Part shown: positions 1 through 64,000 of the stretch, piece by piece | Layout of the letters: each line of letters starts with the position of its first letter | Numbering within the stretch: the first letter of the stretch is position 1 | Source of the DNA: Psilocybe cubensis | Lineage: Eukaryota | Assembly (NCBI GenBank): GCA_017499595.2 | Contig: CM039008.1 | Coordinates: forward strand, 2,418,001-2,482,000 | Direction of reading: 5' to 3' | DNA length: 64,000 nucleotides | Position numbers and translations under genes: made by a program | Notes under the pieces: generated by a model | Database searches by the model: none | What the model was told of the DNA's origin: nothing | The model's input: only the letters and a program-made list of their open reading frames with translations

Positions 1-3000
1 GCCCCTATCCTGTTCAAAAAGCCTCACTTCACGGAGATTGCCCACAAAGGTATATTATGACCTATCGGACCTCCGTATCAGGCCAAAAAGTATATGGACA
101 ATCACGAGTGTATCGAAACTTGTCCTCCAACCAGTCGGGTACTTGATTCTGAACTGGTACGACTCTCACAGAATCAGATATCTGTGACTGCTTTGGAATT
201 TCAACGTTTTCAGGCTTGAAGACGAAATATTCAAACGTTTCGATCGTACCCTAAAAACAAAGAAATACAGCTCATCAAGTTAGCCCATTAAGGCCTGGAT
301 CGGCTCCTCATCCTTCTGGATGGTGAACAACGTCGTAATTCAAAGAAAAACAGTACTTGAGTTGAAATTATTGCGTCTGCAAAAATATTGTATCTGGAAG
401 TGCACACCCAGTGTGATATCGTCACTTTTCGGGGTACGGGGACAATGCTTACATCAAAATATTTGATTACTTAACGGACCGAATGCTCGCGACAGTGCCT
501 GACCACCTCAAGGTTCGTCGTCAATATTGACCGATCACCGATGGAGAAGAAAGATATCACTTCAACAAGTCGTAGACAAGTTGGATGTTGACAGGGGAAA
601 ATCTAATGCTACATGTGCTGCGAAGGGCTGAGTATACGTACATGGAAAAGTCTTGTGCAGATTAATGATAGGTAAACGACTTAAAGGTCTTGGACATTTT
701 AAAAACCAAGGTCATCAGACCCTGGCTGTTTAGGCGCCTAAAGCTTGTGATACCGTCTTGCTTACAAGTAAACATACACGAACATTGGATAAAGTCGACT
801 GTAAACGAACAAATGAAAGTCCCAGCTTCGCCTCGCTGGGTATGTTGTTCGCAATAGGCTAAATCCTGCTAAATCTGATCAGAAAGTTGAAATGATAATG
901 TGGAAACTTACCATCACCTTCGTATTTTGATCCATGTGCGGATGCCCTTCCCCGCTCACTTTCGGTTAACATTTATTTCACCATCCTGCCCGTTACATTG
1001 TTGGGTTACAGATTATCCACTCATAAGTAGTTTTAATACAACGCCATTCCCCATCCACTGGAGGCAGCCTGTGTGCCTGGCATCTGACTACGTTATACCT
1101 TTGGTACACCTTATGAAAGTCCACACGACGAACATAAAGAATAAGCTTGAGCTTCACACACAATGTCAAAAGCCTGTTAGTGACCTCCTGAATAATTTCT
1201 CTAGGCAACGGTAGCAATAACCAAGCTGGTCCCCAAAGAGGCTTGGCCTGCATTCGCTATTAATAAGCCCCTCTTGCAAAGCAGAGCGTCCGAACCGTAT
1301 GGGTTCGCGGGATGGACGGGAGTTGATAGAGCAGTATAGGGCTCAACCATGGAGAACGCGTCCCGCATCTGGATACGTGGCCTGATGATGGCTGTAGTTA
1401 TCTGGCACCAAATTTCGCGAATCGGACTGCGCAATCTCTGCGCATTTCCTCTCACCGTAGGTTATTACAAACACGCCTAGGTCATCGAATCATTTGGAAT
1501 AGCGAAAAAAAAGGTCTTCTCGATCTTCTCAAGTGTCAATAATAAGAAGACTTTAAGACCTTTAAACACTCCTTTTTCTGAGAAATGATGGAATGCCAAT
1601 AGGCTGAAGGTTATCACCTCGCCCAGGCAAGTTTTTACTCCTCTTTTTCTTGTAAGCTTGTAATACCACTTCAAGAAGGTATGTCTTCAAACGGTAAAAA
1701 AATATCGGAGTTCCCATTTTTGAAACTCTTCCGAAATAAGTATTCTGATTCAATTTGTAGTAGTTCATCTCGGGTCTATTTGCGGAAGCTTTGTGAATAC
1801 TTCAACCCACACTGAGCCATACTCTGCCATACTGCAGACGTGCGCTTAGACGCCTTCATCAGAATTATTATCAGAAAGCTTCGACGCAGATCAACTATAA
1901 ATAATGTAACCCGTCTGCACGTCAGATCTATTGGAGCAATGGGCCGCTGATATCGTGTCTGTTATTTCAAGGTAGAAGAGTCGGTAGTTTGAATGTTGAA
2001 TGAGTACATACCAAGCCACGGTTTAAAGGTTTTTAAAGACAACACTCGTTGTCCTATTCTATTCTTTGTTTCCCATTTCGAGGTATGTCCGCAAGTTCGC
2101 GCGCGATTGCTGTTCATCAACGATCAGCACTTCTGAACCGAAAAGGAAACATTTGCCACGAAGGTCGCCAGCGGCTAGCCAAAAAGCTTAAATATAGCTG
2201 GTACATATCATTCTCAATGCGGAAATATGCCAAACATGTACTTCCAAAGTTAATTTAAGGTACGTACACATGACAAGTTATATATCGAAATGGGTAGGGG
2301 TAGGACTCCAGCATACCATACCTGTTCGAATTGCTTTATCGTATCCTGCTCCTCGGGAAAGCGATATTCTATCCGATGAAACGTCCAAGCCATGGAACTC
2401 AATATATACATAGAGTATAGCGGTACAATGCCTTGGCTCAGTAGGTGGGTCGTATCGAAGTGCTGGAATCTCTCGTCTACATGCCCGGGCCGACTCATCA
2501 GAAGTCGCGGGGAGTTTTTCATTGATCAAACAAAGACCTTCATTGAAGGAATTGTACGTATATGAGGGAATTGCTAGGTAACTACAACTTAACACCAGCA
2601 AAGCGACTTGGAGTGACATTATGAAGGATTTGTCTGCACACTGGCACGGTACTCCAAATGTTCCCGGTTGTATATAAAACCAAATACCGGAGACCATTAA
2701 TTTCGGCATAGGACTACTGTCGTAAATTCTGTGTAAGGTGACGCCGGCGCCTAGATTATATGTCTTTAAACCGATGTTTCGTTACGGTCACTTGATAATA
2801 TCCACAGATTATAAACAAAGCTTGGAAATTATAAGAAGCCACGAGCTATTTTGACTAAAATGCAGTGAATGTGAATTGCAGGAATGCGATGTTAATTAGC
2901 GCCCGAACAGCCAACCAGTATCCATCAAGGTTAGGGTAAAAACCGAAAAGGCTTCAATTGATCTAACTCAAAACGGACGATAATATGAGTTCTGTCATCC

Positions 3001-3805
3001 AATGTGTAATCAGCAGTGTCCTTGTCATGTAATGCCTTGCAGAAATCTTGAGAAGTATAGAGATAAAATCGAATTTCTTGTTGGCAATTCTCCCCCCCTA
3101 TCGAGAGCACAATTTTTCGTCATTTTTCAACGAGAAACAGGCAAGGATAAGTAAAGAGGAGAGCTCGACGATCAGTAGATAAGTTGAGCCGCAATTTGAT
3201 TTTCTGCTTTTAGGGTCTGCTTGGCTGTTCGCGGATCCGGACGTTGGCTGGAACACAATGAAAGGTGTCTTGGCATTTCAATCTCTTCCTTTCAGTGGTA
3301 TCTCTCAAGTCTATACTACTGAGTGTTTATTTCTTTTTCAATAATCCAATTGTCGTTTACCAAACAAAAAGGATGTTATAAATGAATCTTGTAATGAGTC
3401 TTATGCGCTTGATATAGATAAATGTACTATCCAATTGTAGAACGGGTACAATCCTGCCTGCTTCAAATATCTAGCCTACATTTCATGAATATGTTGATCA
3501 AACACATGCTGAAAAGTACACACGGCACTGACGTCCGTATTATACCAGGGGTTTAGACCATGATTGCAATGGGTGAACTTTACTAGACATTTTTTAGTTA
3601 TTGATCTTAGAATGTGCCTTCAAATAATCATCCAGATACAGTGCTTGTTGGGCAAAGTAACTGTTAACAAGCCATTCCGACAGAAACGGGAGGATGTGTG
3701 GGCACAAACCAAGATACGCAACTTACTTTCAGACTATAGATGTTCACGCTCTAGTTCGAAGATATTTAAATAATGTAGTGTCCAAGCGACAGTTCGAATG
3801 ATACT

Positions 3806-6187
3806 CTATGTCGAATAATCAAGGAATTCCTGGAGCTTGTGTCCAATCCTCGGAGGGAATTTGAACGCAAAAAGTTTGTCTCCGAACGTTCTCACAATGC
3901 GAGCAAGACCTTCTTTCAACCCTATTGAAGTATTTAGTAAGAACAAGCATCACACACACTGACACGCAAAGGAGATGCTTACCATCCCCCATCGACCCAA
4001 GCACTTCCTGAGATTTATGAATTTCAATAGCAAGTGATTCATGTTGCTGCTTCTCTCTGCGAGAAACTGGAGGTTGTGACAATGGCTTTTGCTGAGTGCT
4101 GATTTTGATCTGGTATTCTTCCACTGCAGATAGGAAGGAGACCATAATTTCCAGAACTTTAGGAATGTCTCTCTGTACAGTTCCGTATCTATCCTCCGTC
4201 AACGAGGAGGATATCAGATAGGAAAGAGCTAAAGATGATCAATCAGCCAAGGGGTTCCATTCGTCGGAGAAACATGAAAGCACCTTCAATGACGACAAGA
4301 TCCAGCTCCCGGAATGGCAACGAAGCCTCAACTTCCTTGCTCAGTCTCTTCTTGGCTGCCCATGCTACTACAGTTGCAACGCTGTCTTTTACGGTTTCAG
4401 GGGCGTATGAACTCCACAACGAAGTCGTTGACGAAACAACGCGGGATTTGATACGGCTGCCTAGTCCGGCGGCAGTTTCGACATTCTTCTTTGCCTCTGC
4501 CGCAATAGGCGACGATATCACTTGTGTCTCCAGGCTTCTGAACAGCTCCGGCATGTGTGTAGCGTCTGCGCCGACATCAACGACTTTAGCAATAGGGCCA
4601 TCTGAGGAGAGCGCGTCCAACGCGGCTTGGCCAGGGGACTCTGGAGTTGACTTAAAGATTCGCTGTCGCAGAAGCGGTGTCGGTGTCGCAATGTTAGGGC
4701 TAACAGTCACTTTCGGTGTTACTGGGGCTGGCACAGGTGCGGGCGGTGCGGGCTGACCTCGGCGAAGGAATAGCTGATAATCACTTTCCAGGAGGGCAAG
4801 GCTCTCGCGCACAAGGAAATTCCAGAGGTTCAGAGACGACTGCTGGTCACCGAAGAGCGCCGTTCTCTGTGTGGATGCACTCGTCGATTGATCTTTTGCC
4901 AGATCCCTCAGCTCTGAGTAGGCAAAGTATTTAAAGATCCTGTCGGAAGAGCTAATACCAGATACAATGGTCGTGTTGGCGTCAGCAGTAACTTGAGAAA
5001 CATGAGCGGGCTGTATGCTTGACACTAAGTTATGTGGCAATGCATAGGAAAGAAGACATACCTCTGAAACGACGTGTTCAAACAAGTCGTCAGCTATTTC
5101 CCAGGTAACAAGGGTTGTAAATGCTAAAATCCATGCTCTAACGAGGAGTGGGATATGAATCAAGGGAAGTAAGATTGACCATTGTCCTTTGAGAAAATGA
5201 GCTGTGAATGGCCGTAGAAGCAGAGATACCAGCGGAATCCTAATCAATATAGGAAGACAGAGTCGCGCGATCGCAAAAAGAAGGGAAGCCGTAGAGATGG
5301 CCATTGTCGAAAAGACTGTAGACACAATGATGGCCATAGCAACTGTGAAAAATTGAACTGTATGCCCAGAATGAGACTGGTGCGGGTATTAATTCCAGTT
5401 AATGAAAAGGCTCATAGATTTACGCACGGAATGGGACCATCTATAAGCGAATCTGTCTATCATCGCTCCCCTCAGAGAAAATGCCAATGCAGTCGAAGCT
5501 TGGGAAAAAAATAAAAATACAAGGCGACCGTTGAGGTAATAAGGATGTTTTCTGTAGATGTCAATTTTAGTCTAAGCAAGTGAAGGGGAAGACCTACTTG
5601 GATTTTACAAATATCGATAGCTTGGGGTCGCCTCGAATATCTGACTCGTAGTAGTAAGCCATGACCGTATGGATGATAAGGGCCGAAAGCGCGGAAAGGA
5701 AGTATACAATCGATGCAACCTTCATGCTCTTTTGTGACGATGACATTTTGATTATGTCTATCGGAGACGCAGCACCAGAGCGTTGTGCTATAGATGTACT
5801 GTTAGTATGTACATTATTTCAGGCTGTAAAATACGCACCTCGTAGAAACACCTTGCGGAGGACAGTTGTAGGCAGGGCCACTGTAAACCAACTCAGAGCA
5901 AGAAACACGATCCACGGGGAAAGCGGAAGGGTAGCAATAACCCATATTTTCGGACTTCCTAGCTGCCACCACGCCCAAAATCCATCAATGAGCCATGTCA
6001 CTGCCGCTGTGAACAGTAAAACAAACTTCAGTCTGTGCTGGAAGAGAGATTTGAGAAGAGGTTCATATGCTTCGGTTGCGGGTGGGACTGAAGGTGTGGA
6101 TCTAGTGGATATCGTAGATGTTATTGCCCTCACGGGAGTCATCGGAGTTGGCGTTCCGATTCGTGCATTGGGCACCGTCTTCGACAT
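3806..6187 (-). CDS. NDC1: Nucleoporin / spindle-pole-body membrane protein Ndc1 (multi-exon)
   Basis: N-terminal hydrophobic TM exons (5819..6187, 4243..5337). C-terminal motifs EDRYGTVQRDIPKVLE and LKEGLARIVRTFGDKL..KFPPR resemble fungal Ndc1. Stop TAG at 3806-3808. Confidence 0.8.
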
Positions 6188-7872
6188 CGAGCTCGCTGCT
6201 TTCGTCGTTTGTTCTGCGCGCGTTCGTCACGTCACGATAGCGAACAAGACAGCGTGACACGTCACATATCACGGGACCGTAAACACAATCTGCCGGCAAG
6301 CAATCGAGTTTGTTCCTCTCTTTTTCTTCTTGAATGGCTATTCATTCTATACTTGGTACTTGGATACCCTAGCATCGACACATTTGCGATATTACTTCAT
6401 GTTCTGACTTTTCGCTCGAACCGTTGTCACCGCAATCAACGAGCCAACATGGTCGATGAAGAACTGCAGGATCTGCCCTTTGACCCAGGGTCTGAATCCT
6501 CAAGAATATCGTCACCCAACAGCTCCCACTGAAATTCAGACGAAATTAAAAATTCGAGTGTTAAATATGGATTTCCGTTCAATATCCATCCAACAGTCAT
6601 ATGGGATTGGAAAGCCTTCCAATCAAACTCCACCTGGCCCCTTAGATTGTGCAGAATTCTGCCAGCTAGACAGCATTGCTGGTTGTGTCATACAAAACGG
6701 CTACTGGATATACCAAACCTATGGATTGTCTCAATCGGCCACAGATCGGCCCCTGCTGTTCATCGAAACAAAATTGCGACACCGTCTTTCGTGTGGGGCG
6801 ACCACATGGTCAATCGTCGCTGTCTGGAAAGGAGCATCACATTCTGAAGGCAGCAGCAATCAACGCGGGATTAAACTATTGTCGTATGTCCTTCATTATT
6901 TGAGCCATGGATGGGTGCCAATGATCACACAAGCTTGTCTACTTCAGCTGGCCGATGCCACTATTGGAATGACTCGGCTAAGATTGGTGAGAAATTTACA
7001 TGAAGGGTATAAATTTAGCCTGTTCAAAATACCGCTGGCCACGAATCTATGTGGCCATCAAGTGCTGGGTTGAGCAATAATAATAAACCATCGCGCTGGT
7101 GTTCGCAACAACTGTTTTTACCCTGGAACTTGAGAACATGGACGATATAATTCAAATCTCATTCTCAGGGTTTTCAGCCCAAATCTTATTACGATTTGAG
7201 TCGCATGATTGGATAGTGCACTGCGAGATTCCTATCTCTGCGCCACGCCAGCATGTCCATATACTTCTTCTTTACAAAATTGTACTGGAGGAAGCTCGGC
7301 ACCGACTACTTGAGCTGCTTTCACAGAACTGTACATGTCCTTCTTTGATGACCACATACAACTTCTAATCGAACGGATTTAACACCCGCCCTAAGAATAT
7401 GATACATACTCACGGCAAGCTAAATTTAGTGTCCTCTTTGACTTTTGCCCGCAGGTATGATGCTCCTGTCTCCGACCCTACACAAAGCGGCCAGGCTTGC
7501 TGGCGGTTTTACACAACTAATATTAATAACGACACATGACACGAGGTATTACATCGAGGTTCGAAACACCACGCATCCACACAAAAGGCCTATAATTTAG
7601 TAAATAGGAATATACAGACTGGCGGAAGGCGGAAGCCTTCTACATCTAAAAAATTCACGCTCTATCTCTCCCTGGAGACATACTTATATGTCCCGGGGTC
7701 AGACCGAATTATCCCCATTAGAGAAGGGAACAGCTAATCAAGGTTTTTTTCAGGTTCACCGTAAAGTACTTCGGGGCGTGCGTGTTTATGAATGCTGTCC
7801 GTCATACACGCCCTTCAGACTCTCCCTCCGAGCGCCAGAAATTTCTTGCAATAGCACCACCACCATCCCACT

Positions 7873-9732
7873 ATGCGCTTTAACAGCGTCTATCTGTTTG
7901 CGACCGGCATTCTTAACGCTACCTTTGGACATACGCAAACGACCAATTCCTCTGCGAGTGCCTTGAGGACCTGCACACTACTCCAATCTAGCCTTGGTCC
8001 GGAGATTGTACAACTTTCTGGGGCGGAGTATCTCGCAAGCGCGTCAAATTCTTGGAGTCTGTTCAACGCCGGAAACAAACCGACATGCATCATCTTCCCT
8101 GAGGAAACGTCGCACGTGCAGGTCGCGATGGCGTCCATATTTCGCGACAAGATACACTACGCCGTCCAGGCAGGCGGACATACTGCAATGACGGGATGGA
8201 ATACGTGCGTTCAAAATCTGAGTGTTTTACTGCTGCGGAACCATGTGTTTATACGATTCTTTTTAGGGTACAAGACGGAATTCTTTTCTTCTTTTCTCAC
8301 ATGAAAAATGTTTCATATGACGCTACGAAGGATACTATCACCTTGCAACCAGGAATCCATTGGGGAGAAGCATTGACTGCCCTTGAACCTCTTGGGGTTG
8401 CACCTCTGGGCGGTAGGCTTGGGTATGTATATATATATTTGTGTGAGCCAAGTTTTATACTAACGTTCCACATCTTGTTCAGTGATGTCGGAACAGGTCT
8501 TCTCCTCGGCGGAGGACTTAGCTATCTCTCTGGAGAGTATGGCTTCTCATCCGATGCCTACGTCGAACTTGATGTCGTTCTGGTTACCGGACAGCTTGTA
8601 ACGGCTAATGCAACAAACGAATTCTCCGACCTCTTCCGCGCGCTAAAAGGCGGAGCGAACCGCTTTGGAATTGTGACCAGATATGAGGTGCAAGCCATAC
8701 ATACAGGAACCAACGACGATAAAAATTGGTTCGGCGGTCTCATTCTGGTGTGTTTATGTTTAGATTGTAAAATGCCTCATAACTAGTGCTAATTCACAGG
8801 AATTGCATTTTGACAGTACCCAAATTCTTCTGCAGAGGCGCTTATCAACGCCACACATCGATACGTCACCACTGTCAACGATCCTCGAGCATGTACGTGC
8901 TTCGCAACTAGAGCGCATTAGGAGCTCACCAATTAACGGAGTTAATTAGCCATCCTTATGGCATTTTCCAGTACCATAAACGGCACTGATATCGTTCCCA
9001 GCCACATTTTGACGTTGTTTTTCAGAGGGTCGGCTCTACCCCCCGCCATTTTCGGAGAGTTCTTGTCTATTCCATCGACCTTTCAGCAGCTATCTGCGGT
9101 CAGCTACTTGGAAGCAAATAATATTCTGGGTGATGGCTCTGATCGTGGTTTCGGGCAACTTTTCGGTGCTTCTGTGTTCAACGGCACGGTTGATCAATAC
9201 ATGAACGCTTTCCGGGCCTGGAGCGAGTACACTGCTTCTATTAAGGATTCTTTGTTTGGGACAGTGCTTGCATTCACCCCCATTCAGAAGTCGCAGATAT
9301 TGGCGGGAAGAGCGCGTGGCTCAAACATCATGGATCCACCATTGGAAAACTATGCAGCCGTGCAAATTCAAACTCAAACTCAGAGCGGGCTACTTAGACT
9401 CTCAGCCGAGGTCGACTCTGCAAGGCAAACGCTTTTCAATAGGTATAATTCTGCGTCTCCCATAAAGTTTCCCAAATTGTTACTGACTGGTATTGGTTTA
9501 ATCTGTAACAGTATTCCTCCATCTCCAGGGTTGCCTCTGTATATCAATGAGTGCGACGCACAACAGAACGTTTTTGCCACTTATGGGAGGTATAACGAGC
9601 TGAGGAATACCTATGCAAAATACGATCCGACTCGGTATGAGCATATCTTTAGAGGCATAGCAATAGAGTCAACTAATTCATTCGTACTCTAGATTTAACG
9701 TGGGTTATACCGAAGGTCCAATCGGTCTATAA
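7873..9732 (+). CDS. Secreted FAD-binding (PCMH/BBE-like) oxidoreductase
   Basis: Signal-peptide-like N-terminus; KPTCIIFP, VQAGGH (candidate covalent-FAD His), LLLGGGLSYLS, LFRALKGGANRFGIVT, and C-terminal YINE...KYDP. GT-AG introns; stop TAA 9730-9732. Confidence 0.88.
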
Positions 9733-10405
9733 TTATGAAGTCCACTTATTGCTTTTGTTATTATCTATGTAACATATCAAATATTTGGAAGCTTTGATTT
9801 ATGCTAGATTTATGTCGCATTTATTGTGTTAGATTACCTTATTAGATGTAGAAGTTCTTCATCTGTGTGTTATGTTGTAGCCTATGTATATCCATTTTGT
9901 CAAAGCGTCACCTTTTTTTCCTTGTCAAATTAACCTACCCAGAACATGTGCATGAGTTGTCATGCGTTCTCCCTGTCGAATACCTATGGGTTCTCTTTAA
10001 TAGGGTTCAGGCCCTATGATACTCGCATCAACATAACATAACATTCTAAATTTCCTTTTTTGAACGATTTTTGGACCCACAAACACACGGGCCACATAAA
10101 AAGCATACAGGATAAATTTACCCCTACAGCCGATAAATATCCGTAGATGATGAAAAAGGAGAATTTTGGCTTCCGATGCGGCCCACAACATCGCATGTGC
10201 CTGGACGGATCCATAATTCTATCCTTTAAGTCGACCCGTAGATGTTTCCTTCGGAAAGTGGGAATTAGACTGTCAGACCAGATTATAACGAGCTCCGGTG
10301 CCAGTCAGCCATGATAAAGCTGGACAATTCTCTAGAGTGTGGTCACGTCTTCCTCAGATTTCAGCTACCCATCGTTTCTTTTCTCGACGCCCTGTGACGA
10401 CCAAA

Positions 10406-11536
10406 ATGCTTTCAGCTCCCTTGTCTCCCTCAGCATCGCATGCTATCATCCCTAAAACACCCATGCGGCGATTGCTCTACAAATTCGATTCGCATAAACC
10501 TAATATGGCCTTAGGAAAGCGTACACGCCATCTCCACCATGCTTCTACCGGTGTATCTGAAGCCAACAATGAAGCACAGGCAGCGACGCTTACAGCAAAT
10601 TCCTCCTCAGACTACCTTGACACCGCTGGACTTGCTCACTCTGTCACGGGGACCCAAGAGACCAACACTGAGCGGGCACGCCTTGCTTTTCAACTACACG
10701 ATCGGCCCTTGGATGCTGTAGTTATCACCACCCTCCCTCGCTATCCTTTTTGCTGCCACGAGGATTTGATTACGATGTCTCGTCAGCAGCTGGTGGATGT
10801 GGCTACCCTCTTCAACGCCCAACTCCCCAAGACCATACAGATAGATCTATCTGATGGTGTGTCAGCTGCGCACATTCGGCACTGCATCGAGAGTCTGGTG
10901 GGGATCATACCAAACATCCCTGGCGCTCCAAAGGCCGCCAAGTCGAGACAGTCTGGTAGGGTTGGACCGATCTCCGACCTCTTCTCTGAGGACTCCCAAC
11001 TCGATATTGTTCCCTCTCCTCCGACGAGCCCATTGGCCGTGCGATACACTAGAAAACACGAGGTCTCCAAAATGTCAAGCTCTTCTGTTTTATTGGAATC
11101 GTTGGAAGAAGAAGACGAAAACATCCTCTTTTCAAAAAAGAGAGCGTGTAAAAAGAGGAAGCTTTCCGATTCCCTCGACATTCCCACCAGGTACGCTTAC
11201 GACACTGAAGGAGACGATATAACACCTATCCGTCCATTGAGGCTTTCTCCAAAGGAGGAATTATCTTCGTCCCCAGATATACACGCTCAAGAGGGAGACA
11301 GTACGGGACTTTTATCTCCGCTGTTAGCCAGGTTGCAAAAAAGGTCTGCTCGGGATTCTTCTAAAAGCTCTGAGAGTGCTTTACATTTGAAGACACGACT
11401 TCGACCGAGGCCTGGAATGAGTCGATATAGCAGAGACACCCGAGCACAGCAAGTCCATGCTATTGGCATGTACGAGATGGAGACATCTTTCCACAGTCTA
11501 GGAAACGACAACGATGCATGTATGGATCTGTCTTGA
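10406..11536 (+). CDS. Hypothetical protein, intronless (small folded core plus low-complexity basic/acidic tail)
   Basis: 412-codon open frame; first ATG at 10406; core RYPFCCHEDL...HIRHCIESLVG; NLS-like KKRACKKRK. Confidence 0.65.
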   Translation: MLSAPLSPSASHAIIPKTPMRRLLYKFDSHKPNMALGKRTRHLHHASTGVSEANNEAQAATLTANSSSDYLDTAGLAHSVTGTQETNTERARLAFQLHDRPLDAVVITTLPRYPFCCHEDLITMSRQQLVDVATLFNAQLPKTIQIDLSDGVSAAHIRHCIESLVGIIPNIPGAPKAAKSRQSGRVGPISDLFSEDSQLDIVPSPPTSPLAVRYTRKHEVSKMSSSSVLLESLEEEDENILFSKKRACKKRKLSDSLDIPTRYAYDTEGDDITPIRPLRLSPKEELSSSPDIHAQEGDSTGLLSPLLARLQKRSARDSSKSSESALHLKTRLRPRPGMSRYSRDTRAQQVHAIGMYEMETSFHSLGNDNDACMDLS

Positions 11537-11860
11537 TCACACCTGGAAAACAACAGTATTGGCACGGTTCCGAGTCCTTCCCCTTTAGATGTTCGTATGT
11601 TATATATTGTCTCTTGTTTTCCTTAGAAGTAAGCTGCTTCTGATACCAGATAAATCGTATCGTATAATCCAAATGTATTAAATACCCAATGTATCGTTTG
11701 TCTATGTTCGACGTTCAGTGTTATCCGATGGAAGAGATGGCTGAACTATAAAATTGGACTCAAGGACGTTCAGACAGAGACAGCAGACCTTTGAAGTTGA
11801 AAATCGAACTACGCCGCGCAGTTTAACAGTATATATTCAAGAACGGTGGACTCAGCGGGA

Positions 11861-13241
11861 TTAAGTATCACGCATTTTAGGGGTCAGGTTTTGACCATTA
11901 TGATCTTGAATCATGATACCAAGCCCCTTCAGGTTTTTTAGGCCGTCCTCTAACGCTCGGAAATGGAAATATAACTTCTCGATATTCGCTTCATCAAGGA
12001 GTTGGACGACTACTAGGTTGGGATTTCGGGATTTAACAGCGGGAAGGGTATCATGTAAGAGCTGTTTCAAGTGAGAGTTTGAAACCTGGGAGAGAAGCGT
12101 CCGTATACAAAGCTTCGTCACTGAATCGGGCATATCGAGTAAAGATCCTGTAGAGTTGATGAAGGAGGACCAATTACGAAGAACCAGGTTGAGTTGCAGC
12201 AAGTTGTGGCATGTGTCCCGCATCTTGTCCATAACGGAAGTGATGTGGTTACGCGCAATGGTTGGGTGGACCGTGTAATGTAGGATCTGTACGGCGACAA
12301 GTTTCTCTCCAAGGAGATCAAAAATCGTGGTCCTTATGGTCCTTAGACTTACCCTGGGGAGCTCTTCGACCACGTACGAGATCCATTTCAGGGAGGGTAG
12401 GTCAACTTGTGTGAGATTGACAGAGCGCAGATCCTGTGGATATACACGTATTAACAGAGGGTGCAAAATTTTGAGTGCGTTTAATTGAACGCCATTGGTC
12501 GGTTCAATAGATGCCGGTCCTCGAATCATTTCGAGTTGGTCATGACGCTCCAGGAAATGCGTCCAGCTCTTGTCGCTAGGCGGGAGACAGTTGGTGTACC
12601 ATATCACTACCTTTAGAGATTTTCGGCAAGACAGAGAGTCCAGTATTTGTGAAGATTGATGTGTGATGTAGCCCTGTGCGACTGTAGAGAACGTCAAAAT
12701 CTCAAGGCGTGGCAAGAACCCAACAAGGTCTGCGATATGGCCCTGATTCTGAAGGACAGTTTTAATATTGTACTCGTTGTCACATAGATTAATATCCAGC
12801 CTTCTGGTCCACCACCCAAGCGCACATTCTTGGCTGTCGTTGTCGGGCGTTGATTCAAGGGCATTCCGAAGTGAATCAACGCCTTTGGTTTTTTTCAAGT
12901 GGATATACTGAAATAGGAGGGGGCAGGCCATTGTATACCAGGCTTTACTGACTCTGGACATCCGACTCCTCATGATCTAGGCAGATATTTTGGGAACTCA
13001 GAAATGTTTTGGCAATGCAGATCGACAACCGACGCACCAAGGATGACCTGAGCTCTTTCGTTTCGCGTCTTTCATTCGCTCGGATGAAGCTGAAAGCCCG
13101 TGAAGCAGTCATATTGGGGTCATACAGGCCTAATCCCGACCCTCCGGCGTATTCCATAATCCTGATCCATATCTCGGTTGGGATATGGTTGAGAATCGGC
13201 CTTTCGCTTGGTGTTTTATGGTAAAAGACCTTTGCTGACAT
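11861..13241 (-). CDS. F-box-like / LRR-like protein, one intron
   Basis: IPTEIWIRIMEY, then after an intron MSRVSKAWYTMACPLLFQYI (F-box-like pattern), followed by LxxLxL repeats. Confidence 0.7.
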
Positions 13242-13842
13242 CGGACACCGGTACTGTCCTATGGAAATTTATGATCAGTAACATGAGGAGTCTGAAAGTG
13301 CTGCAACCAGCAACATTATGAGCCACATACCTGTACGTGAGTGTGTTGAGTTGATGACGCTTAATCTGACTCAATCAATAAAAATCTGGTCGTGGGACAA
13401 GTCTGTGACGGGGCCCGTTATTCACACGGGTCCCGGCACACCTTCGAAGCTCAAATGACTGGATAAAGTTGTCTATTCAAGCTCGCCTCTTCTACTTACT
13501 CTACGTACTGCTTATATACCTTACTGTAGTACATACGTTATAGATAGAATAATGAGAGAAATATCAAATACGAAACTTGTGGAAAGCGATAGAAAACTGT
13601 GTTGCTCCGGCACGTCCATGCCGGATCTGCTCGGCATTCCCTATTAGGATGCCGCCGTCACAAAGTCGAATCTGACTTTGAATCTCGTGTCTAGCACCAA
13701 CCATCACAATCACAGGTCGGCACCATGTTGGAGATTCTTGTCAATTACCTTGACCACGTAACGACGACCTGAACAGCTTAGTACTGTATTTCAATCCTTA
13801 GTCACCTGTCCTTTCTCAGATCTCCCTTTACATTCAGTCATT

Positions 13843-14777
13843 ATGCCACTACCTTCTCTTCAAATCATCGAGTCGGAGGAAGAGTCGTCGCTCCACCCCC
13901 GAGCCATTTGGAATCATTGGAAGAGGAATATTATCTGGGATCCTAGATCGTACTATGGTGCGTAATATGCTGGACGTCCTTAGATTCCTTATATTCTTAC
14001 CACGCAGCATAATTAGGGGCATTAGAATTCAGCGGATTATTGGTTCTTTATTTTTCATACATGAATATTACGCAAAGTAAGTATGGACTAATGACGTTTT
14101 TATTATATTTGATCATACCTTGACCATACCAATGTAGATATTCAGTATAATGTTTTGTATACTCTTGCGAAGTTCACATCTGGACTTTTTCTCCTAATCC
14201 CCATCGCTATTCTGTGAGCTCCTGGAGTAATGGATATCACAAACATACCAGTTTATCTCTAAATTTTACTTTGACAGACACTGGTACAGCAACCACCGGC
14301 AATCTAATAGCATACTTACACGTTCAAAAGTGCACCTGTATATTGTTATGTTTATTTTTTTCAAAGTGTTCTGTAAGCTCCTCCCACTTCGTAATTTTAC
14401 GTTGACATATAGACAACCCTATGCAGTATCTCAACTTATTGGTCTTGGTGTACATCAGAAATGCTACTCCCAATGCGAATTCATCACCTCCGTTGATATC
14501 CTCCTATGGATAACCATCCCCATACGTGAGTATTTTATTGAAAGACTACATAGTTGTTAGCTTCAACCTATTGTCAGTACTTTGGACATGCTATGTCATA
14601 TATACACTAGCAAAGAACGCTCGCAAAGATTCTGTTCCGCCAGAGGATCCTTCTCCTGCGGTCATCGACTCTTATCCCGAGGACTTGGACGGGAGCCAGA
14701 GAGCATGGGGTGACTCGACCATCGCCGACGGTATCGAAGATGATTCTGTTCCACAGCAAGGTCAGATTCGCCTATAG
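13843..14777 (+). CDS. Hypothetical multi-pass membrane protein (multi-exon)
   Basis: ATG at 13843; hydrophobic exons separated by GT..AG introns; acidic C-terminal tail ending GQIRL. Confidence 0.55.
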
Positions 14778-15518
14778 AATTTTGGGCAATGATAGTACTC
14801 GAAAAGGCGGTTTGGGGAAATGATAGTATGTTACTTCTGGGATTACTGCTTTCTGAAGCTTACACTGGTCGTGACGTCCCATGGCCCTGTAGCGAAATGG
14901 CATCGCGTCCGACTACGATCAGGTGATTAACCGAAGCTGGGTTCCCTCCAAGAGCGATGGCCTTGGTTCCAAAGTGTAGTTTTAAGCCTGAAAACTTATG
15001 CACGACGGCATACGAAATACTTAGTGACCCTATAGGTACAGCGGCATCAGTGCTCCCAACTGAACAAAATAGGTAACGCTAAAAGAATTATTTCTTCAGA
15101 ATTTGGTTCCAATTCAGTGAATAACACTGCGGCCACCGTCCTCCTTAAGTTCGCGCCTACCTCAGTCATTGTATTCGCTACGAAGAAAAACTATTGGGAC
15201 AAACCATCGTTACTGTTCAAGTTTTGCTTATGCAGAGGCTATTAATAGCCAAAGATCAAGTGTCTCGTCACTCTCTAAGTACATTCAATCCCTTTGCCCG
15301 CCGCCCTCATTGCAACAGGGTATCACCAAGTGACACTAAACTGTTAAAGGGCGTTGTTTTGTTCATTTGATTGTTACAACATGCAAGTAAAGCTATTCAG
15401 GGACACGCCTTTGAATACTCCGATAGGACTCGGGGTCCGGATCTATTACTTATTTATGTTTCACTGCATTGCTTATGCGTGGCAGAGTGCTTGACCCACC
15501 CTTTCACGGACCACCACC

Positions 15519-16961
15519 ATGACCGTCTCAAAGCAGGACGGACGATCAACATGGCGCTTCTACAAGCTTGCGCGTTCCGTGTTCAGTGGCTTCACACTGT
15601 TATACCTCTTGGCTGTCTTGTTGGTTATGACGCCATTCATACAGACGCAGTACGTGGCGCGTTGACCATCCAGCATTTTCAGTAGTATTCCAACCCACAT
15701 TATGCGTTTTTCATTTATAGTGTCCTATACGCGCACCATATAGATTTCTGGTGGAATAATAAGTTTGACCATCCAGAACACCACGGACTGGCTCGTGAGT
15801 CCGACGCGCGTTTTCTTGGACGCTCTTAGGGGCGTCGCGACCATTGATACTGATCCGCGATATCTTTTAGCTGGCAAGACCGTGAACCTCAAGCTCCAAA
15901 GCGCGGATAACACGACATTGGGTGCATGGTTCATCTTCGCCGACTCAATACATCGTCAACAGCCCTTTCCTCCACCCTCCCGCACCGACTTCGCTCTTTC
16001 CGCGGCACAGAACATCTCCGATGCTCTACACACTCGCCCAACCATCTTATTCCTACACGGAAACACAGGGACGCGTGCTTTACCGCTGAGGACGGTCGTG
16101 TACACTGCACTCACGGGCAGACTAGATGCCAATATTTTGGCGATCGACTATAGAGGATTCGGAGACAGCCAGGGACATCCGAGTGTTCAAGGAGTGGGGA
16201 TGGATGCGAGGGCGGGTTGGGACTATCTAAAATCACAAGGCGCAAAGGATGAGGATGTTTTGATTGTTGGACATAGTCTTGGGACGGCTATCGCAGGTCT
16301 GTTGGCTGCGGAACTTGGAAGAGAGGGTATAAGGCCAAGAGGGACAGTTCTGATGTCGGTAAGTGCTCAATATCTCTGAACGGATAGTTATATCTTATAC
16401 TTTTCAGCCGTTCTCATCTGTGCGCACTCTGATTGATCAATACTACCTATTTGGGTTCCTGCCTCTTCTGAAACCCGTCTCAATGATACCATTAGCTCCT
16501 CGTAAGCAACCTGTTTGATAGTATGATCGTTTCTGACACGACGTGATCCAGGCTTGGTTACATGGTCCCTGGTTCACCGCTTTGACACACTTACCCTAGT
16601 ACCGGATATAAAGTCTTCTGTGCTAATCGTTCATGCAGACGACGATGTTGATATTCCATCTACGCATGCCTCCACCCTATTTGAAGCATTTTTGGAGCCC
16701 CACCTCCCCGCACACCCCACTCCACCTCCCAACCCCTTCTCGCACGAGAAATGGGATAATTTCACCTCCCAGGAATCACAGCGTATCCACGCGCGACAAG
16801 AAATTGTGAAGACCATTGAGGTGGATGGATTTGGATTGTACGAGGAAATGAACCAGGATGGTAGGAAAGTCGCTTTGCTCAAGACTGAGAAAGGCGGTCA
16901 TGATATTGGACGCGTAGAGGGTGTTCAGGATGCGATTGGTAGGATGTTTGGGTTTCATTGA
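15519..16961 (+). CDS. Alpha/beta hydrolase, ABHD12-like (monoacylglycerol lipase type)
   Basis: N-terminal TM helix; LFLHGNTGTR, IDYRGFGDSQGHPS, nucleophile GHSLG, HADDD and GGH motifs. Confidence 0.88.
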
Positions 16962-17153
16962 GTCCGATACTACTATGGTTTGGGAGTTATATTTATTTCA
17001 GTCTTGACGCAGTATTGTTCATTATTGTATAATCGCATGTACTACATTAATTGTACTATTGAACCGACGTATATATCTAATTCTTAACCTTGCCTTATCT
17101 ACAACCCTGTCTACAACGGTTGTTTGGGGCGATATAATGCAAAGTGTGAGGTG

Positions 17154-17173
17154 ATATATATATATATATATAT
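17154..17173. repeat. (AT)10 microsatellite
   Basis: Direct reading; lies between convergent 3' ends. Confidence 0.9.
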
Positions 17174-17440
17174 GTAATCTAAAAATATATCACATCCCTC
17201 TCAGTATCTGGCCAATAGATCGACGAACTGACACAGTTCTCCCTCCTGCCACTCTCACGGATATCTTGACTCTCTTGAATAATACTGACGCGGGTGAAAA
17301 GGCTCCCAAGTTTAACACAGAGAAATACGAAAATAAGCAATATTTTTGTTTTTTAGGTATTGAATACAGTATGTCCGAGTACGTGTAAGTAGCTAGTGTC
17401 AAAGATGTCCTGGTAGAATTTGGACATAGAGACTGGCCTC

Positions 17441-18951
17441 CTAGTTTACGCACTGATAATAGTAGTCTAGGTTTCGGATTATAGATGAGTATCCATTAGT
17501 GTGAGAAAATCGATTCACACGCACCGTTGAGTATTTTGCACGTTCCCTGTGCACAAGAAGTAGCGCCACTGAAAAAAACGGGGTCAGCAAAATGGTAATG
17601 GGAGGTTTACAGTCAGCCAGAAAAACGTACGTCCATCCGATCTATCATTCCAGGCAAGGATATATTAGCAATACGTCGTGAAAAGAGTTCGGTGATACAC
17701 TCACCCCTCCGCACTGCCCCCAGAGAGGAGACCCTCCAGGTGTTGAGGTGGGGGTGACCGTGGGCGTCGTGAAACTTGTCGACACACTTGTGGGACCACC
17801 CTGGCCGGTCGACACCGTTGTGGCAGGGCTTCCGGGAACAACAGTCGGCACGGTCTTTGGTTGGTTCGCAGTGTTCCAAGTTGCAGTTGTGGGATATGGG
17901 GTAGAAGCGACGGGAGGTATGGTAGTTCCATAAGGCGTCGGACCAGGCACTATAAACGATTACCTTATAAATTCGGGAGGAACAACAAATAAAGCTTACC
18001 GATATAGGTGCTGAGACTTTGGTGGATGTTCACCAGGATGCCAGGGTCGTTAGCACTATAAGCGCCGGGGAATTTGACAGTAGGAGGCTTAGCAGATCCT
18101 GAACCCGAGACGTTAATTTGGTAGCACGATACGTAGAATTGTGCTCCTCCGGCGCTACTGGCAACATGAAGCGCTGGAAATCCCAGTATTAGAAAGTGAA
18201 CATTGATCACGGTCAAATAAAACCTCACCAATGACTTCAGCGCGGACGAGATAATTACCAGGGGCGATGTCCTTGGGAACAGTGAAAGTGAAATGACCAC
18301 AGTTGTCCTAACAAATAAGGAAATTCAAAATCTGGTCCACCAATCAGAATACCAGTAACGCTACTCACATTGAGGACTTGTGTTCCAAAGTAATTTGGGC
18401 TTCTTGACACCATTCCAAGGCCTGCAACCTTGAACCAGTTCTGACTCGAGCCGACGGCAGTGGTTGCGTCAGAAACAGCGGCCATATACACCTAGCACAA
18501 TCCACTATGCTTAGGGAAGACCACTTAGTAGAAAAGAGAATGACTTACTTGTACGGGTCCGAAATGGTCCCCGCCAATAGCTTCGTTCTTGCACGAACGA
18601 TCTCCGGGTTGTTGGTGCATTTCGACAGTCAGTTGATCACCAGCTATAGTGGAAACTTAGTATGCACCATTCACGTACCCAAATCACGAAAACGTACCGT
18701 TGACCGGGCATACACCTCTGCTTGATCCAGCTACATTGCAAGCGATGTCCTAGGATACTATTTTAGAATAATTTAAGGGCTACAGAGAAAGAAATACGTA
18801 CGCTACCAGTGACACTCGTGATGGGGCTGTTGCTGTTGGGAAGGCGGACACATGAGGAACCAGCGTCAACGTTGTTGATCCACAGCTGCTGGAATGTGGC
18901 ATGCGCAGCCGCACTTGCAATAAAAGCAGCAGTTGTCAAGGAGTAGCGCAT
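17441..18951 (-). CDS. AA9 lytic polysaccharide monooxygenase (formerly GH61) with Ser/Thr linker and C-terminal CBM1
   Basis: Signal peptide then His1 (AAA|HATFQ); MHQQPGDRSC..AIGGDHFGP; ALHVA..GGAQFYVSCYQ; spliced CBM1 [30 protein letters not shown]. Confidence 0.95.
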
Positions 18952-19811
18952 TTTGAAAATGAAGACAAAAACGGCTCAAAACCAAAGGGTCTGCAACCTG
19001 GCTTTTATATGCCTCAAAGAATAATCATTCTCTTCGGAAGATGGTGAGCAATATCGGAGAAAGTGGGCAATTGGTGAAGGATTGCATTTGCCAAGACAAT
19101 TTGTATAAATCCCCCTCTGGCAGGCATCCCAAATCCTCAAACATCTCATCCAAGCTCCGTCGCGACCAGGCATGCCGAGAATAAGCTACAGAAGCTAGAA
19201 TAACGTTCGGCGTGTGAGGGCATGTGCGAATCGGCTTCCAGTGACGATTTTTCGCGGTGTGGACTTGCTCAATTCGGGAAAATTCAATGGCTCTTGTGAC
19301 CAATCATCGAGAAAGGCCAATAACAAATGTCGGAAAAAAGACTCGCTAATACTCCTATCGGATGGACCTTATAGTGCTACTCAATTCTCTTTCTTACGTC
19401 GTTGTTTAATTTGTAGAATCATGGGGAACTGTCTAGCCGACGTGCTTGGTAGTAATATATTCATGTGGTGCACATATGCGTTTGGTCGACTCAAAGGGCG
19501 GTTCCCAATTTTGCGCGCTATGCCGAGACGCAATATCCTCGATATTCATACAGTAATCGAAGCTCTCATGGTACATACTATACAATATTCACTTGGAGTG
19601 GCCTGACGATCCGAATCTCATTGCAGGGTTTAATGTATTAAAGAATCAAGATAATAGGCTTGCTAATTTTCAAGATGCCAATCAAGGCCAACAGGCGCCC
19701 GCTAATGACGTCGAGAATGATGTACTTTATCGGCTAGGTTTGCATCAGAAAAAGTTATTTGCTGATCATTTGCATTACACGATATTAAATAGTTAATAGA
19801 CTAGGCGCTAA

Positions 19812-20162
19812 TTAGTCGGCGTCAAAATGTTCTGCAAATATACGCTCGCCCTTTGCACGTGCTATAGGAATCTTTGTGCTCTCCCACATCATATGTATCC
19901 TATGCAACCCGTTCCACTTGTCTTCCCTGTTTGCTTGCATCTTTCGGTCATTATATTCCTCTTCTTCACATTCATTACGCTTCTCCCTGTCCTCGCGTTC
20001 TGCGTGTTTAAGGTCGAGTTCGTATTTGACCTTCGCGAGAGCAGCGCCATCTTTGGCCCTCTGCTTCGACAAACAATCATTCAATTTTGATAATGCTTCT
20101 TCCGGCGGCTGGACCACTTCTAAGCGCGCTTTGGGGTTACCACGGATTACATAGCTTATCAA
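19812..20162 (-). pseudogene. Charged coiled-coil-like coding fragment with no clear start; probable gene remnant beside a TE remnant
   Basis: 116-codon open frame with no upstream ATG, E/K/R-rich, abutting the GGTCAC-repeat segment. Confidence 0.3.
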
Positions 20163-20209
20163 AACGAGCGCTTGCCATCATTATGATCGATTGTTCTATA
20201 GCGAACTCC

Positions 20210-21290
20210 CTGTGACTTGGGGACCCGGTCACCGGCTTGGGTCACCGGAAATATTATGTAATTCGGCACGCTCGGGCCCTTCCGCGCGCCAAAAAATTCA
20301 GAATTTTGTGCATTTCAGTGTGCTAAGTTCTCCGAGCATCTCCCGATCGCCCGCCTTGTCACTCGCGGTCACCAGAGTTTGGCGGGTGCATAGACCCTCA
20401 GGTCACCAGCTTTTCGATGTCCGACAATGTTTTGAGTAACTTCGCGGCCATCGGCGGCATGGTCATCTTAATTGGGCTCCGCCGCGTCATGTGACGGTTC
20501 CCGCGATCCGTTCACGGTCGCGTTTTGGAGCTTCTGCAAACCGTTTAAATGTTGAACGTGAACAGTGACCCCAGTTCAATCTCGTTTAATATGGGTTGGA
20601 TAGTAATGGGTATAATTATATCTTATTGTATGTACCAAACTCAATTTTAAAGCCTCAGACTTTTGCAAAAAAGACTCATTAGAGCCTTCAAAAATTAATA
20701 TTTACACCGGTAAGAAAGGTTTACTTCTGCTCTGACAGTACTGTATTCACTATGTACATGCTTTTGTGTGTATGCTGGAGTGTGAACTGCTAAAGTATAC
20801 ATGCAAACAGTGCATGCTGCAGTTGGCACATAAGATTGTATGCAATCTCCTCATTTCTTGGAAATAATTCAACTAATTATTGTTATGATCACGTTGACCC
20901 ATGTCAGTACTCATTTAAACGGCTGAAAAGTGAAGTAAAAGTACAATCTACATCCTGAAACACAAATAATTCACAGATAAGACTCGGAATTTTGCATTTT
21001 CACCTTTAAATAAGTCATTTTATGCTCAAATTTAGGCAAGTTGATGCTTCCACTCCTTGATATTAGGCAAACGAGGAAGGACAGATTAGTCTGACTATAT
21101 ACAAGAGTATAGCATACTGATTTAGATGTTCTTGACATTACAATTTTAAAAAAATCTTCCAAATCATTGAAATTGATGGGAAGCGGGACTTGCGAGTTTC
21201 ACTGCGGACCTCAAGTGAAGTCACAGACCTTTGTGACCTAGGGCCTAAATTTGGCGGGCGGTCACAAAAAGCTTGTGACCGCACCTGTAG
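20210..21290. mobile_element. Probable degenerate non-autonomous DNA transposon remnant
   Basis: GC-rich ends with clustered GGTCAC/GTGACC motifs around an AT-rich, CpG-poor interior; hairpin GCGGTCACAA-N5-TTGTGACCGC near the right end. No clean TIR or TSD found. Confidence 0.35.
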
Positions 21291-22003
21291 GAAGGCCACT
21301 GGGGTCTCCCTGATCCGTTGTCGGTCTCAACAGCCTGCGAATGTTGGTCAGAGCCACCAGGACGGGTTCGGCTTCCTTTGAATTTTCCGTGTTTCTTTTG
21401 TTTACTGTTTTATTCATTTTTTGATATTAATTCTGGATGTCCTACTAGTAAAATGGATGATGTAATGGTTCCGAAATGCTAGACTCCCCAAAAGTTTATA
21501 CGTTCAATTTTCAATTTGGTGTACAGTAGCAATTATGTATACCAAGTAGAGACTCGGTTAACTAAGAAAATCGCGCTGATATTCGGATAACTAGTATCCT
21601 GGTAATTGACGTAAGGACGATATGCTATGAAAATGTCGGAGGACCGCCACTGCCGCCGACATCAGGACATTTATAGCACTTAAGCAACTTGTGTGCATAT
21701 TTGAAAAAGTAGCAACGCAGGAATCAAAAATGACGGAACTGAACTGAGTTGGTTTGCTAGTGCCTGGTGATAGTAAGCTGTGTGGGATAGAATATTTCTG
21801 TAAAAAATAAGTTCAGTGGCACAACTTATGTAAATTCTGAAATGACACTGGTCCGAGTTGTGCCGCGTGTTGGTGGGCGTTGTCCGGTGCGGGAAATGAG
21901 ATGATAACTCCGACGAACGTCAATGCGATATCTTAATAAAGGATCAGTATGATAAAGCTGCTCTGCACCCTCAAGCTCCGTTCAATTAAACTCTGTAAAA
22001 GAA

Positions 22004-23814
22004 ATGGAACAAATCCAAGGAAACCAAACATATAACCCAACACTAAGCGTTCATGATCAGCGAATGGCCAGCTATGTAGCAGGTACGTCTGTATGATGTT
22101 AGTAAGAATATTTGTTTCATTGGGTCACTGATTTTTTTCAATTGCAAGTGGGTTTAGCTATTTGTGCATTGTACGACCACTGTAAGTCCTGATCCGAGTA
22201 ATTCTTTTTTACCCTGCTGACTCTGTCCATGACACACCCGTACAGTAATCACTCTTGATGGAGAGGTAGGTCTTCTTTTTATTTCTTATACGACTACTAA
22301 ACTCTGGAGTTATTGGTTCCCTATTAAAAGATGGAGATAGTATGGGTATGTCTCATCAATGACAAGATTTTACAGTTATCAACACTAACTCTATGCAATT
22401 TTAGCGCCGTCCAAAATGGACAATAGCCCGGGTTTTATTCCTAATAGTATGAGCCTCAAGCCTTCTCCAGATAAATGGCGTACTAAAATTGAATATAGAA
22501 TCGATATCTTTGCGATGCCATTCTCATGTCAGTGCGATTTTCTGACTTCCATTGACTCTAGTGCTTGAGGTAATCCTTTTACGCCATTTGTACAGATACG
22601 GAGCCGTCGGTAGGAGATCAGTTTTGAAGCGTGTTTAGGATTCTTCCAGCCTAATTAACTGGTATTACATAGACCTAACATTCAATGCACGTGTTACAGA
22701 AATTCAAGTAGGTCTCCAGTTTCTGAAATTCCACATCGACAGTGTACTCACTTTACCTTCATTATGCCAGAAGTAAGTGTTTGTAAAACGCCGTTATTAC
22801 ACTAAAAAATCCAACTTACAGAGCGTTGTAGCTGTAAGTGTTGCTTCATCAATGTGAGCATCCATTTTATTGATCCCTTGGGATGGGAACTTCAGGTCGA
22901 AACCCATTTCTTGTTCTGATATGGGGAACCTTGGTTGCATTTTTGTCCATGCAAGGCAAGCTCGTTTTTCATATCTAGAGGTTCATGAGGCGATAGTATT
23001 TTCAGGGATTGTCGTATTCCGAGTTGCTAGCATGTTTCATCTTTCGCGGACAATAATTATCGTTCTCTCTATCGCTTTCGGTATCGAGATTCTATCGACC
23101 ACCTTAATTCAGGCATTATCAACCCCTGCTGGGTATAGCGGTCCCGGAACAGGTACGTAACTGTGGCGAGGTGGGAGGGATGTAGTTGCTCACTCACATA
23201 AAACTATTAGGACCTTTACCGTCGCCTATATGCTCGCCTCCATTCTCTGCTTTCTGGGCCAACATGTTATGGATAATAATTGTCGTCTATGAGACGATGG
23301 TTCTCTCACTTTCGGTATTCAGAGCAGTTCAAACACACCGCAAAGTTTTCGCTTTCAAAGCCTACGTGATATCCAATAGACCCTCTGTAATGTACATCTT
23401 ACTCCGGGATAGTATCTTTTTCCAACTGGCGTGAGTCATTTTCAATTTATCTCTGCCTTGCATTACCAAAATCCTTGTAACAGAGCTCTTGCAGTCTGTA
23501 CAGCAAATTTTGTGGCATCCGTTAACTTTTCAGTCAGTCTTAGTATGGAGTACTCACATATTTGATTGATTAACTTATGTCCATAGTTTCTCTTAGTTCA
23601 GAACAGCCTTACGGTGGCCACCTTCGCTACACACATCGCTGGTTCACGACTTATGCTCAATTTAAGGGAAGCATATTACAAGCCTTTTGACGATGAATAT
23701 ACTCAAGCAAACATAAAACCAATTGGCTTTGTCCGTGATGTTCCGCCACAAGTTGCCCACATTCTTGACTCCTACGACATCTCACCCCTTTCCCCTACTA
23801 CAACACCGGTTTAA
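22004..23814 (+). CDS. DUF6533-type multi-pass membrane protein (GPCR-like topology), paralogue 1
   Basis: Spliced reading LYDH-LITLDGE-MEIVW-RRPKWTIARVLFLI-NRY...IVVFRVASMF...YILLRDS...GSRLMLNLRE; many very small exons. Confidence 0.82.
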
Positions 23815-24051
23815 TATCAGATTGTTAATAAACAAGGTTTTTGGTGTCCTTTCAATGCTACATGAATTTGAATTTTAGTGAGAAACTGCTTTCCAGTACG
23901 GATTTTGACTGTTAATCATGCTGTATAATCATGCTGTATATATAACGAGCCATCTGGGAAAATTCCAGAATGCCAAGTATCAATCATACGGATCGAACAT
24001 TGAGCGATTGTCATATCACGTCACTAAACTTTGTTGATCCCCTCACTCCAT

Positions 24052-24151
24052 GGGCACATGGTGTAGTTGGTTATCACGCTCGCTTAGCACTGGAAGCCTG
24101 AATGGCTCTGTCACATGCGAGAGGTGTTGGGTTCAATTCCCAATGCGTCCA
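24052..24151 (+). tRNA. tRNA-Ala(AGC) with a 26-nt intron (24090-24115)
   Basis: Acceptor stem GGGCACA/TGCGTCC with the G3:U70 Ala identity pair and one A5-C68 mismatch; anticodon stem CTCGC/GCGAG with AGC at 24086-24088; T arm TTGGG-TTCAATT-CCCAA; oligo-T Pol III terminator directly downstream. Confidence 0.93.
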
Positions 24152-24230
24152 TTTTTTGCTGAATTGGTAAATGGTTATCATGGGCGCTAAGCGTATGGAG
24201 GCAGCTGATCAAGTCCGGAAACAGTTGCAC

Positions 24231-25866
24231 AGGACCCCTGACAATAGGCCCAGAGGACGTTCCGTCGGACGGACAAAAATTTTGAAAATCGACCCCTTCG
24301 GACGTTCCGAAACCGGACAGAAATCACAGATTTTGAGCAAAATGTCGTTCCAAAAATCCGGACAGAAAAGTTGCAGGACCGCCGAGGTTCTTCCTAAAAC
24401 CGGACAAAATATCAGATAAAACAAATGACAAAACTTGTCAACCGAACGATAGTGTAGAGGTAAGCAGTGTGGTTAGTTTCTCCTCTTCGATTCAGTAATA
24501 TGATGGTACTTCAAGTCTTGTTGAAACTTTTTTATTTTTCTCTTAATAACAACTTGAGTTGAGGGCCGTTGCTTCGCACGGCGATACGAGTCCTTGATGC
24601 CCTTTTGCGCTGTACATTTTAAGATTATATATTTTATGACTTTACATAATAAGTATGGTTAAGTTGGCGATACGATGATTCAACTGTCGAATCTAGGATG
24701 CTTCAAAGTGCTCCAATCCCATCTTTCGGGATCCCAGGAAGGAGGCTGGGTGTTAACATCAGGATGACAACGTTGAATATACTGCTTCATCAAATTTGGA
24801 ATATCTATATTTACCATATAATTTGAATTCGTGGTGTATGAAACTAGGTTGGGTAGACTCACTGTCAACTTTGCTACCTCGTAGTCTTGTAGACGGTGAC
24901 TCAGAGGGCTCTCGCATTGCCGACGACGTCGATGAGGTTGTCGCTTGAGCTGAGATACTGCTCGGGAGTAGGGGTCCTGGTTCTGTGATTGACGGGGACG
25001 GTTTTCCTCGACTATTGTAAGCAATATTCTTTCATCTGGGGATTGGGATTTTTGAACGGATCTACATACGGTCTGTTAGTGTGAACAAGGTGTAGTTAAC
25101 CCAGGATTCAGATTGGCAAAGGTAAAGTAGACTATCAGTTGGAGCTGTTTCGATGTAGTGACTAATGATCACGCCGTACTTTAGTCATTGCTTTGAGTGA
25201 GAAAACAAACGGAAAGCACTCACGAAACCAGCCGGTTGCAACTACTACCAATGTCTGTGCCCTTTCAAAAGCATCTTTTCAAGTCTTTGAGCACAGTCAT
25301 GGCCTCTACTTCACTGCAAGACCCACCAAAACTGCCTTGCTCAATGTATCTGAATTTGCACACCTGCCTTCCTGTAAGGTACTCACCCTCCTCTATCATA
25401 AACCCTTGTCTGTCACTGCAGCAGGTTTTGAAGTTCATGCGCAAGATATTTCGCTTTACAAGACATTGGTTGAGGGAGTAGGGAGCATCAAAAAAGCGAT
25501 GAAAATGTTTGCAAAGCGAAACCTAGATAGTAGTACATAGCTTTTTTTGCATCGCATACTCGTTTTATGGTTTTGTATTGTACTAGGCAGGTTTTTTTTA
25601 TTACAGTGATTCTTAACATTGTTCTGAAGCATCCCATTTGCAACTGAACTCAGCTGAACGCGCGCAGCGGCGAAAAAATCAATTTTTAGGCCTGTCCGGA
25701 CACAAATTGGGCCTCCCGAGGGTTGTTCCCGATTTCCGGACAAATTTTTGAAAAAATTGGTAGGTCGTTCTATATCCGGACAGAAATTTTGAAAATCGCG
25801 ACGGACAAAAAACCCAGAAATCGACCTTTTTCGGGAACGTCCTCTGGGCCTATTGTCAGGGGTCCT
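24231..25866. mobile_element. Non-autonomous TIR DNA transposon (1636 bp) with 33-bp perfect TIRs and 8-bp TSD AGTTGCAC
   Basis: AGGACCCCTGACAATAGGCCCAGAGGACGTTCC at 24231-24263 and its reverse complement at 25834-25866; AGTTGCAC at 24223-24230 and 25867-25874; subterminal CGGACA(G/A)AA repeats. Confidence 0.93.
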
Positions 25867-26109
25867 AGTTGCACCCGCATTGGGAACCGCATCAATTCTC
25901 AAATTTTTAAATTTAAGATTAGCACCAATTAGCCAGAGTCGATCAGGAAACCGAACTTCTGGTTGATAAACATTATCATGTAGATGGCTTTGAAGTTTGA
26001 ATCGACGATGTCGATGAACGATGAAGCTTGCAGCTTGAAGTCTAACCAATCACATGCCGATCGTACGGCATACACTCGGCTAGTTTTTGATGGCAGTGAT
26101 GTGTTGGAC

Positions 26110-27338
26110 TGCATCGCCAAAACCGCCAAAACCTTGCCAGATAATATATTGTTAGTAAAGGCAGCTAAGGACACTAAGGCCGCTAAGATAATAAATAGCC
26201 TTACTTGTAAGCACTTACAAGTAAGGACATGTTATGATTAGTATTTTTGGTAATCCTTAGTAGATTCGGACATCCTTAGTTGCCCTTAGTAGACCTTGGA
26301 AGGCAGGGCAAAAATTATTTAACATTTTGAAGAAGCTTCCTCTTTGACTGGTTTCCTGATTTGCTCTTCGATTTCTTCGGACATTGATTAATAAAATAGC
26401 AATAAAAATATATATTTTGAATCAACGGTAGCATTACAAATATAATTTATTTACAACAACCGAATATTGGTCACACTGACTGAGAGGTGACATTATGAAA
26501 TCACGTACAAACATACACCAAACACGGGTTCAGGATGGCCGAGGTCGTTGTCAGAGTAAGTGAAAGCCAGTGAGATCTTCCGACTCGTGTTGGGGTGAGG
26601 TACTCTAAAACCTAGAACTGACAATGGACTCGTCACCAATAACATCAGTGATTCTTGAAGCTTGAAGGTTTGTTTGAAAAGAAACTTACTATTTCTGTGC
26701 CAGCATTAGAAAGTCAAAGGCAAGAGCAGGTGGGAGTAAGTGGAAAGGAGTTGATTGAGTGCTTGAAATTCGTGCGAGCGTCTTTAAAGTCAACGTCCCC
26801 AATTTCAGGGACCCCAATGTCTGACTTTGGTATCATGTGATCACTGACAGACTTCATCTTGAGGAGCGACCAATTTTGTATTTTTAATGTGTGACGATGC
26901 TGTAAAAAGTTGCTTCGACAATGCAAGCTTATTCTAAATATTTGATGGTCAATGAATTGTCCACAAATTTCTTGATCACTCTACAACACTTGTCTAAATG
27001 TTTGTTCGCTTTTTAATTTTCAAGTAAGGCTTGATAAACAAGAAAATTTTACACTAATGCTTTGGGTCTGAATGCATGACAAGACATATAATAGTCATAG
27101 AAAAGAAAGCAAAGCATATAATTCTTTTACACCATATGTATGATCAATTTTTTACCATTAATTCAAATGAGAATTAATATTAAAATGGCACTCAAAGGTC
27201 AACAAATGATTGGCTGACCTTTCAAAGGCAATCCAAGGTCAATGAATATTTTGATTGGCTAGGTTAGGTCACCTAATTCCGGACTTACCTTAAAAGGACA
27301 CAAAGGCAATGCTTGTTTTTGGCGGTTTTCGCAATGTG
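26110..27338. mobile_element. Older degenerate TIR element
   Basis: TGCATCGCCAAAACCGCCAAAA (26110-26131) versus TTTTGGCGGTTTTCGCAATGTG (27317-27338); 13-bp perfect core; subterminal TAAGG/AAGGTCAA-type repeats; AT-rich interior. Confidence 0.55.
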
Positions 27339-28042
27339 GTTGACACTCCGAAATCTCACACGCCTTTTCTGTTTATGCACTTTTCACGTCGCTTTTTCAT
27401 TGAAGGAAAAGCAAAATAATCTTAAAAGCTTTATTATAAATAATATCAATGCCAATTTCTGTGCAAAGGAGGGTTTGAAACTGAATTGACGGTGCGATTG
27501 AACCTAATCAAACCGGCTGGATTGATGACATTGTCCCTACATATACATAGAGTCCCTCCCCAGCATTATCAATTATCTTGGCAAGAGGTGGTTTTCTACA
27601 CTTTGTGATGCCTCTGTTTTACTTAATAATTTGGCTTGTCTGTTGTTTTCCTATACCTTTTAGGGTGGGTTCCATTCGGTCCTGGCTGTGAGTGTTGCCA
27701 TTCTTGCCACTGTGATGATGTTTATTTTGATAGTTGCTTGATTTTAAGTATGTTACTCAATATACTGCAGGTGTTATTTCTATAACGCTACGGATTTCTG
27801 ATGTGTGTAGAAACTGCGAACAATATGACTCATAATATTAAGTCTCAGTCTCCGCCGTAGGCCGCTGGACAGCGCTTAGGCTATGTCATCGTTGCCATAT
27901 TACCTTGTTTGACATATTTTTGATGACATTCAAGATACCTTAAGAAAGGGTCGCGGATTACAACGAACCACTTTCTACCTGATTTCAACCATAGCCTTCT
28001 ACAACAAATCACTAGATTCCCGTTCCCTTCTCTAGGAACCAA

Positions 28043-29772
28043 ATGTATGAGGATCAGGCAAATACGTCTTTCTTTTCTGAAAACAGCGTCCACCAACAAA
28101 GGCTAGTGAGTTATGTTGCAGGTGAGTCGCAAGGCTAAGACCTATTACAATTAGGCTGTGATCTGAGCTTTGCATAGTTGGACTGGCTGTGGGCGCGTTG
28201 TATGATCACTGTAAGCATCGTGCATGACCCGTTAATCACCCACTCACTGGCGTTTCTTGTTGTGTGTATAGGTATCACTCTTAACGAAGAGGTAAAATGA
28301 TTCAACCTGACCTTGCTGAGATACGTTTCATATCAATGGTCATACACCCTTTCTAGATACAAATTATATGGGTAGAAATTACCGCCTTTATTCGGACTAA
28401 GACGCTGACTTCTGTCTGACCAGCGTCGTCCAAAATGGAGGATCGTCCAAGGACTATTTCTTGTTGTAAGTTCTTCAGCGCTCTCATACGTCTGACAATT
28501 AAAAATGCTGTTCAGAACCGATATCTGTGTGATGCACTGCTTATGTAAGGGTCCTCACATTTCTCGCATCACTAGTGGGTTGCATTAACAACTTTGCCGA
28601 TATCCTGTGTCATTGATAGATACGGCGCCATAGGTAAGCAATGATCATCATTTTATGCTCAGGTTACAGCCTGAATATATTTTTCTGAGCTCAGCCCTGA
28701 CTTCAAATGCGGAGGCCACGGAAACTAAAGTATGTTTTCGAAGTCTGAACTTGGTGTTGTGTCCAACTAAACTCCTGATCAACAGAAGTGTGTGTTTTAC
28801 CCCTAAATTAACTTCAAATTTCATTAACATGAGGCTATCATAGATGTCTGTCTGGCTAGAGATTTTCTCAATGTCAAAGTATTGATATTTTGGTAATACA
28901 GGCCAATATCCATTTCTTGCATTAGCGTGGACAACTCTGATTGCTTTCTGGTGTATGCAGGGTAAGTAGTTTGCATGAAAACGATTAAGATGCATCTTCC
29001 ACTGATCAGTGGAACCTTTAGGGATAGTTGTTTTTCGGATATCAAGCATGTTCCATCACTCTCGGGCAATAATTTTTGCCCTTTTAATTGCTTTCTTCAC
29101 TGAAGTTATATCGACGACTGTGATACAGGCAGTCTCAACTCCATCGGCATATACACCAGGTGAGCCTGTAACGTCTCTTGTAATGCTACCGTTACTCTAA
29201 GTAATCTACTAGACTCTCCTTTGTTCCCAGTATGCTCACCTCCTCCAACCAGCTCCTGGTCAAATGCCTTCTGGATAGTAGTCATGGTCTACGAGGTATT
29301 CCTTCTTGGGCTGTCAATATTTAAAGCAGCCCAAACCTACTGGGAAGTGATTGCTCTCAAGGAGCATGCATTAACAGAAAACGCTTCCATTATGTATATC
29401 TTACTACGGGATAGTATTCTCTTTCCATTTGCGTAAGCTTTTAGAGTTACCTTTATGTGTTTCAATTGACAGAAGATAATTGCAGAGCTGTAGCCGTCTG
29501 CGCTGCAAACCTTGCTGGAAGCGTGTATAATTCGGTGACCCGTTTCTATTGGCACGCTTTCCGTTGTTACTAACAATTATTATTAGTTCTTTCTTGCTCA
29601 AGCAAGTGTATCCCTAGCCGGGTTTGCTACCCACATTGTCGGGTCGCGTCTCATTCTTAATTTGCGTGAGGCATATTATCGACCGTTTGACGATGAATAC
29701 AGCCAGTCAAACACACTTCCCATCGGATTTACTCGTGGGATACAACAGACAAGTAGTATATCACACTCATAG
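28043..29772 (+). CDS. DUF6533-type multi-pass membrane protein, paralogue 2
   Basis: Same exon architecture as 22004..23814: LYDH-CITLNEE-IQIIW-RRPKWRIVQGLFLV-NRY...IVVFRISSMF...YILLRDS...GSRLILNLRE; stop TAG 29770-29772. Confidence 0.82.
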
Positions 29773-30235
29773 ACCTTCTCTACCACTTCGATGTAACTGT
29801 TAAAGATAAATCGACTCCAGCCAGGTCATTGGGTTTTGGTTCATCTTCCCTTTGCAAGCTGGCGGCTTTGGGATACATACATCTCATTCACATCGTAACG
29901 GAGATTAAAAGGAGCATTATCACGTACAACCATAGGGAGCAAAAATTACTGCCATGTTTACGAACGTGTTGAATGGAAGTTTGCACCACATGAGATACTT
30001 CGGGGATACTTTATCCCTTCACTCCTAACCCCTGTTTCCCTTAATGAGCCCCTAATCGCGTTCATCCATAAATAGATTTGAGGCCCCATAGTATCAGCAG
30101 CGTCGTTTTGTACAGCCCAATTGTGTAGACAACGATATTATGCGTCTTAACAGGGTATCTAATGGTCTCCAAGTTAAATCATATTATATCTAACCTCTAC
30201 ATTTAGAGAAAGAAGGATTGTCCTCATTTCTACGT

Positions 30236-31601
30236 CTAAGATTGACCGCCATTGGAAACTGTGATAGCCTGTGGATTCTCCTTGAGAAATTCCGCCGAGA
30301 ATGGGTAATCGGTGTATCCTTTAGGGTCCGTCTTCCCCTGTGAATAATAGGTGCTCCGGTCGCCTTTCTGTATTTCTAATGCATTCTTCAATCTGAACGG
30401 TAGGTCAGGCTGAAAAAGACATGTTCGGCCGTCTTCAGCTCAGATGTCACACCTTTCAAGGTAAAAAAACTTACGTTGGAAATGTAGTGCCTACCAAACG
30501 CCACGAGATCACCTTTTTGCTCTGCTGTCTTGAGGCCTGTCTCGAGCGTGTACCCTCCAGCGGTGATGAACCGCCTCTTTCCGTCAGATGACCATATCTT
30601 GCGAATGAAGTCATTCTCTGCGCCTTCACTCTTGTACTCGGCGGTAGAAGCTATCGCTTGGGCCTGATCGGCGTTGATCAGGCGCTTCTCTACGGCGTGG
30701 ATGTACGCTAAATCCGGGTGCTTCTCAACAATCTGGCTGATGAGGTACGAGAAGGTCGGTACGGGATCTTTCATGCCCATATCTAGTCAAAAAAGGTACG
30801 ATGGCCAGTTGGTCAGTGACGTTCAGGGGGTTTATGGAAGAATGCTAAAGATCTAGCACGGTACCGCATACCTGAGTATGGATTCCAGGGGCTCAACCGC
30901 AACGCGGTTTTCGTCGCGCCAATGCGCTTCACGACCGCATCAATCACCTCCAGAGCAAAACGCGCACGATTCTCCTCGCTCCCGCCGTACTTGTCCGTGC
31001 GCTGGTTGGTCACATCCTGGAGAAACTGGTCGATGAGGTATCCATTGGCCCCGTGAATTTCCACGCCGTCAAATCCTGCGAGTTTAACCGCGTTTTCAGC
31101 GGCCTGTGCATAGAGCTCTGTGTATTCTGTGATCTCGCTCTCTGTCAGGGGACGTGGCAGCGGGTCAGTCGCTGGACGCGTGGAAAGTGGGATAGCGGAC
31201 GCTGATACGTATGGAGAAGGCGCATCGGGGGATGTCCCTAGTTCATCTTGGAGGGTCTTTGGCGATGCAGTCCTCCCAAGAGCCCAGAGCTGGAGATATA
31301 TATATGACCCTTTGGCATGGACGGCGTCCGTCACCTTTTTCCAGGCTTTGATCTGATCCTCGCTCCAAATTCCAGGGACGTAGGGGTATCCTCCAGCTTT
31401 TGGTGCGATAAATGTTGCCTCTGTGATGAGCAGTGTCCCAGCTATGCTCGCGCGCTGTGCATAGTATTCTGCAACTAGGTCGGGTAGAGGGACGTGCTTA
31501 TCGTCGGCGCGGAAACGCGTCAGGGGTGCGAGCACAACGCGATGAGAGAGGTCCAAGTCTCCAACTCGGATAGGCTGGAAGAGCGCAGGTAGGGTTGACA
31601 T
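30236..31601 (-). CDS. Old Yellow Enzyme (NADH:flavin oxidoreductase), copy 1, two introns
   Basis: [57 protein letters not shown]. Confidence 0.95.
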
Positions 31602-32525
31602 GTATAGAATTATTTCACTGTAGTGCGGATATCTAGGATCAAGAGTTCAAGTTGTTAGGTGCGGAATAGCAAATGAGAATGAGAACAAGCAAACTTGAAC
31701 AATATTCTCGTCGTCTTTTATATTTTATCGCCATAGTGAGCACGTCAGAGCACGTTAGATTATAATTATAAACCACGGATTGTTCGCAAGTCGGGATTCG
31801 GCGACGTGGACATGGATTTAGAAAGATAAGTTGATCTTGATTACAAACCACCGCCTACACAAACGTGGCGGCGTGGTGGCGGTGAAAAGATGAAGCGAAA
31901 TGTCGGGGATTTGTTGTGGTCGATTTCTAGTCTTCCGATTTTTATCTATAGCTATATTCCAAGCTTGAGGCACTCAAGCATTTGATATCAAACATCAGTA
32001 TGTGAATCATATAGGGTGAGTTATTTATAGGATGCTGGACAACTGGTCCAGCATCCTTGAACCCAAAAAGCAATAGACAATAACAGCTCCGTAAGCGCCC
32101 AGATGCTCACCTAATGCTACAAACCAAGTATTGTGCATCCACATAAAGAAACAACAGGATGCGATAGTATTAAGACAGATGTATAATGTAAGTCGTTATG
32201 TAGTTGAAACAAGAATCCTAGTCGAGTAGTCCTATTATGTAGGCCCTGATCATGAAGAAACATTACACAACATGGTGGGTTGGACAAAAAGAAGTAAGGG
32301 CGGGCATCATCATCATCAAGTAATATCATACAAAATCCTGTACATTGCCGATAAGAAGTGGGCGAAACTTCGTAGTGTTGATTGAGAATGGTACATCCTT
32401 ATGGATCGCAGACGCAAGAGATAGAAGAGTAAACCGATCCCACAGGGAAGAAGAAAAGTGTTGAAAATGAGATAGTGATGTTAAGCGGGAAGAAAATCTG
32501 CGGGTGGTTGGCAATGAATGAATGA

Positions 32526-34339
32526 TCAACGCTTCCTTTTGCCACCAACGGTGCCGTCGACATCGACAGGGTCTCCATTTGCATCTACCACACCAATGCT
32601 CATGCCCACCTCGCCCACATCCACGAGCATCTCGTCGGCTTCGTCTGCCAAATCGAGCAGTGGAGATGCCCTATCGCCACCGCCTGCTGACGTGCTCCCA
32701 CCAGCGCCACCGCCCCTCCTCGCCGCACGAATCCTGGACATGATCCGCAGTCCTGAGCCATCGCCTTCCACCTCGGTCTCAGCACCAGCTTCGGCTCCTG
32801 TGCCACGCACCCCTAAGCCAGAGTTTGAGCGAGATGCGGGCGAATTGTCGTCCAGTAGATCTTGCTCCTGCACATGTTCATACTCCCGTTCGCGGTCGGA
32901 TTGCGGCGGAGACTCGTTTCCGACGTCGGGGTCTTCTGCAGGGTCTTTGCCCTCAGCTATAGCGGCTGCTATGATGGCTTCCTCGGCGTCAGCCTCCTCC
33001 TCGTACTCGATCTCTACTTCAACATCCTCCTCAAGGTCGGCGAATGTCCTGCATAGGGGACAGGAGAAGGCTGGGTGGTGCGATTCAAGCAGAGGGCGGA
33101 TGCATTTGTAGTGGAATGTATGTGAGCAGGGTGCGATAAAAAGAGCCTGCCGAATCGTAACCCCGAACAAGCCTGTACAGATGGTTTAGCGAGTTGTTGG
33201 ACTATACGTAATTTTTAAAACATACAGATGCAACAGTCTGGTATTTGGGATTTCCCAGCCACCGGGAGCTTCACAGTGGCGGTGGCTGCCTTCTTGCCAG
33301 ATGGTTCAGGCAAGGCAAGAGATTTGAGGTTCTTGAGTGCATTGGTGCTAAAAGAATAAACAATAATGAGACCAAAGAAACAGAGAGAGCAAAAGACTCA
33401 CTTGAAGGCGTTTGGAGCAGATTGCCATTCCCTACCGAGCTCAACACGAATCTTAACGCTCTTGTAGATATCCTCTGCGCCTCCTTGATAGTCAACACCG
33501 AGTTGAAGAATGTCGCCATCTTTGATCTGGAATGGTCTTGATTCTGTGTTCGCAGGGCTCAACCGAACATGGTTCAGGAACGTCCCCGAGCTGCTTTTGG
33601 TGTCTTTGAGGAAGAACTTCCCCCCATTCTCCACCCAGATCTCAGCATGCGCCCGAGACACCACCTTGCTTCGAAAAGCTAGTTTGTTGGAGCCCAGAGC
33701 ATTGACTGCGGCCAGCCCTAGCCCTGAGCGATCAGTGAACCGCCCGATGCGCAACGCCGGGTCACCCTCCTTGAGATCGCGAGAGATGGCATCGAATCTT
33801 AGTGACCGCCGAGTGTCGAGGTGAGGCACAAGACGAATTCTGTGCGAGGCGTGAGAAGGGCCTCCAGAGGCGGCTGGTGTGGCATTCGTATTCTGCTGGG
33901 TGATTGGAGTGGTTGCGTAGGACGCCTGTGGTGGAGTTCTGCCGGGGAAGTTGCTCATCCCCAGGGCCGCCGCCGCGGTGGCTGAGGTGGTTATCACTGG
34001 AGGAGTGGCTGGCGCATTCTGGGCGACGTTGCCCGCTGATCGACGTCTTCTGAGCATGGATGTAATGCCTAAACCCGAGTTTGAAGCGCTGTTGTTGGAA
34101 GTTTGGCCCGCTAAAGAAGCGACTCCGGTGACAATGGTCCTTCTCCTGGCGCTTAAGGCGTTTGGGGACGGTGGTTGTGGGGGAGTAGGTGAAAGGTCCC
34201 TCTGGGGCAAGTTGATGTCGGTGTTAACCTGGATATGTGACTGTGAGGAATTTCTGGGGCGCGAGGTGCGTAAGAATGAACCCAAAATGTTAGTTCGTGT
34301 CGGTGGCGATTCGTTCCCGGTCTGTATACGACCGTCCAT
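32526..34339 (-). CDS. DMA1: FHA + RING-H2 E3 ubiquitin ligase, Dma1-like
   Basis: FHA motifs RIGRF..SKVVSRAHAE..SSSGTFLN; spliced RING CCIC..PCSHTFHYKC..CPLCR. Confidence 0.88.
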
Positions 34340-34904
34340 TCAGGCCGTTCGTCGTCGTCGATGGCGAAAGCTCTGGTCAAGAGCCGTTGATGTAGATCAA
34401 GGACCGAAAATGCCGCTGGGTCCCAATTCTGGCAGCCTCAGGGGGTGTTTTCAAGCTCTATAACACAACCTTTCCTTGTTCCGATCCCTGTGCTTTCTGA
34501 ACGTCCTGGTCCCAACTAACTAGATCCCTGGTTCTGGCTGCAGTTTGTACACTGGAAAATCGAGAAAAAAAGCAAAATCAACACGACCGTGTGTTTGAAA
34601 TTTTATCGGCCCAGCCCATGGCTTGTCCTTCAGTTTCTCCTTTTTTCCAGCCAGTGGCAGCTCTCATCAAAGCCCTGTCAAAAGGCCATTCATTTGTTGC
34701 TAATAAAACTCTCTGTGGAACAATCCGAGTCTCCCAACTATACGTATGCCATGCATAGTACGCCTTGCGGACGAATCATATACTCGGGCAGAACCCAAGG
34801 AATTGCTGTCTGGACCGCCGTGTGCAGCTGTCCTCGTCAGCTGCATTCTTCATCATGATCATATCCGTTGCGCACATCCGAGATTTCAACAACCTTGCTG
34901 CCAC

Positions 34905-35728
34905 TAGCCTGCTCTGACATCTTTCATATGATCCTCATCAGTCTTCATCTTGTCATCGAGGCGGATTTGCTTGCAACTTCTAGGGTTAGTGCGGCGACTG
35001 GGCCATTTACGACGTAGGCAATGTGGCTGACGATCTTTGGGCGCCTCTCCAGTCGTATCGGAGCCGTTAAGGTCGGCGACCTGATATACCGCAGCCAGCC
35101 AGCTTGTAAACCACTCCACGCGTAGAAAACCACGCTCAAAATAGCATCGGCGGCTTTTTCATACACGCTTCAACACACAATGACCTCGCACGAGGCGCTG
35201 TCGACTCGCTAAACGTGTACGTATGTATCATTAATATGCAGACGGCAAACACAGGAAAAACTTACGATTTGACCTGACAAGGCACCAAAGATCTCGAGAA
35301 TATTCGCTGCTTGCCAGTCTCGGACTACGCGGTTATCAGTGCTGCTATTTCGCTCATAGTCAGCTGAAACAATTGCCATTTTCGAGGCACGATTCATCAT
35401 TGGCTTCAGGAAGCTTTTTTGAACAAGGCAAACCCAGAGTGATCACAAGGACGAAAATCTTTTGGGGTTGATGATTGAAGAATCAGTTTGCGATATTTAA
35501 GGGCATATATGCGCGGCTGTCTCTGGGCATAGGTGAGTCTGGTCTTCCTTTAAATTGAATCGTTGATATCCCGATTGAAGTCGATGCAGAACCAGGTACC
35601 ATATACATCTTACTCGTATGATATGCGCAGGTTATCGAAAGGATAACAACAAAGTACCTCCGTCGTAACTGCCATTTCATAGCCTCAGCTAGTCGATCTT
35701 CATCATTGACGTTCACAATTGGCGACAT
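34905..35728 (-). pseudogene. Divergent or degenerate Vta1-like (MIT-domain) sequence
   Basis: Fragments CAYH..IGIS, SADYERNS..WQAANILEIF and EKAADAI resemble, in order, the N-terminal motifs of fungal Vta1 as I recall them. No intact spliced model could be built. Confidence 0.35.
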
Positions 35729-36112
35729 CTATGTTCACAAGATCGTCAACGAAATGACAGAAGCTAGCGATATTTATGGCATCTAGAAAGGAAGCACGCA
35801 AAGTCAAAACCAAGACCAATGCGCTTGTATCTGCTACTGCGAGTCAGGGCGCTCACGAGGTGCCTCGTGCGCGGCCAACTTTGAAATTCAAGCGCTATTG
35901 GTGTGGCCGAGTCGGGGAAACCACACTTCATCCCAAATGCAAAATTGGACATGAAGGCACGGCGCGTCTCATCATCTCCGTGATTTCTTAAAGCCACCGG
36001 CTATATCTCCCCCAAAAGAGTTGCCGGGCAAGCAAGCCAGTTGTGCTAACTCTCCTGAACAGCGCTGTGCGCGTCTTCATTATTCAGGTCCCCCCTTCAC
36101 AGACAAACGATC

Positions 36113-37554
36113 ATGTCCGCGAACATCAGCAGCAGCACAGGTAGCAGCACCCCGGCTCTGTTCCAGCCCATCCACCTCGGCCGCCTCGAGCTCGCGCACC
36201 GTGTTGTGATGGCCCCGCTCACGCGGTTCCGCGCCGACAGTGCGCACGTCCCACTGCCTGGCCTCGTCGCAGAGTACTACGCCCAGCGCGCAAGCGTCCC
36301 TGGCACCCTACTCATCTCCGAGGCCACATTCATCGCGCCCCGTGCCGGCGGCTACGCGTACGCACCGGGTATCTGGAGTCAGGAGCAGATCCGCGCTTGG
36401 CAAGAGGTGCGTCCAGGGCTGCATGAATTTAGTATAGTAGCACTTCGGAACGGTTTGCAGGCAGGATTATTGAACGACGGATTTAACAGGTTACCGACGC
36501 GGTGCACAAGAAAGGGTCGTTCATCTACCTCCAGCTGTGGGCGCTTGGCCGTGCAGCGGTACCGCGCCAGCTCGAGAAGGAGCTCAACGTGCGCGCCGAC
36601 CCGTCCTCAGCTTCCTCTCCATACGTCTCCGCTTCCGCCATTCCACTGTCCACGCGCTCGCCCAAGGACCCCGCCCCACGTGCGCTGAGTGTGGCTGAAA
36701 TCGCGGAGTATGTCGAGCTGTACGCGCAGGCAGCTGAGAACGCGGTGGAGAAGGCGGGTTTCGACGGTGTGGAGATACATGGTGCGAATGGGTACCTGAT
36801 CGACCAGTTCTTGCAGGATGTGAGCAATAAACGGACGGACGCGTATGGAGGGAGTATCGAGAATCGTTCGAGGTTCGCGTTGGAGGTGCTGGATGCTGTC
36901 GTGAAGCGCGTCGGGGCGAACAGAACTGGACTGAGGCTCAGCCCATGGAGTCCTCATCAAGGTCCGTCTACCTCAGGAACATTTCCAACACGTTTCGTTT
37001 ATTCATTTTCCTCCAGACATGGGCATGAAAGACCCCATCCCCACATACACTTACCTCCTCAACCAGATTATCCAGCGTCACCCTGACCTCGCCTACATCC
37101 ACACCATCGAGAGGCGGATAAACCCCTTCAAACCAGGCGAAGCCGTCGCGTCCTCCGACGAGTTTGCGGTCGAGGGCACAGACAACGACTTCATGCGGCG
37201 GCTGTGGTCATCCGAGGGCAAGCGGCTCATCACCGCAGGAGGGTACACCCGCGAGACAGGCATCAGGGTTGCAGAGCGCAAGGGGGATCTGATTGCCTAC
37301 GGACGGCTGTTCATTTCGAATGTGAGCGTTGGTTTGGAGAGAGATGTTTTGATGTCGGTGGTTTTACTGACTTGTGGTGTTATACGCAGCCTGACCTGCC
37401 GTACCGGCTGAAGAAGGGTTTGCCGGTGGAGAAAGGCGACCGGGGCACGTATTATTCGAAGGGCAAACTCGACCCAAAGGGATACACCGACTACGCGTTC
37501 TCAGAACAGTTCGAGAGGGAGACACCCCCTGTTAACGTCCGCAGTAGACTTTAA
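36113..37554 (+). CDS. Old Yellow Enzyme, copy 2, three introns, C-terminal SRL (PTS1-like)
   Basis: [38 protein letters not shown]; ends VRSRL-stop. Confidence 0.95.
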
Positions 37555-38379
37555 CGTTTTCTGGGGGCGTGACGATGCTTCATAAGAACAGATGAAGATT
37601 CATGACTGATTAACCAATGTATGAACCAGAACCAAGGGCAATGACCGAAGGAACCATGGATTGGGCGACGTATGCTTTTACGCGAGCTGCCTTTTGCAAG
37701 CAGCAAAATTGCAAACCGGACATTAAAACTATTATATATTCTCTGCTAAACCTACTCGTACTGATTCTCATAAAATAAAGTAGCAGACCTCGAATTCATA
37801 GATTGAATGATTATGCACTTATTCCGTATGTGTTAACTAGGGGGGTCAAATTATCATCGATGAATAGGTTTGATTCTTTGCTCTCCAGGGTGGGTCGGTC
37901 AAAATATTTTGAAACTATCCCTTACATATCCCGTGTACTACTAGTTCACGCACAGTGATAAAAAGGACGCGTGAACAGCGTTAGTGACGATCACCCTCTA
38001 GCCGTCGCGTCACATTAATCATTATCTCTCGCCTTGCTTCACTTACGCCTCTTTAACCCCACACAACGTCAGATAAGTGGCACCAAGTTATGTGCCACGA
38101 GCTGAGGCGAAGAGCAGGAAGAACCATTGGAAGAGCCAGAAGCACAAAACTCGAGGTTCGAGGATCCAAAACGAGAAATTGAAATGAATGAAATTAGGAC
38201 TGTATAAAAGACTTCAGAGAATATAAAAAACAACGCAATTCGTGGGGGAAGTGTGTCTCGGTGCCCACTCCACTCTAACACTATTCAAAATCCTCTGTCT
38301 TCATCGCATGTTACTTTTTTACATCCTCGGGTCATTCCTTCCAGTCTAGTTGACAGTGGGCAGCTCAGGAAAGATGTAT

Positions 38380-39764
38380 TTAGTCGACGGCCAGCTCGAG
38401 CTTGATCTTAGCGATGGCAGCAGCGGGGTTGAGGCCCTTGGGGCAAGTACGTGTGCCTAAGTAGAAGAAATAAAAGGCGTTGATGGTTAAATCAAAGGCA
38501 CAGGCAAACCGAGCAAGCCAGACGTACAGTTGAAGATAGTATGGCATCTGTACAAGCTCATCTCATTCTGGAGCCTCTCCTTTCTTTCTGCGCCTTGGGT
38601 GTCCTGTGGGAAGTAAAATTCAAGAAAAAAGCAATGGTACCAAGTCAGCGATCACTAATCTCCCATGTCGAAAAGTCGTTGTCTCCGCTCTAAATCCCCG
38701 AGCAGAGATAAACACGTACCCTAGAGTCCGCAATCCACCTGTATGCCTGCATCAGGGTAGCAGGGCCCAGATATTGATCCTGGTTCCACCAGTAGGATGG
38801 GCAGGAGGTGGAGCAGCACGCGCACAGGATGCACTCGTACATTCCGTCCAGTTTTCGGCGATCCTCGGGAGATTGGAGATGTTCCCCTGTAATTGTGAAA
38901 ATTTGAGTGAGCTTCCAGAGAATACACAAGAAAGAAAAGAAGGTGAAGAAAACAGAGCAAACGCGTCTACAGTCGCGGAACGAGGGAAAGTGAAGGTTGT
39001 GTCCCGGTGAGACATTTGTCACCTAAACGCCTCGAAACGCGCTGCTTGTTCTAGGTAGATGTAGGATAGTATACACACCTTTCTCAGGAGGGTTGTCATT
39101 CTGCAGCCATGGTTGGATAGACTTGTATTGCTTGTAGAAAAGAGTCATATCGGGGACGAGGTCCTTCACAATGTACACTGTAAAGCACGAGATTAGATAA
39201 CCATTGTACATATCAATCAATGGATTCACTAACTGTGAGGCAAAGGGTAGATCTTGGTGTTCTTGCTGCCTTCTCGGTCAATTCTGCACAAGCAAGCGAG
39301 AGTGTTCTGGCCGTCGATGTTCATAGCGCATGATCCACAGATACCCTCTCGGCAGGACCTCCTAAAGGTGAGCGTTGGGTCGATTTCGTTTTTGATCTTG
39401 ATGAGGGCATCAAGAACCTAAAAAGTTGCGTTGCAGTTGTCAATAACAGCCGACCACACAACCATCGCGCTGCGTGACCACTCACCATGGGCCCGGTCTG
39501 GTTCAAGTCGATCTTATACGACTGCAACTCTGGCTTCTTCTCTGGCTGGTCTGGGTTCTGTTTATAGACTTAAGCACTCACACTACCAAATAGTGCTTAA
39601 GAACACATAAAAAGGATGCCACGAACCCAGCGGTAGATCTTGAATTCCTTCATGAGAACAGGCTTCTCCTGGGGCACGGCCTGCCATCTGCGGGCAGACG
39701 AGGTGAATGCTCGCTTACCCAGAGCGAGGTGCGCTGAGCGACCGGCGGTGAGTAAGGACTGCAT
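38380..39764 (-). CDS. SDH2: Succinate dehydrogenase iron-sulfur subunit
   Basis: Mitochondrial presequence; [53 protein letters not shown]. Confidence 0.97.
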
Positions 39765-41864
39765 GATGCGGACGATAGAAGCGCGGACGACGTTGGTGGT
39801 GGTGTTGAGAGACGGTGGAAGGAGCGACAAAAGGTGGGGAGCCGCTTCCGGTTTCGGGAACAAAGTCGCGTGATATCGGATACTTGGCCAAAAGTAGCCG
39901 GTCCATCAGCCAATAGCATTTCAGATGAATCTAATGCGTCTTCAACTCAAATTCAACAAATTGTTAACATAAAAATGTCTAAAGCCTACTATCTTGACTT
40001 CTTTCATATCAGTGTTAAATCGACCAGATTATTGAAAATAGTAATTCATTTTCTTATGGGAGGCCTTCTGAAAGATTAAACTACTCGAGTTTGCCATCCT
40101 TTTTCGTATAGAATTGAATCAGACATGCTCTTAGTCCGAGTACACATAGTTTCTGAAAACACAGAAGTAAGTTGTTCCAGGATCTCCTGAGTCTGACGCT
40201 TTTCATAATCATCGCCTTATGTGCTCTGTCTCTTGATTCACAGCATGCAAAGATAGATAAATGCTAATATTATGGGGAAGAGGTAGCACAAACACACCAT
40301 GTAGATGGGGCATCTGAAAGTTATATTTCTAGCTCAAAGTGCTGGTATGGCCCACGAAATATACTACAATCTTAACAGTAAGTGTCCGATTAATCAGGGA
40401 TCACTTTTCTTTCTTATCTCATCTCATTCAAAGGTTGACGTCATTCCTGTAGATATTCACAAAATAATCTTGCAGAAAATGATGTAAGAAAAGACATAGC
40501 ATGCGTAATTTTCTTGTATACAAACTTTGAAAAGCTTGAGGGTTCGACGCAACCTTTGTGATAAAAGGCAGGAATCGAAGTCCCTGGCCTTGGCATGAGA
40601 TTCTTCACAGCACGTGATAATTTTACGCGACGCTAAAACTCGACGCGTCGTGAATTTGGGGATGTGTTGGACGTCTCCTGATGCTTTTCTTAAGAGTCAA
40701 GGTTTTAAAAATTTACAGATCTTCCACGTAAAATATGTGCATCTTCTCAAATAGATAGTCGGAAGCCTGACACAAATCAGACACAACTTGGACTTGACTT
40801 AGAACTGATATGTTTACTCATATGTTACAATAAACAAAAGAACGAAACATAAAAGACAGAAATGCAACAAGAACTTGACACTTGCTCACTGTTTCTAACA
40901 CTAAATTTATATATGCAGAGAGTTGGGAAGTGCCGGAGATAAGGTCGTCATGATTTGCTTCGAAATACATCACCAGAATGCAATGCTTGACAGCGGCGAG
41001 TTTCAGTATGGCAAACTGTTGGTGAATACAGTCAAACTACAGACCTTCACCGATATCCTGCTTGCCTATTGTATCGTATGCTTGAATGGTGATGACTTGC
41101 CTGGACGCTGACTCCCTCCTGTCAACAAGATATTGGATGCGAAGGGCGTTCTCGAGACAATTCAGAGCGTCTTTGTGGCTGAGTGTGTCCGGCCACAGAA
41201 ATTTTGGCACTATGTGGTTATTCATCTCAGCAAGCTTCCCGGGTCCTGTTTGCACCGATGATTCAGGGATGATAGCGTTGAGTGAACAGAAAGAGACGCG
41301 ATGCAAATTGTTCCATCTTCTACTCAGGTGATAACCACCGAAGATGCGTGATCTGGACGCGCGTCGCGCGTCGCGTCAGGGTGAATTAGAAAGAAACAGA
41401 TGCACTGCTATAGCTCTACGGCAAGTCTTGAAGTCTAATTTGGCGCCGACCAAATGTCGGCATTACCCGGTGAAGTTTCATGCCGAGACTGGTGGATGCC
41501 GCTTAATTCAGTAGACCTCTCAGGATGTCAACGTTGAAAAGGAAAAGAATACATCCAAGGGCAGTTGGTTTTGATTTCCAGATATACATATCTGAATCAA
41601 TCTGACTTTATCCTGCTTAACATGCATCGCTCCTTGGTTCAAGTCCATAGACTGCCCAATCATCTATTTATTCATTTTGTCTTCCTAAGTTCTGTTTCAT
41701 TGTAAGATCATCCTTTTTTGATGTTTTATTATCTTGATCCACCAATTGATCTACTAGCTATTAATTCTGGGGGTTATTTTTTACTAGATTTATCGGAGTC
41801 GACAATCAATCACGGGAACAGAGGGAGGGAGGTTGACCATTCACACTTGCTTTCTACCGTCATC

Positions 41865-43517
41865 ATGGGTGGCTCTGTATCAAAGCCAGTCGTTTCTAGT
41901 TCATCTTTTCCCGCAATATCTGTACTTCCTGAGGATATCCTATCCGTCATCTTCTTCTTAAACGCCACTGATGATTCAAACACAGCGTATCTTCCTCTCG
42001 ATACCACACGCATAACCTCACAAGTATGCCATAACTGGCGACACATTTTACTCTCAACCACCTCAATTTGGGGAAAACTATTGGATTGGCGGGCTCTCAA
42101 CCAAGAGGGAGATGAGTGGAGAAACGAAGTGCTCAGACGCAGCGGAACCTCACTGCTGTGGGTCAAGGGTTATACCAATCGCCACCATATGCACTCGGCC
42201 ACACCTGCAGACAGATTCGGTCCTGATGTGAAGTGGAACACCATCGTTTTCTTTCACAAGCTGGTATTAGAACAGTGGGAGCGGATTGAATGGCTCTCAC
42301 CTTTCATCATTTCTCAAGATTTCATCAACGGCGTGGAAGCTGCAATGCAGCGCAAAGCACCCTATTTAAGGAGCTTTGCTCTTCCAATATTTTACTATCC
42401 TGACGATTCGTCTACGGGCACTATGTTTTCAAACGACGCTCCCCGTCTCCGGTCATTTCGTGCCACAAATGGTAAATGCAATTTCGACCCAGTCTGGATG
42501 TCCAACCTGAATACGCTTTGCCTGGGGGGGGAAATCACCAGCAAGGAAGTGTGCAGCATCATAGTGCATTTACCAAATCTCAAATCACTAGAGCTCGAAC
42601 GACATAAAGTCATTAAAGGATTTCGAATACCAAAAATTTATCTCCCCAAGTTACGCACACTTATACTGGATGAATGTCTTTACCTGCGAAGGATTACCAA
42701 ACCTCCCGGATGCTCGCTTGTTCTAAGAGGATGGGACCAGAAGCCAATCGACTTGTTTGATGAATGCCGCGATAGAATCGCCGATACCATTATCCACAGC
42801 TTATCTTTATCCCCAACACGTTTCATGGCTTTGGACTTCCAGTCTCATTTCAAGCTCAGGATGTGGGATAGGCAATTTCCATATCGCAACCCCGAGGCAG
42901 AATTCTTCGACATACAGTTATTTCGTCGAGGTCCCATATATCTTCAAGAAACCATATTTCCTGGACTTTTGTACAGATTGACCTCCATTTTTTCAACTGT
43001 CAATACTCTGCTTATACGTTTTAATGAAGGGTCGAGTAGTGCTGCCTTTGAGTCAAAACACACCCTAAAGCGGTTCATAACGTTCTTTTCGTCCGTTGAG
43101 AAGCTGTATATCAGTGAAAAGGACCTAGGAATTTTGTTAGAGGATACCGTTGAGTTGGATGAATCACCCTATCTCCCAAGTTTGCAAACTCTGGCTCTCT
43201 TCGGTGAATGGGATCCTAGTAAAGCAACTTACACTCGCCGATTTCTGAGATGGCGACAAACAAAAGACGCCCAAATTTCAACGTTGGACCTCTCGAGGTG
43301 CACTATACTCGATACAGCTTGCCACCTATGCATGCTGGACAAATTTGCGGGCATCAAGTTGGTGTGGACAAAGGACGGTGGAAAATCCGAGTACAAATGT
43401 GGAAGTTGGCACGCATCATGTACAGTGCCTGTATCACTTCGTGAGCAACTGCAAGAAGTTTGGATGTTAGGAAACACCATGTTCAAATATTTCTCTGCCA
43501 ATGACTCCATTAGTTGA
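41865..43517 (+). CDS. Intronless F-box-like / LRR-like protein
   Basis: LPEDILSVIF...SQVCHNWRHILLSTTSIW, followed by APxLRSF and LPNLKSLEL repeats; probable ATG at 41865 (MGGSVSK). Confidence 0.8.
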   Translation: MGGSVSKPVVSSSSFPAISVLPEDILSVIFFLNATDDSNTAYLPLDTTRITSQVCHNWRHILLSTTSIWGKLLDWRALNQEGDEWRNEVLRRSGTSLLWVKGYTNRHHMHSATPADRFGPDVKWNTIVFFHKLVLEQWERIEWLSPFIISQDFINGVEAAMQRKAPYLRSFALPIFYYPDDSSTGTMFSNDAPRLRSFRATNGKCNFDPVWMSNLNTLCLGGEITSKEVCSIIVHLPNLKSLELERHKVIKGFRIPKIYLPKLRTLILDECLYLRRITKPPGCSLVLRGWDQKPIDLFDECRDRIADTIIHSLSLSPTRFMALDFQSHFKLRMWDRQFPYRNPEAEFFDIQLFRRGPIYLQETIFPGLLYRLTSIFSTVNTLLIRFNEGSSSAAFESKHTLKRFITFFSSVEKLYISEKDLGILLEDTVELDESPYLPSLQTLALFGEWDPSKATYTRRFLRWRQTKDAQISTLDLSRCTILDTACHLCMLDKFAGIKLVWTKDGGKSEYKCGSWHASCTVPVSLREQLQEVWMLGNTMFKYFSANDSIS

Positions 43518-45548
43518 TTCTTTTGGGATACAGAGAGAATCTGTCTGTTGCCCGAACGCCGAATGTGAGCTGCTTGGTCATTTCCCTATTTTTCTTATTT
43601 TCGTCTAGATGTGTGTCGGTAAATTGTATTTTGGGCATTTATGATGACATAACATACCCACACAGGCCTTCATGAGCCATAGTAAGCCCAAGCCTTTTCT
43701 TCCGAGTGAGGGCCCTGATCACCAGGTCTTTGGCTTGGACTCGAGGTTTGGCCTCTTCACAATTGATTTCCGGCCTGACACCATAATTCAAAGCGCCGCA
43801 AGTCGACGGTGGCACACAAATTTGGAGTCGAATGCTCATGCTTGACTGACGGCATCTCAGTTTAATCAGCACAAGTCCAAATCCCAAGTTGGGAGCAGAG
43901 AAAATAGCAGACGAAATTGGACAAAATGATCGAGCCGGATGATTGATGGTCTTTGCTTGTAACAGGGGTCTGCGGGGTCCGAGGCCGTATTAGGCTTGGA
44001 TTTCTGACTGGACGTGTAAGCCTGTACAAAGGTCGCACTCGGAGTCGGTGTCGGAAATTTTGAAATAAGGGGCTAAAGAGTCTGTTTATATTATAATTAT
44101 GTATTGACAGGCGAGAGGTTACTTACAATGTCCTAATAACACTCAAGAATCTGCGCACACGTCATTTTGAAATGATGTCAGAATGTGAAGAGGTTTGTGG
44201 CTGCTCGTTTTCTGTCATTTTTGATTCAAAAAGTGACTTCACCTGGATACTATGTGCAATGTACTTTCGGAATACAATTGCTCAAATTCGAAACCTGATG
44301 GCTGACAATGCATAAGCTAATGTCGCTCGAATGGATTCTTGTGAGATATGAGAGAAGAAGAGATAATCGTGAGATTTGAGTAACGAAAGTTTAGAGTAAA
44401 ATCAAGACCAAATAATAAAGAATAAAGACTGTAAGTGATCAGTGGCGGGTCACTGGAGCCAATACGACGCACGTACCGCGGGGGGCAGTTGCTTGGATTA
44501 TAGAATATTGAGTAATTGTAAGCTGGGTAAGATCTGTTTCAACAGACTGAAAATCGCAGTGGCGAGTCAGCCAAATGGCGCGCGGTTTGTCATTCCGTGG
44601 ACGTGATCGTCTGTGTCAAATTTTTAGCGAATCTTGGAAGGCGAGCGCTGCTCGTCGTCGTGGAAGTCGTGTCGCGGCATCAGCTTGTCATCATGATGAC
44701 ACATATACTCATTAAATTGCAGTCAAGAAATGATCTGTTGGTACGTTGACGATAAAGTAGTAGTGTATATATGTAGCCCATGAAATTAGACGTACCTTGA
44801 GCATACAGTTTACGTATCTGACGAAGAGATAAGCAGGAGATAGACATAAGACATGAACTTTGGATTTGGTTCCGCCAAGCTAGCAGTGGCAAGGTCAAGT
44901 TAAGTTGGCGACGCTCTAGTTTAGCATAAATCGGACGACTTTAAAAAAAGCCATTGACCTAGCACAGGCGAATCGGATGCGTACTCGAGCTAAAGGCTGC
45001 GTTCGGACTCAGAGTTTGGGCGATATTTTGATGGTATTCTCAGTCACAGCTCAACAGCTCGAACACATTGAATTTGGATGCATGCCACGAGTTCCTGGTA
45101 AAGGTCAGATAGCCAAGCTCCAAGTACAGGAAAACGCAGTGCTTGCCGCATTGGTTTTCCGAGCAATTCCCCGGCCAACCGTTTCCAAAGAATACGCTGG
45201 AGAATGTTCAAAACATGTATGCCCCTTCGACGTAGCAGCCACCTTTCAAACCGGCAACGATACGTAGACTAAAAGAGCGCAAAAGAACGTATAGTAGATG
45301 GTTGTTAAGATTCAAAAATATCCCGAAGTGCTCTGCGGCATGTGGGGTGACCGGGGGTCTACAAAATCCGCAGACGCTCGGCACGGTTAGTATTATGCTT
45401 CAAGTCATCAGCCAACAACGACGGAGACACCGCCCTTATTTTCCACCTTCCTTATACCTTAATTCTTTCTAGTTTTCCTTTTGCCGCGCTGGCTCTCGGT
45501 GGAAGGAGACCCCACCTCAGCTAGTTGACGAAATACCACAACTCCTAC

Positions 45549-48500
45549 ATGTCTTTGTTCAAACGAAATCAAGTCGTCGACGAACCCGATACTGACGAGG
45601 AGAATGATGAGACGATCGACCCAGAGCTGCGCTTGCGCACGGTGCGGACAGCTGCTTCCGCTATAGCAGAATCGATCAGGTCAGAGCAGAGGACAGAAAG
45701 AAGGAAGTCACGAAGGTTCTTCAGACGACATACGGCGGAGAAGAAGCAGCATCAGCAGCTGGCGGCCCCTCCAGAAGTGGCACCGACTGCTGCCCCCAAA
45801 GTGCCCGGTGCGAGACGAAATGTCTACGTTAATCACCCATTGTCAGCTATGGAGGTGGATGCTGAAGGGGAACCGAAAGCTAGATACGTCAGGAACAAGG
45901 TTCGGACAACGAGTGAGTACTTTCAGTTTGAGCATTTTGTCGGTATGTTAATCAGTTTAAAGAATACACATTGATCACATTCATACCAAAGAACTTGTAT
46001 GAACAATTTCGACGGTAGGTGGTCTAAAAGCTATACAATTGGCATTGATCTCACCTCCCTACTCGTAGTGTGGCGAATTTGTTTTTCTTGTCGCTTGTTA
46101 TCCTGCAACGTGAGTCTCTGAAAATATTTAATTTCCTCGCATCTTTATACCATCTTCTCTGCAGTATTCCCTATATTCGGTGCTGCCGCAGGTTCAATAG
46201 CAGTTCTGCCGCTTGCTTTTATTTTGACCGTCACCGCTATCAAAGACGGTATTGAAGACTACCGACGTGGAACTTTGGACGAAGAGGTCAATACTTCAGC
46301 TGCCACGAAACTCGGAGGAGGATTTCGGAACGTCAACCAACCCCGCGACCCCCGAAACTGGTTGGAGAAGCTTCTAGGACTGAACGCGCCTGGGAAGGTG
46401 ACTAAGGGTGTAAGGAAACTAAGGGACAGGGAAGCCGGCGCTGCGGGGCAGGATATTAGGGTGATTTTGAACAAAGGAGGAGATGACTCTTCTAGTGTCC
46501 TCACACATGATGTTAGTCAGAGTAGCGTGGATTTGACGCGAGGAGCAAGAGGCGCTGGTGGTCGGCGGTTGGAGGATATTCAGAGCGTGGACTCACACAG
46601 CTATCCGCCTGCAACTCTCAACGACCTGTCGAAGACATCACTATCGGAGGGTTCAATAAATCTACCTAAAGGAACACCTGAATGGTCACAATTTGGGTCG
46701 CTAGCGAACTATCAGCAATCTGTGCATTCTCAGTCTAATATTGGCGTAATTGATTGGAGAAAGAGGACCAGTGGTTCATCGCGGTGGGAGAGAACGCTAT
46801 GGAAAAAGCTGGAGGTTGGGGATATTGTACTGCTGAGGGACAACGACCAGGTTCCAGCCGACATCGTTGTGTTGTCAACCTCCGACCCCGAGAACATGTG
46901 CTACCTGGAAACCAAGAACTTGGATGGCGAAACGAATTTGAAGCCTCGCAAATCGGTCAGAGCCACGTCGTCTATCAGCTCAGAAGACGACGTCGACAGG
47001 TCATCCTTCTATCTCGATTCGGAGCCCCCACATCAGAACTTGTATCATTATCATGCCGTCCTGCGCTACACTGACCCTGCAACGGGTGAGAAGAAACAAG
47101 AACCTGTGAGCATCAACGAGCTTTTGCTTCGCGGCTGTGCCATTCGAAATACAGCTTGGATCATTGGATTGGTTGTGTTCACTGGTGGAGACACCAAAAT
47201 TATGCTGAATGGAGGCGAAACACCCTCAAAGCGTAGCAAGATCGAGAAGGAGACCAACTTCAATGTCATCGTCAATTTCGTGGTTCTTACTCTTATGTGT
47301 TTGATTGCTGCTATCTTCAGTGGCTTGGAAGATGCGAAGACGGGCACTAGCTCCCAATTCTACGAGATCGATACAGACCCGACGTCGTCTCTCATTGTCA
47401 ATGCAGTCATCACCTTTGTGTAAGTCTCTTTGTCTGCCTTACAAAATGTTTACTTATATATGTACCTCAGATCATGTCTTATTGCATTCCAGAATATTGT
47501 TCCCATTTCACTGTATATTTCCATCGAAATTGTCAAGACCATTCAGGCGTACTTTATTTCACAAGACGTCGAGATGTACTACAAACCTTACGACACACCT
47601 TGCGTTCCCAAAACCTGGAACATCTCTGACGACCTTGGCCAAATCGAATACGTCTTCTCCGACAAAACGGGCACGCTGACGCAGAACATCATGGAGTTCC
47701 AGAAATGCTCCGTACATGGTGTCACATATGGCGAGGGGATCACAGAAGCTCAGCGAGGTGCTGCCACCCGCGAAGGCAAAGGCGACACGCTCAACCCGGA
47801 CGAGATCAATGCAAAACTCGAAAAACTCAAGACGCAGATGGTGAACACGATGGCGCGCGCTTTCAAAAACCGATACATGCAGGTCGACAAGCTCACACTG
47901 GTCTCGCCGAAGTTTGCAGATGATCTCATCGACCGCTCAGGCGAGCAGCGCACGCATATGATTGCATTCTTTAGGGCTCTTGCGCTCTGCCATAGTGTGC
48001 TCGCGGACAAGCCAGAGCCTCAGGCATCGCCATTTTTGATCAACTACAAAGCAGAGTCTCCAGACGAGGCAGCGTTAGTCAGCGCCGCGCGCGATGCAGG
48101 TTTCCCATTTTTGGGCAAGAGCAAGGATACACTGGAGATCGAGGTTATGGGTCAGTCGGAGAAGTACACGCTACTGAAGTTGCTCGAGTTTAACAGCACG
48201 CGCAAGCGAATGAGCGTGGTTCTCCGGTGTCCTGATGGCAAATTGATCATGTACTGCAAAGGTGCTGACAGCGTCATCTATGAGCGGCTTGCAAAGGACC
48301 ACGATCCCGAATTGAAGGAACGGACGAGCAAGGACATGGAAATGTTTGCGAATAATGGTCTGAGAACGCTATGCATCTCGTACCGCTATCTTGAGGAAGA
48401 AGAATATATGAACTGGTCCAGAATCTACGACCTTGCCACCAACGCTATTGAGAATCGCGAAGAGGAAATCGACAAAGCAAATGCATTGATTGAGCATTCA

Positions 48501-51247
48501 CTCACCATTCTTGGAGCGACGGCGTTGGAGGACAAGTTGCAGGAGGGAGTTCCAGAGGCTATTGAGATGTTGCACAGAGCCGGAATCAAGTTGTGGATTC
48601 TGACTGGTACGCTTTATGGAAAAGATATTTACTCGCAAGAGGGTTGAATTGACATACTTCGATTTTCAGGTGACAAGCTCCAGACTGCCATCGAAATCGG
48701 CTACAGCTGCAATTTACTCAAGAACGATATGGACTTAATGATTCTTTCCGCCGCCACGCTCGAACAAACCCGTGCCCAGCTTGAGGCTGGTTTGAACAAG
48801 ATTGCCTCGGTGCTAGGCCCACCTACATGGGACCTGCGCAGGCGTGGATTCGTTCCGGGCGCACAGGCGTCTTTTGCGGTGGTCATTGATGGAGACACGC
48901 TCAGGCACGCCCTGACGCCTGAATTGAAACCACTATTCTTGAATCTGGGTACTCAGTGCGAGACTGTTGTTTGCTGCCGTGTGTCTCCCGCTCAGAAGGC
49001 TTTGACTGTCAAATTGGTACAACCTAATTTTTGGATCTTCCTATATGGCTATGTCATATCTGATTCTTTTTCTTTAAATAGGTCAAGGAAGGACGTAATG
49101 CTATGACACTCTCCATAGGTGACGGCGCCAACGACGTGGCCATGATCCAGGAAGCAAACATTGGGTGTGGTCTATTTGGTCTTGAGGGATCCCAAGCTGC
49201 TATGTCTGCTGATTATGCATTTGGACAATTCCGATTCTTGACAAAGCTGCTTCTGGTTCATGGTCGCTGGTCATATCAGCGCATAGCAGACATGCACAGT
49301 AACTTCTTCTACAAGGTGGGCATGAATTTATCACGATAATCTTAGAAACAGCTAAATCTTTTTTGGTAGAACGTTGTTTGGACGTTCGCTATGTTCTGGT
49401 ATCTTCCATTCAACAGCTTCAACGCAACCTATCTGTATCATTATACATTTGTTCTGCTCTGTAATCTTGTATTTACCTCACTTCCCGTTATTGTCCTTGG
49501 AGGTACGCGCATATATGTACTTTCCAGAAAATTACCTACTTACCTATACTGCACTAGCTTTCGACCAGGATATCAATGCTAAAGCGGCTCTGGCTTTCCC
49601 TCAACTCTACGTCCGTGGAATTCGCGGTCTGGAGTACACCCGCACTAAATTCTGGATGTACATGACCGATGGCTTGTACCAATCGGCTGTTGTTTACTTC
49701 TTCCCCTATTTTGTTTGGACTATTGGTTTACCGATTTCATGGAATGGAAAAGGCGTGGACTCTTTGGCGGATTTTGGAACTACTGTGGCCGTCGCTGCCA
49801 TCATGTCAGCGAATGCTTATGTTGGACTGAATACCCATTAGTGCGTTTTTAAATGTTCCACATTCTGGCTAGCAGCTAGCTAACTCTTTTCCTGTGTAGT
49901 TGGACTATCATGACTTTCATAGTTGTGATTGGCTCCACACTTGTCATGCTTTTGTGGATTGTGATTTACTCGTTCTTCCCAAGTGCCGACTTTGTGGATG
50001 AGGTTACAATTCTTTTTAGCACAATATATTTCTGGGCTTCTGTATTCCTGGCTACAACTGTCTGTCTTGGTGCGTCACTACCTTGAAGGCTGAAGCGATT
50101 TCACCTAACGGTTTTTGTAGCCCCTCGTTTCATTGTCAAGTATTGGTCAACAGTCTACCAACCATTGGATAAAGATATCGTTCGCGAGATGTGGGTTAAG
50201 GGCGATCTGAAAGATCAACTCGGGCTATCACATCGCAAAAACCGAAAACAAAAATCACCGCAAAATCTGGAAGCTGCTCCTATGTTCACCGAACAACACG
50301 CTCGCTCGCTGTCGGAAATATCTAGTATTCACAACGTCTACGAGCCTGCGCATTTAAGCAGTCCTGCGCCAAATGCAACGCCAAGACAGACCTACCTTGA
50401 TACCCCGCCTATGAACGAAAATCTAGAACTTCCTCCCCGTGAACCTGGTGTGCAGTATGCCCAAGTCCGCAATCAACCTGTCAGCGATACACATCTTTCC
50501 CCCCTTCCTCTTGGCGCCCGATTTGATAACACACCCTCACCACAACCGTCCTATTATTCTGCATCCGATCTACCGCCAGCTTCTCCTTTACCGTCTCCTA
50601 AATATCGATACCCGAATGGCGAGATCACAAGCACTCCGCCCAGTAGACGGACCAGCTTAGCTACTTCAAGAGCGGCTTCTGTTTCTGCCAGAGGCGCCCC
50701 CCAGAGTCCCATGCCTACCGCTCCATTGCCTCCACAACCGCATTCGCCAAATGCCCTTCTTGTTCCGGGATCACCCTACGGCCCTGGACAAATGACCGAC
50801 GCTGCGCAGTATGAAATGCAGGTAAGGAGTGGTCAGCAGCAACAGTATCAACATAATCAACCTTATTCTGCTGCATCTGTTGTCCCTCCTTCCCCGTATG
50901 GATCTGTCAACCTGGCCCAGAGTGAGATATCCCATGCAACGTATGCGACCGCTGCCGACGACTTTTACGACGCGCAGGAAGATGTACGGGGAACTAATTT
51001 GGGCTATCTTACCCCAGAGCAAGATGTGTATGGGAGTCAGCAAGCACAGCCGATGGCTTATTCGCCACAATATGGCTCAAATCACCCACAACCCCAACAG
51101 CAGCAATACCAGCAGCATCAGCACCTTCAGCCTGCGGTGCTTGACGTTGACGAAATAAATGATGGAGATGGGTCGACATTGAGGCACCATCGGCCAGTGA
51201 GTGCAGTGAGTAATGCGTCGACGTGGGAGGGTGGCCGAGCGCTGTAA
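45549..51247 (+). CDS. P4-type ATPase phospholipid flippase (Dnf1/Dnf2-like)
   Basis: [57 protein letters not shown]. Confidence 0.96.
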
Positions 51248-51645
51248 TTTATTAGATCAGTATCTGTTGTTTTCCTTTTTTTTTCAACATTCATTTCTCG
51301 GAACCAGTGCTTTTTTGATTGTATATTCAAATCACCTTTACCTTCCAATCATTTCCTATTTTGCCTTTTCGAACACATCACGACCTGACTTTCATCCCTC
51401 GCCTGTGGTCCACTCCCGTTATTTGACTTCTTTTCTATATGACACATCTGGATTGGACATTTTTTACTTATAATTATTCGGGTTATACCAAAGTTAGTTA
51501 ATGCAATAGTTTTACAACGTCCCAATGATTAGTAGCACTTTTGCTTTGTTGAAACGAATAAAACAACATCCAAAGACAGTATGTAACATTTGCCTTATTT
51601 CACAATGTATTCATCGACTACGAGGATATGTGTAATATGCCTTTT

Positions 51646-52957
51646 TCATGGTGTCAGAGTGGCATTAGAGCTAGCCGTGGGTTTGGGAGGTGGCGCGGTC
51701 TTTCCTCCCGGCTGTCTAAATGCCTTGGCTGCCTCTCGCATTCTAGTAGCTTGTCCCTTTGTGAACGAGTCCATACAAGAATCGTATGAATAATCCATGA
51801 AGTTATCTGTGGAGTAAACAGTTTTAACTGATAACGAAGGAACGAACAGAACGAAGAAAAACGTACTAATTAAGTCTGGGCCGTCACCTGGGCAGCTGTC
51901 CCTGCCGGCTGGGCATCCTTCAGAGCCAGACGCCTGGGGAGGCGTGTCGGCAATGTTGTCACCGACTCCATCGTCGCAGCCACCCTGGTCACCGGCACAT
52001 CATTTATTGTCAATAACTTATCTCATACACACGCCGCAATCCCATGAAAAGTGGTTTCTCACCTCAAAAGTGTGGAAAAGCCCTAACCAATGGCCTACTT
52101 CATGCACAAGTGTCCGGCCCATGTTGTAGTTTTCCCGAGGACCATTTGCGACAGTGCTGTGGCGGATCATCACACCATCGCTTTTAGGATTGCGGTAATA
52201 TGCAGATGGGATGGACGATGTGCCCAAGGATTTTGTCGTCGAGTTGAATCTGCCGAAGAAGGGGTCGAGTTATAGAAGTGGTCCTGAAGGTAATGTAAGC
52301 GATACATACGTAAGGGTGTATATGTTCAAAGTCGACGCGTCGCCGATGTTGTGCTCCAGTTTCATCGCTTGTTCTTGGGAACTGTGACCACAACATGTAT
52401 TTATTTGATTATCGAACGAAAACATTACAAATGGGCGACTTACGATCCAGGATATGCATGAATAAACCAGTCTGAATTATTGATACGAGTGGTTTTGACA
52501 AGCACGAATGAAATGCCAGTGCTGTTATAGTCTGCATTCAAAACCTTCATCTGCGCGGCTATATCGTCATCACTATTAAATGTAAATACTCTGAAATGCT
52601 ACATCTATATGAGATAAACTCACAGGATATATCCTCCCTCTCTGGTCTCGTTTGTGTAGATCACATTGAAGGAAACGTTAAAGGTGTACACTTCGTCGTC
52701 TCTCGCTTCCAATCCATTGTTAAGTTCGCGTACACTGAGCAATCCTCTTTCAATTTCAACCCTGTCCTCTGGTGAAATGTGGGTTAGACATTGGGCACTA
52801 GTAGGTATAAGTTTTGATATCAGAAAGTTTTCTAGGGAATAAAAGCATTTGTGGCTTACTGCGGTCCAACTTGGGTAGGAATAGGGGGACGTACAAGGGG
52901 AGCTCCGATGACAACATCAAGAACAACCCCAAGATATAGTGTTAGGATAACAAGCAT
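51646..52957 (-). CDS. Secreted M43 (pappalysin-like metzincin) metalloprotease
   Basis: Signal peptide; HEVGHWLGLFHTF zinc motif; DTP..GCP..RDSC; Met-turn NFMDYSYDSC. Confidence 0.92.
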
Positions 52958-53999
52958 GGGTCGAGGAACTTTTGGCAATATCATTATGAATTTGGTGTGG
53001 TATTCTGTGGTCGATGGGCTATTTCAGTTTGCAACTCGAGCGGTCCTGCGCAAGAGATGTATATTGACAGTGGTGAAGCTCTGCTTCTGGCGCCTGGCCT
53101 GGAAATTGTCGAACTCGGGCGGTCAACGCTGGTGGATAACACAGTTCGAAACAAAGACGATCCCTCGACATGCAACACGGCCATCTGAATTAACACCGCC
53201 GTCGTCGGCGCTCTTCCTCATCAAATCGTGGCTTTGCGGCTAGGACCTGCCGCATATAAACTTCGGTCTCCGCGAGATGTACATACACCTTTGCACTGCC
53301 CCAGCACTCTTAAATCAAATCCTTCTGGAGTCATATTTTGCACCATCGATCGCACATTGCACCAACGTTGTGTAGAACTTATCGAAGTACGGCACTTACG
53401 CACTGTCCGTCAATGACTTCAAGCACTTGAATATCCTTTTATACAACTTCGAAAGGACAATTGATTAGTGACGAAGGAGTTGGTCTACGTTCGCTCCAAG
53501 TTGGCTCTCTGTCGCCATTTAGCGAGGTCTGGACCGGAAAATCTTGATGACCGGCAGTGTATAGCTGAAGACCAATCGAAAACCTCGCAAAGTGTCACAC
53601 TTTGGCTTGGTAAACGCAGAATTGATTTCGTCCCTAAAAGAGGCTGCAGGATTTTCTAAGATCCGGTCAACCCCAAATCGACCCCACATACATAATATGG
53701 GGCAGCTGGCCTTATTTGTGGCAACGAATGTCAAGTAATGTGGCCAAACTGCAGAGATGTGTACCAACCTAATTTGTGTGGGTATGTTGTGGTGTTTTAC
53801 TTTATCACAATATTGATTTTGTTTTGATTGGCATGTTTTTCTTTGCGATCCAGTTAGCTCAAGAGATATTTGTATCCGCGAGTCGGGTAGATTCGGTTTC
53901 TAGTTCACGCGGCTGCTTAATGTTATTTATGAACAAGACATTATCAAACTTTTAATAGCATGGCATAGCGCCATCACCTCTTTCTTTCAAACTACCACC

Positions 54000-56900
54000 A
54001 TGCCTCCAGTAACGACAGCAGATACGCAGGAGCAGCAGGCGGCGAGTTCTTCGTCAACGTCGATTCTAAAAGAGCGCCGGTTCAAACTCAGCAGGTGAGT
54101 CAATTTTGGCTCAACTTTGTAGAACTCGCTCAAACGCATTTGTTTTCTAGAGCGTGTGATCGTTGTCGGTGAGCCTGTTATCACTCTTAATTGAAGTCTG
54201 AGGATCTCATTGAACTTCTAGGAGGAGGAGAATCAAATGTGACGAAGGGCATCCTTGTCAGGCATGCCTGACTGCCAATTCATCATGTACCTTCGAAGAA
54301 CCAGGAAAGAGGACACATCCTCACAAGTCAAAGTCGGCTTTATCGTGATTGATCTGTCAATGTTTTGCTGAATCATGACTCCTAGACGCACTGCTACCCT
54401 GGAGGATCGGATGCATCACCTCGAAACTCTTATTCAGGCCATTCCGCCTGCCGTCTTTGCAGCTGGTGGAGCCCCTTCGATACCCTCTTCTTCAGATGTC
54501 GCATCAAGTCCAGTCGTACCCTTCATGTACCCTGATGGAATGCCTTCTGGAGTGCCGCCACCTTCGTTACATGTATTTCCTCTGATGAATCCATCTAATC
54601 ATTTTACTCGCGAACACAAGGTGGATGAACGACATCACAGTCCCCATCATTCATTCAGCTCCCTGCTCAGTGGAGGAGCGTTCAATCTCCCTCAAGAAGA
54701 GCCAAGCCGATTATCTCTGACAGCTTCGTACCTGTACTTCGACGATGAAGGCTACACCCGATGGCAAGGCGAAACATCTGGGCTACCTGTGCTTGATCTT
54801 CTTGTTGAAAGACACAGCGCCCCTCCTGCTCGAGATATCTCCGGGCGATCAGTCGCTGACTCAAACGCCGCAAAAATGGCCAGTGCGAACGCAGAGTGGT
54901 TTCCCGATCGTCAACCCCGCCGCACCGATGTGAATCCTCAGGTTTTGTGGAGACTTATTACTTCTTATATCGTTCCGGAACTCATGGATAGGCGAGTGGC
55001 TTCTTCTAGTAGGAGATAACATTCTGACTGAATTCCAGTCTTGTACAATGCTACTTGTCGACCTCATATTATATTTTGCCTTTCTTGCATGTACCAACGT
55101 TTCTAGCGGTAAGACTATTGTCGTTATCTGTCGATTACTTACTTACTTTATGATTCAGGATTACGGGAATCCACAGAAATGGGGTGAACCAGGCTTCGCC
55201 TCCTTTATTGTTGCTGTTTGTTGTCTTGCCTCGCGGCATATGGACGACCCTCGAGTTAGAGCAGACCCCAATGACGGCATCTCAGCCGGCACCCAATGGT
55301 TCGAACTCTTCGGTCGACTTCGTACACTGCCCATTTCAGATCGACCTACTCTGTATAATATTCAGGCCAATCTTATCGCCGCTGTTTATGCTGTGGGTCT
55401 CGGGAAACTTTCAAAAGCCGCTGCACTACTTGCCGAAGCTGTTACAATGTCTATTGATGCAGGACTCCACCGCTCAGCTGATAGCTACGATCTCTTCGAC
55501 GCAATCGAGGACGAAGTCCGGAAGCGAACTTTTTGGTGCGTCTACATATGGGACAAGCAACTTGGCGCCCATTTTGGACGACCTTCGATGCTGCGGCTGA
55601 GAGACTGTGATGTCTCTGAACCTTCCCCTGTCGATGATGAATTCATTACTAGAGACGCTATCAACACTCCACCCCCTGGTACAGAGTCTCGAATGAGTGC
55701 TTTCATCGTATCATTGCGGATCATGGTTGTCCTTGAAGCAGTCCTCGATGTTCCGCCGGCCCGCCAATCCGAGGATCCGACGTCTTTTCTGCTGAATGCG
55801 ACTAAAGTGCTATCGGGAACGAAGAGATTCAAGGAGATGCGAGAGGAGGAAGCGCTGCTGGATGATATTCATCGGAAGATTCCCGCATATTGGTCGCACT
55901 CTCCCGAAACACTCAACAGCGACGATACTATTCGTTTGACACAGGCTGAGAGGCTGCACTGTGCTGAACAATTCGTTCGTCTTCTGATCTATCGCCACCG
56001 GTTCTCAGAACTAGTGGCTGAGAGAACTAGCGGCCCTATCGCAGAAGAACAATCCGAAGCTGAGCAAGGGGCTTTAATTGCTGCACACAACTCGGCTCTA
56101 CAGATTGTCTCCGCTCATGTTCATATAGCGAAGAAGGGGCTGATGACATACTGTATGTTGAATTCTTCGATTCAAAGCTCGTCTTTCTCATCTTCGTTTG
56201 TACGATTTTTAGATGGCGTTCACGTGATACACCAACTCACCCAAGCTGGGAGAACGTTGGTTGCTGTACTACTATGTTGCAAGACGGATGCGCTGCAGCA
56301 CTTGATACCGCCAGGCTTGGATGCGCTTCGGTCTTGTATTGGCCTTCTACGACGTTTCAGTGGTCGTTATGTCTGCGGGCTCAGGTCAGGCGACCTCATG
56401 GAAGAATTCTGTCGTCGTGCGTTTTTTTTTGTTATATTTAATTGACTGTGAAAAGCGCCCCTGAAGATCAGGCAGGCAAGCGAAACTAACTCTCCCGAAT
56501 TTTGTAGTCACCAACATTCCTCTGGAAACCGCCCGCCAGGATGGTTCCGCGAGCGCTACCCGACCGCCATGGATACGCCCCGTGCGCAAGAAAGCGCCGT
56601 CCGTCGCCCGTTCCAACCAAAGCGGGGACTCGCCTTCCCACCATAGCAGCCCTGAAGCCTTCTCACCCTCCGATTTCTTTGCCGAGCCTCTCAAGACCGC
56701 TTCCGCCTTTCCATCTGGGCCTCCACTTCCTGGGCCCGGTCCTGCATCATCGAGTTCGGTTGCATCGCCGCCTCAGTATGCTGCCCAGCCGGTCCAGACA
56801 AATGGCAACAATAACTCGTCGTTCATGGATACATCCGGCATGGAAATGATGAGGGACGACTCTCACATGTACATGTCCCAGGAAATGATGGCGCTGTTCA

Positions 56901-57097
56901 ACGACGGCGGTGTCGATGTGCAGCATCTTTTCTCATCGGATTTTATGCAGCCTATTTCTCCTCAGCAAGCTCAACAACAACAGCAGCAACAGCAACAGCA
57001 ACATCATATAGGAAATGGGAACGACTCTAGTACGCCTAGTGCTGGCTTCGCTGGTCCCAACTTTTTGAAAATGAACGGGCTCGCTACCTCTCCATAG
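54000..57097 (+). CDS. Zn(II)2Cys6 transcription factor with fungal-specific TF domain
   Basis: Spliced [47 protein letters not shown]..FGRP; poly-Q near the C-terminus. Confidence 0.94.
56968..57002 (+). repeat. CAA/CAG poly-glutamine tract in the transcription factor
   Basis: Direct reading. Confidence 0.85.
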
Positions 57098-58944
57098 CAG
57101 ATTTTTTCTGAATACCTGCCAACCTCCTTTCGAACACTTAGGGGTTGTGATCATTTTTATAATTATTGCTCTGCTTCATACCTACATCTTTTCTATCTAG
57201 TAGTTTCTTCTTTTACTATCATGATATCGTGTCGATGCATTTTCTCTGTGTAATTAAATACCAAAGTACCATCAAGCCTGGTCAACAATGTATTATACCT
57301 CATCTACCCGCAATCCATGAACCATGAGCCAGTTCTTTTTGCGGCCCCCCTCGTCATATTATAATTTAGTACACGTGATCTCGACGCGTCGACGCGTCGC
57401 AACCCAGGGGCCAGTCAACCCAGGTTCGAAACAGAGTTAAAAAAAAATGAAATGGCACATAGCAAAACAGCTCTCAATAATGTTGTTAATAGATCTTTGC
57501 TGTAAATTGCATGTACTGCACTATTATTATTTTCGCCATGAAATTTCAACCGTTTCGAAGAGTCTGAAACGAGTCTACTAACCGTGCCTAATCGTGCGGT
57601 ATTTAGTTTCTCCTCAATCGACCTGAATTAGAAGTTCATTAGCCTTCCAAGTTTCAGGAACTTTCTAATTCACAATTTCTTCTGTATTTCTAATCAGAAA
57701 GCCTATAGTAAAGCTTGATTCATTGCTCTCCAATAATGCCTTCATTCCGTATGACTTATTCGGAGTAATAAAATTACCCTTCTTTAATATGATGTTCAAG
57801 TCATGGACAAATAGAAATTTTCTCCATTCCTAGTGTTATTTCTTTGCGGTTAGACGAGTATGCAAGTCAAAGAAACAAAGTATTAATTGACACCCAAAAG
57901 ATGGACAGATAATAGTCCGCGACAATGCCCTCATTGTTTAATGTATCTCTAAGTATGTAAATTGATGCTCCTTTTTTATCGACTGCTAGCTATGCACTCA
58001 TCTAGCGGCGTAATTATCTATCTTTATCAATTCTATAAATGCATCTGTTGCCAGCTGTATCATTGTTATTTGTAGATCTTAGAATTTACCACGACTCTTC
58101 GTGAGAGATTTTCCATGTTGAACTATAGCGCTGCTCTACGCAGTTGTCAGATCCTCTGGACGCTTGTACAATACCTGCCAACAGCTGAACAGCAACCATG
58201 GCCAAATGCATCAGGGAAAAATATCGGTGGTCGCGGTTGTGTGCTACGAAGATGGGCAACTCGGTTAGTGACCACCTCTGCATAATGAGCTCGCTGCCAT
58301 CTGCTGCCATACCGTTGCTCTCGAATTGAGTCTGTAACCAAACGTCTCTGCTTTTAATGTAGATATCCACCACAGCCTGGGAAATTGTCGCTTTGATTGT
58401 AGGTCTTCTGACTCGTGAGAATTGATACGATCACTTCAGATCCAAATTAGGCGCCTCCTTTGTTGCCAACCATTACCAACCGACGCAAACTTTGAAATCG
58501 CATTGACCTGACTGACGAAATTGTCGAAACTGGGTAACCATTTCAATATTTACATGCGTTTCTGAATGGAATATCCTCAGAAAAGTGCGTGCGTTGGCGA
58601 CATCAAACCCCGCGTTGCCCCCGCGGTTCTTTTTCATTTTAGTAAGCCGAAGGGAAAGCTAGGGAAAGGCTAGTATGTCTGTTTATTGTTATCCTAGAAT
58701 ATGGCATCAGGTGCGTGTGTATTCATACGCCATCTAGTCCCGTTAAACAATAAGATATCAGTTGGCTGCGACATCTCCCGATAGATCTACCGGATTAAGT
58801 GTCCGTCCTCAATATACTGGCAATCTCTTTTTGTTCCAAGAGACAAAGAGAGTATACACTACATAATGTGTGCGAGTCGCTCCGGTCGCACCTCCACCTC
58901 GCACACATCCTCTTTGATATAACACCCATCAGCATACTAACGAT

Positions 58945-60825
58945 ATGTATGCCTCCTATTTCAATCGGGATTTCTCCTCATCACCTATTGGCAAGCTCCC
59001 TGTAGAGCTCTTGTCAGAGATATTCACACTCTGCTCTCTCCCTTCTGGCCAACCTAGTCCAATTTCAGATGACGAGGGTTCCTATCTACCTGTGATAAAC
59101 TCAGAGACGGTCCGGGCACCTTTCATACTATCTAGGGTCAACCGTCGATGGCGAGATATTATACTCAGCCAATCTAGCCTATGGGCCAGCCTGTGCATCA
59201 CTGCAGAGCTAATACAGGAAACCGACTGCAGAGGGAAGGGTAGCTCAACGAAATTGAAGACTGCTCACATTGCATCCTCTCTTCAACGATCTCGAAGAGC
59301 TCCTCTCAATATTCTTATTGATGCAAGGGACCCTGAATGGAATTTTTCGGAGGCTGGGTGCGTCGTACTTTCTATATGTCTATACCATAGCTAACAATGT
59401 TACAGAGTTGGTCCAGATGATGCAGATGGCCCTCCAATCCCTACACTTTTTTCACCCGACCATATGGCAATTGTTATGTCACTTCTTGTACCCCACCTCT
59501 CTCGATGGAGACACCTCACCATCCTCACCGATACATGGGTACCTATGCACGTCGCCCTTTCTGCTATCAACCCTGCTATAACTTCATTAGGAGCACCTTG
59601 TCTGGAGTCCCTCACCCTGATGCGATGTAACGATTTTGTCAGCTTCTCTCCCCAGTTTGAGCCACGCGACCTGAAGACTCCTGCTTTCCTGTCACCGCTC
59701 AGCCCTGATGCCGCATGCCAGGACCTGTCCATCCTTCCAAAATTGAAGCAACTCTCCCTTCGAGGCGTCCACGTTGACTGGGATTCACTCGCTGCTGCGA
59801 TGAGAAGCTCAGTAGTCGGCCTGTCGTCGCTCGAACTGGCATCACATTGCTCAGATGTTAGGCCTTCGAATGATCAATTTCATTCATTGCTTCAATCCGT
59901 TCCCACCCTCCAACGACTCGTTATTACCGGCTCTGGACCAGAGATACCTGAGGAAATGGAAGATGCCCCTCCAGATCACGACCCTGTTCCGCTTCATCAT
60001 CTACAAAACATTACTATCGGATATCGCACCGCTTTGGAAGGCCGCACCGTCCTTCAGCAACTCGACGCACCAAATGTGAAGACTCTTAGTCTAGAAGATG
60101 CGACTTACCCTGGAGACCCCGAAGAAATTAACGGAGGAAGCTTGCTGGCATATGTCGGGTGCCGAAAATTCAAGGGCAACGATTCCGAATTTCGCCTCGA
60201 ATACCCTCCTCCTCAATTAGCGGTAGCCTCGGGGAGCAAGTCAAGCACAATGATCCACCGCCGAAGGTCTTCGACCGTTTTACAATCTCAAGAATCCAAT
60301 GCAGCCTTCCCATTACTTGAAAATGTCACTCTCAAATGTGTAAAATCGTCACCATGGCCACTACGCACTTTTTTCAATGCCCTCCCCAAGCTTCAGCATT
60401 TGGAGCTAATTGGTATGTCGATGCAAGCTGTGCAAGCCCTGGTTCCCTCTTCTCCTGGCTCCATGCCGACTTGCCCCTGCCCTCAACTCCGTTCGTTATG
60501 TATCAGGGACTCCGAGCAGCTGCAAGTCTGTGACCTTGATTTCATCATCGGAAACCTAGGACTCGAACGCCAAAGCAAGGGCGCATGCAGACTCAGCGAC
60601 GTAGAGCTTCATCTCGACTCTGCCCGCGCAGCGTGTGTCGCTGCTTCGCCTGGCTCACCAGGAACGAGAGTGAACATTTATAGTGACGACGAGGATGACA
60701 GTGATGATGATTGTGACTATATGGGCGATGAAGATGATATGGATCTCGATCCTTTCAGCCCTGGAGGAGCATTTAACGATCCCGTCTTTGATAGCTACTA
60801 TTCACATCAGATTTTATCTCAATAA
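58945..60825 (+). CDS. F-box-like / LRR-like protein, one intron
   Basis: IGKLPVELLSEIF...LSRVNRRWRDIILSQSSLW; LRR-like repeats; acidic tail with PGGAFNDPVFD. Confidence 0.8.
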
Positions 60826-61715
60826 CCTGTCTGGCTTTATTCATTTATCATTATGCAGTATGTAGACTTCATTCCAGGACTTTGTAGAATATCAATCTTG
60901 TACAATTAGTGTATATCATCAGGAATTAGGCAAATAAGCAACCAAATCTTTTGTTACATGCGCCACTTCTGTATGATGTGTTGACACCCCTATCCTGTCC
61001 CTATTTGCCGGCAACTCGCGTGGGCAGCGCGTGCAAACCGCGTCGCGCGTCGCGCATCGGATCACGATTATCAATCATTTCACAGGCATAAGTACGGGGT
61101 CTACTTGCAATCCGTAAACAAACTTGAAAATTGTTCTTTGTTGCTTCAGGTCTCAAGCTCTCAATCTCAAACTTCAGCTTTCAAGCTGCGTAAATTTCCT
61201 TCAGCACAGTCGTAACCAACAAATGTTTATACAGCACTTCGGAAACACCGAGTCTGGCGTCCAAACATGATTAATGCCATAGACTTGGGAGGCTGGCAAA
61301 CCTTTTATCAGTGTTCCATGAATCCGGCATGGAGCCCCTGTCGGTAATTTTACTCTTGCGTTCTTTGATAGAGCAGTAACAGAAAAAATATGAATGAAGA
61401 TCGCCGTGTTCTTGTCTCTGAAATACGAAAGTGCGTACCCTGTCGGTTCACTGGTTTGTCTTGCACTTTGGCAAACAATAGAGTATATCACAAAGCAACA
61501 TTGCGGTTCATGTTGTAACAACACCGACACCATTCATGTCTGCCGGTTTCACGGATAGACCTTGAAGTCGAGTGGCTTGAATGGGAGACACCATTTCCAA
61601 CCAAAATCCATTGATGATGTAGCGTCCAGACTTCTGCAAGCGCGAACTCAGCTTTTAAACAAAACCGACGACCTAACGGAAACTTTCTACCAGTCGACGC
61701 CCAAGCGAAACACCG

Positions 61716-64000
61716 ATGCTCTCACCGCCATACTATTTACGATTAGCCACAGTACTCCTTTTCGCCCATGTTGTCTGGGGACTAGGAACGAGTTGCTCTG
61801 CACCCTTAGGACGTGGGACAGCCAAAAGCACTGACCCATTCTGGATGGAAAGTATTAAGCATCAGGGAAAGTCGGCCTTTAACTCCAATCCCAATACCTA
61901 TACCGTTTTCCGTAATGTCAAGGTCAGCTTATTCTTTCTGGTTTTTGTCGTTGCCTAAACTATTCAATACTAGGACTACGGCGCCCGAGGAGACGGAGTC
62001 ACAGACGATACTGTAGCTATCAAGTGAGCTAATAACGTTTACCAATTATTGCGTATTTGACAACTTGCGCCCTTGACAGTCGTGCCATTACTTCTCAGAA
62101 CCGATGTGGAGGCGGGCAATGCCGATCATCAACGTAAGTCGTGGCTTTTTCTACTACCCTTCTCTGTGATAAGAAATTCTTGGTTGTCAGTATCACCCCA
62201 GCCGTGGTATATTTTCCCAAAGGGTACGTACATATCAATTCAAATCACCGACGGTAATACACTCGAACCGGATGTCAATAGGACCTATCTCATCTCTGCC
62301 CCCATTATTCCATACTACTACACGCAACTTATCGGAGATGCAAAAACACCTCCAACGCTCCTAGCTTCAGCTTCGTTTGATGGGCTGGCTGTAATAGGAA
62401 AGTTTCTTCATACCTACCCAAAGATTGTACTGAGATACGGTGTGTAGATGCTGACCCCTATATTCCTGGCGGTGGCGGGGCCCAATATTGGACAAACCAA
62501 AATAACTTGTAAGTGATGGCTCACTTCCTTCGAGGGACTTTCAAATGCTGACTGGGCCAATCCAGCCACCGTTCTGTGAGAAACTTTGTCATTGACGTCC
62601 GGCGGTAAGGAGAATATAATCAAGCCACCCAAAGAAAGCGACGTTTAACTTGCCTTCTGATTAGTGTTCCTGCAACGAAAATCCAAGGGACCGCCCTGCA
62701 TTGGCAAGTAGCGCAGGCTACGTCCCTTTTGAATATTGTTGTACATATGTCTACAGCATCTAACACTGCACATAGAGGCGAGTACAGTATTTCTATCATC
62801 AATGGAATTTCAAGAGCGCTGACGGATTTGCACAGGTATTTACATGGAGAATGGAAGGTAAAGAATTCAAGTCGATATGGTAATGCTGTGACTTACCATG
62901 ATACCTTATGCGTTAGTGGTGGATATATGGGCGATCTTGTATTCAATGGAGGTGCGTTATTATTTACCAGGTTTCTTCTCTCTTCAGTAGATTGATCGTA
63001 TTCAAAGGAAAATATGGCATTTATGGTGGAAATCAACAGTGAGTCGCAAAAGCATCATTCATAACTACCAATACTCACAATCGCGTCAAGATTTACGGTC
63101 AAGAATGTTACCTTTAACAACGCTCAAACCGGTGTTTATAGCACATGGAACTGGGGCTGGACGTATCAAGGAGTCTTCTTCAACAACTGTCAAGTACGTA
63201 ACAGCTTTATTGCGCCAATGCGGCTAATCTAAATAGAATCACAGGTTGGGTTTGACCTTCTCACTGGAGGTTTGACCACTAATACCCAGGTAACTTCCCC
63301 GAAGTTTTCAAACGAAATACTTTTACCCTAACACCTGTGCGCCAGACCACTGGAGCTCAAGCAATTATTGACGCCGTCGTTACCAACACTCCCATATTTA
63401 TCCGCACCTCCAAGTCTAGCAACGGGAGCTTAGGAGGTTCCTTGGTTCTCAATAACATCAAGCTTAACAATGTACCAGTGGCTGTGGGTGTCGTTGGCGG
63501 CGGTGTTGTACTCCGGGGCGGTACCACCACCATCGCTTCCTGGGGACAGGGGAACGTATACCGAGGGTCAGATCCAACTGGAATCTTCTCTCAAGGATAT
63601 ATCCCGGCTCCGAACAAGAATCCTAGTCTCTTGGATGGATCCGGCAGGATTTTCAGCAGGATGCACCCACAATACGCCGACTATGCCGTGAGTCAAATCG
63701 TCAGCGTGAGGGACAACGGTGCTGTTGGAGATGGTGTCACGGACGACACGGCTGCTCTCAAAAATATATTCAAGAAGGTGAGCTGCTGCTTTCTTAATTC
63801 TGTAAATGTTTTCAAACCTGTTTGTAGTATTCCGGATGCAAAATCATCTTTTTCGATGCAGGCACCTATGTTGTCTCCGATACGGTAACTATCCCGGCAG
63901 GGACACAAATGACCGGTGAGGCGTGGACAGTCCTCGCAGGCAAAGGAAAGGCATTCCAGGACCAGTCAAATCCTCGTCCTGTATTCCGTGTTGGAGAAGT
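61716..64000 (+). CDS. GH55 exo-beta-1,3-glucanase (3' end beyond the window)
   Basis: Signal peptide; FRNVKDYGARGDGVTDDT, YYYTQLIGDA, HWQVAQATSL, GNQQFT, WNWGWT, second GDGVTDDT repeat. Confidence 0.95.

What the first reader, a model, noticed from the sequence alone, without database searches (positions are those of the whole stretch)
22673..22955. Two consecutive 2-nt microexons needed in DUF6533 paralogue 1
Seen: a 35-nt exon ends in phase 0 (22707), then cag|AA|gtaagt (22771-22772) and tag|CT|gtaagt (22832-22833). The three introns are normal sized (63, 59 and 62 nt). Only inclusion of both microexons (4 nt) restores the frame, giving ...EIQ-N-C-RNPFLVLIW. Skipping both hits a TGA within 8 codons, and skipping one shifts the frame. 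Inference: tandem 2-nt exons are near the minimum exon size, are usually missed by gene predictors, and could act as a splicing-dependent on/off switch.
Basis: partly seen in the sequence, partly recalled or inferred. Interest (0 to 1): 0.8.

Follow-up and report, generated by a model that had tools for sequence, protein, structure and literature searches.

The report
Two conserved 2-base exons in tandem
A mushroom-type fungal gene for a receptor-like membrane protein really does seem to need two back-to-back exons of only two bases each, and the same odd structure is kept in dozens of related genes, but exons this small are already known in mushroom-forming fungi.

Summary
Including both microexons gives an intact 15-exon, 324-aa ORF.

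The structure is not chance.
- The paralogue 6 kb downstream has the same exon lengths, including two 2-nt exons (AA, AT).
- The composite motif occurs only at these two places in the window.
- 47 of 76 related fungal loci from metagenomes carry it (35 distinct exon-11 peptides). Shuffled and reverse-complement controls gave 0.
- Relatives with the 4 nt fused to exon 8 (L031) or present as one 4-nt exon (L069) show these bases are coding.
- An intronless, cDNA-like contig (L004) and a transcript-derived protein (P0029) carry exactly the two predicted codons, X-Cys.

No RNA data cover this particular gene. Nothing supports an on/off switch.

2-nt exons are already reported in Coprinopsis (PMC12230235). 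This is therefore a well-supported new member of a known kind, notable for the tandem pair and its conservation across the family.

The parts
22004..23814 (+). Paralogue 1 (P1): 15-exon gene for a 324-aa DUF6533-type, 7-helix membrane protein. Exon lengths are 79, 33, 20, 15, 42, 29, 14, 35, 2, 2, 60, 147, 220, 49, 228.
   Evidence: One search gives an intact ORF with all introns 50-68 nt. One search shows a gapless alignment to cDNA-derived relatives from YDH to MQG.
22673..22707 (+). Exon 8 (35 nt, ends in phase 0), encoding (D)LTFNARVTEIQ.
   Evidence: A 35-nt exon sits at the same place in P2 and was flagged at 31 of 51 positions in related loci.
22708..22770 (+). Intron 8 (63 nt, gtaggt...cag).
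   Evidence: It holds the only strain difference in 22673-22955 (22737 C>G).
22771..22772 (+). Microexon 1, AA: the first two bases of the Asn codon.
   Evidence: P2 has AA at 28786-28787. Relatives have AA, AG, GA, GG or CA.
22773..22831 (+). Intron 9 (59 nt, gtaagt...tag).
   Evidence: Retaining it gives a stop at once.
22832..22833 (+). Microexon 2, CT: the third base of the Asn codon plus the first base of the conserved Cys codon.
   Evidence: P2 has AT at 28844-28845. Relatives have AT, CT or TT.
22834..22895 (+). Intron 10 (62 nt, gtaagt...cag). A TATTGAT branch-like motif is conserved with P2.
22896..22955 (+). Exon 11 (60 nt). It starts with GT, which completes the Cys codon, then encodes RNPFLVLIWGTLVAFLSMQ. 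It is followed by a GC-AG intron (gcaagc).
   Evidence: A 60-nt exon sits at the same place in P2, L031 and L069.
28043..29772 (+). Paralogue 2 (P2): 307 aa, with the same 15-exon plan (79, 33, 20, 15, 42, 29, 14, 35, 2, 2, 60, 138, 220, 49, 186).
   Evidence: Identity to P1 is 176 of 305 aligned residues.
28786..28787 (+). P2 microexon 1, AA (cag|AA|gtgtgt).
   Evidence: and the alignment.
28844..28845 (+). P2 microexon 2, AT (tag|AT|gtctgt), giving ...TETK-K-C-QYPFLALAW.
   Evidence: and the alignment.

Best explanation
P1 is a 15-exon gene of a fungal (agaric) DUF6533 family of GPCR-like seven-helix membrane proteins. Its coding sequence is interrupted, within 6 coding bases, by three ordinary short introns. 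These leave two exons of 2 nt each, AA and CT. Both must be kept. Together with the first two bases of the next exon they make the codons Asn-Cys. The Cys is a family-conserved residue at the start of helix 3.

The arrangement is inherited, not accidental. It is shared with the neighbouring paralogue and with many related genes. Some relatives have lost one or two of the three introns, which fuses the same 4 bases to a neighbouring exon.

Inferred mechanism: splice sites are recognised across each ~60-nt intron (intron definition, usual for fungi with short introns), so exon length does not matter. The 3' site of one intron lies only 2 nt from the 5' site of the next. The three introns are therefore probably removed one after another rather than at once. 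Inclusion is constitutive.

Shown: the sequence, the conservation, and the spliced products of relatives. Inferred: splicing of P1 itself, the order of intron removal, and the role of the Cys.
For: (1) The sequence and an intact 324-aa ORF appear only with this exon plan among the conserved alternatives.

(2) P2 shares only 176 of 305 aligned residues with P1. Yet it has identical lengths for the first 11 exons, including 35, 2, 2, 60. In the DNA alignment, islands of identity sit on cag-AA-gt and tag-NT-gt inside otherwise diverged introns.

(3) The composite motif is found only at these two sites in the window; the simulated mean is 0.01.

(4) The same architecture scored >=13 at 50 of 77 exon-12-motif positions that had enough upstream sequence (the two window genes included). 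The controls gave 0 of 231 shuffled and 0 of 77 reverse-complement positions. It is present at 51 positions in 47 of 76 metagenome loci, with 35 distinct exon-11 peptides.

(5) Natural variants exist. L031 has one 39-nt exon (35+AGCT). L069 has a 35-nt exon plus a single 4-nt exon, GCCT. L027 has a 2-nt exon, with the second pair fused to exon 11.

(6) Spliced products of relatives agree. L004 is an intronless full-length ORF reading ...ACCAAG-AG-CT-GTAATT (T-K-S-C-N). In L059, 1 of 1102 GT/GC-AG paths (136 of them in frame and open) reproduces the 14-aa stretch of P0029, and that one is the tandem 2-nt path. P0029 is a 297-aa protein on a 1244-nt contig, so the contig is spliced.

(7) The P1 model aligns without gaps to cDNA-derived relatives from YDH to MQG, with the Cys in the conserved column.

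(8) Two other strains (DNA runs X2, X3) keep both microexons and all six splice sites. The one difference in 22673-22955 lies inside intron 8.

(9) 2-nt exons supported by long reads are reported in another agaric (PMC12230235).
Against: No transcript of P1 or P2 themselves was seen, so splicing of this gene is inferred from relatives.

Other in-frame paths exist on paper (619). One is a single-intron path from a donor 4 nt downstream. In P2 that path would even keep the Cys.

My family scan required T as the second base of microexon 2 and G[TC] at the start of exon 11. The Cys in those loci is therefore there by construction. At 20 of 51 positions the exon-8 acceptor was not at 35 nt, so some upstream donors may be wrongly placed.

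Strict branch-point motifs were found in only about half of all introns of P1 and P2, and in neither intron 8 nor intron 9 of P1. That test is uninformative.

P1 may be under relaxed constraint. Against strains X2/X3 it shows 8 non-synonymous and 4 synonymous differences, including ATG>GTG at the start codon I assumed.
Confidence: 0.85

Rival explanations
1. There are no microexons. A single 184-nt intron (22712-22895) is removed from a donor 4 nt downstream (gtctcc), giving ...EIQ-V-G-RNPF...
For: The path is in frame and stop-free. The same trick works in P2 (donor gttttc), because any gtNNgt donor carries a GT at +5/+6. Gene predictors would prefer it.
Against: The donor lacks the purine at +3 and the G at +5. 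A 184-nt intron would be about 3 times longer than all 14 other introns of the gene, which are 50-68 nt. It replaces the family-conserved Cys with Gly in P1. It leaves the conserved cag-AA-gt and tag-NT-gt islands unexplained. In relative L059 the donor gtatgg has no GT at +5/+6, and only the microexon path reproduces the transcript-derived protein.
Confidence: 0.04
2. The structure is inherited and correct in form, but P1 is a decaying or unused copy. In that case the microexons are not currently spliced into a functional mRNA.
For: In two other strains the A of the assumed ATG is G. Differences in the CDS are 8 non-synonymous to 4 synonymous. P1 is the more diverged copy: its exon 13 shared no scoring relatives in the word-based search.
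Against: All 15 exons are open, and all 28 splice sites are canonical GT/GC-AG. No frameshift or stop appears in the window, and none is created by the differences listed for X2/X3. An in-frame Met at codon 21 could serve as the start.
Confidence: 0.08
3. Inclusion of the microexons is regulated, and skipping (frameshift, early stop) serves as an off-switch for the receptor.
For: Skipping one or both microexons gives premature stops, so skipped mRNAs would be non-productive. A regulated microexon has been described in a filamentous fungus (Trichoderma Xlr2, PMC11121469, abstract seen in the listing).
Against: No isoform data exist. All six splice sites in P1 are strong. The pair is conserved as frame-essential coding bases, and it can be fused to neighbouring exons in relatives without loss of the gene. 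That argues the introns, not a switch, are what is inherited.
Confidence: 0.1

Closest known systems
Ultra-short (1-3 nt) internal exons in Coprinopsis cinerea gene models supported by long reads (PMC12230235; passages read)
   Same: Both are in Agaricomycetes. Both have 2-nt internal exons flanked by short canonical introns, and omission breaks the frame. The paper counts 57 exons of 2 nt in 50 genes, so some genes hold more than one.
   Different: The passages I read do not say whether any are adjacent or lie in DUF6533 genes, and the supplements were closed. Here the two exons are consecutive, separated by one 59-nt intron. The pair is shown to be conserved across a gene family. No RNA evidence exists for the window gene itself.
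Single-nucleotide constitutive exon of Arabidopsis APC11 (PMC4674806; abstract and outline read)
   Same: Both are constitutive exons far below the size thought to be needed for exon recognition, were mis-annotated before, and are needed for the frame.
   Different: APC11 is a plant gene with a single microexon that was verified experimentally. Here there are two in tandem, in a fungus, and the evidence is comparative only.
Conserved adjacent microexons ('microexon-tag' clusters) in land plants and Zygnema (PMC11096116; passages read)
   Same: Both show adjacent microexons conserved across species, overlooked by de novo annotation, with relatives in which the same coding bases are fused into larger exons.
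   Different: The plant examples are 5 and 12 bp. Here each exon is 2 nt, in a fungal GPCR-like family.
Recursive splicing at ratchet points (juxtaposed AG|GT) in Drosophila long introns (PMC8605326 and PMC6110457; abstracts in the listing)
   Same: In both, an acceptor is almost directly followed by a donor, so neighbouring splicing reactions must be stepwise.
   Different: Ratchet points leave 0 nt and subdivide very long introns. Here 2 nt are kept each time, and each intron is an ordinary ~60-nt unit.

Membership tests
Constitutive ultra-short microexon (<=3 nt) | Flanked directly by a canonical acceptor (YAG) and donor (GT...) | tested here: met
   cag|AA|gtaagt and tag|CT|gtaagt.
Constitutive ultra-short microexon (<=3 nt) | Needed to keep the reading frame and the homologous protein sequence | tested here: met
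   Skipping gives stops. With both exons the protein aligns without gaps and with the conserved Cys.
Constitutive ultra-short microexon (<=3 nt) | Conserved in position among paralogues and orthologues | tested here: met
   P2. 47 of 76 related loci, with controls at 0. Fused variants L031, L069 and L027.
Constitutive ultra-short microexon (<=3 nt) | Present in the mature mRNA of this gene | not testable with these tools
   No RNA data cover P1 or P2. Only spliced products of relatives were seen (L004; P0029).
DUF6533 (PF20151) seven-helix, GPCR-like fungal membrane proteins | N-terminal DUF6533 domain (YDH..T...E....W..-type motif up to NRY) | tested here: inconclusive
   Pfam was run on relatives only: L004 ORF 3.5e-15, P0029 4.2e-14, P0003 1.1e-09. 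In P1 the domain is split over exons 2-6, so the joined protein was not given to the tool. P1 aligns to these relatives through the domain: 99 of 281 residues identical to the L004 ORF.
DUF6533 (PF20151) seven-helix, GPCR-like fungal membrane proteins | Seven transmembrane helices with a GPCR-like fold | tested here: met
   This was tested on the relative L004 ORF, not on P1. The model had pLDDT 76 and pTM 0.74, with seven long helices plus a short eighth. The first 50 listed Foldseek PDB matches are all GPCR entries, though weak: E 2e-3 to 2e-2, TM 0.41-0.59. PMC13652807 reports the same resemblance.
Recursive splice site / ratchet point | Acceptor and donor directly juxtaposed (AG|GT), leaving no exon bases | tested here: not met
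   2 nt remain at each site and are coding.
Stwintron (spliceosomal twin intron; definition recalled, not from a call) | An internal intron interrupts a splice signal of an outer intron, so a functional site forms only after the first excision | tested here: not met
   All six sites are complete in the unspliced sequence, and no site is created by removing a neighbouring intron (read).

The most novel reading that the evidence does not exclude
The tandem pair of 2-nt exons is an ancient structure kept throughout a large agaric family of GPCR-like receptors (at least 35 distinct genes). It forces an ordered, three-step removal of a ~190-nt interruption. The cell exploits this: failure or regulation of one step (skipping, then frameshift and mRNA decay) tunes receptor output. 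This would be a conserved splicing checkpoint built from the smallest workable exons.
Probability: 0.1. Interest if true: 0.65.

Novelty: new member of a known kind. Interest (0 to 1): 0.45.

Why it matters
**Annotation.** Public gene models for this family are often wrong at exactly this spot. They show read-through insertions of about 19-24 residues, deletions or truncated N-termini. In several of them (for example P0001, P0033, P0034, P0047) the wrong model loses the conserved Cys at the start of helix 3. A simple rule (35 + 2 + 2 + 60 nt) would repair many of them.

**Splicing biology.** The family offers a natural series: 2+2, one 4-nt exon, 2 nt plus a fused exon, and fully fused. This series could be used to ask how a spliceosome handles a donor placed 2 nt after an acceptor, and in what order neighbouring introns are removed.

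**Limits.** It does not open a new kind of mechanism. Exons of 1-3 nt are already documented in mushroom-forming fungi and plants.

Tried and rejected
- **RNA evidence.** The look-up of sequencing runs listed no holder on record as RNA. Two runs guessed to be RNA (X1, X5; contigs) were laid. They cover only 24664-25868, another gene, and not P1 or P2. This blank says nothing either way.
- **Whole genome.** None is held.
- **Word-based protein search** with P1 exon 13, longer proteins: no hit.
- **The window's own proteins** were not flagged in either later protein search, so no existing annotation of P1 or P2 could be compared.
- **Branch-point motifs** as a test that each small intron is autonomous: uninformative, because a strict motif is found in only about half of all introns.
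- **Single-motif count** YAGNNGTNNGT: at chance level, so only the composite pattern carries weight.
- **tRNA / Rfam scan of about 23800-24600** (high depth in the DNA runs over part of it): nothing found.
- **Ideas rejected.** A stwintron or ratchet-point reading was rejected because the sites are complete and 2 nt are kept. Retention of intron 9 as a real 63-nt exon was rejected because it gives a stop at once in P1 and, by reading the sequence, in P2 as well.
- **Galerina models.** P0003 and P0026 carry 19 extra residues beginning RFV and ending S/R before the Cys. This is what read-through of a 54-nt intron between two 2-nt exons would give. It is inferred from protein letters only, with no Galerina DNA at hand, so I treat it as a lead and not as evidence.
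- **Literature.** Searches for tandem, consecutive or adjacent microexons, for 2-nt exons and for DUF6533 found no description of this pair. Supplements of PMC12230235, which may list the Coprinopsis genes with 2-nt exons, could not be seen.

Full report
**Observation.** The window is eukaryotic, intron-rich DNA of about 41-55% GC.
- A 35-nt exon lies at 22673-22707 (acatag|...|gtaggt).
- AA lies at 22771-22772, between tgccag and gtaagt.
- CT lies at 22832-22833, between ttgtag and gtaagt.
- The next exon starts at 22896, after cttcag.
- The three introns are 63, 59 and 62 nt.

Joining the pieces reads ...TEIQ-N-C-RNPFLVLIW. One search tested the alternatives. Skipping both microexons gives TGA at the 8th codon after the 35-nt exon. 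Skipping either one shifts the frame. Retaining intron 9 or intron 10 gives stops.

**Whole gene.** I extended the model to the whole gene. It has 15 exons spanning 22004-23814, encodes 324 aa without a stop, and its introns are 50-68 nt. All are GT-AG except one GC-AG intron after exon 11. The exons are small throughout: 79, 33, 20, 15, 42, 29, 14, 35, 2, 2, 60, 147, 220, 49 and 228 nt.

**The word 'only'.** If any GT/GC...AG pair may be used, 619 in-frame, stop-free paths lead from exon 8 to exon 11. The simplest is one 184-nt intron from a donor 4 nt further on (gtctcc), giving ...EIQVGRNPF. The frame argument alone therefore does not prove the microexons, and the case rests on comparison.

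**The paralogue.** A second copy lies 6 kb downstream at 28043-29772. It shares only 176 of 305 aligned residues with P1. Even so, its first 11 exon lengths are identical, including 35, 2, 2 and 60. Its microexons are cag|AA|gtgtgt (28786-87) and tag|AT|gtctgt (28844-45), giving ...TETK-K-C-QYPFLALAW. In the DNA alignment the introns have diverged, but islands of identity sit on both microexons with their splice signals.

The single pattern YAGNNGTNNGT is at chance level in the window: 13 seen against 12.1 expected. The composite pattern (donor, intron, YAG-NN-GT, intron, YAG-NN-GT, intron, YAG) occurs only twice on both strands, at these two homologous sites. Only 2 of 200 simulated windows had one.

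**The family.** A profile of exon 13 found 25 relatives. Word-based searches named them as DUF6533 proteins of agarics: Galerina, Psilocybe, Gymnopilus, Agrocybe, Laccaria and others. Neither P1 nor P2 was flagged as already present in that collection.

Many public models are disturbed exactly here.
- P0003, P0026, P0010 and P0033 show insertions of about 19-24 residues.
- P0001, P0034 and P0047 show skips.
- P0052 is a broken model.

Models that look intact, and proteins that must come from spliced contigs, all carry a Cys 28 residues after the N of NRY and 17 residues before MQG. The spliced-contig proteins are P0029 (297 aa on 1244 nt) and P0042 (293 aa on 1021 nt). P1 read with both microexons has the same spacing and the same Cys. 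The rival +4 donor would put Gly there.

**Genomic relatives.** One scan of metagenome contigs returned 76 fungal loci. I scanned the region upstream of every exon-12-like motif for the tandem architecture and scored the splice sites.
- 50 of 77 positions with enough upstream sequence scored >=13, the two window genes included.
- Controls gave 0 of 231 with shuffled upstream sequence and 0 of 77 with reverse-complemented upstream sequence.
- In all, 51 positions in 47 of the 76 loci carry it, with 38 distinct gene versions and 35 distinct exon-11 peptides.
- Microexon 1 is AA, AG, GA, GG or CA. Microexon 2 is AT, CT or TT. The median intron is 59 nt.

Three caveats apply. The scan required the T and the G[TC] that make the Cys. 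The motif positions include false ones and truncated copies. At 20 of 51 positions the exon-8 acceptor was not at 35 nt, so some upstream donors may be misplaced.

**Informative exceptions**.
- L031 has one 39-nt exon that equals 35 + AGCT, followed by a single intron and the 60-nt exon.
- L069 has the 35-nt exon, then a single 4-nt exon (tag|GCCT|gtgcgt), then the 60-nt exon.
- L027 has a 2-nt exon, GA, with the second pair fused to exon 11.
- L001/L002 have a shorter exon that ends in the T of the Cys codon, with no microexons.

These are the states expected if single introns were lost from a 2+2 ancestor, or gained towards it. They show that the four bases are coding.

**Spliced products.** L004 is an intronless 1237-nt contig with a full 288-aa ORF of the family. 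Its junction reads ...ACCAAG-AG-CT-GTAATT, that is T-K-S-C-N. Its nearest genomic relatives here, L059 and L061, are about 80% identical in exons and have the 2+2 structure (AG, TT).

In L059 there are 1102 possible GT/GC-AG paths, of which 136 are in frame and open. Exactly one reproduces the 14-residue stretch VMDTIASCNFINVL of the transcript-derived protein P0029, and it is the tandem microexon path. This is transcript-level evidence for the mechanism in relatives, not in P1.

**Strains.** Contigs of two DNA runs of the same organism label cover P1. The first, X2, covers it fully, with 20 differences in 2.2 kb. The second, X3, starts one base after the first base of the gene and stops about 80 nt short of its end. 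Within 22673-22955 there is one difference, inside intron 8, and both microexons and all six splice sites are unchanged. In the coding sequence there are 8 non-synonymous and 4 synonymous differences, one of them ATG>GTG at the start I assumed. P1 may therefore be evolving fast, or its start may lie elsewhere; Met21 is a candidate.

**What the protein is.** Relatives hit Pfam DUF6533. A model of the L004 ORF (pLDDT 76, pTM 0.74) has seven long helices plus a short eighth. The first 50 listed Foldseek matches in the PDB are all GPCR entries, though weak (E 2e-3 to 2e-2, TM 0.41-0.59). A 2026 paper likewise places DUF6533 proteins with the Ustilago GPCR Gpe1 by structure (PMC13652807, passages read).

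In the model the microexon-encoded residues (S82, C83 of the L004 ORF; counted by hand) sit at the loop-to-helix-3 boundary. A second conserved Cys lies in the helix 4-5 loop. A disulfide like the TM3-ECL2 bridge of class A GPCRs (recalled knowledge) is an inference that I could not measure.

**Mechanism.** *Shown:* three complete, ordinary introns separated by 2 nt each; conservation of that layout; spliced relatives that contain the four bases. *Inferred:* recognition across each short intron (intron definition), so exon size is irrelevant; stepwise removal, because an acceptor and the next donor 2 nt apart can hardly be occupied at once; constitutive inclusion. Nothing here speaks for a regulated switch.

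**Comparison and novelty.** Long-read annotation of Coprinopsis cinerea reports 13 exons of 1 nt, 57 of 2 nt (in 50 genes) and 27 of 3 nt, often frame-essential (PMC12230235). Arabidopsis APC11 has a verified 1-nt exon (PMC4674806). Plants have conserved adjacent microexons with fused forms in other lineages (PMC11096116). My searches found no description of this tandem pair or of microexons in DUF6533 genes, but supplements were closed.

**Verdict.** The finding is real and well supported by comparison. It is a new member of a known kind. Its tandem form and family-wide conservation are worth a note for annotators and for splicing studies.

Noticed in passing
window 22956-23005: Intron 11 of P1 is a GC-AG intron (aag|gcaagc...ttttcag). 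The same intron in P2 starts gtaagt.
   Followed up: partly
window 22004: The A of the assumed P1 start codon is G in DNA run X2, and in part of the depth in X3 (ATG>GTG). The next in-frame Met is codon 21.
   Followed up: partly
window 28083-29737: Contigs of DNA runs X2 and X3 run on from 29737 back to 28083 ('goes back 1655'). Further on they also match P2 exon stretches a second time. Those strains seem to hold an extra tandem copy of P2 that the window lacks.
   Followed up: no
window 26109-27337 and 24222-25867: Contigs of the DNA runs join across 1227 nt (26109 to 27337) and 1644 nt (24222 to 25867), while other contigs cover those stretches. These look like insertion/deletion differences between haplotypes or strains.
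   Followed up: no
window 24036-24302: Summed contig depth in the DNA runs is about 10 times the neighbourhood, so this is probably a repeated element. ARAGORN and Rfam found nothing in the scanned range.
   Followed up: partly
window 24664-25868, minus strand: A neighbouring gene is covered by contigs of the runs guessed to be RNA, with two joints that skip 58 and 62 nt (CT..AC, i.e. GT-AG on the minus strand). It is a spliced, expressed gene between the two paralogues.
   Followed up: no
L031 2362-2400; L069 2725-2728; L027 300-301; L001 1269-1298: Relatives differ in exon structure at this point: a fused 39-nt exon, a single 4-nt exon, one 2-nt exon with the second pair fused to exon 11, and no microexon. 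Together they form a natural intron loss or gain series.
   Followed up: yes
L002 about 4710-4964; L039 about 444-698 (also L003, L006): A subgroup (exon 11 QC-RITNLFLDWGG...) has a clear second microexon, cag|AT|gtaagc, but an unclear upstream part (low score 7-9). It also has no intron after MQG.
   Followed up: partly
proteins P0001, P0003, P0010, P0026, P0033, P0034, P0047, P0052: Public gene models of relatives (Psilocybe, Galerina, Agrocybe) are disturbed at exactly the microexon site. P0001 also fuses two tandem paralogues.
   Followed up: partly

What the first reader, a model, noticed from the sequence alone, without database searches (positions are those of the whole stretch)
28695..28961. 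The tandem 2-nt microexons are conserved in paralogue 2 and build the same Cys
Seen: a 35-nt exon (28695-28729), then cag|AA|gtgtgt (28786-28787) and tag|AT|gtctgt (28844-28845), separated by three introns of exactly 56 nt each. The result reads ...ETK-K-C-QYPFLALAW. The intron sequences differ between the paralogues, yet the 35/2/2 architecture and the split Cys codon (T+GC versus T+GT) are kept. This is internal evidence that the arrangement is under selection.
Basis: seen in the sequence. Interest (0 to 1): 0.8.

Follow-up and report, generated by a model that had tools for sequence, protein, structure and literature searches.

The report
Two tandem 2-nt exons, mushroom receptor gene
A mushroom gene for a receptor-like membrane protein almost certainly carries two back-to-back exons of only two bases each, an old feature of the gene family that prediction programs often miss, losing a conserved cysteine.

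Summary
Observation confirmed exactly: a 35-nt exon, cag|AA|gtgtgt, tag|AT|gtctgt and a 60-nt exon, separated by three 56-nt introns.

Only with both dinucleotides does the frame stay open. The full 15-exon models give intact proteins of 307 aa (P2) and 324 aa (P1).

The same 35/2/2/60 layout occurs in paralogue 1 (22673-22955). It also occurs in a distant family member on a metagenome contig (L007), in the other main clade of the family tree. The nine introns share no similarity. No shuffle of 20,000 per gene gives such a parse.

The spliced models align without gaps to intron-free, probably cDNA-derived homologues. All of these carry the Cys at the same offset (6 of 6). Only 16 of 35 genome-annotated models do.

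The Cys sits at the start of helix 3 of a 7-helix, GPCR-like DUF6533 protein.

No RNA of this organism covered the gene. Three related loci lack the third intron, so the frame and the Cys are constrained, not the tandem layout.

Two-nt exons are already documented in Coprinopsis cinerea (PMC12230235). This is a new member of a known kind.

The parts
28043..29772 (+). Paralogue 2 (P2): a 15-exon, 14-intron gene for a 307-aa DUF6533-type 7-helix membrane protein. Exon lengths are 79/33/20/15/42/29/14/35/2/2/60/138/220/49/last. All introns are 50-75 nt.
   Evidence: Model built by coordinates gives an open frame. blastp of the model against Galerina DUF6533 proteins P0010 and P0003 gives 41-42% identity at E 1e-73 (names).
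28695..28729 (+). Exon 8 (35 nt). It ends on a complete Lys codon and is followed by the donor GTATGT.
   Evidence: Donor PWM score 5.5 bits, equal to the median of the ordinary introns.
28730..28785 (+). Intron 8 (56 nt), GTATGT..CAACAG.
28786..28787 (+). Microexon 1, AA: the first two bases of Lys90.
   Evidence: Skipping it gives a premature stop.
28788..28843 (+). Intron 9 (56 nt), GTGTGT..CATAG.
   Evidence: Donor 4.1 bits, acceptor 6.9 bits.
28844..28845 (+). Microexon 2, AT: the third base of Lys90 and the first base (T) of the Cys91 codon.
   Evidence: Skipping it gives a premature stop.
28846..28901 (+). Intron 10 (56 nt), GTCTGT..ATACAG. It splits the Cys codon as T|GC.
   Evidence: Donor 5.3 bits, acceptor 3.3 bits.
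28902..28961 (+). Exon 11 (60 nt). It starts with GC, completing Cys91, and encodes most of predicted helix 3.
   Evidence: Helix assignment comes from the AF2 model of homologue P0007.
22004..23814 (+). Paralogue 1 (P1): the same 15-exon layout, 324 aa, 58% identical to P2.
22673..22707 (+). P1 exon 8 (35 nt), donor GTAGGT.
22771..22772 (+). P1 microexon 1, AA (cag|AA|gtaagt).
   Evidence: Donor 8.4 bits.
22832..22833 (+). P1 microexon 2, CT (tag|CT|gtaagt). Its T is the first base of the Cys91 codon.
   Evidence: Donor 8.7 bits.
22896..22955 (+). P1 exon 11 (60 nt). It starts with GT, completing Cys91, and is followed by a GC donor (gcaagc).

Best explanation
AA (28786-28787) and AT (28844-28845) are two constitutive 2-nt exons of an intron-dense gene for a DUF6533-type, GPCR-like 7-helix membrane protein.

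The three flanking introns are 56 nt each, like every other intron of this gene (50-75 nt). They are recognised individually, by intron definition. A 2-nt exon cannot carry a 3'-splice-site complex and a 5'-splice-site complex at once, so the three introns must be removed one after another. Each removal leaves a normal 5' exon in front of the next donor. This stepwise mechanism is inferred, not shown.

The four bases restore the reading frame. They supply one variable residue (Lys90) and the first base of Cys91. Cys91 is the family-invariant Cys at the outer end of helix 3. It probably forms the GPCR-type disulfide with Cys164 in the loop between helices 4 and 5 (inferred).

The layout was inherited, not newly evolved. 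It is shared by paralogue 1 and by a member of the other main clade of the family. Some relatives have lost the third intron.
For: 1. Sequence. All six splice junctions are canonical. Microexon donor scores are 4.1 and 5.3 bits in P2, 8.4 and 8.7 in P1, and 7.4 and 4.9 in L007. The leave-one-out median for the 22 ordinary introns is 5.5 bits, with a minimum of -1.3.

2. Frame. With both microexons, the 15-exon models are open over 307 and 324 aa. Skipping both gives a stop 7 codons after exon 8. Skipping either one gives a stop after 47 codons (P2) or 28 codons (P1).

3. Independent recurrence. P1 has 35/2/2/60. So does L007, with ag|GA|gtaagt and ag|TT|gtacgt, then GC... The introns share no similarity. 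In the tree, P1 and P2 lie in a different main clade from L007, each clade with SH-aLRT 97.

4. Chance. 0 of 20,000 shuffles per gene gave a 2+2 parse.

5. Product.
- The P2 and P1 models align without gaps to 7 homologues whose whole ORF lies uninterrupted on contigs of 1.0-1.9 kb. I take these to be cDNA-derived.
- All 7 have the Cys in that column.
- At the fixed offset from the helix-3 anchor, 6 of 6 such sequences have Cys, and the residue before it is S, S, S, G, Q or L, never V.

6. Precedent. The long-read annotation of Coprinopsis cinerea reports 57 exons of 2 nt in 50 genes (PMC12230235, passages read).

7. No indels in this region appear in the listed rows for the DNA contigs of three other strains. 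The X1 contig spans 28375-29737 with 0 gaps, and the single gap in X2 and X3 is listed at 28136.
Against: No transcript of this organism was seen. The only RNA-like run laid (X4) covered 25183-25816 and nothing of P1 or P2.

For P2 itself, a cryptic donor 4 nt downstream (GTAT|GTTTTC) with one 168-nt intron would give the same length and also keep the Cys, reading K-V-C. For P2 the choice therefore rests on splice-site quality and on comparison with other genes.

It is not on record.

The branch-site motif YTRAY is found in only part of the introns, ordinary or not, so it does not discriminate.

Two P1 microexon acceptors score low, at -0.3 and 0.8 bits.
Confidence: 0.85

Rival explanations
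1. A single long intron with a +4 donor. The spliceosome uses the GT four bases downstream of the exon-8 donor and one acceptor at 28901 (22895 in P1), removing 168 nt (184 nt in P1). The internal AG|NN|GT units would be chance features.
For: It keeps the frame and the length. In P2 it even keeps the Cys, reading K-V-C. Several public gene models read V-S, V-G or V-C at this site (P0033, P0039, P0074, P0067, P0032, P0034). That is the reading such a choice would give.
Against: The +4 donors are poor. P2 GTTTTC scores -4.8 bits, and 91% of all GT in the window score as well or better. P1 GTCTCC scores 1.4 bits.

In L007 the +4 position is GC, not GT (-6.5 bits). That gene has no usable single-intron alternative.

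In P1 this model replaces the invariant Cys by Gly.

An intron of 168-207 nt would be an outlier among 22 ordinary introns of 50-75 nt.

None of the 6 intron-free homologues has Val before the Cys.

The chance of the internal units is 0 of 20,000 shuffles, three times over.
Confidence: 0.06
2. The units are relics. P2, or both copies, is not productively spliced, and most transcripts skip the dinucleotides and are degraded. That would make it a pseudogene or an unproductive-splicing switch.
For: No RNA cover was found for P1 or P2. This is a blank, not evidence. Skipping gives premature stops, so such a switch is mechanically possible.
Against: Both paralogues keep open 15-exon frames with all 28 splice sites canonical, apart from one GC donor. 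They are 58% identical in protein while their introns are unalignable. That pattern is expected under purifying selection on the coding exons. The microexon donors in P1 match the consensus well (8.4 and 8.7 bits).
Confidence: 0.06
3. In P2, retention of intron 8 followed by one 114-nt intron (donor 28788, acceptor 28901), adding 19 residues before helix 3.
For: It is open in frame and was the best-scoring single-intron alternative in P2, at 7.3 bits summed.
Against: It breaks the fixed spacing of 24 residues between NRY and the Cys that is seen in the intron-free homologues, and it replaces the Cys by Ser. It has no counterpart in P1 or L007.
Confidence: 0.02

Closest known systems
Ultra-short exons (1-3 nt) in the long-read annotation of Coprinopsis cinerea (PMC12230235; passages read)
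   Same: The same order of fungi (Agaricales) and the same size class. That paper reports 57 exons of 2 nt in 50 genes, 13 of 1 nt and 27 of 3 nt. Omitting such exons creates premature stops, and they break automatic gene models.
   Different: That paper gives genome-wide counts. The passages I read name cytochrome P450 as an enriched family and do not mention DUF6533 or adjacent pairs. Here two 2-nt exons lie next to each other, split one conserved Cys codon, and are traced across two clades of a gene family. Its supplements, which may list the genes, were closed.
Single-nucleotide exon of Fusarium CYP621A (PMC12940212, abstract read) and of Arabidopsis (PMC4674806, search listing only)
   Same: An ultra-short exon is required for phase compatibility, encodes part of a conserved codon, is missed by annotation pipelines, and was found by comparing orthologues.
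   Different: Those are single 1-nt exons confirmed with SRA reads. Here there are two tandem 2-nt exons, in a basidiomycete receptor-like gene, without RNA confirmation.
Recursive splicing at zero-length exons (ratchet points) of long animal introns (recalled, no call)
   Same: A 3' splice site lies directly against a 5' splice site, so removal has to be stepwise.
   Different: There nothing is left in the mRNA and the introns are very long. Here 2 nt are kept at each step, the introns are 56-81 nt, and removing the whole interval would shift the frame.
Ustilago maydis Gpe1 and DUF6533 proteins as a basidiomycete GPCR family (PMC13652807; passages read)
   Same: Seven-helix architecture. The paper reports DUF6533 proteins as structural relatives of Gpe1. 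It predicts a disulfide in Gpe1 between helix 3 (Cys108) and extracellular loop 2 (Cys178), 70 residues apart. In P2 the two conserved Cys are 73 apart (Cys91 and Cys164).
   Different: No ligand or signalling is known for the window's proteins. The disulfide is inferred here from position and conservation only. The paper says nothing about gene structure in the passages read.

Membership tests
DUF6533 (Pfam PF20151) fungal 7-helix membrane proteins | Pfam DUF6533 domain at the N-terminus (helix 1 to the start of helix 2, ending near the NRY motif) | tested here: met
   hmmscan shows PF20151 above its cut-off in homologues P0007, P0003, P0010 and P0074, at 38.7-58.4 bits against a cut-off of 24.1. 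The spliced P2 model could not be sent to Pfam because joined sequence is not typed into tools. It does align to P0010 and P0003 from residue 18 to about 290 at 41-42% identity, E 1e-73, covering their domain.
DUF6533 (Pfam PF20151) fungal 7-helix membrane proteins | Seven transmembrane helices, GPCR-like fold | tested here: met
   The AF2 model of homologue P0007 has pLDDT 78.4 and pTM 0.75, with seven long helices. Foldseek against the PDB gave 0 matches at E <= 0.001, but all listed top rows are GPCRs (E 4.5e-3 to 2.5e-2, TM 0.34-0.55). This was tested on a homologue, not on P2.
DUF6533 (Pfam PF20151) fungal 7-helix membrane proteins | Conserved Cys at the start of helix 3 paired with a Cys in the loop between helices 4 and 5 | tested here: met
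   C79 is invariant and C154 at least 90% conserved in 14 sequences. In the model, C79 lies at the start of helix 76-108 and C154 in loop 140-160. P2 has Cys91 and Cys164; P1 has Cys91 and Cys167. The disulfide itself was not tested.
Ultra-short (<=3 nt) spliceosomal microexons of Agaricomycetes | AG|N(1-3)|GT with canonical flanking splice signals and introns of normal length | tested here: met
Ultra-short (<=3 nt) spliceosomal microexons of Agaricomycetes | Needed for the reading frame; omission gives a premature stop | tested here: met
Ultra-short (<=3 nt) spliceosomal microexons of Agaricomycetes | Present in the mature transcript (cDNA or long reads) | not testable with these tools
   No RNA run covering the gene was listed or laid. 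There is only indirect support, from intron-free homologues with the predicted spacing and Cys.
Recursive-splicing ratchet points / stwintrons | The whole interval is removed and nothing from inside it remains in the mRNA | tested here: not met
   Joining exon 8 directly to exon 11 shifts the frame and gives a stop after 7 codons in both paralogues.

The most novel reading that the evidence does not exclude
Three introns packed into four coding bases may be an ancient, family-wide feature of basidiomycete DUF6533 receptors. It would predate the split of the two main clades sampled here. It would then work as an obligatorily ordered splicing cascade. Missing either 2-nt exon yields a premature stop, so the fungus could tune how much receptor is made by regulated unproductive splicing. 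On this reading the site is also a hot spot where introns are differentially kept or lost: 2+2 in P1, P2 and L007; 2+62 in L001 and L005, and 2+68 in L003; and possibly one intron only in Psathyrellaceae.
Probability: 0.15. Interest if true: 0.7.

Novelty: new member of a known kind. Interest (0 to 1): 0.42.

Why it matters
It is a clean, comparatively supported case of two adjacent 2-nt exons. That is close to the lower limit of what a spliceosome can keep in a message, and it was found from DNA alone.

Practically, it shows why public models of this large mushroom receptor-like family are so often wrong at this site. Only 16 of the 35 annotated models that cover the site keep the conserved Cys, against 6 of 6 intron-free sequences. 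Others read V-S or V-G, carry 20-25 extra residues, or lack the N-terminus.

Studies of DUF6533 receptors that rely on these models, whether structure prediction, conservation mapping or expression constructs, would miss a probable disulfide Cys.

The locus also offers a natural substrate for asking in which order neighbouring mini-introns are removed.

Tried and rejected
- Whole genome: none is held for this window.
- RNA evidence: no RNA holder was listed. The four runs laid were three DNA runs of other strains, whose contigs run through the introns, and one RNA-like run that covered only 25183-25816. The table of base differences was cut before the region of interest (203 rows not shown). 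Strain variation at the microexon splice sites could therefore not be read.
- First protein search with the 72-aa exon, longer proteins: no hits.
- Search with the Psilocybe cyanescens protein P0001, residues 1-240: only 7 hits, and no close well-modelled orthologue.
- Earlier findings of this scan: nothing on this genome and nothing relevant by words.
- Tandem duplication as the origin of the three equal 56-nt introns: no residual similarity. The equal lengths are most likely coincidence.
- Branch-site motif YTRAY: present in only part of the ordinary introns too, so it does not discriminate.
- Other family members in the window: none besides P1 and P2.
- Of the 9 metagenome loci, L002, L004 and L006 start inside the gene, and L008 and L009 match only 21 residues. 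These five were not used for the architecture.
- Coprinopsis cinerea proteins of the old and new annotations (P0065, P0067) differ at this site, but neither shows the canonical spacing. They gave no test.
- Foldseek against the PDB: no match at E <= 0.001.

Full report
**1. The observation**

Reading 27800-30200 and cutting the four pieces by coordinate confirms the finding base for base.
- Exon 28695-28729 is 35 nt, in gctcag|...|gtatgt.
- AA lies at 28786-28787, in caacag|AA|gtgtgt.
- AT lies at 28844-28845, in tcatag|AT|gtctgt.
- Exon 28902-28961 is 60 nt, in atacag|GC...GG|gtaagt.
- The three introns are exactly 56 nt each.
- Joined, one frame is open and reads ..ETK-K-C-QYPFLALAW...

**2. 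The gene**

A translated self-search of the window found one paralogue, at about 22000-23800 on the same strand. No other family member is in the window.

I built both genes exon by exon from the sequence and checked them by script. Both have 15 exons with the same lengths: 79/33/20/15/42/29/14/35/2/2/60/138 or 147/220/49/last. They give open frames of 307 aa (P2, 28043-29772) and 324 aa (P1, 22004-23814), 58% identical. All 28 introns are 50-75 nt long.

P1 has the same local layout:
- exon 22673-22707 (35 nt)
- cag|AA|gtaagt at 22771-22772
- tag|CT|gtaagt at 22832-22833
- exon 22896-22955 (60 nt)
- introns of 63, 59 and 62 nt

Here the Cys codon is T+GT.

**3. Is it more than chance, and are there other parses?**

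I made position weight matrices from the 22 ordinary introns of the two genes.
- The microexon donors score 4.1 and 5.3 bits (P2) and 8.4 and 8.7 bits (P1).
- The leave-one-out median for ordinary donors is 5.5 bits, with a minimum of -1.3.
- The microexon acceptors score 6.9 and 3.3 bits (P2) and -0.3 and 0.8 bits (P1). The ordinary median is 3.6.

I shuffled the interval between the outer sites, keeping the first 8 and the last 16 bases. This gave 0 of 20,000 shuffles with any 2+2 parse of that quality, in each of P2, P1 and L007. Any frame-restoring parse with one or two microexons of 1-6 nt turned up in 338, 115 and 4 of 20,000 shuffles.

Enumerating all single-intron, frame-keeping, stop-free alternatives gave 10 for P2, 4 for P1 and 3 for L007.
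- The only one that keeps the family spacing is the donor 4 nt downstream of the exon-8 donor.
- That donor is GTTTTC in P2, at -4.8 bits; 91% of all GT in the window score as well or better.
- In P1 it is GTCTCC, at 1.4 bits.
- In L007 the position is GC, not GT, at -6.5 bits.
- This parse would read K-V-C in P2 but Q-V-G in P1, which loses the Cys.

Skipping both microexons gives a stop after 7 codons. Skipping either one gives a stop after 47 codons (P2) or 28 codons (P1).

**4. Relatives**

No genome is held for the window. A profile of the 72-aa exon of both paralogues found 25 proteins at E <= 0.001. A search with the full-length hit P0007 found 53. These carry PF20151 and UniProt's name 'DUF6533 domain-containing protein'. 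They come from Psilocybe, Galerina, Gymnopilus, Hypholoma, Pholiota, Agrocybe, Flammula, Coprinopsis and others. Pfam confirmed DUF6533 on P0007, P0003, P0010 and P0074.

The best hit, P0001 (Psilocybe cyanescens), is a fused model of two tandem copies that lacks this region.

For eight proteins the ORF lies uninterrupted on a contig of 1.0-1.9 kb: P0007, P0026, P0027, P0030, P0035, P0057, P0066 and P0073. Every genomic member seen here is full of introns, so I take these eight to be cDNA-derived. This is an inference.

- Seven of the eight cover the site; P0066 lacks the N-terminal part. The P2 and P1 models align to these seven without a gap from the NRY motif to helix 4, and all seven have the Cys in that column.
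- I then used a fixed offset of 18 residues before the helix-3 anchor. The anchor was found in 51 of the 80 sequences examined.
- At that offset, 6 of 6 intron-free sequences have Cys. The residue before it is S, S, S, G, Q or L.
- Of the 43 annotated models with the anchor, 8 are N-terminally truncated.
- Of the 35 that cover the site, 16 have Cys, 3 read V-S, 1 reads V-G and 15 read something else.
- Several models carry 19-25 extra residues just before the Cys (P0003, P0010, P0022, P0060).
- P0060 (Ephemerocybe angulata, annotated) differs from the intron-free P0057 by a 22-residue insert at exactly this place.
- V-S and V-G are what a +4 donor on GTAAGT or GTAGGT would produce when joined to an exon that starts with G. 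I read these models as predictor artefacts (inference).

**5. Genomic relatives**

One scan of metagenome contigs found 9 loci. Four contain the upstream region.

L007 has exons of 29/14/35/2/2/60 nt, the same lengths as exons 6-11 of the window genes. Its junctions are AAC|gtaagc, ag|GA|gtaagt and ag|TT|gtacgt, then GC... Its introns are 81, 61 and 65 nt. The model reads ..TQN-D-C-NLIN...

L005 has 35/2/62: cag|CA|gtgagt, then tag|ATGT.., reading ..QD-Q-C-KHPE.. at the canonical spacing. L003 is 84% identical to L005 over the aligned stretch and has 35/2/68, with two extra codons. L001 has 29/2/62. In these three loci the second dinucleotide is continuous with the next exon, so the third intron is absent.

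A quick maximum-likelihood tree was built on the part from helix 3 to the C-terminus. It used 58 rows and 213 columns, with SH-aLRT support only and a midpoint root.
- It gives two main clades, each with support 97.
- P1, P2, L001, L003 and L005 lie in one 10-row clade (support 96).
- L007 lies in the other main clade, next to two Agrocybe pediades proteins (support 99).
- The 2+2 state therefore occurs on both sides of the deepest split sampled, and the fewest changes of state is 2.
- I read this as an old 2+2 layout with later loss of the third intron (inference). Regain cannot be excluded.

None of the nine introns of P2, P1 and L007 resembles another (36 pairs, highest z = 2.3).

**6. RNA**

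The run search listed no RNA holder. Runs X1-X3 hold 49% of the sampled words and proved to be DNA of other strains. Their contigs run straight through the introns, for example 27337-29737 in one piece. The RNA-like run X4 covered only 25183-25816.

The direct test therefore could not be made. The DNA contigs show no indel in the microexon region among the listed rows. The list of base differences was cut before this region.

**7. What the Cys is**

In an alignment of 14 clean family members, the Cys (C79 of P0007) is invariant and a second Cys (C154) is at least 90% conserved.

The AlphaFold model of P0007 has pLDDT 78.4 and pTM 0.75. It has seven long helices, with C79 at the start of helix 3 (76-108) and C154 in the loop 140-160 between helices 4 and 5.

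Foldseek found no PDB match at E <= 0.001. Every listed top row is a G-protein-coupled receptor, at E 4.5e-3 to 2.5e-2.

A 2026 paper on Ustilago maydis Gpe1 reports DUF6533 proteins as structural relatives of that GPCR. It predicts a helix-3 to ECL2 disulfide in Gpe1, Cys108-Cys178 (PMC13652807, passages read). In P2 the two Cys are residues 91 and 164; in P1 they are 91 and 167.

That the microexon-built Cys forms this disulfide is an inference from position and conservation.

**8. Mechanism**

Shown: canonical splice signals around each dinucleotide, the frame requirement, and recurrence in independent genes.

Inferred: the introns are short enough to be defined individually, which is the usual mode in fungi (established knowledge, no call). 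A 2-nt exon cannot hold the complexes of both neighbouring splice sites at once, so removal must be stepwise. The order is unknown.

**9. What is known**

The long-read annotation of Coprinopsis cinerea reports 1,165 gene models with an internal exon of <=15 nt. Among these are 57 exons of 2 nt in 50 genes (PMC12230235, passages). A 1-nt exon is described for Fusarium CYP621A (PMC12940212, abstract) and for Arabidopsis (PMC4674806, listing only).

Three literature searches turned up no description of tandem 2-nt exons or of microexons in DUF6533 genes. I judged this from titles and abstract starts only.
- 'DUF6533': 5 papers.
- 'microexon' + 'basidiomycete' + 'intron': 9 papers.
- 'tandem / consecutive / adjacent microexons' and variants: 12 papers, 9 listed, none on fungi by the listing.

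The supplements of PMC12230235 may list such genes and were closed.

**10. Verdict**

The microexon reading is very probably right; I put it at 0.85, without cDNA. The Cys is conserved.

The claim that the arrangement itself is selected is not supported, because relatives do without the third intron.

The kind of feature is already known in Agaricales. This is a new, well-supported and unusually compact member of it. Its practical consequence concerns the annotation of a receptor-like family.

Noticed in passing
window 28083-29737, joint 29737->28083: In the DNA contigs of all three other strains (X1-X3), a further, diverged tandem copy of P2 follows directly after P2. Pieces of it align at 28083-28215, 28512-28546, 28727-28790, 28906-29146, 29238-29435 and 29583-29737. 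The window has no such copy downstream. This is either a copy-number polymorphism or a collapsed assembly. The best database hit, P0001, is likewise a fused model of two tandem copies.
   Followed up: partly
window 24223-25866 and 26110-27336: Both segments are skipped in the contigs of the three other strains (joints 24222->25867 and 26109->27337). Parts of 24036-25904 have 7-15 times the depth of the flanks, which suggests a repeated or mobile element inserted in this strain. The RNA-like run X4 shows a spliced joint 25345->25422 (GT..AG) there. No ORF of 90 aa or more looked clearly coding, but none was searched against a protein library.
   Followed up: partly
window 22956-23005: Intron 11 of paralogue 1 uses a GC donor (AAG|gcaagc). 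The same intron of paralogue 2 has GT (AGG|gtaagt).
   Followed up: no
proteins P0003 and P0010 (Galerina marginata, neighbouring accessions on one contig): These are the closest full-length relatives of P1 and P2, and they lie close together on one contig, much like P1 and P2 here. Both public models carry 19-20 extra residues just before the Cys. In P0003 the insert begins with R-F-V and ends with S. That fits a 2-nt exon followed by a retained intron read in frame (inference, DNA not seen).
   Followed up: no
proteins P0057 vs P0060: The intron-free sequence and the annotated Ephemerocybe angulata protein differ only by a 22-residue insert directly before the Cys. The insert starts with Y after a Leu. 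That fits a retained 66-nt intron one base upstream of the Cys codon. This lineage may keep only the middle one of the three introns (inference).
   Followed up: no
window 28730-28901: The three introns of P2 are exactly 56 nt each, as is intron 1 of the gene. They share no sequence similarity. In P1 and L007 the lengths differ (63/59/62 and 81/61/65). The equal lengths look coincidental.
   Followed up: yes
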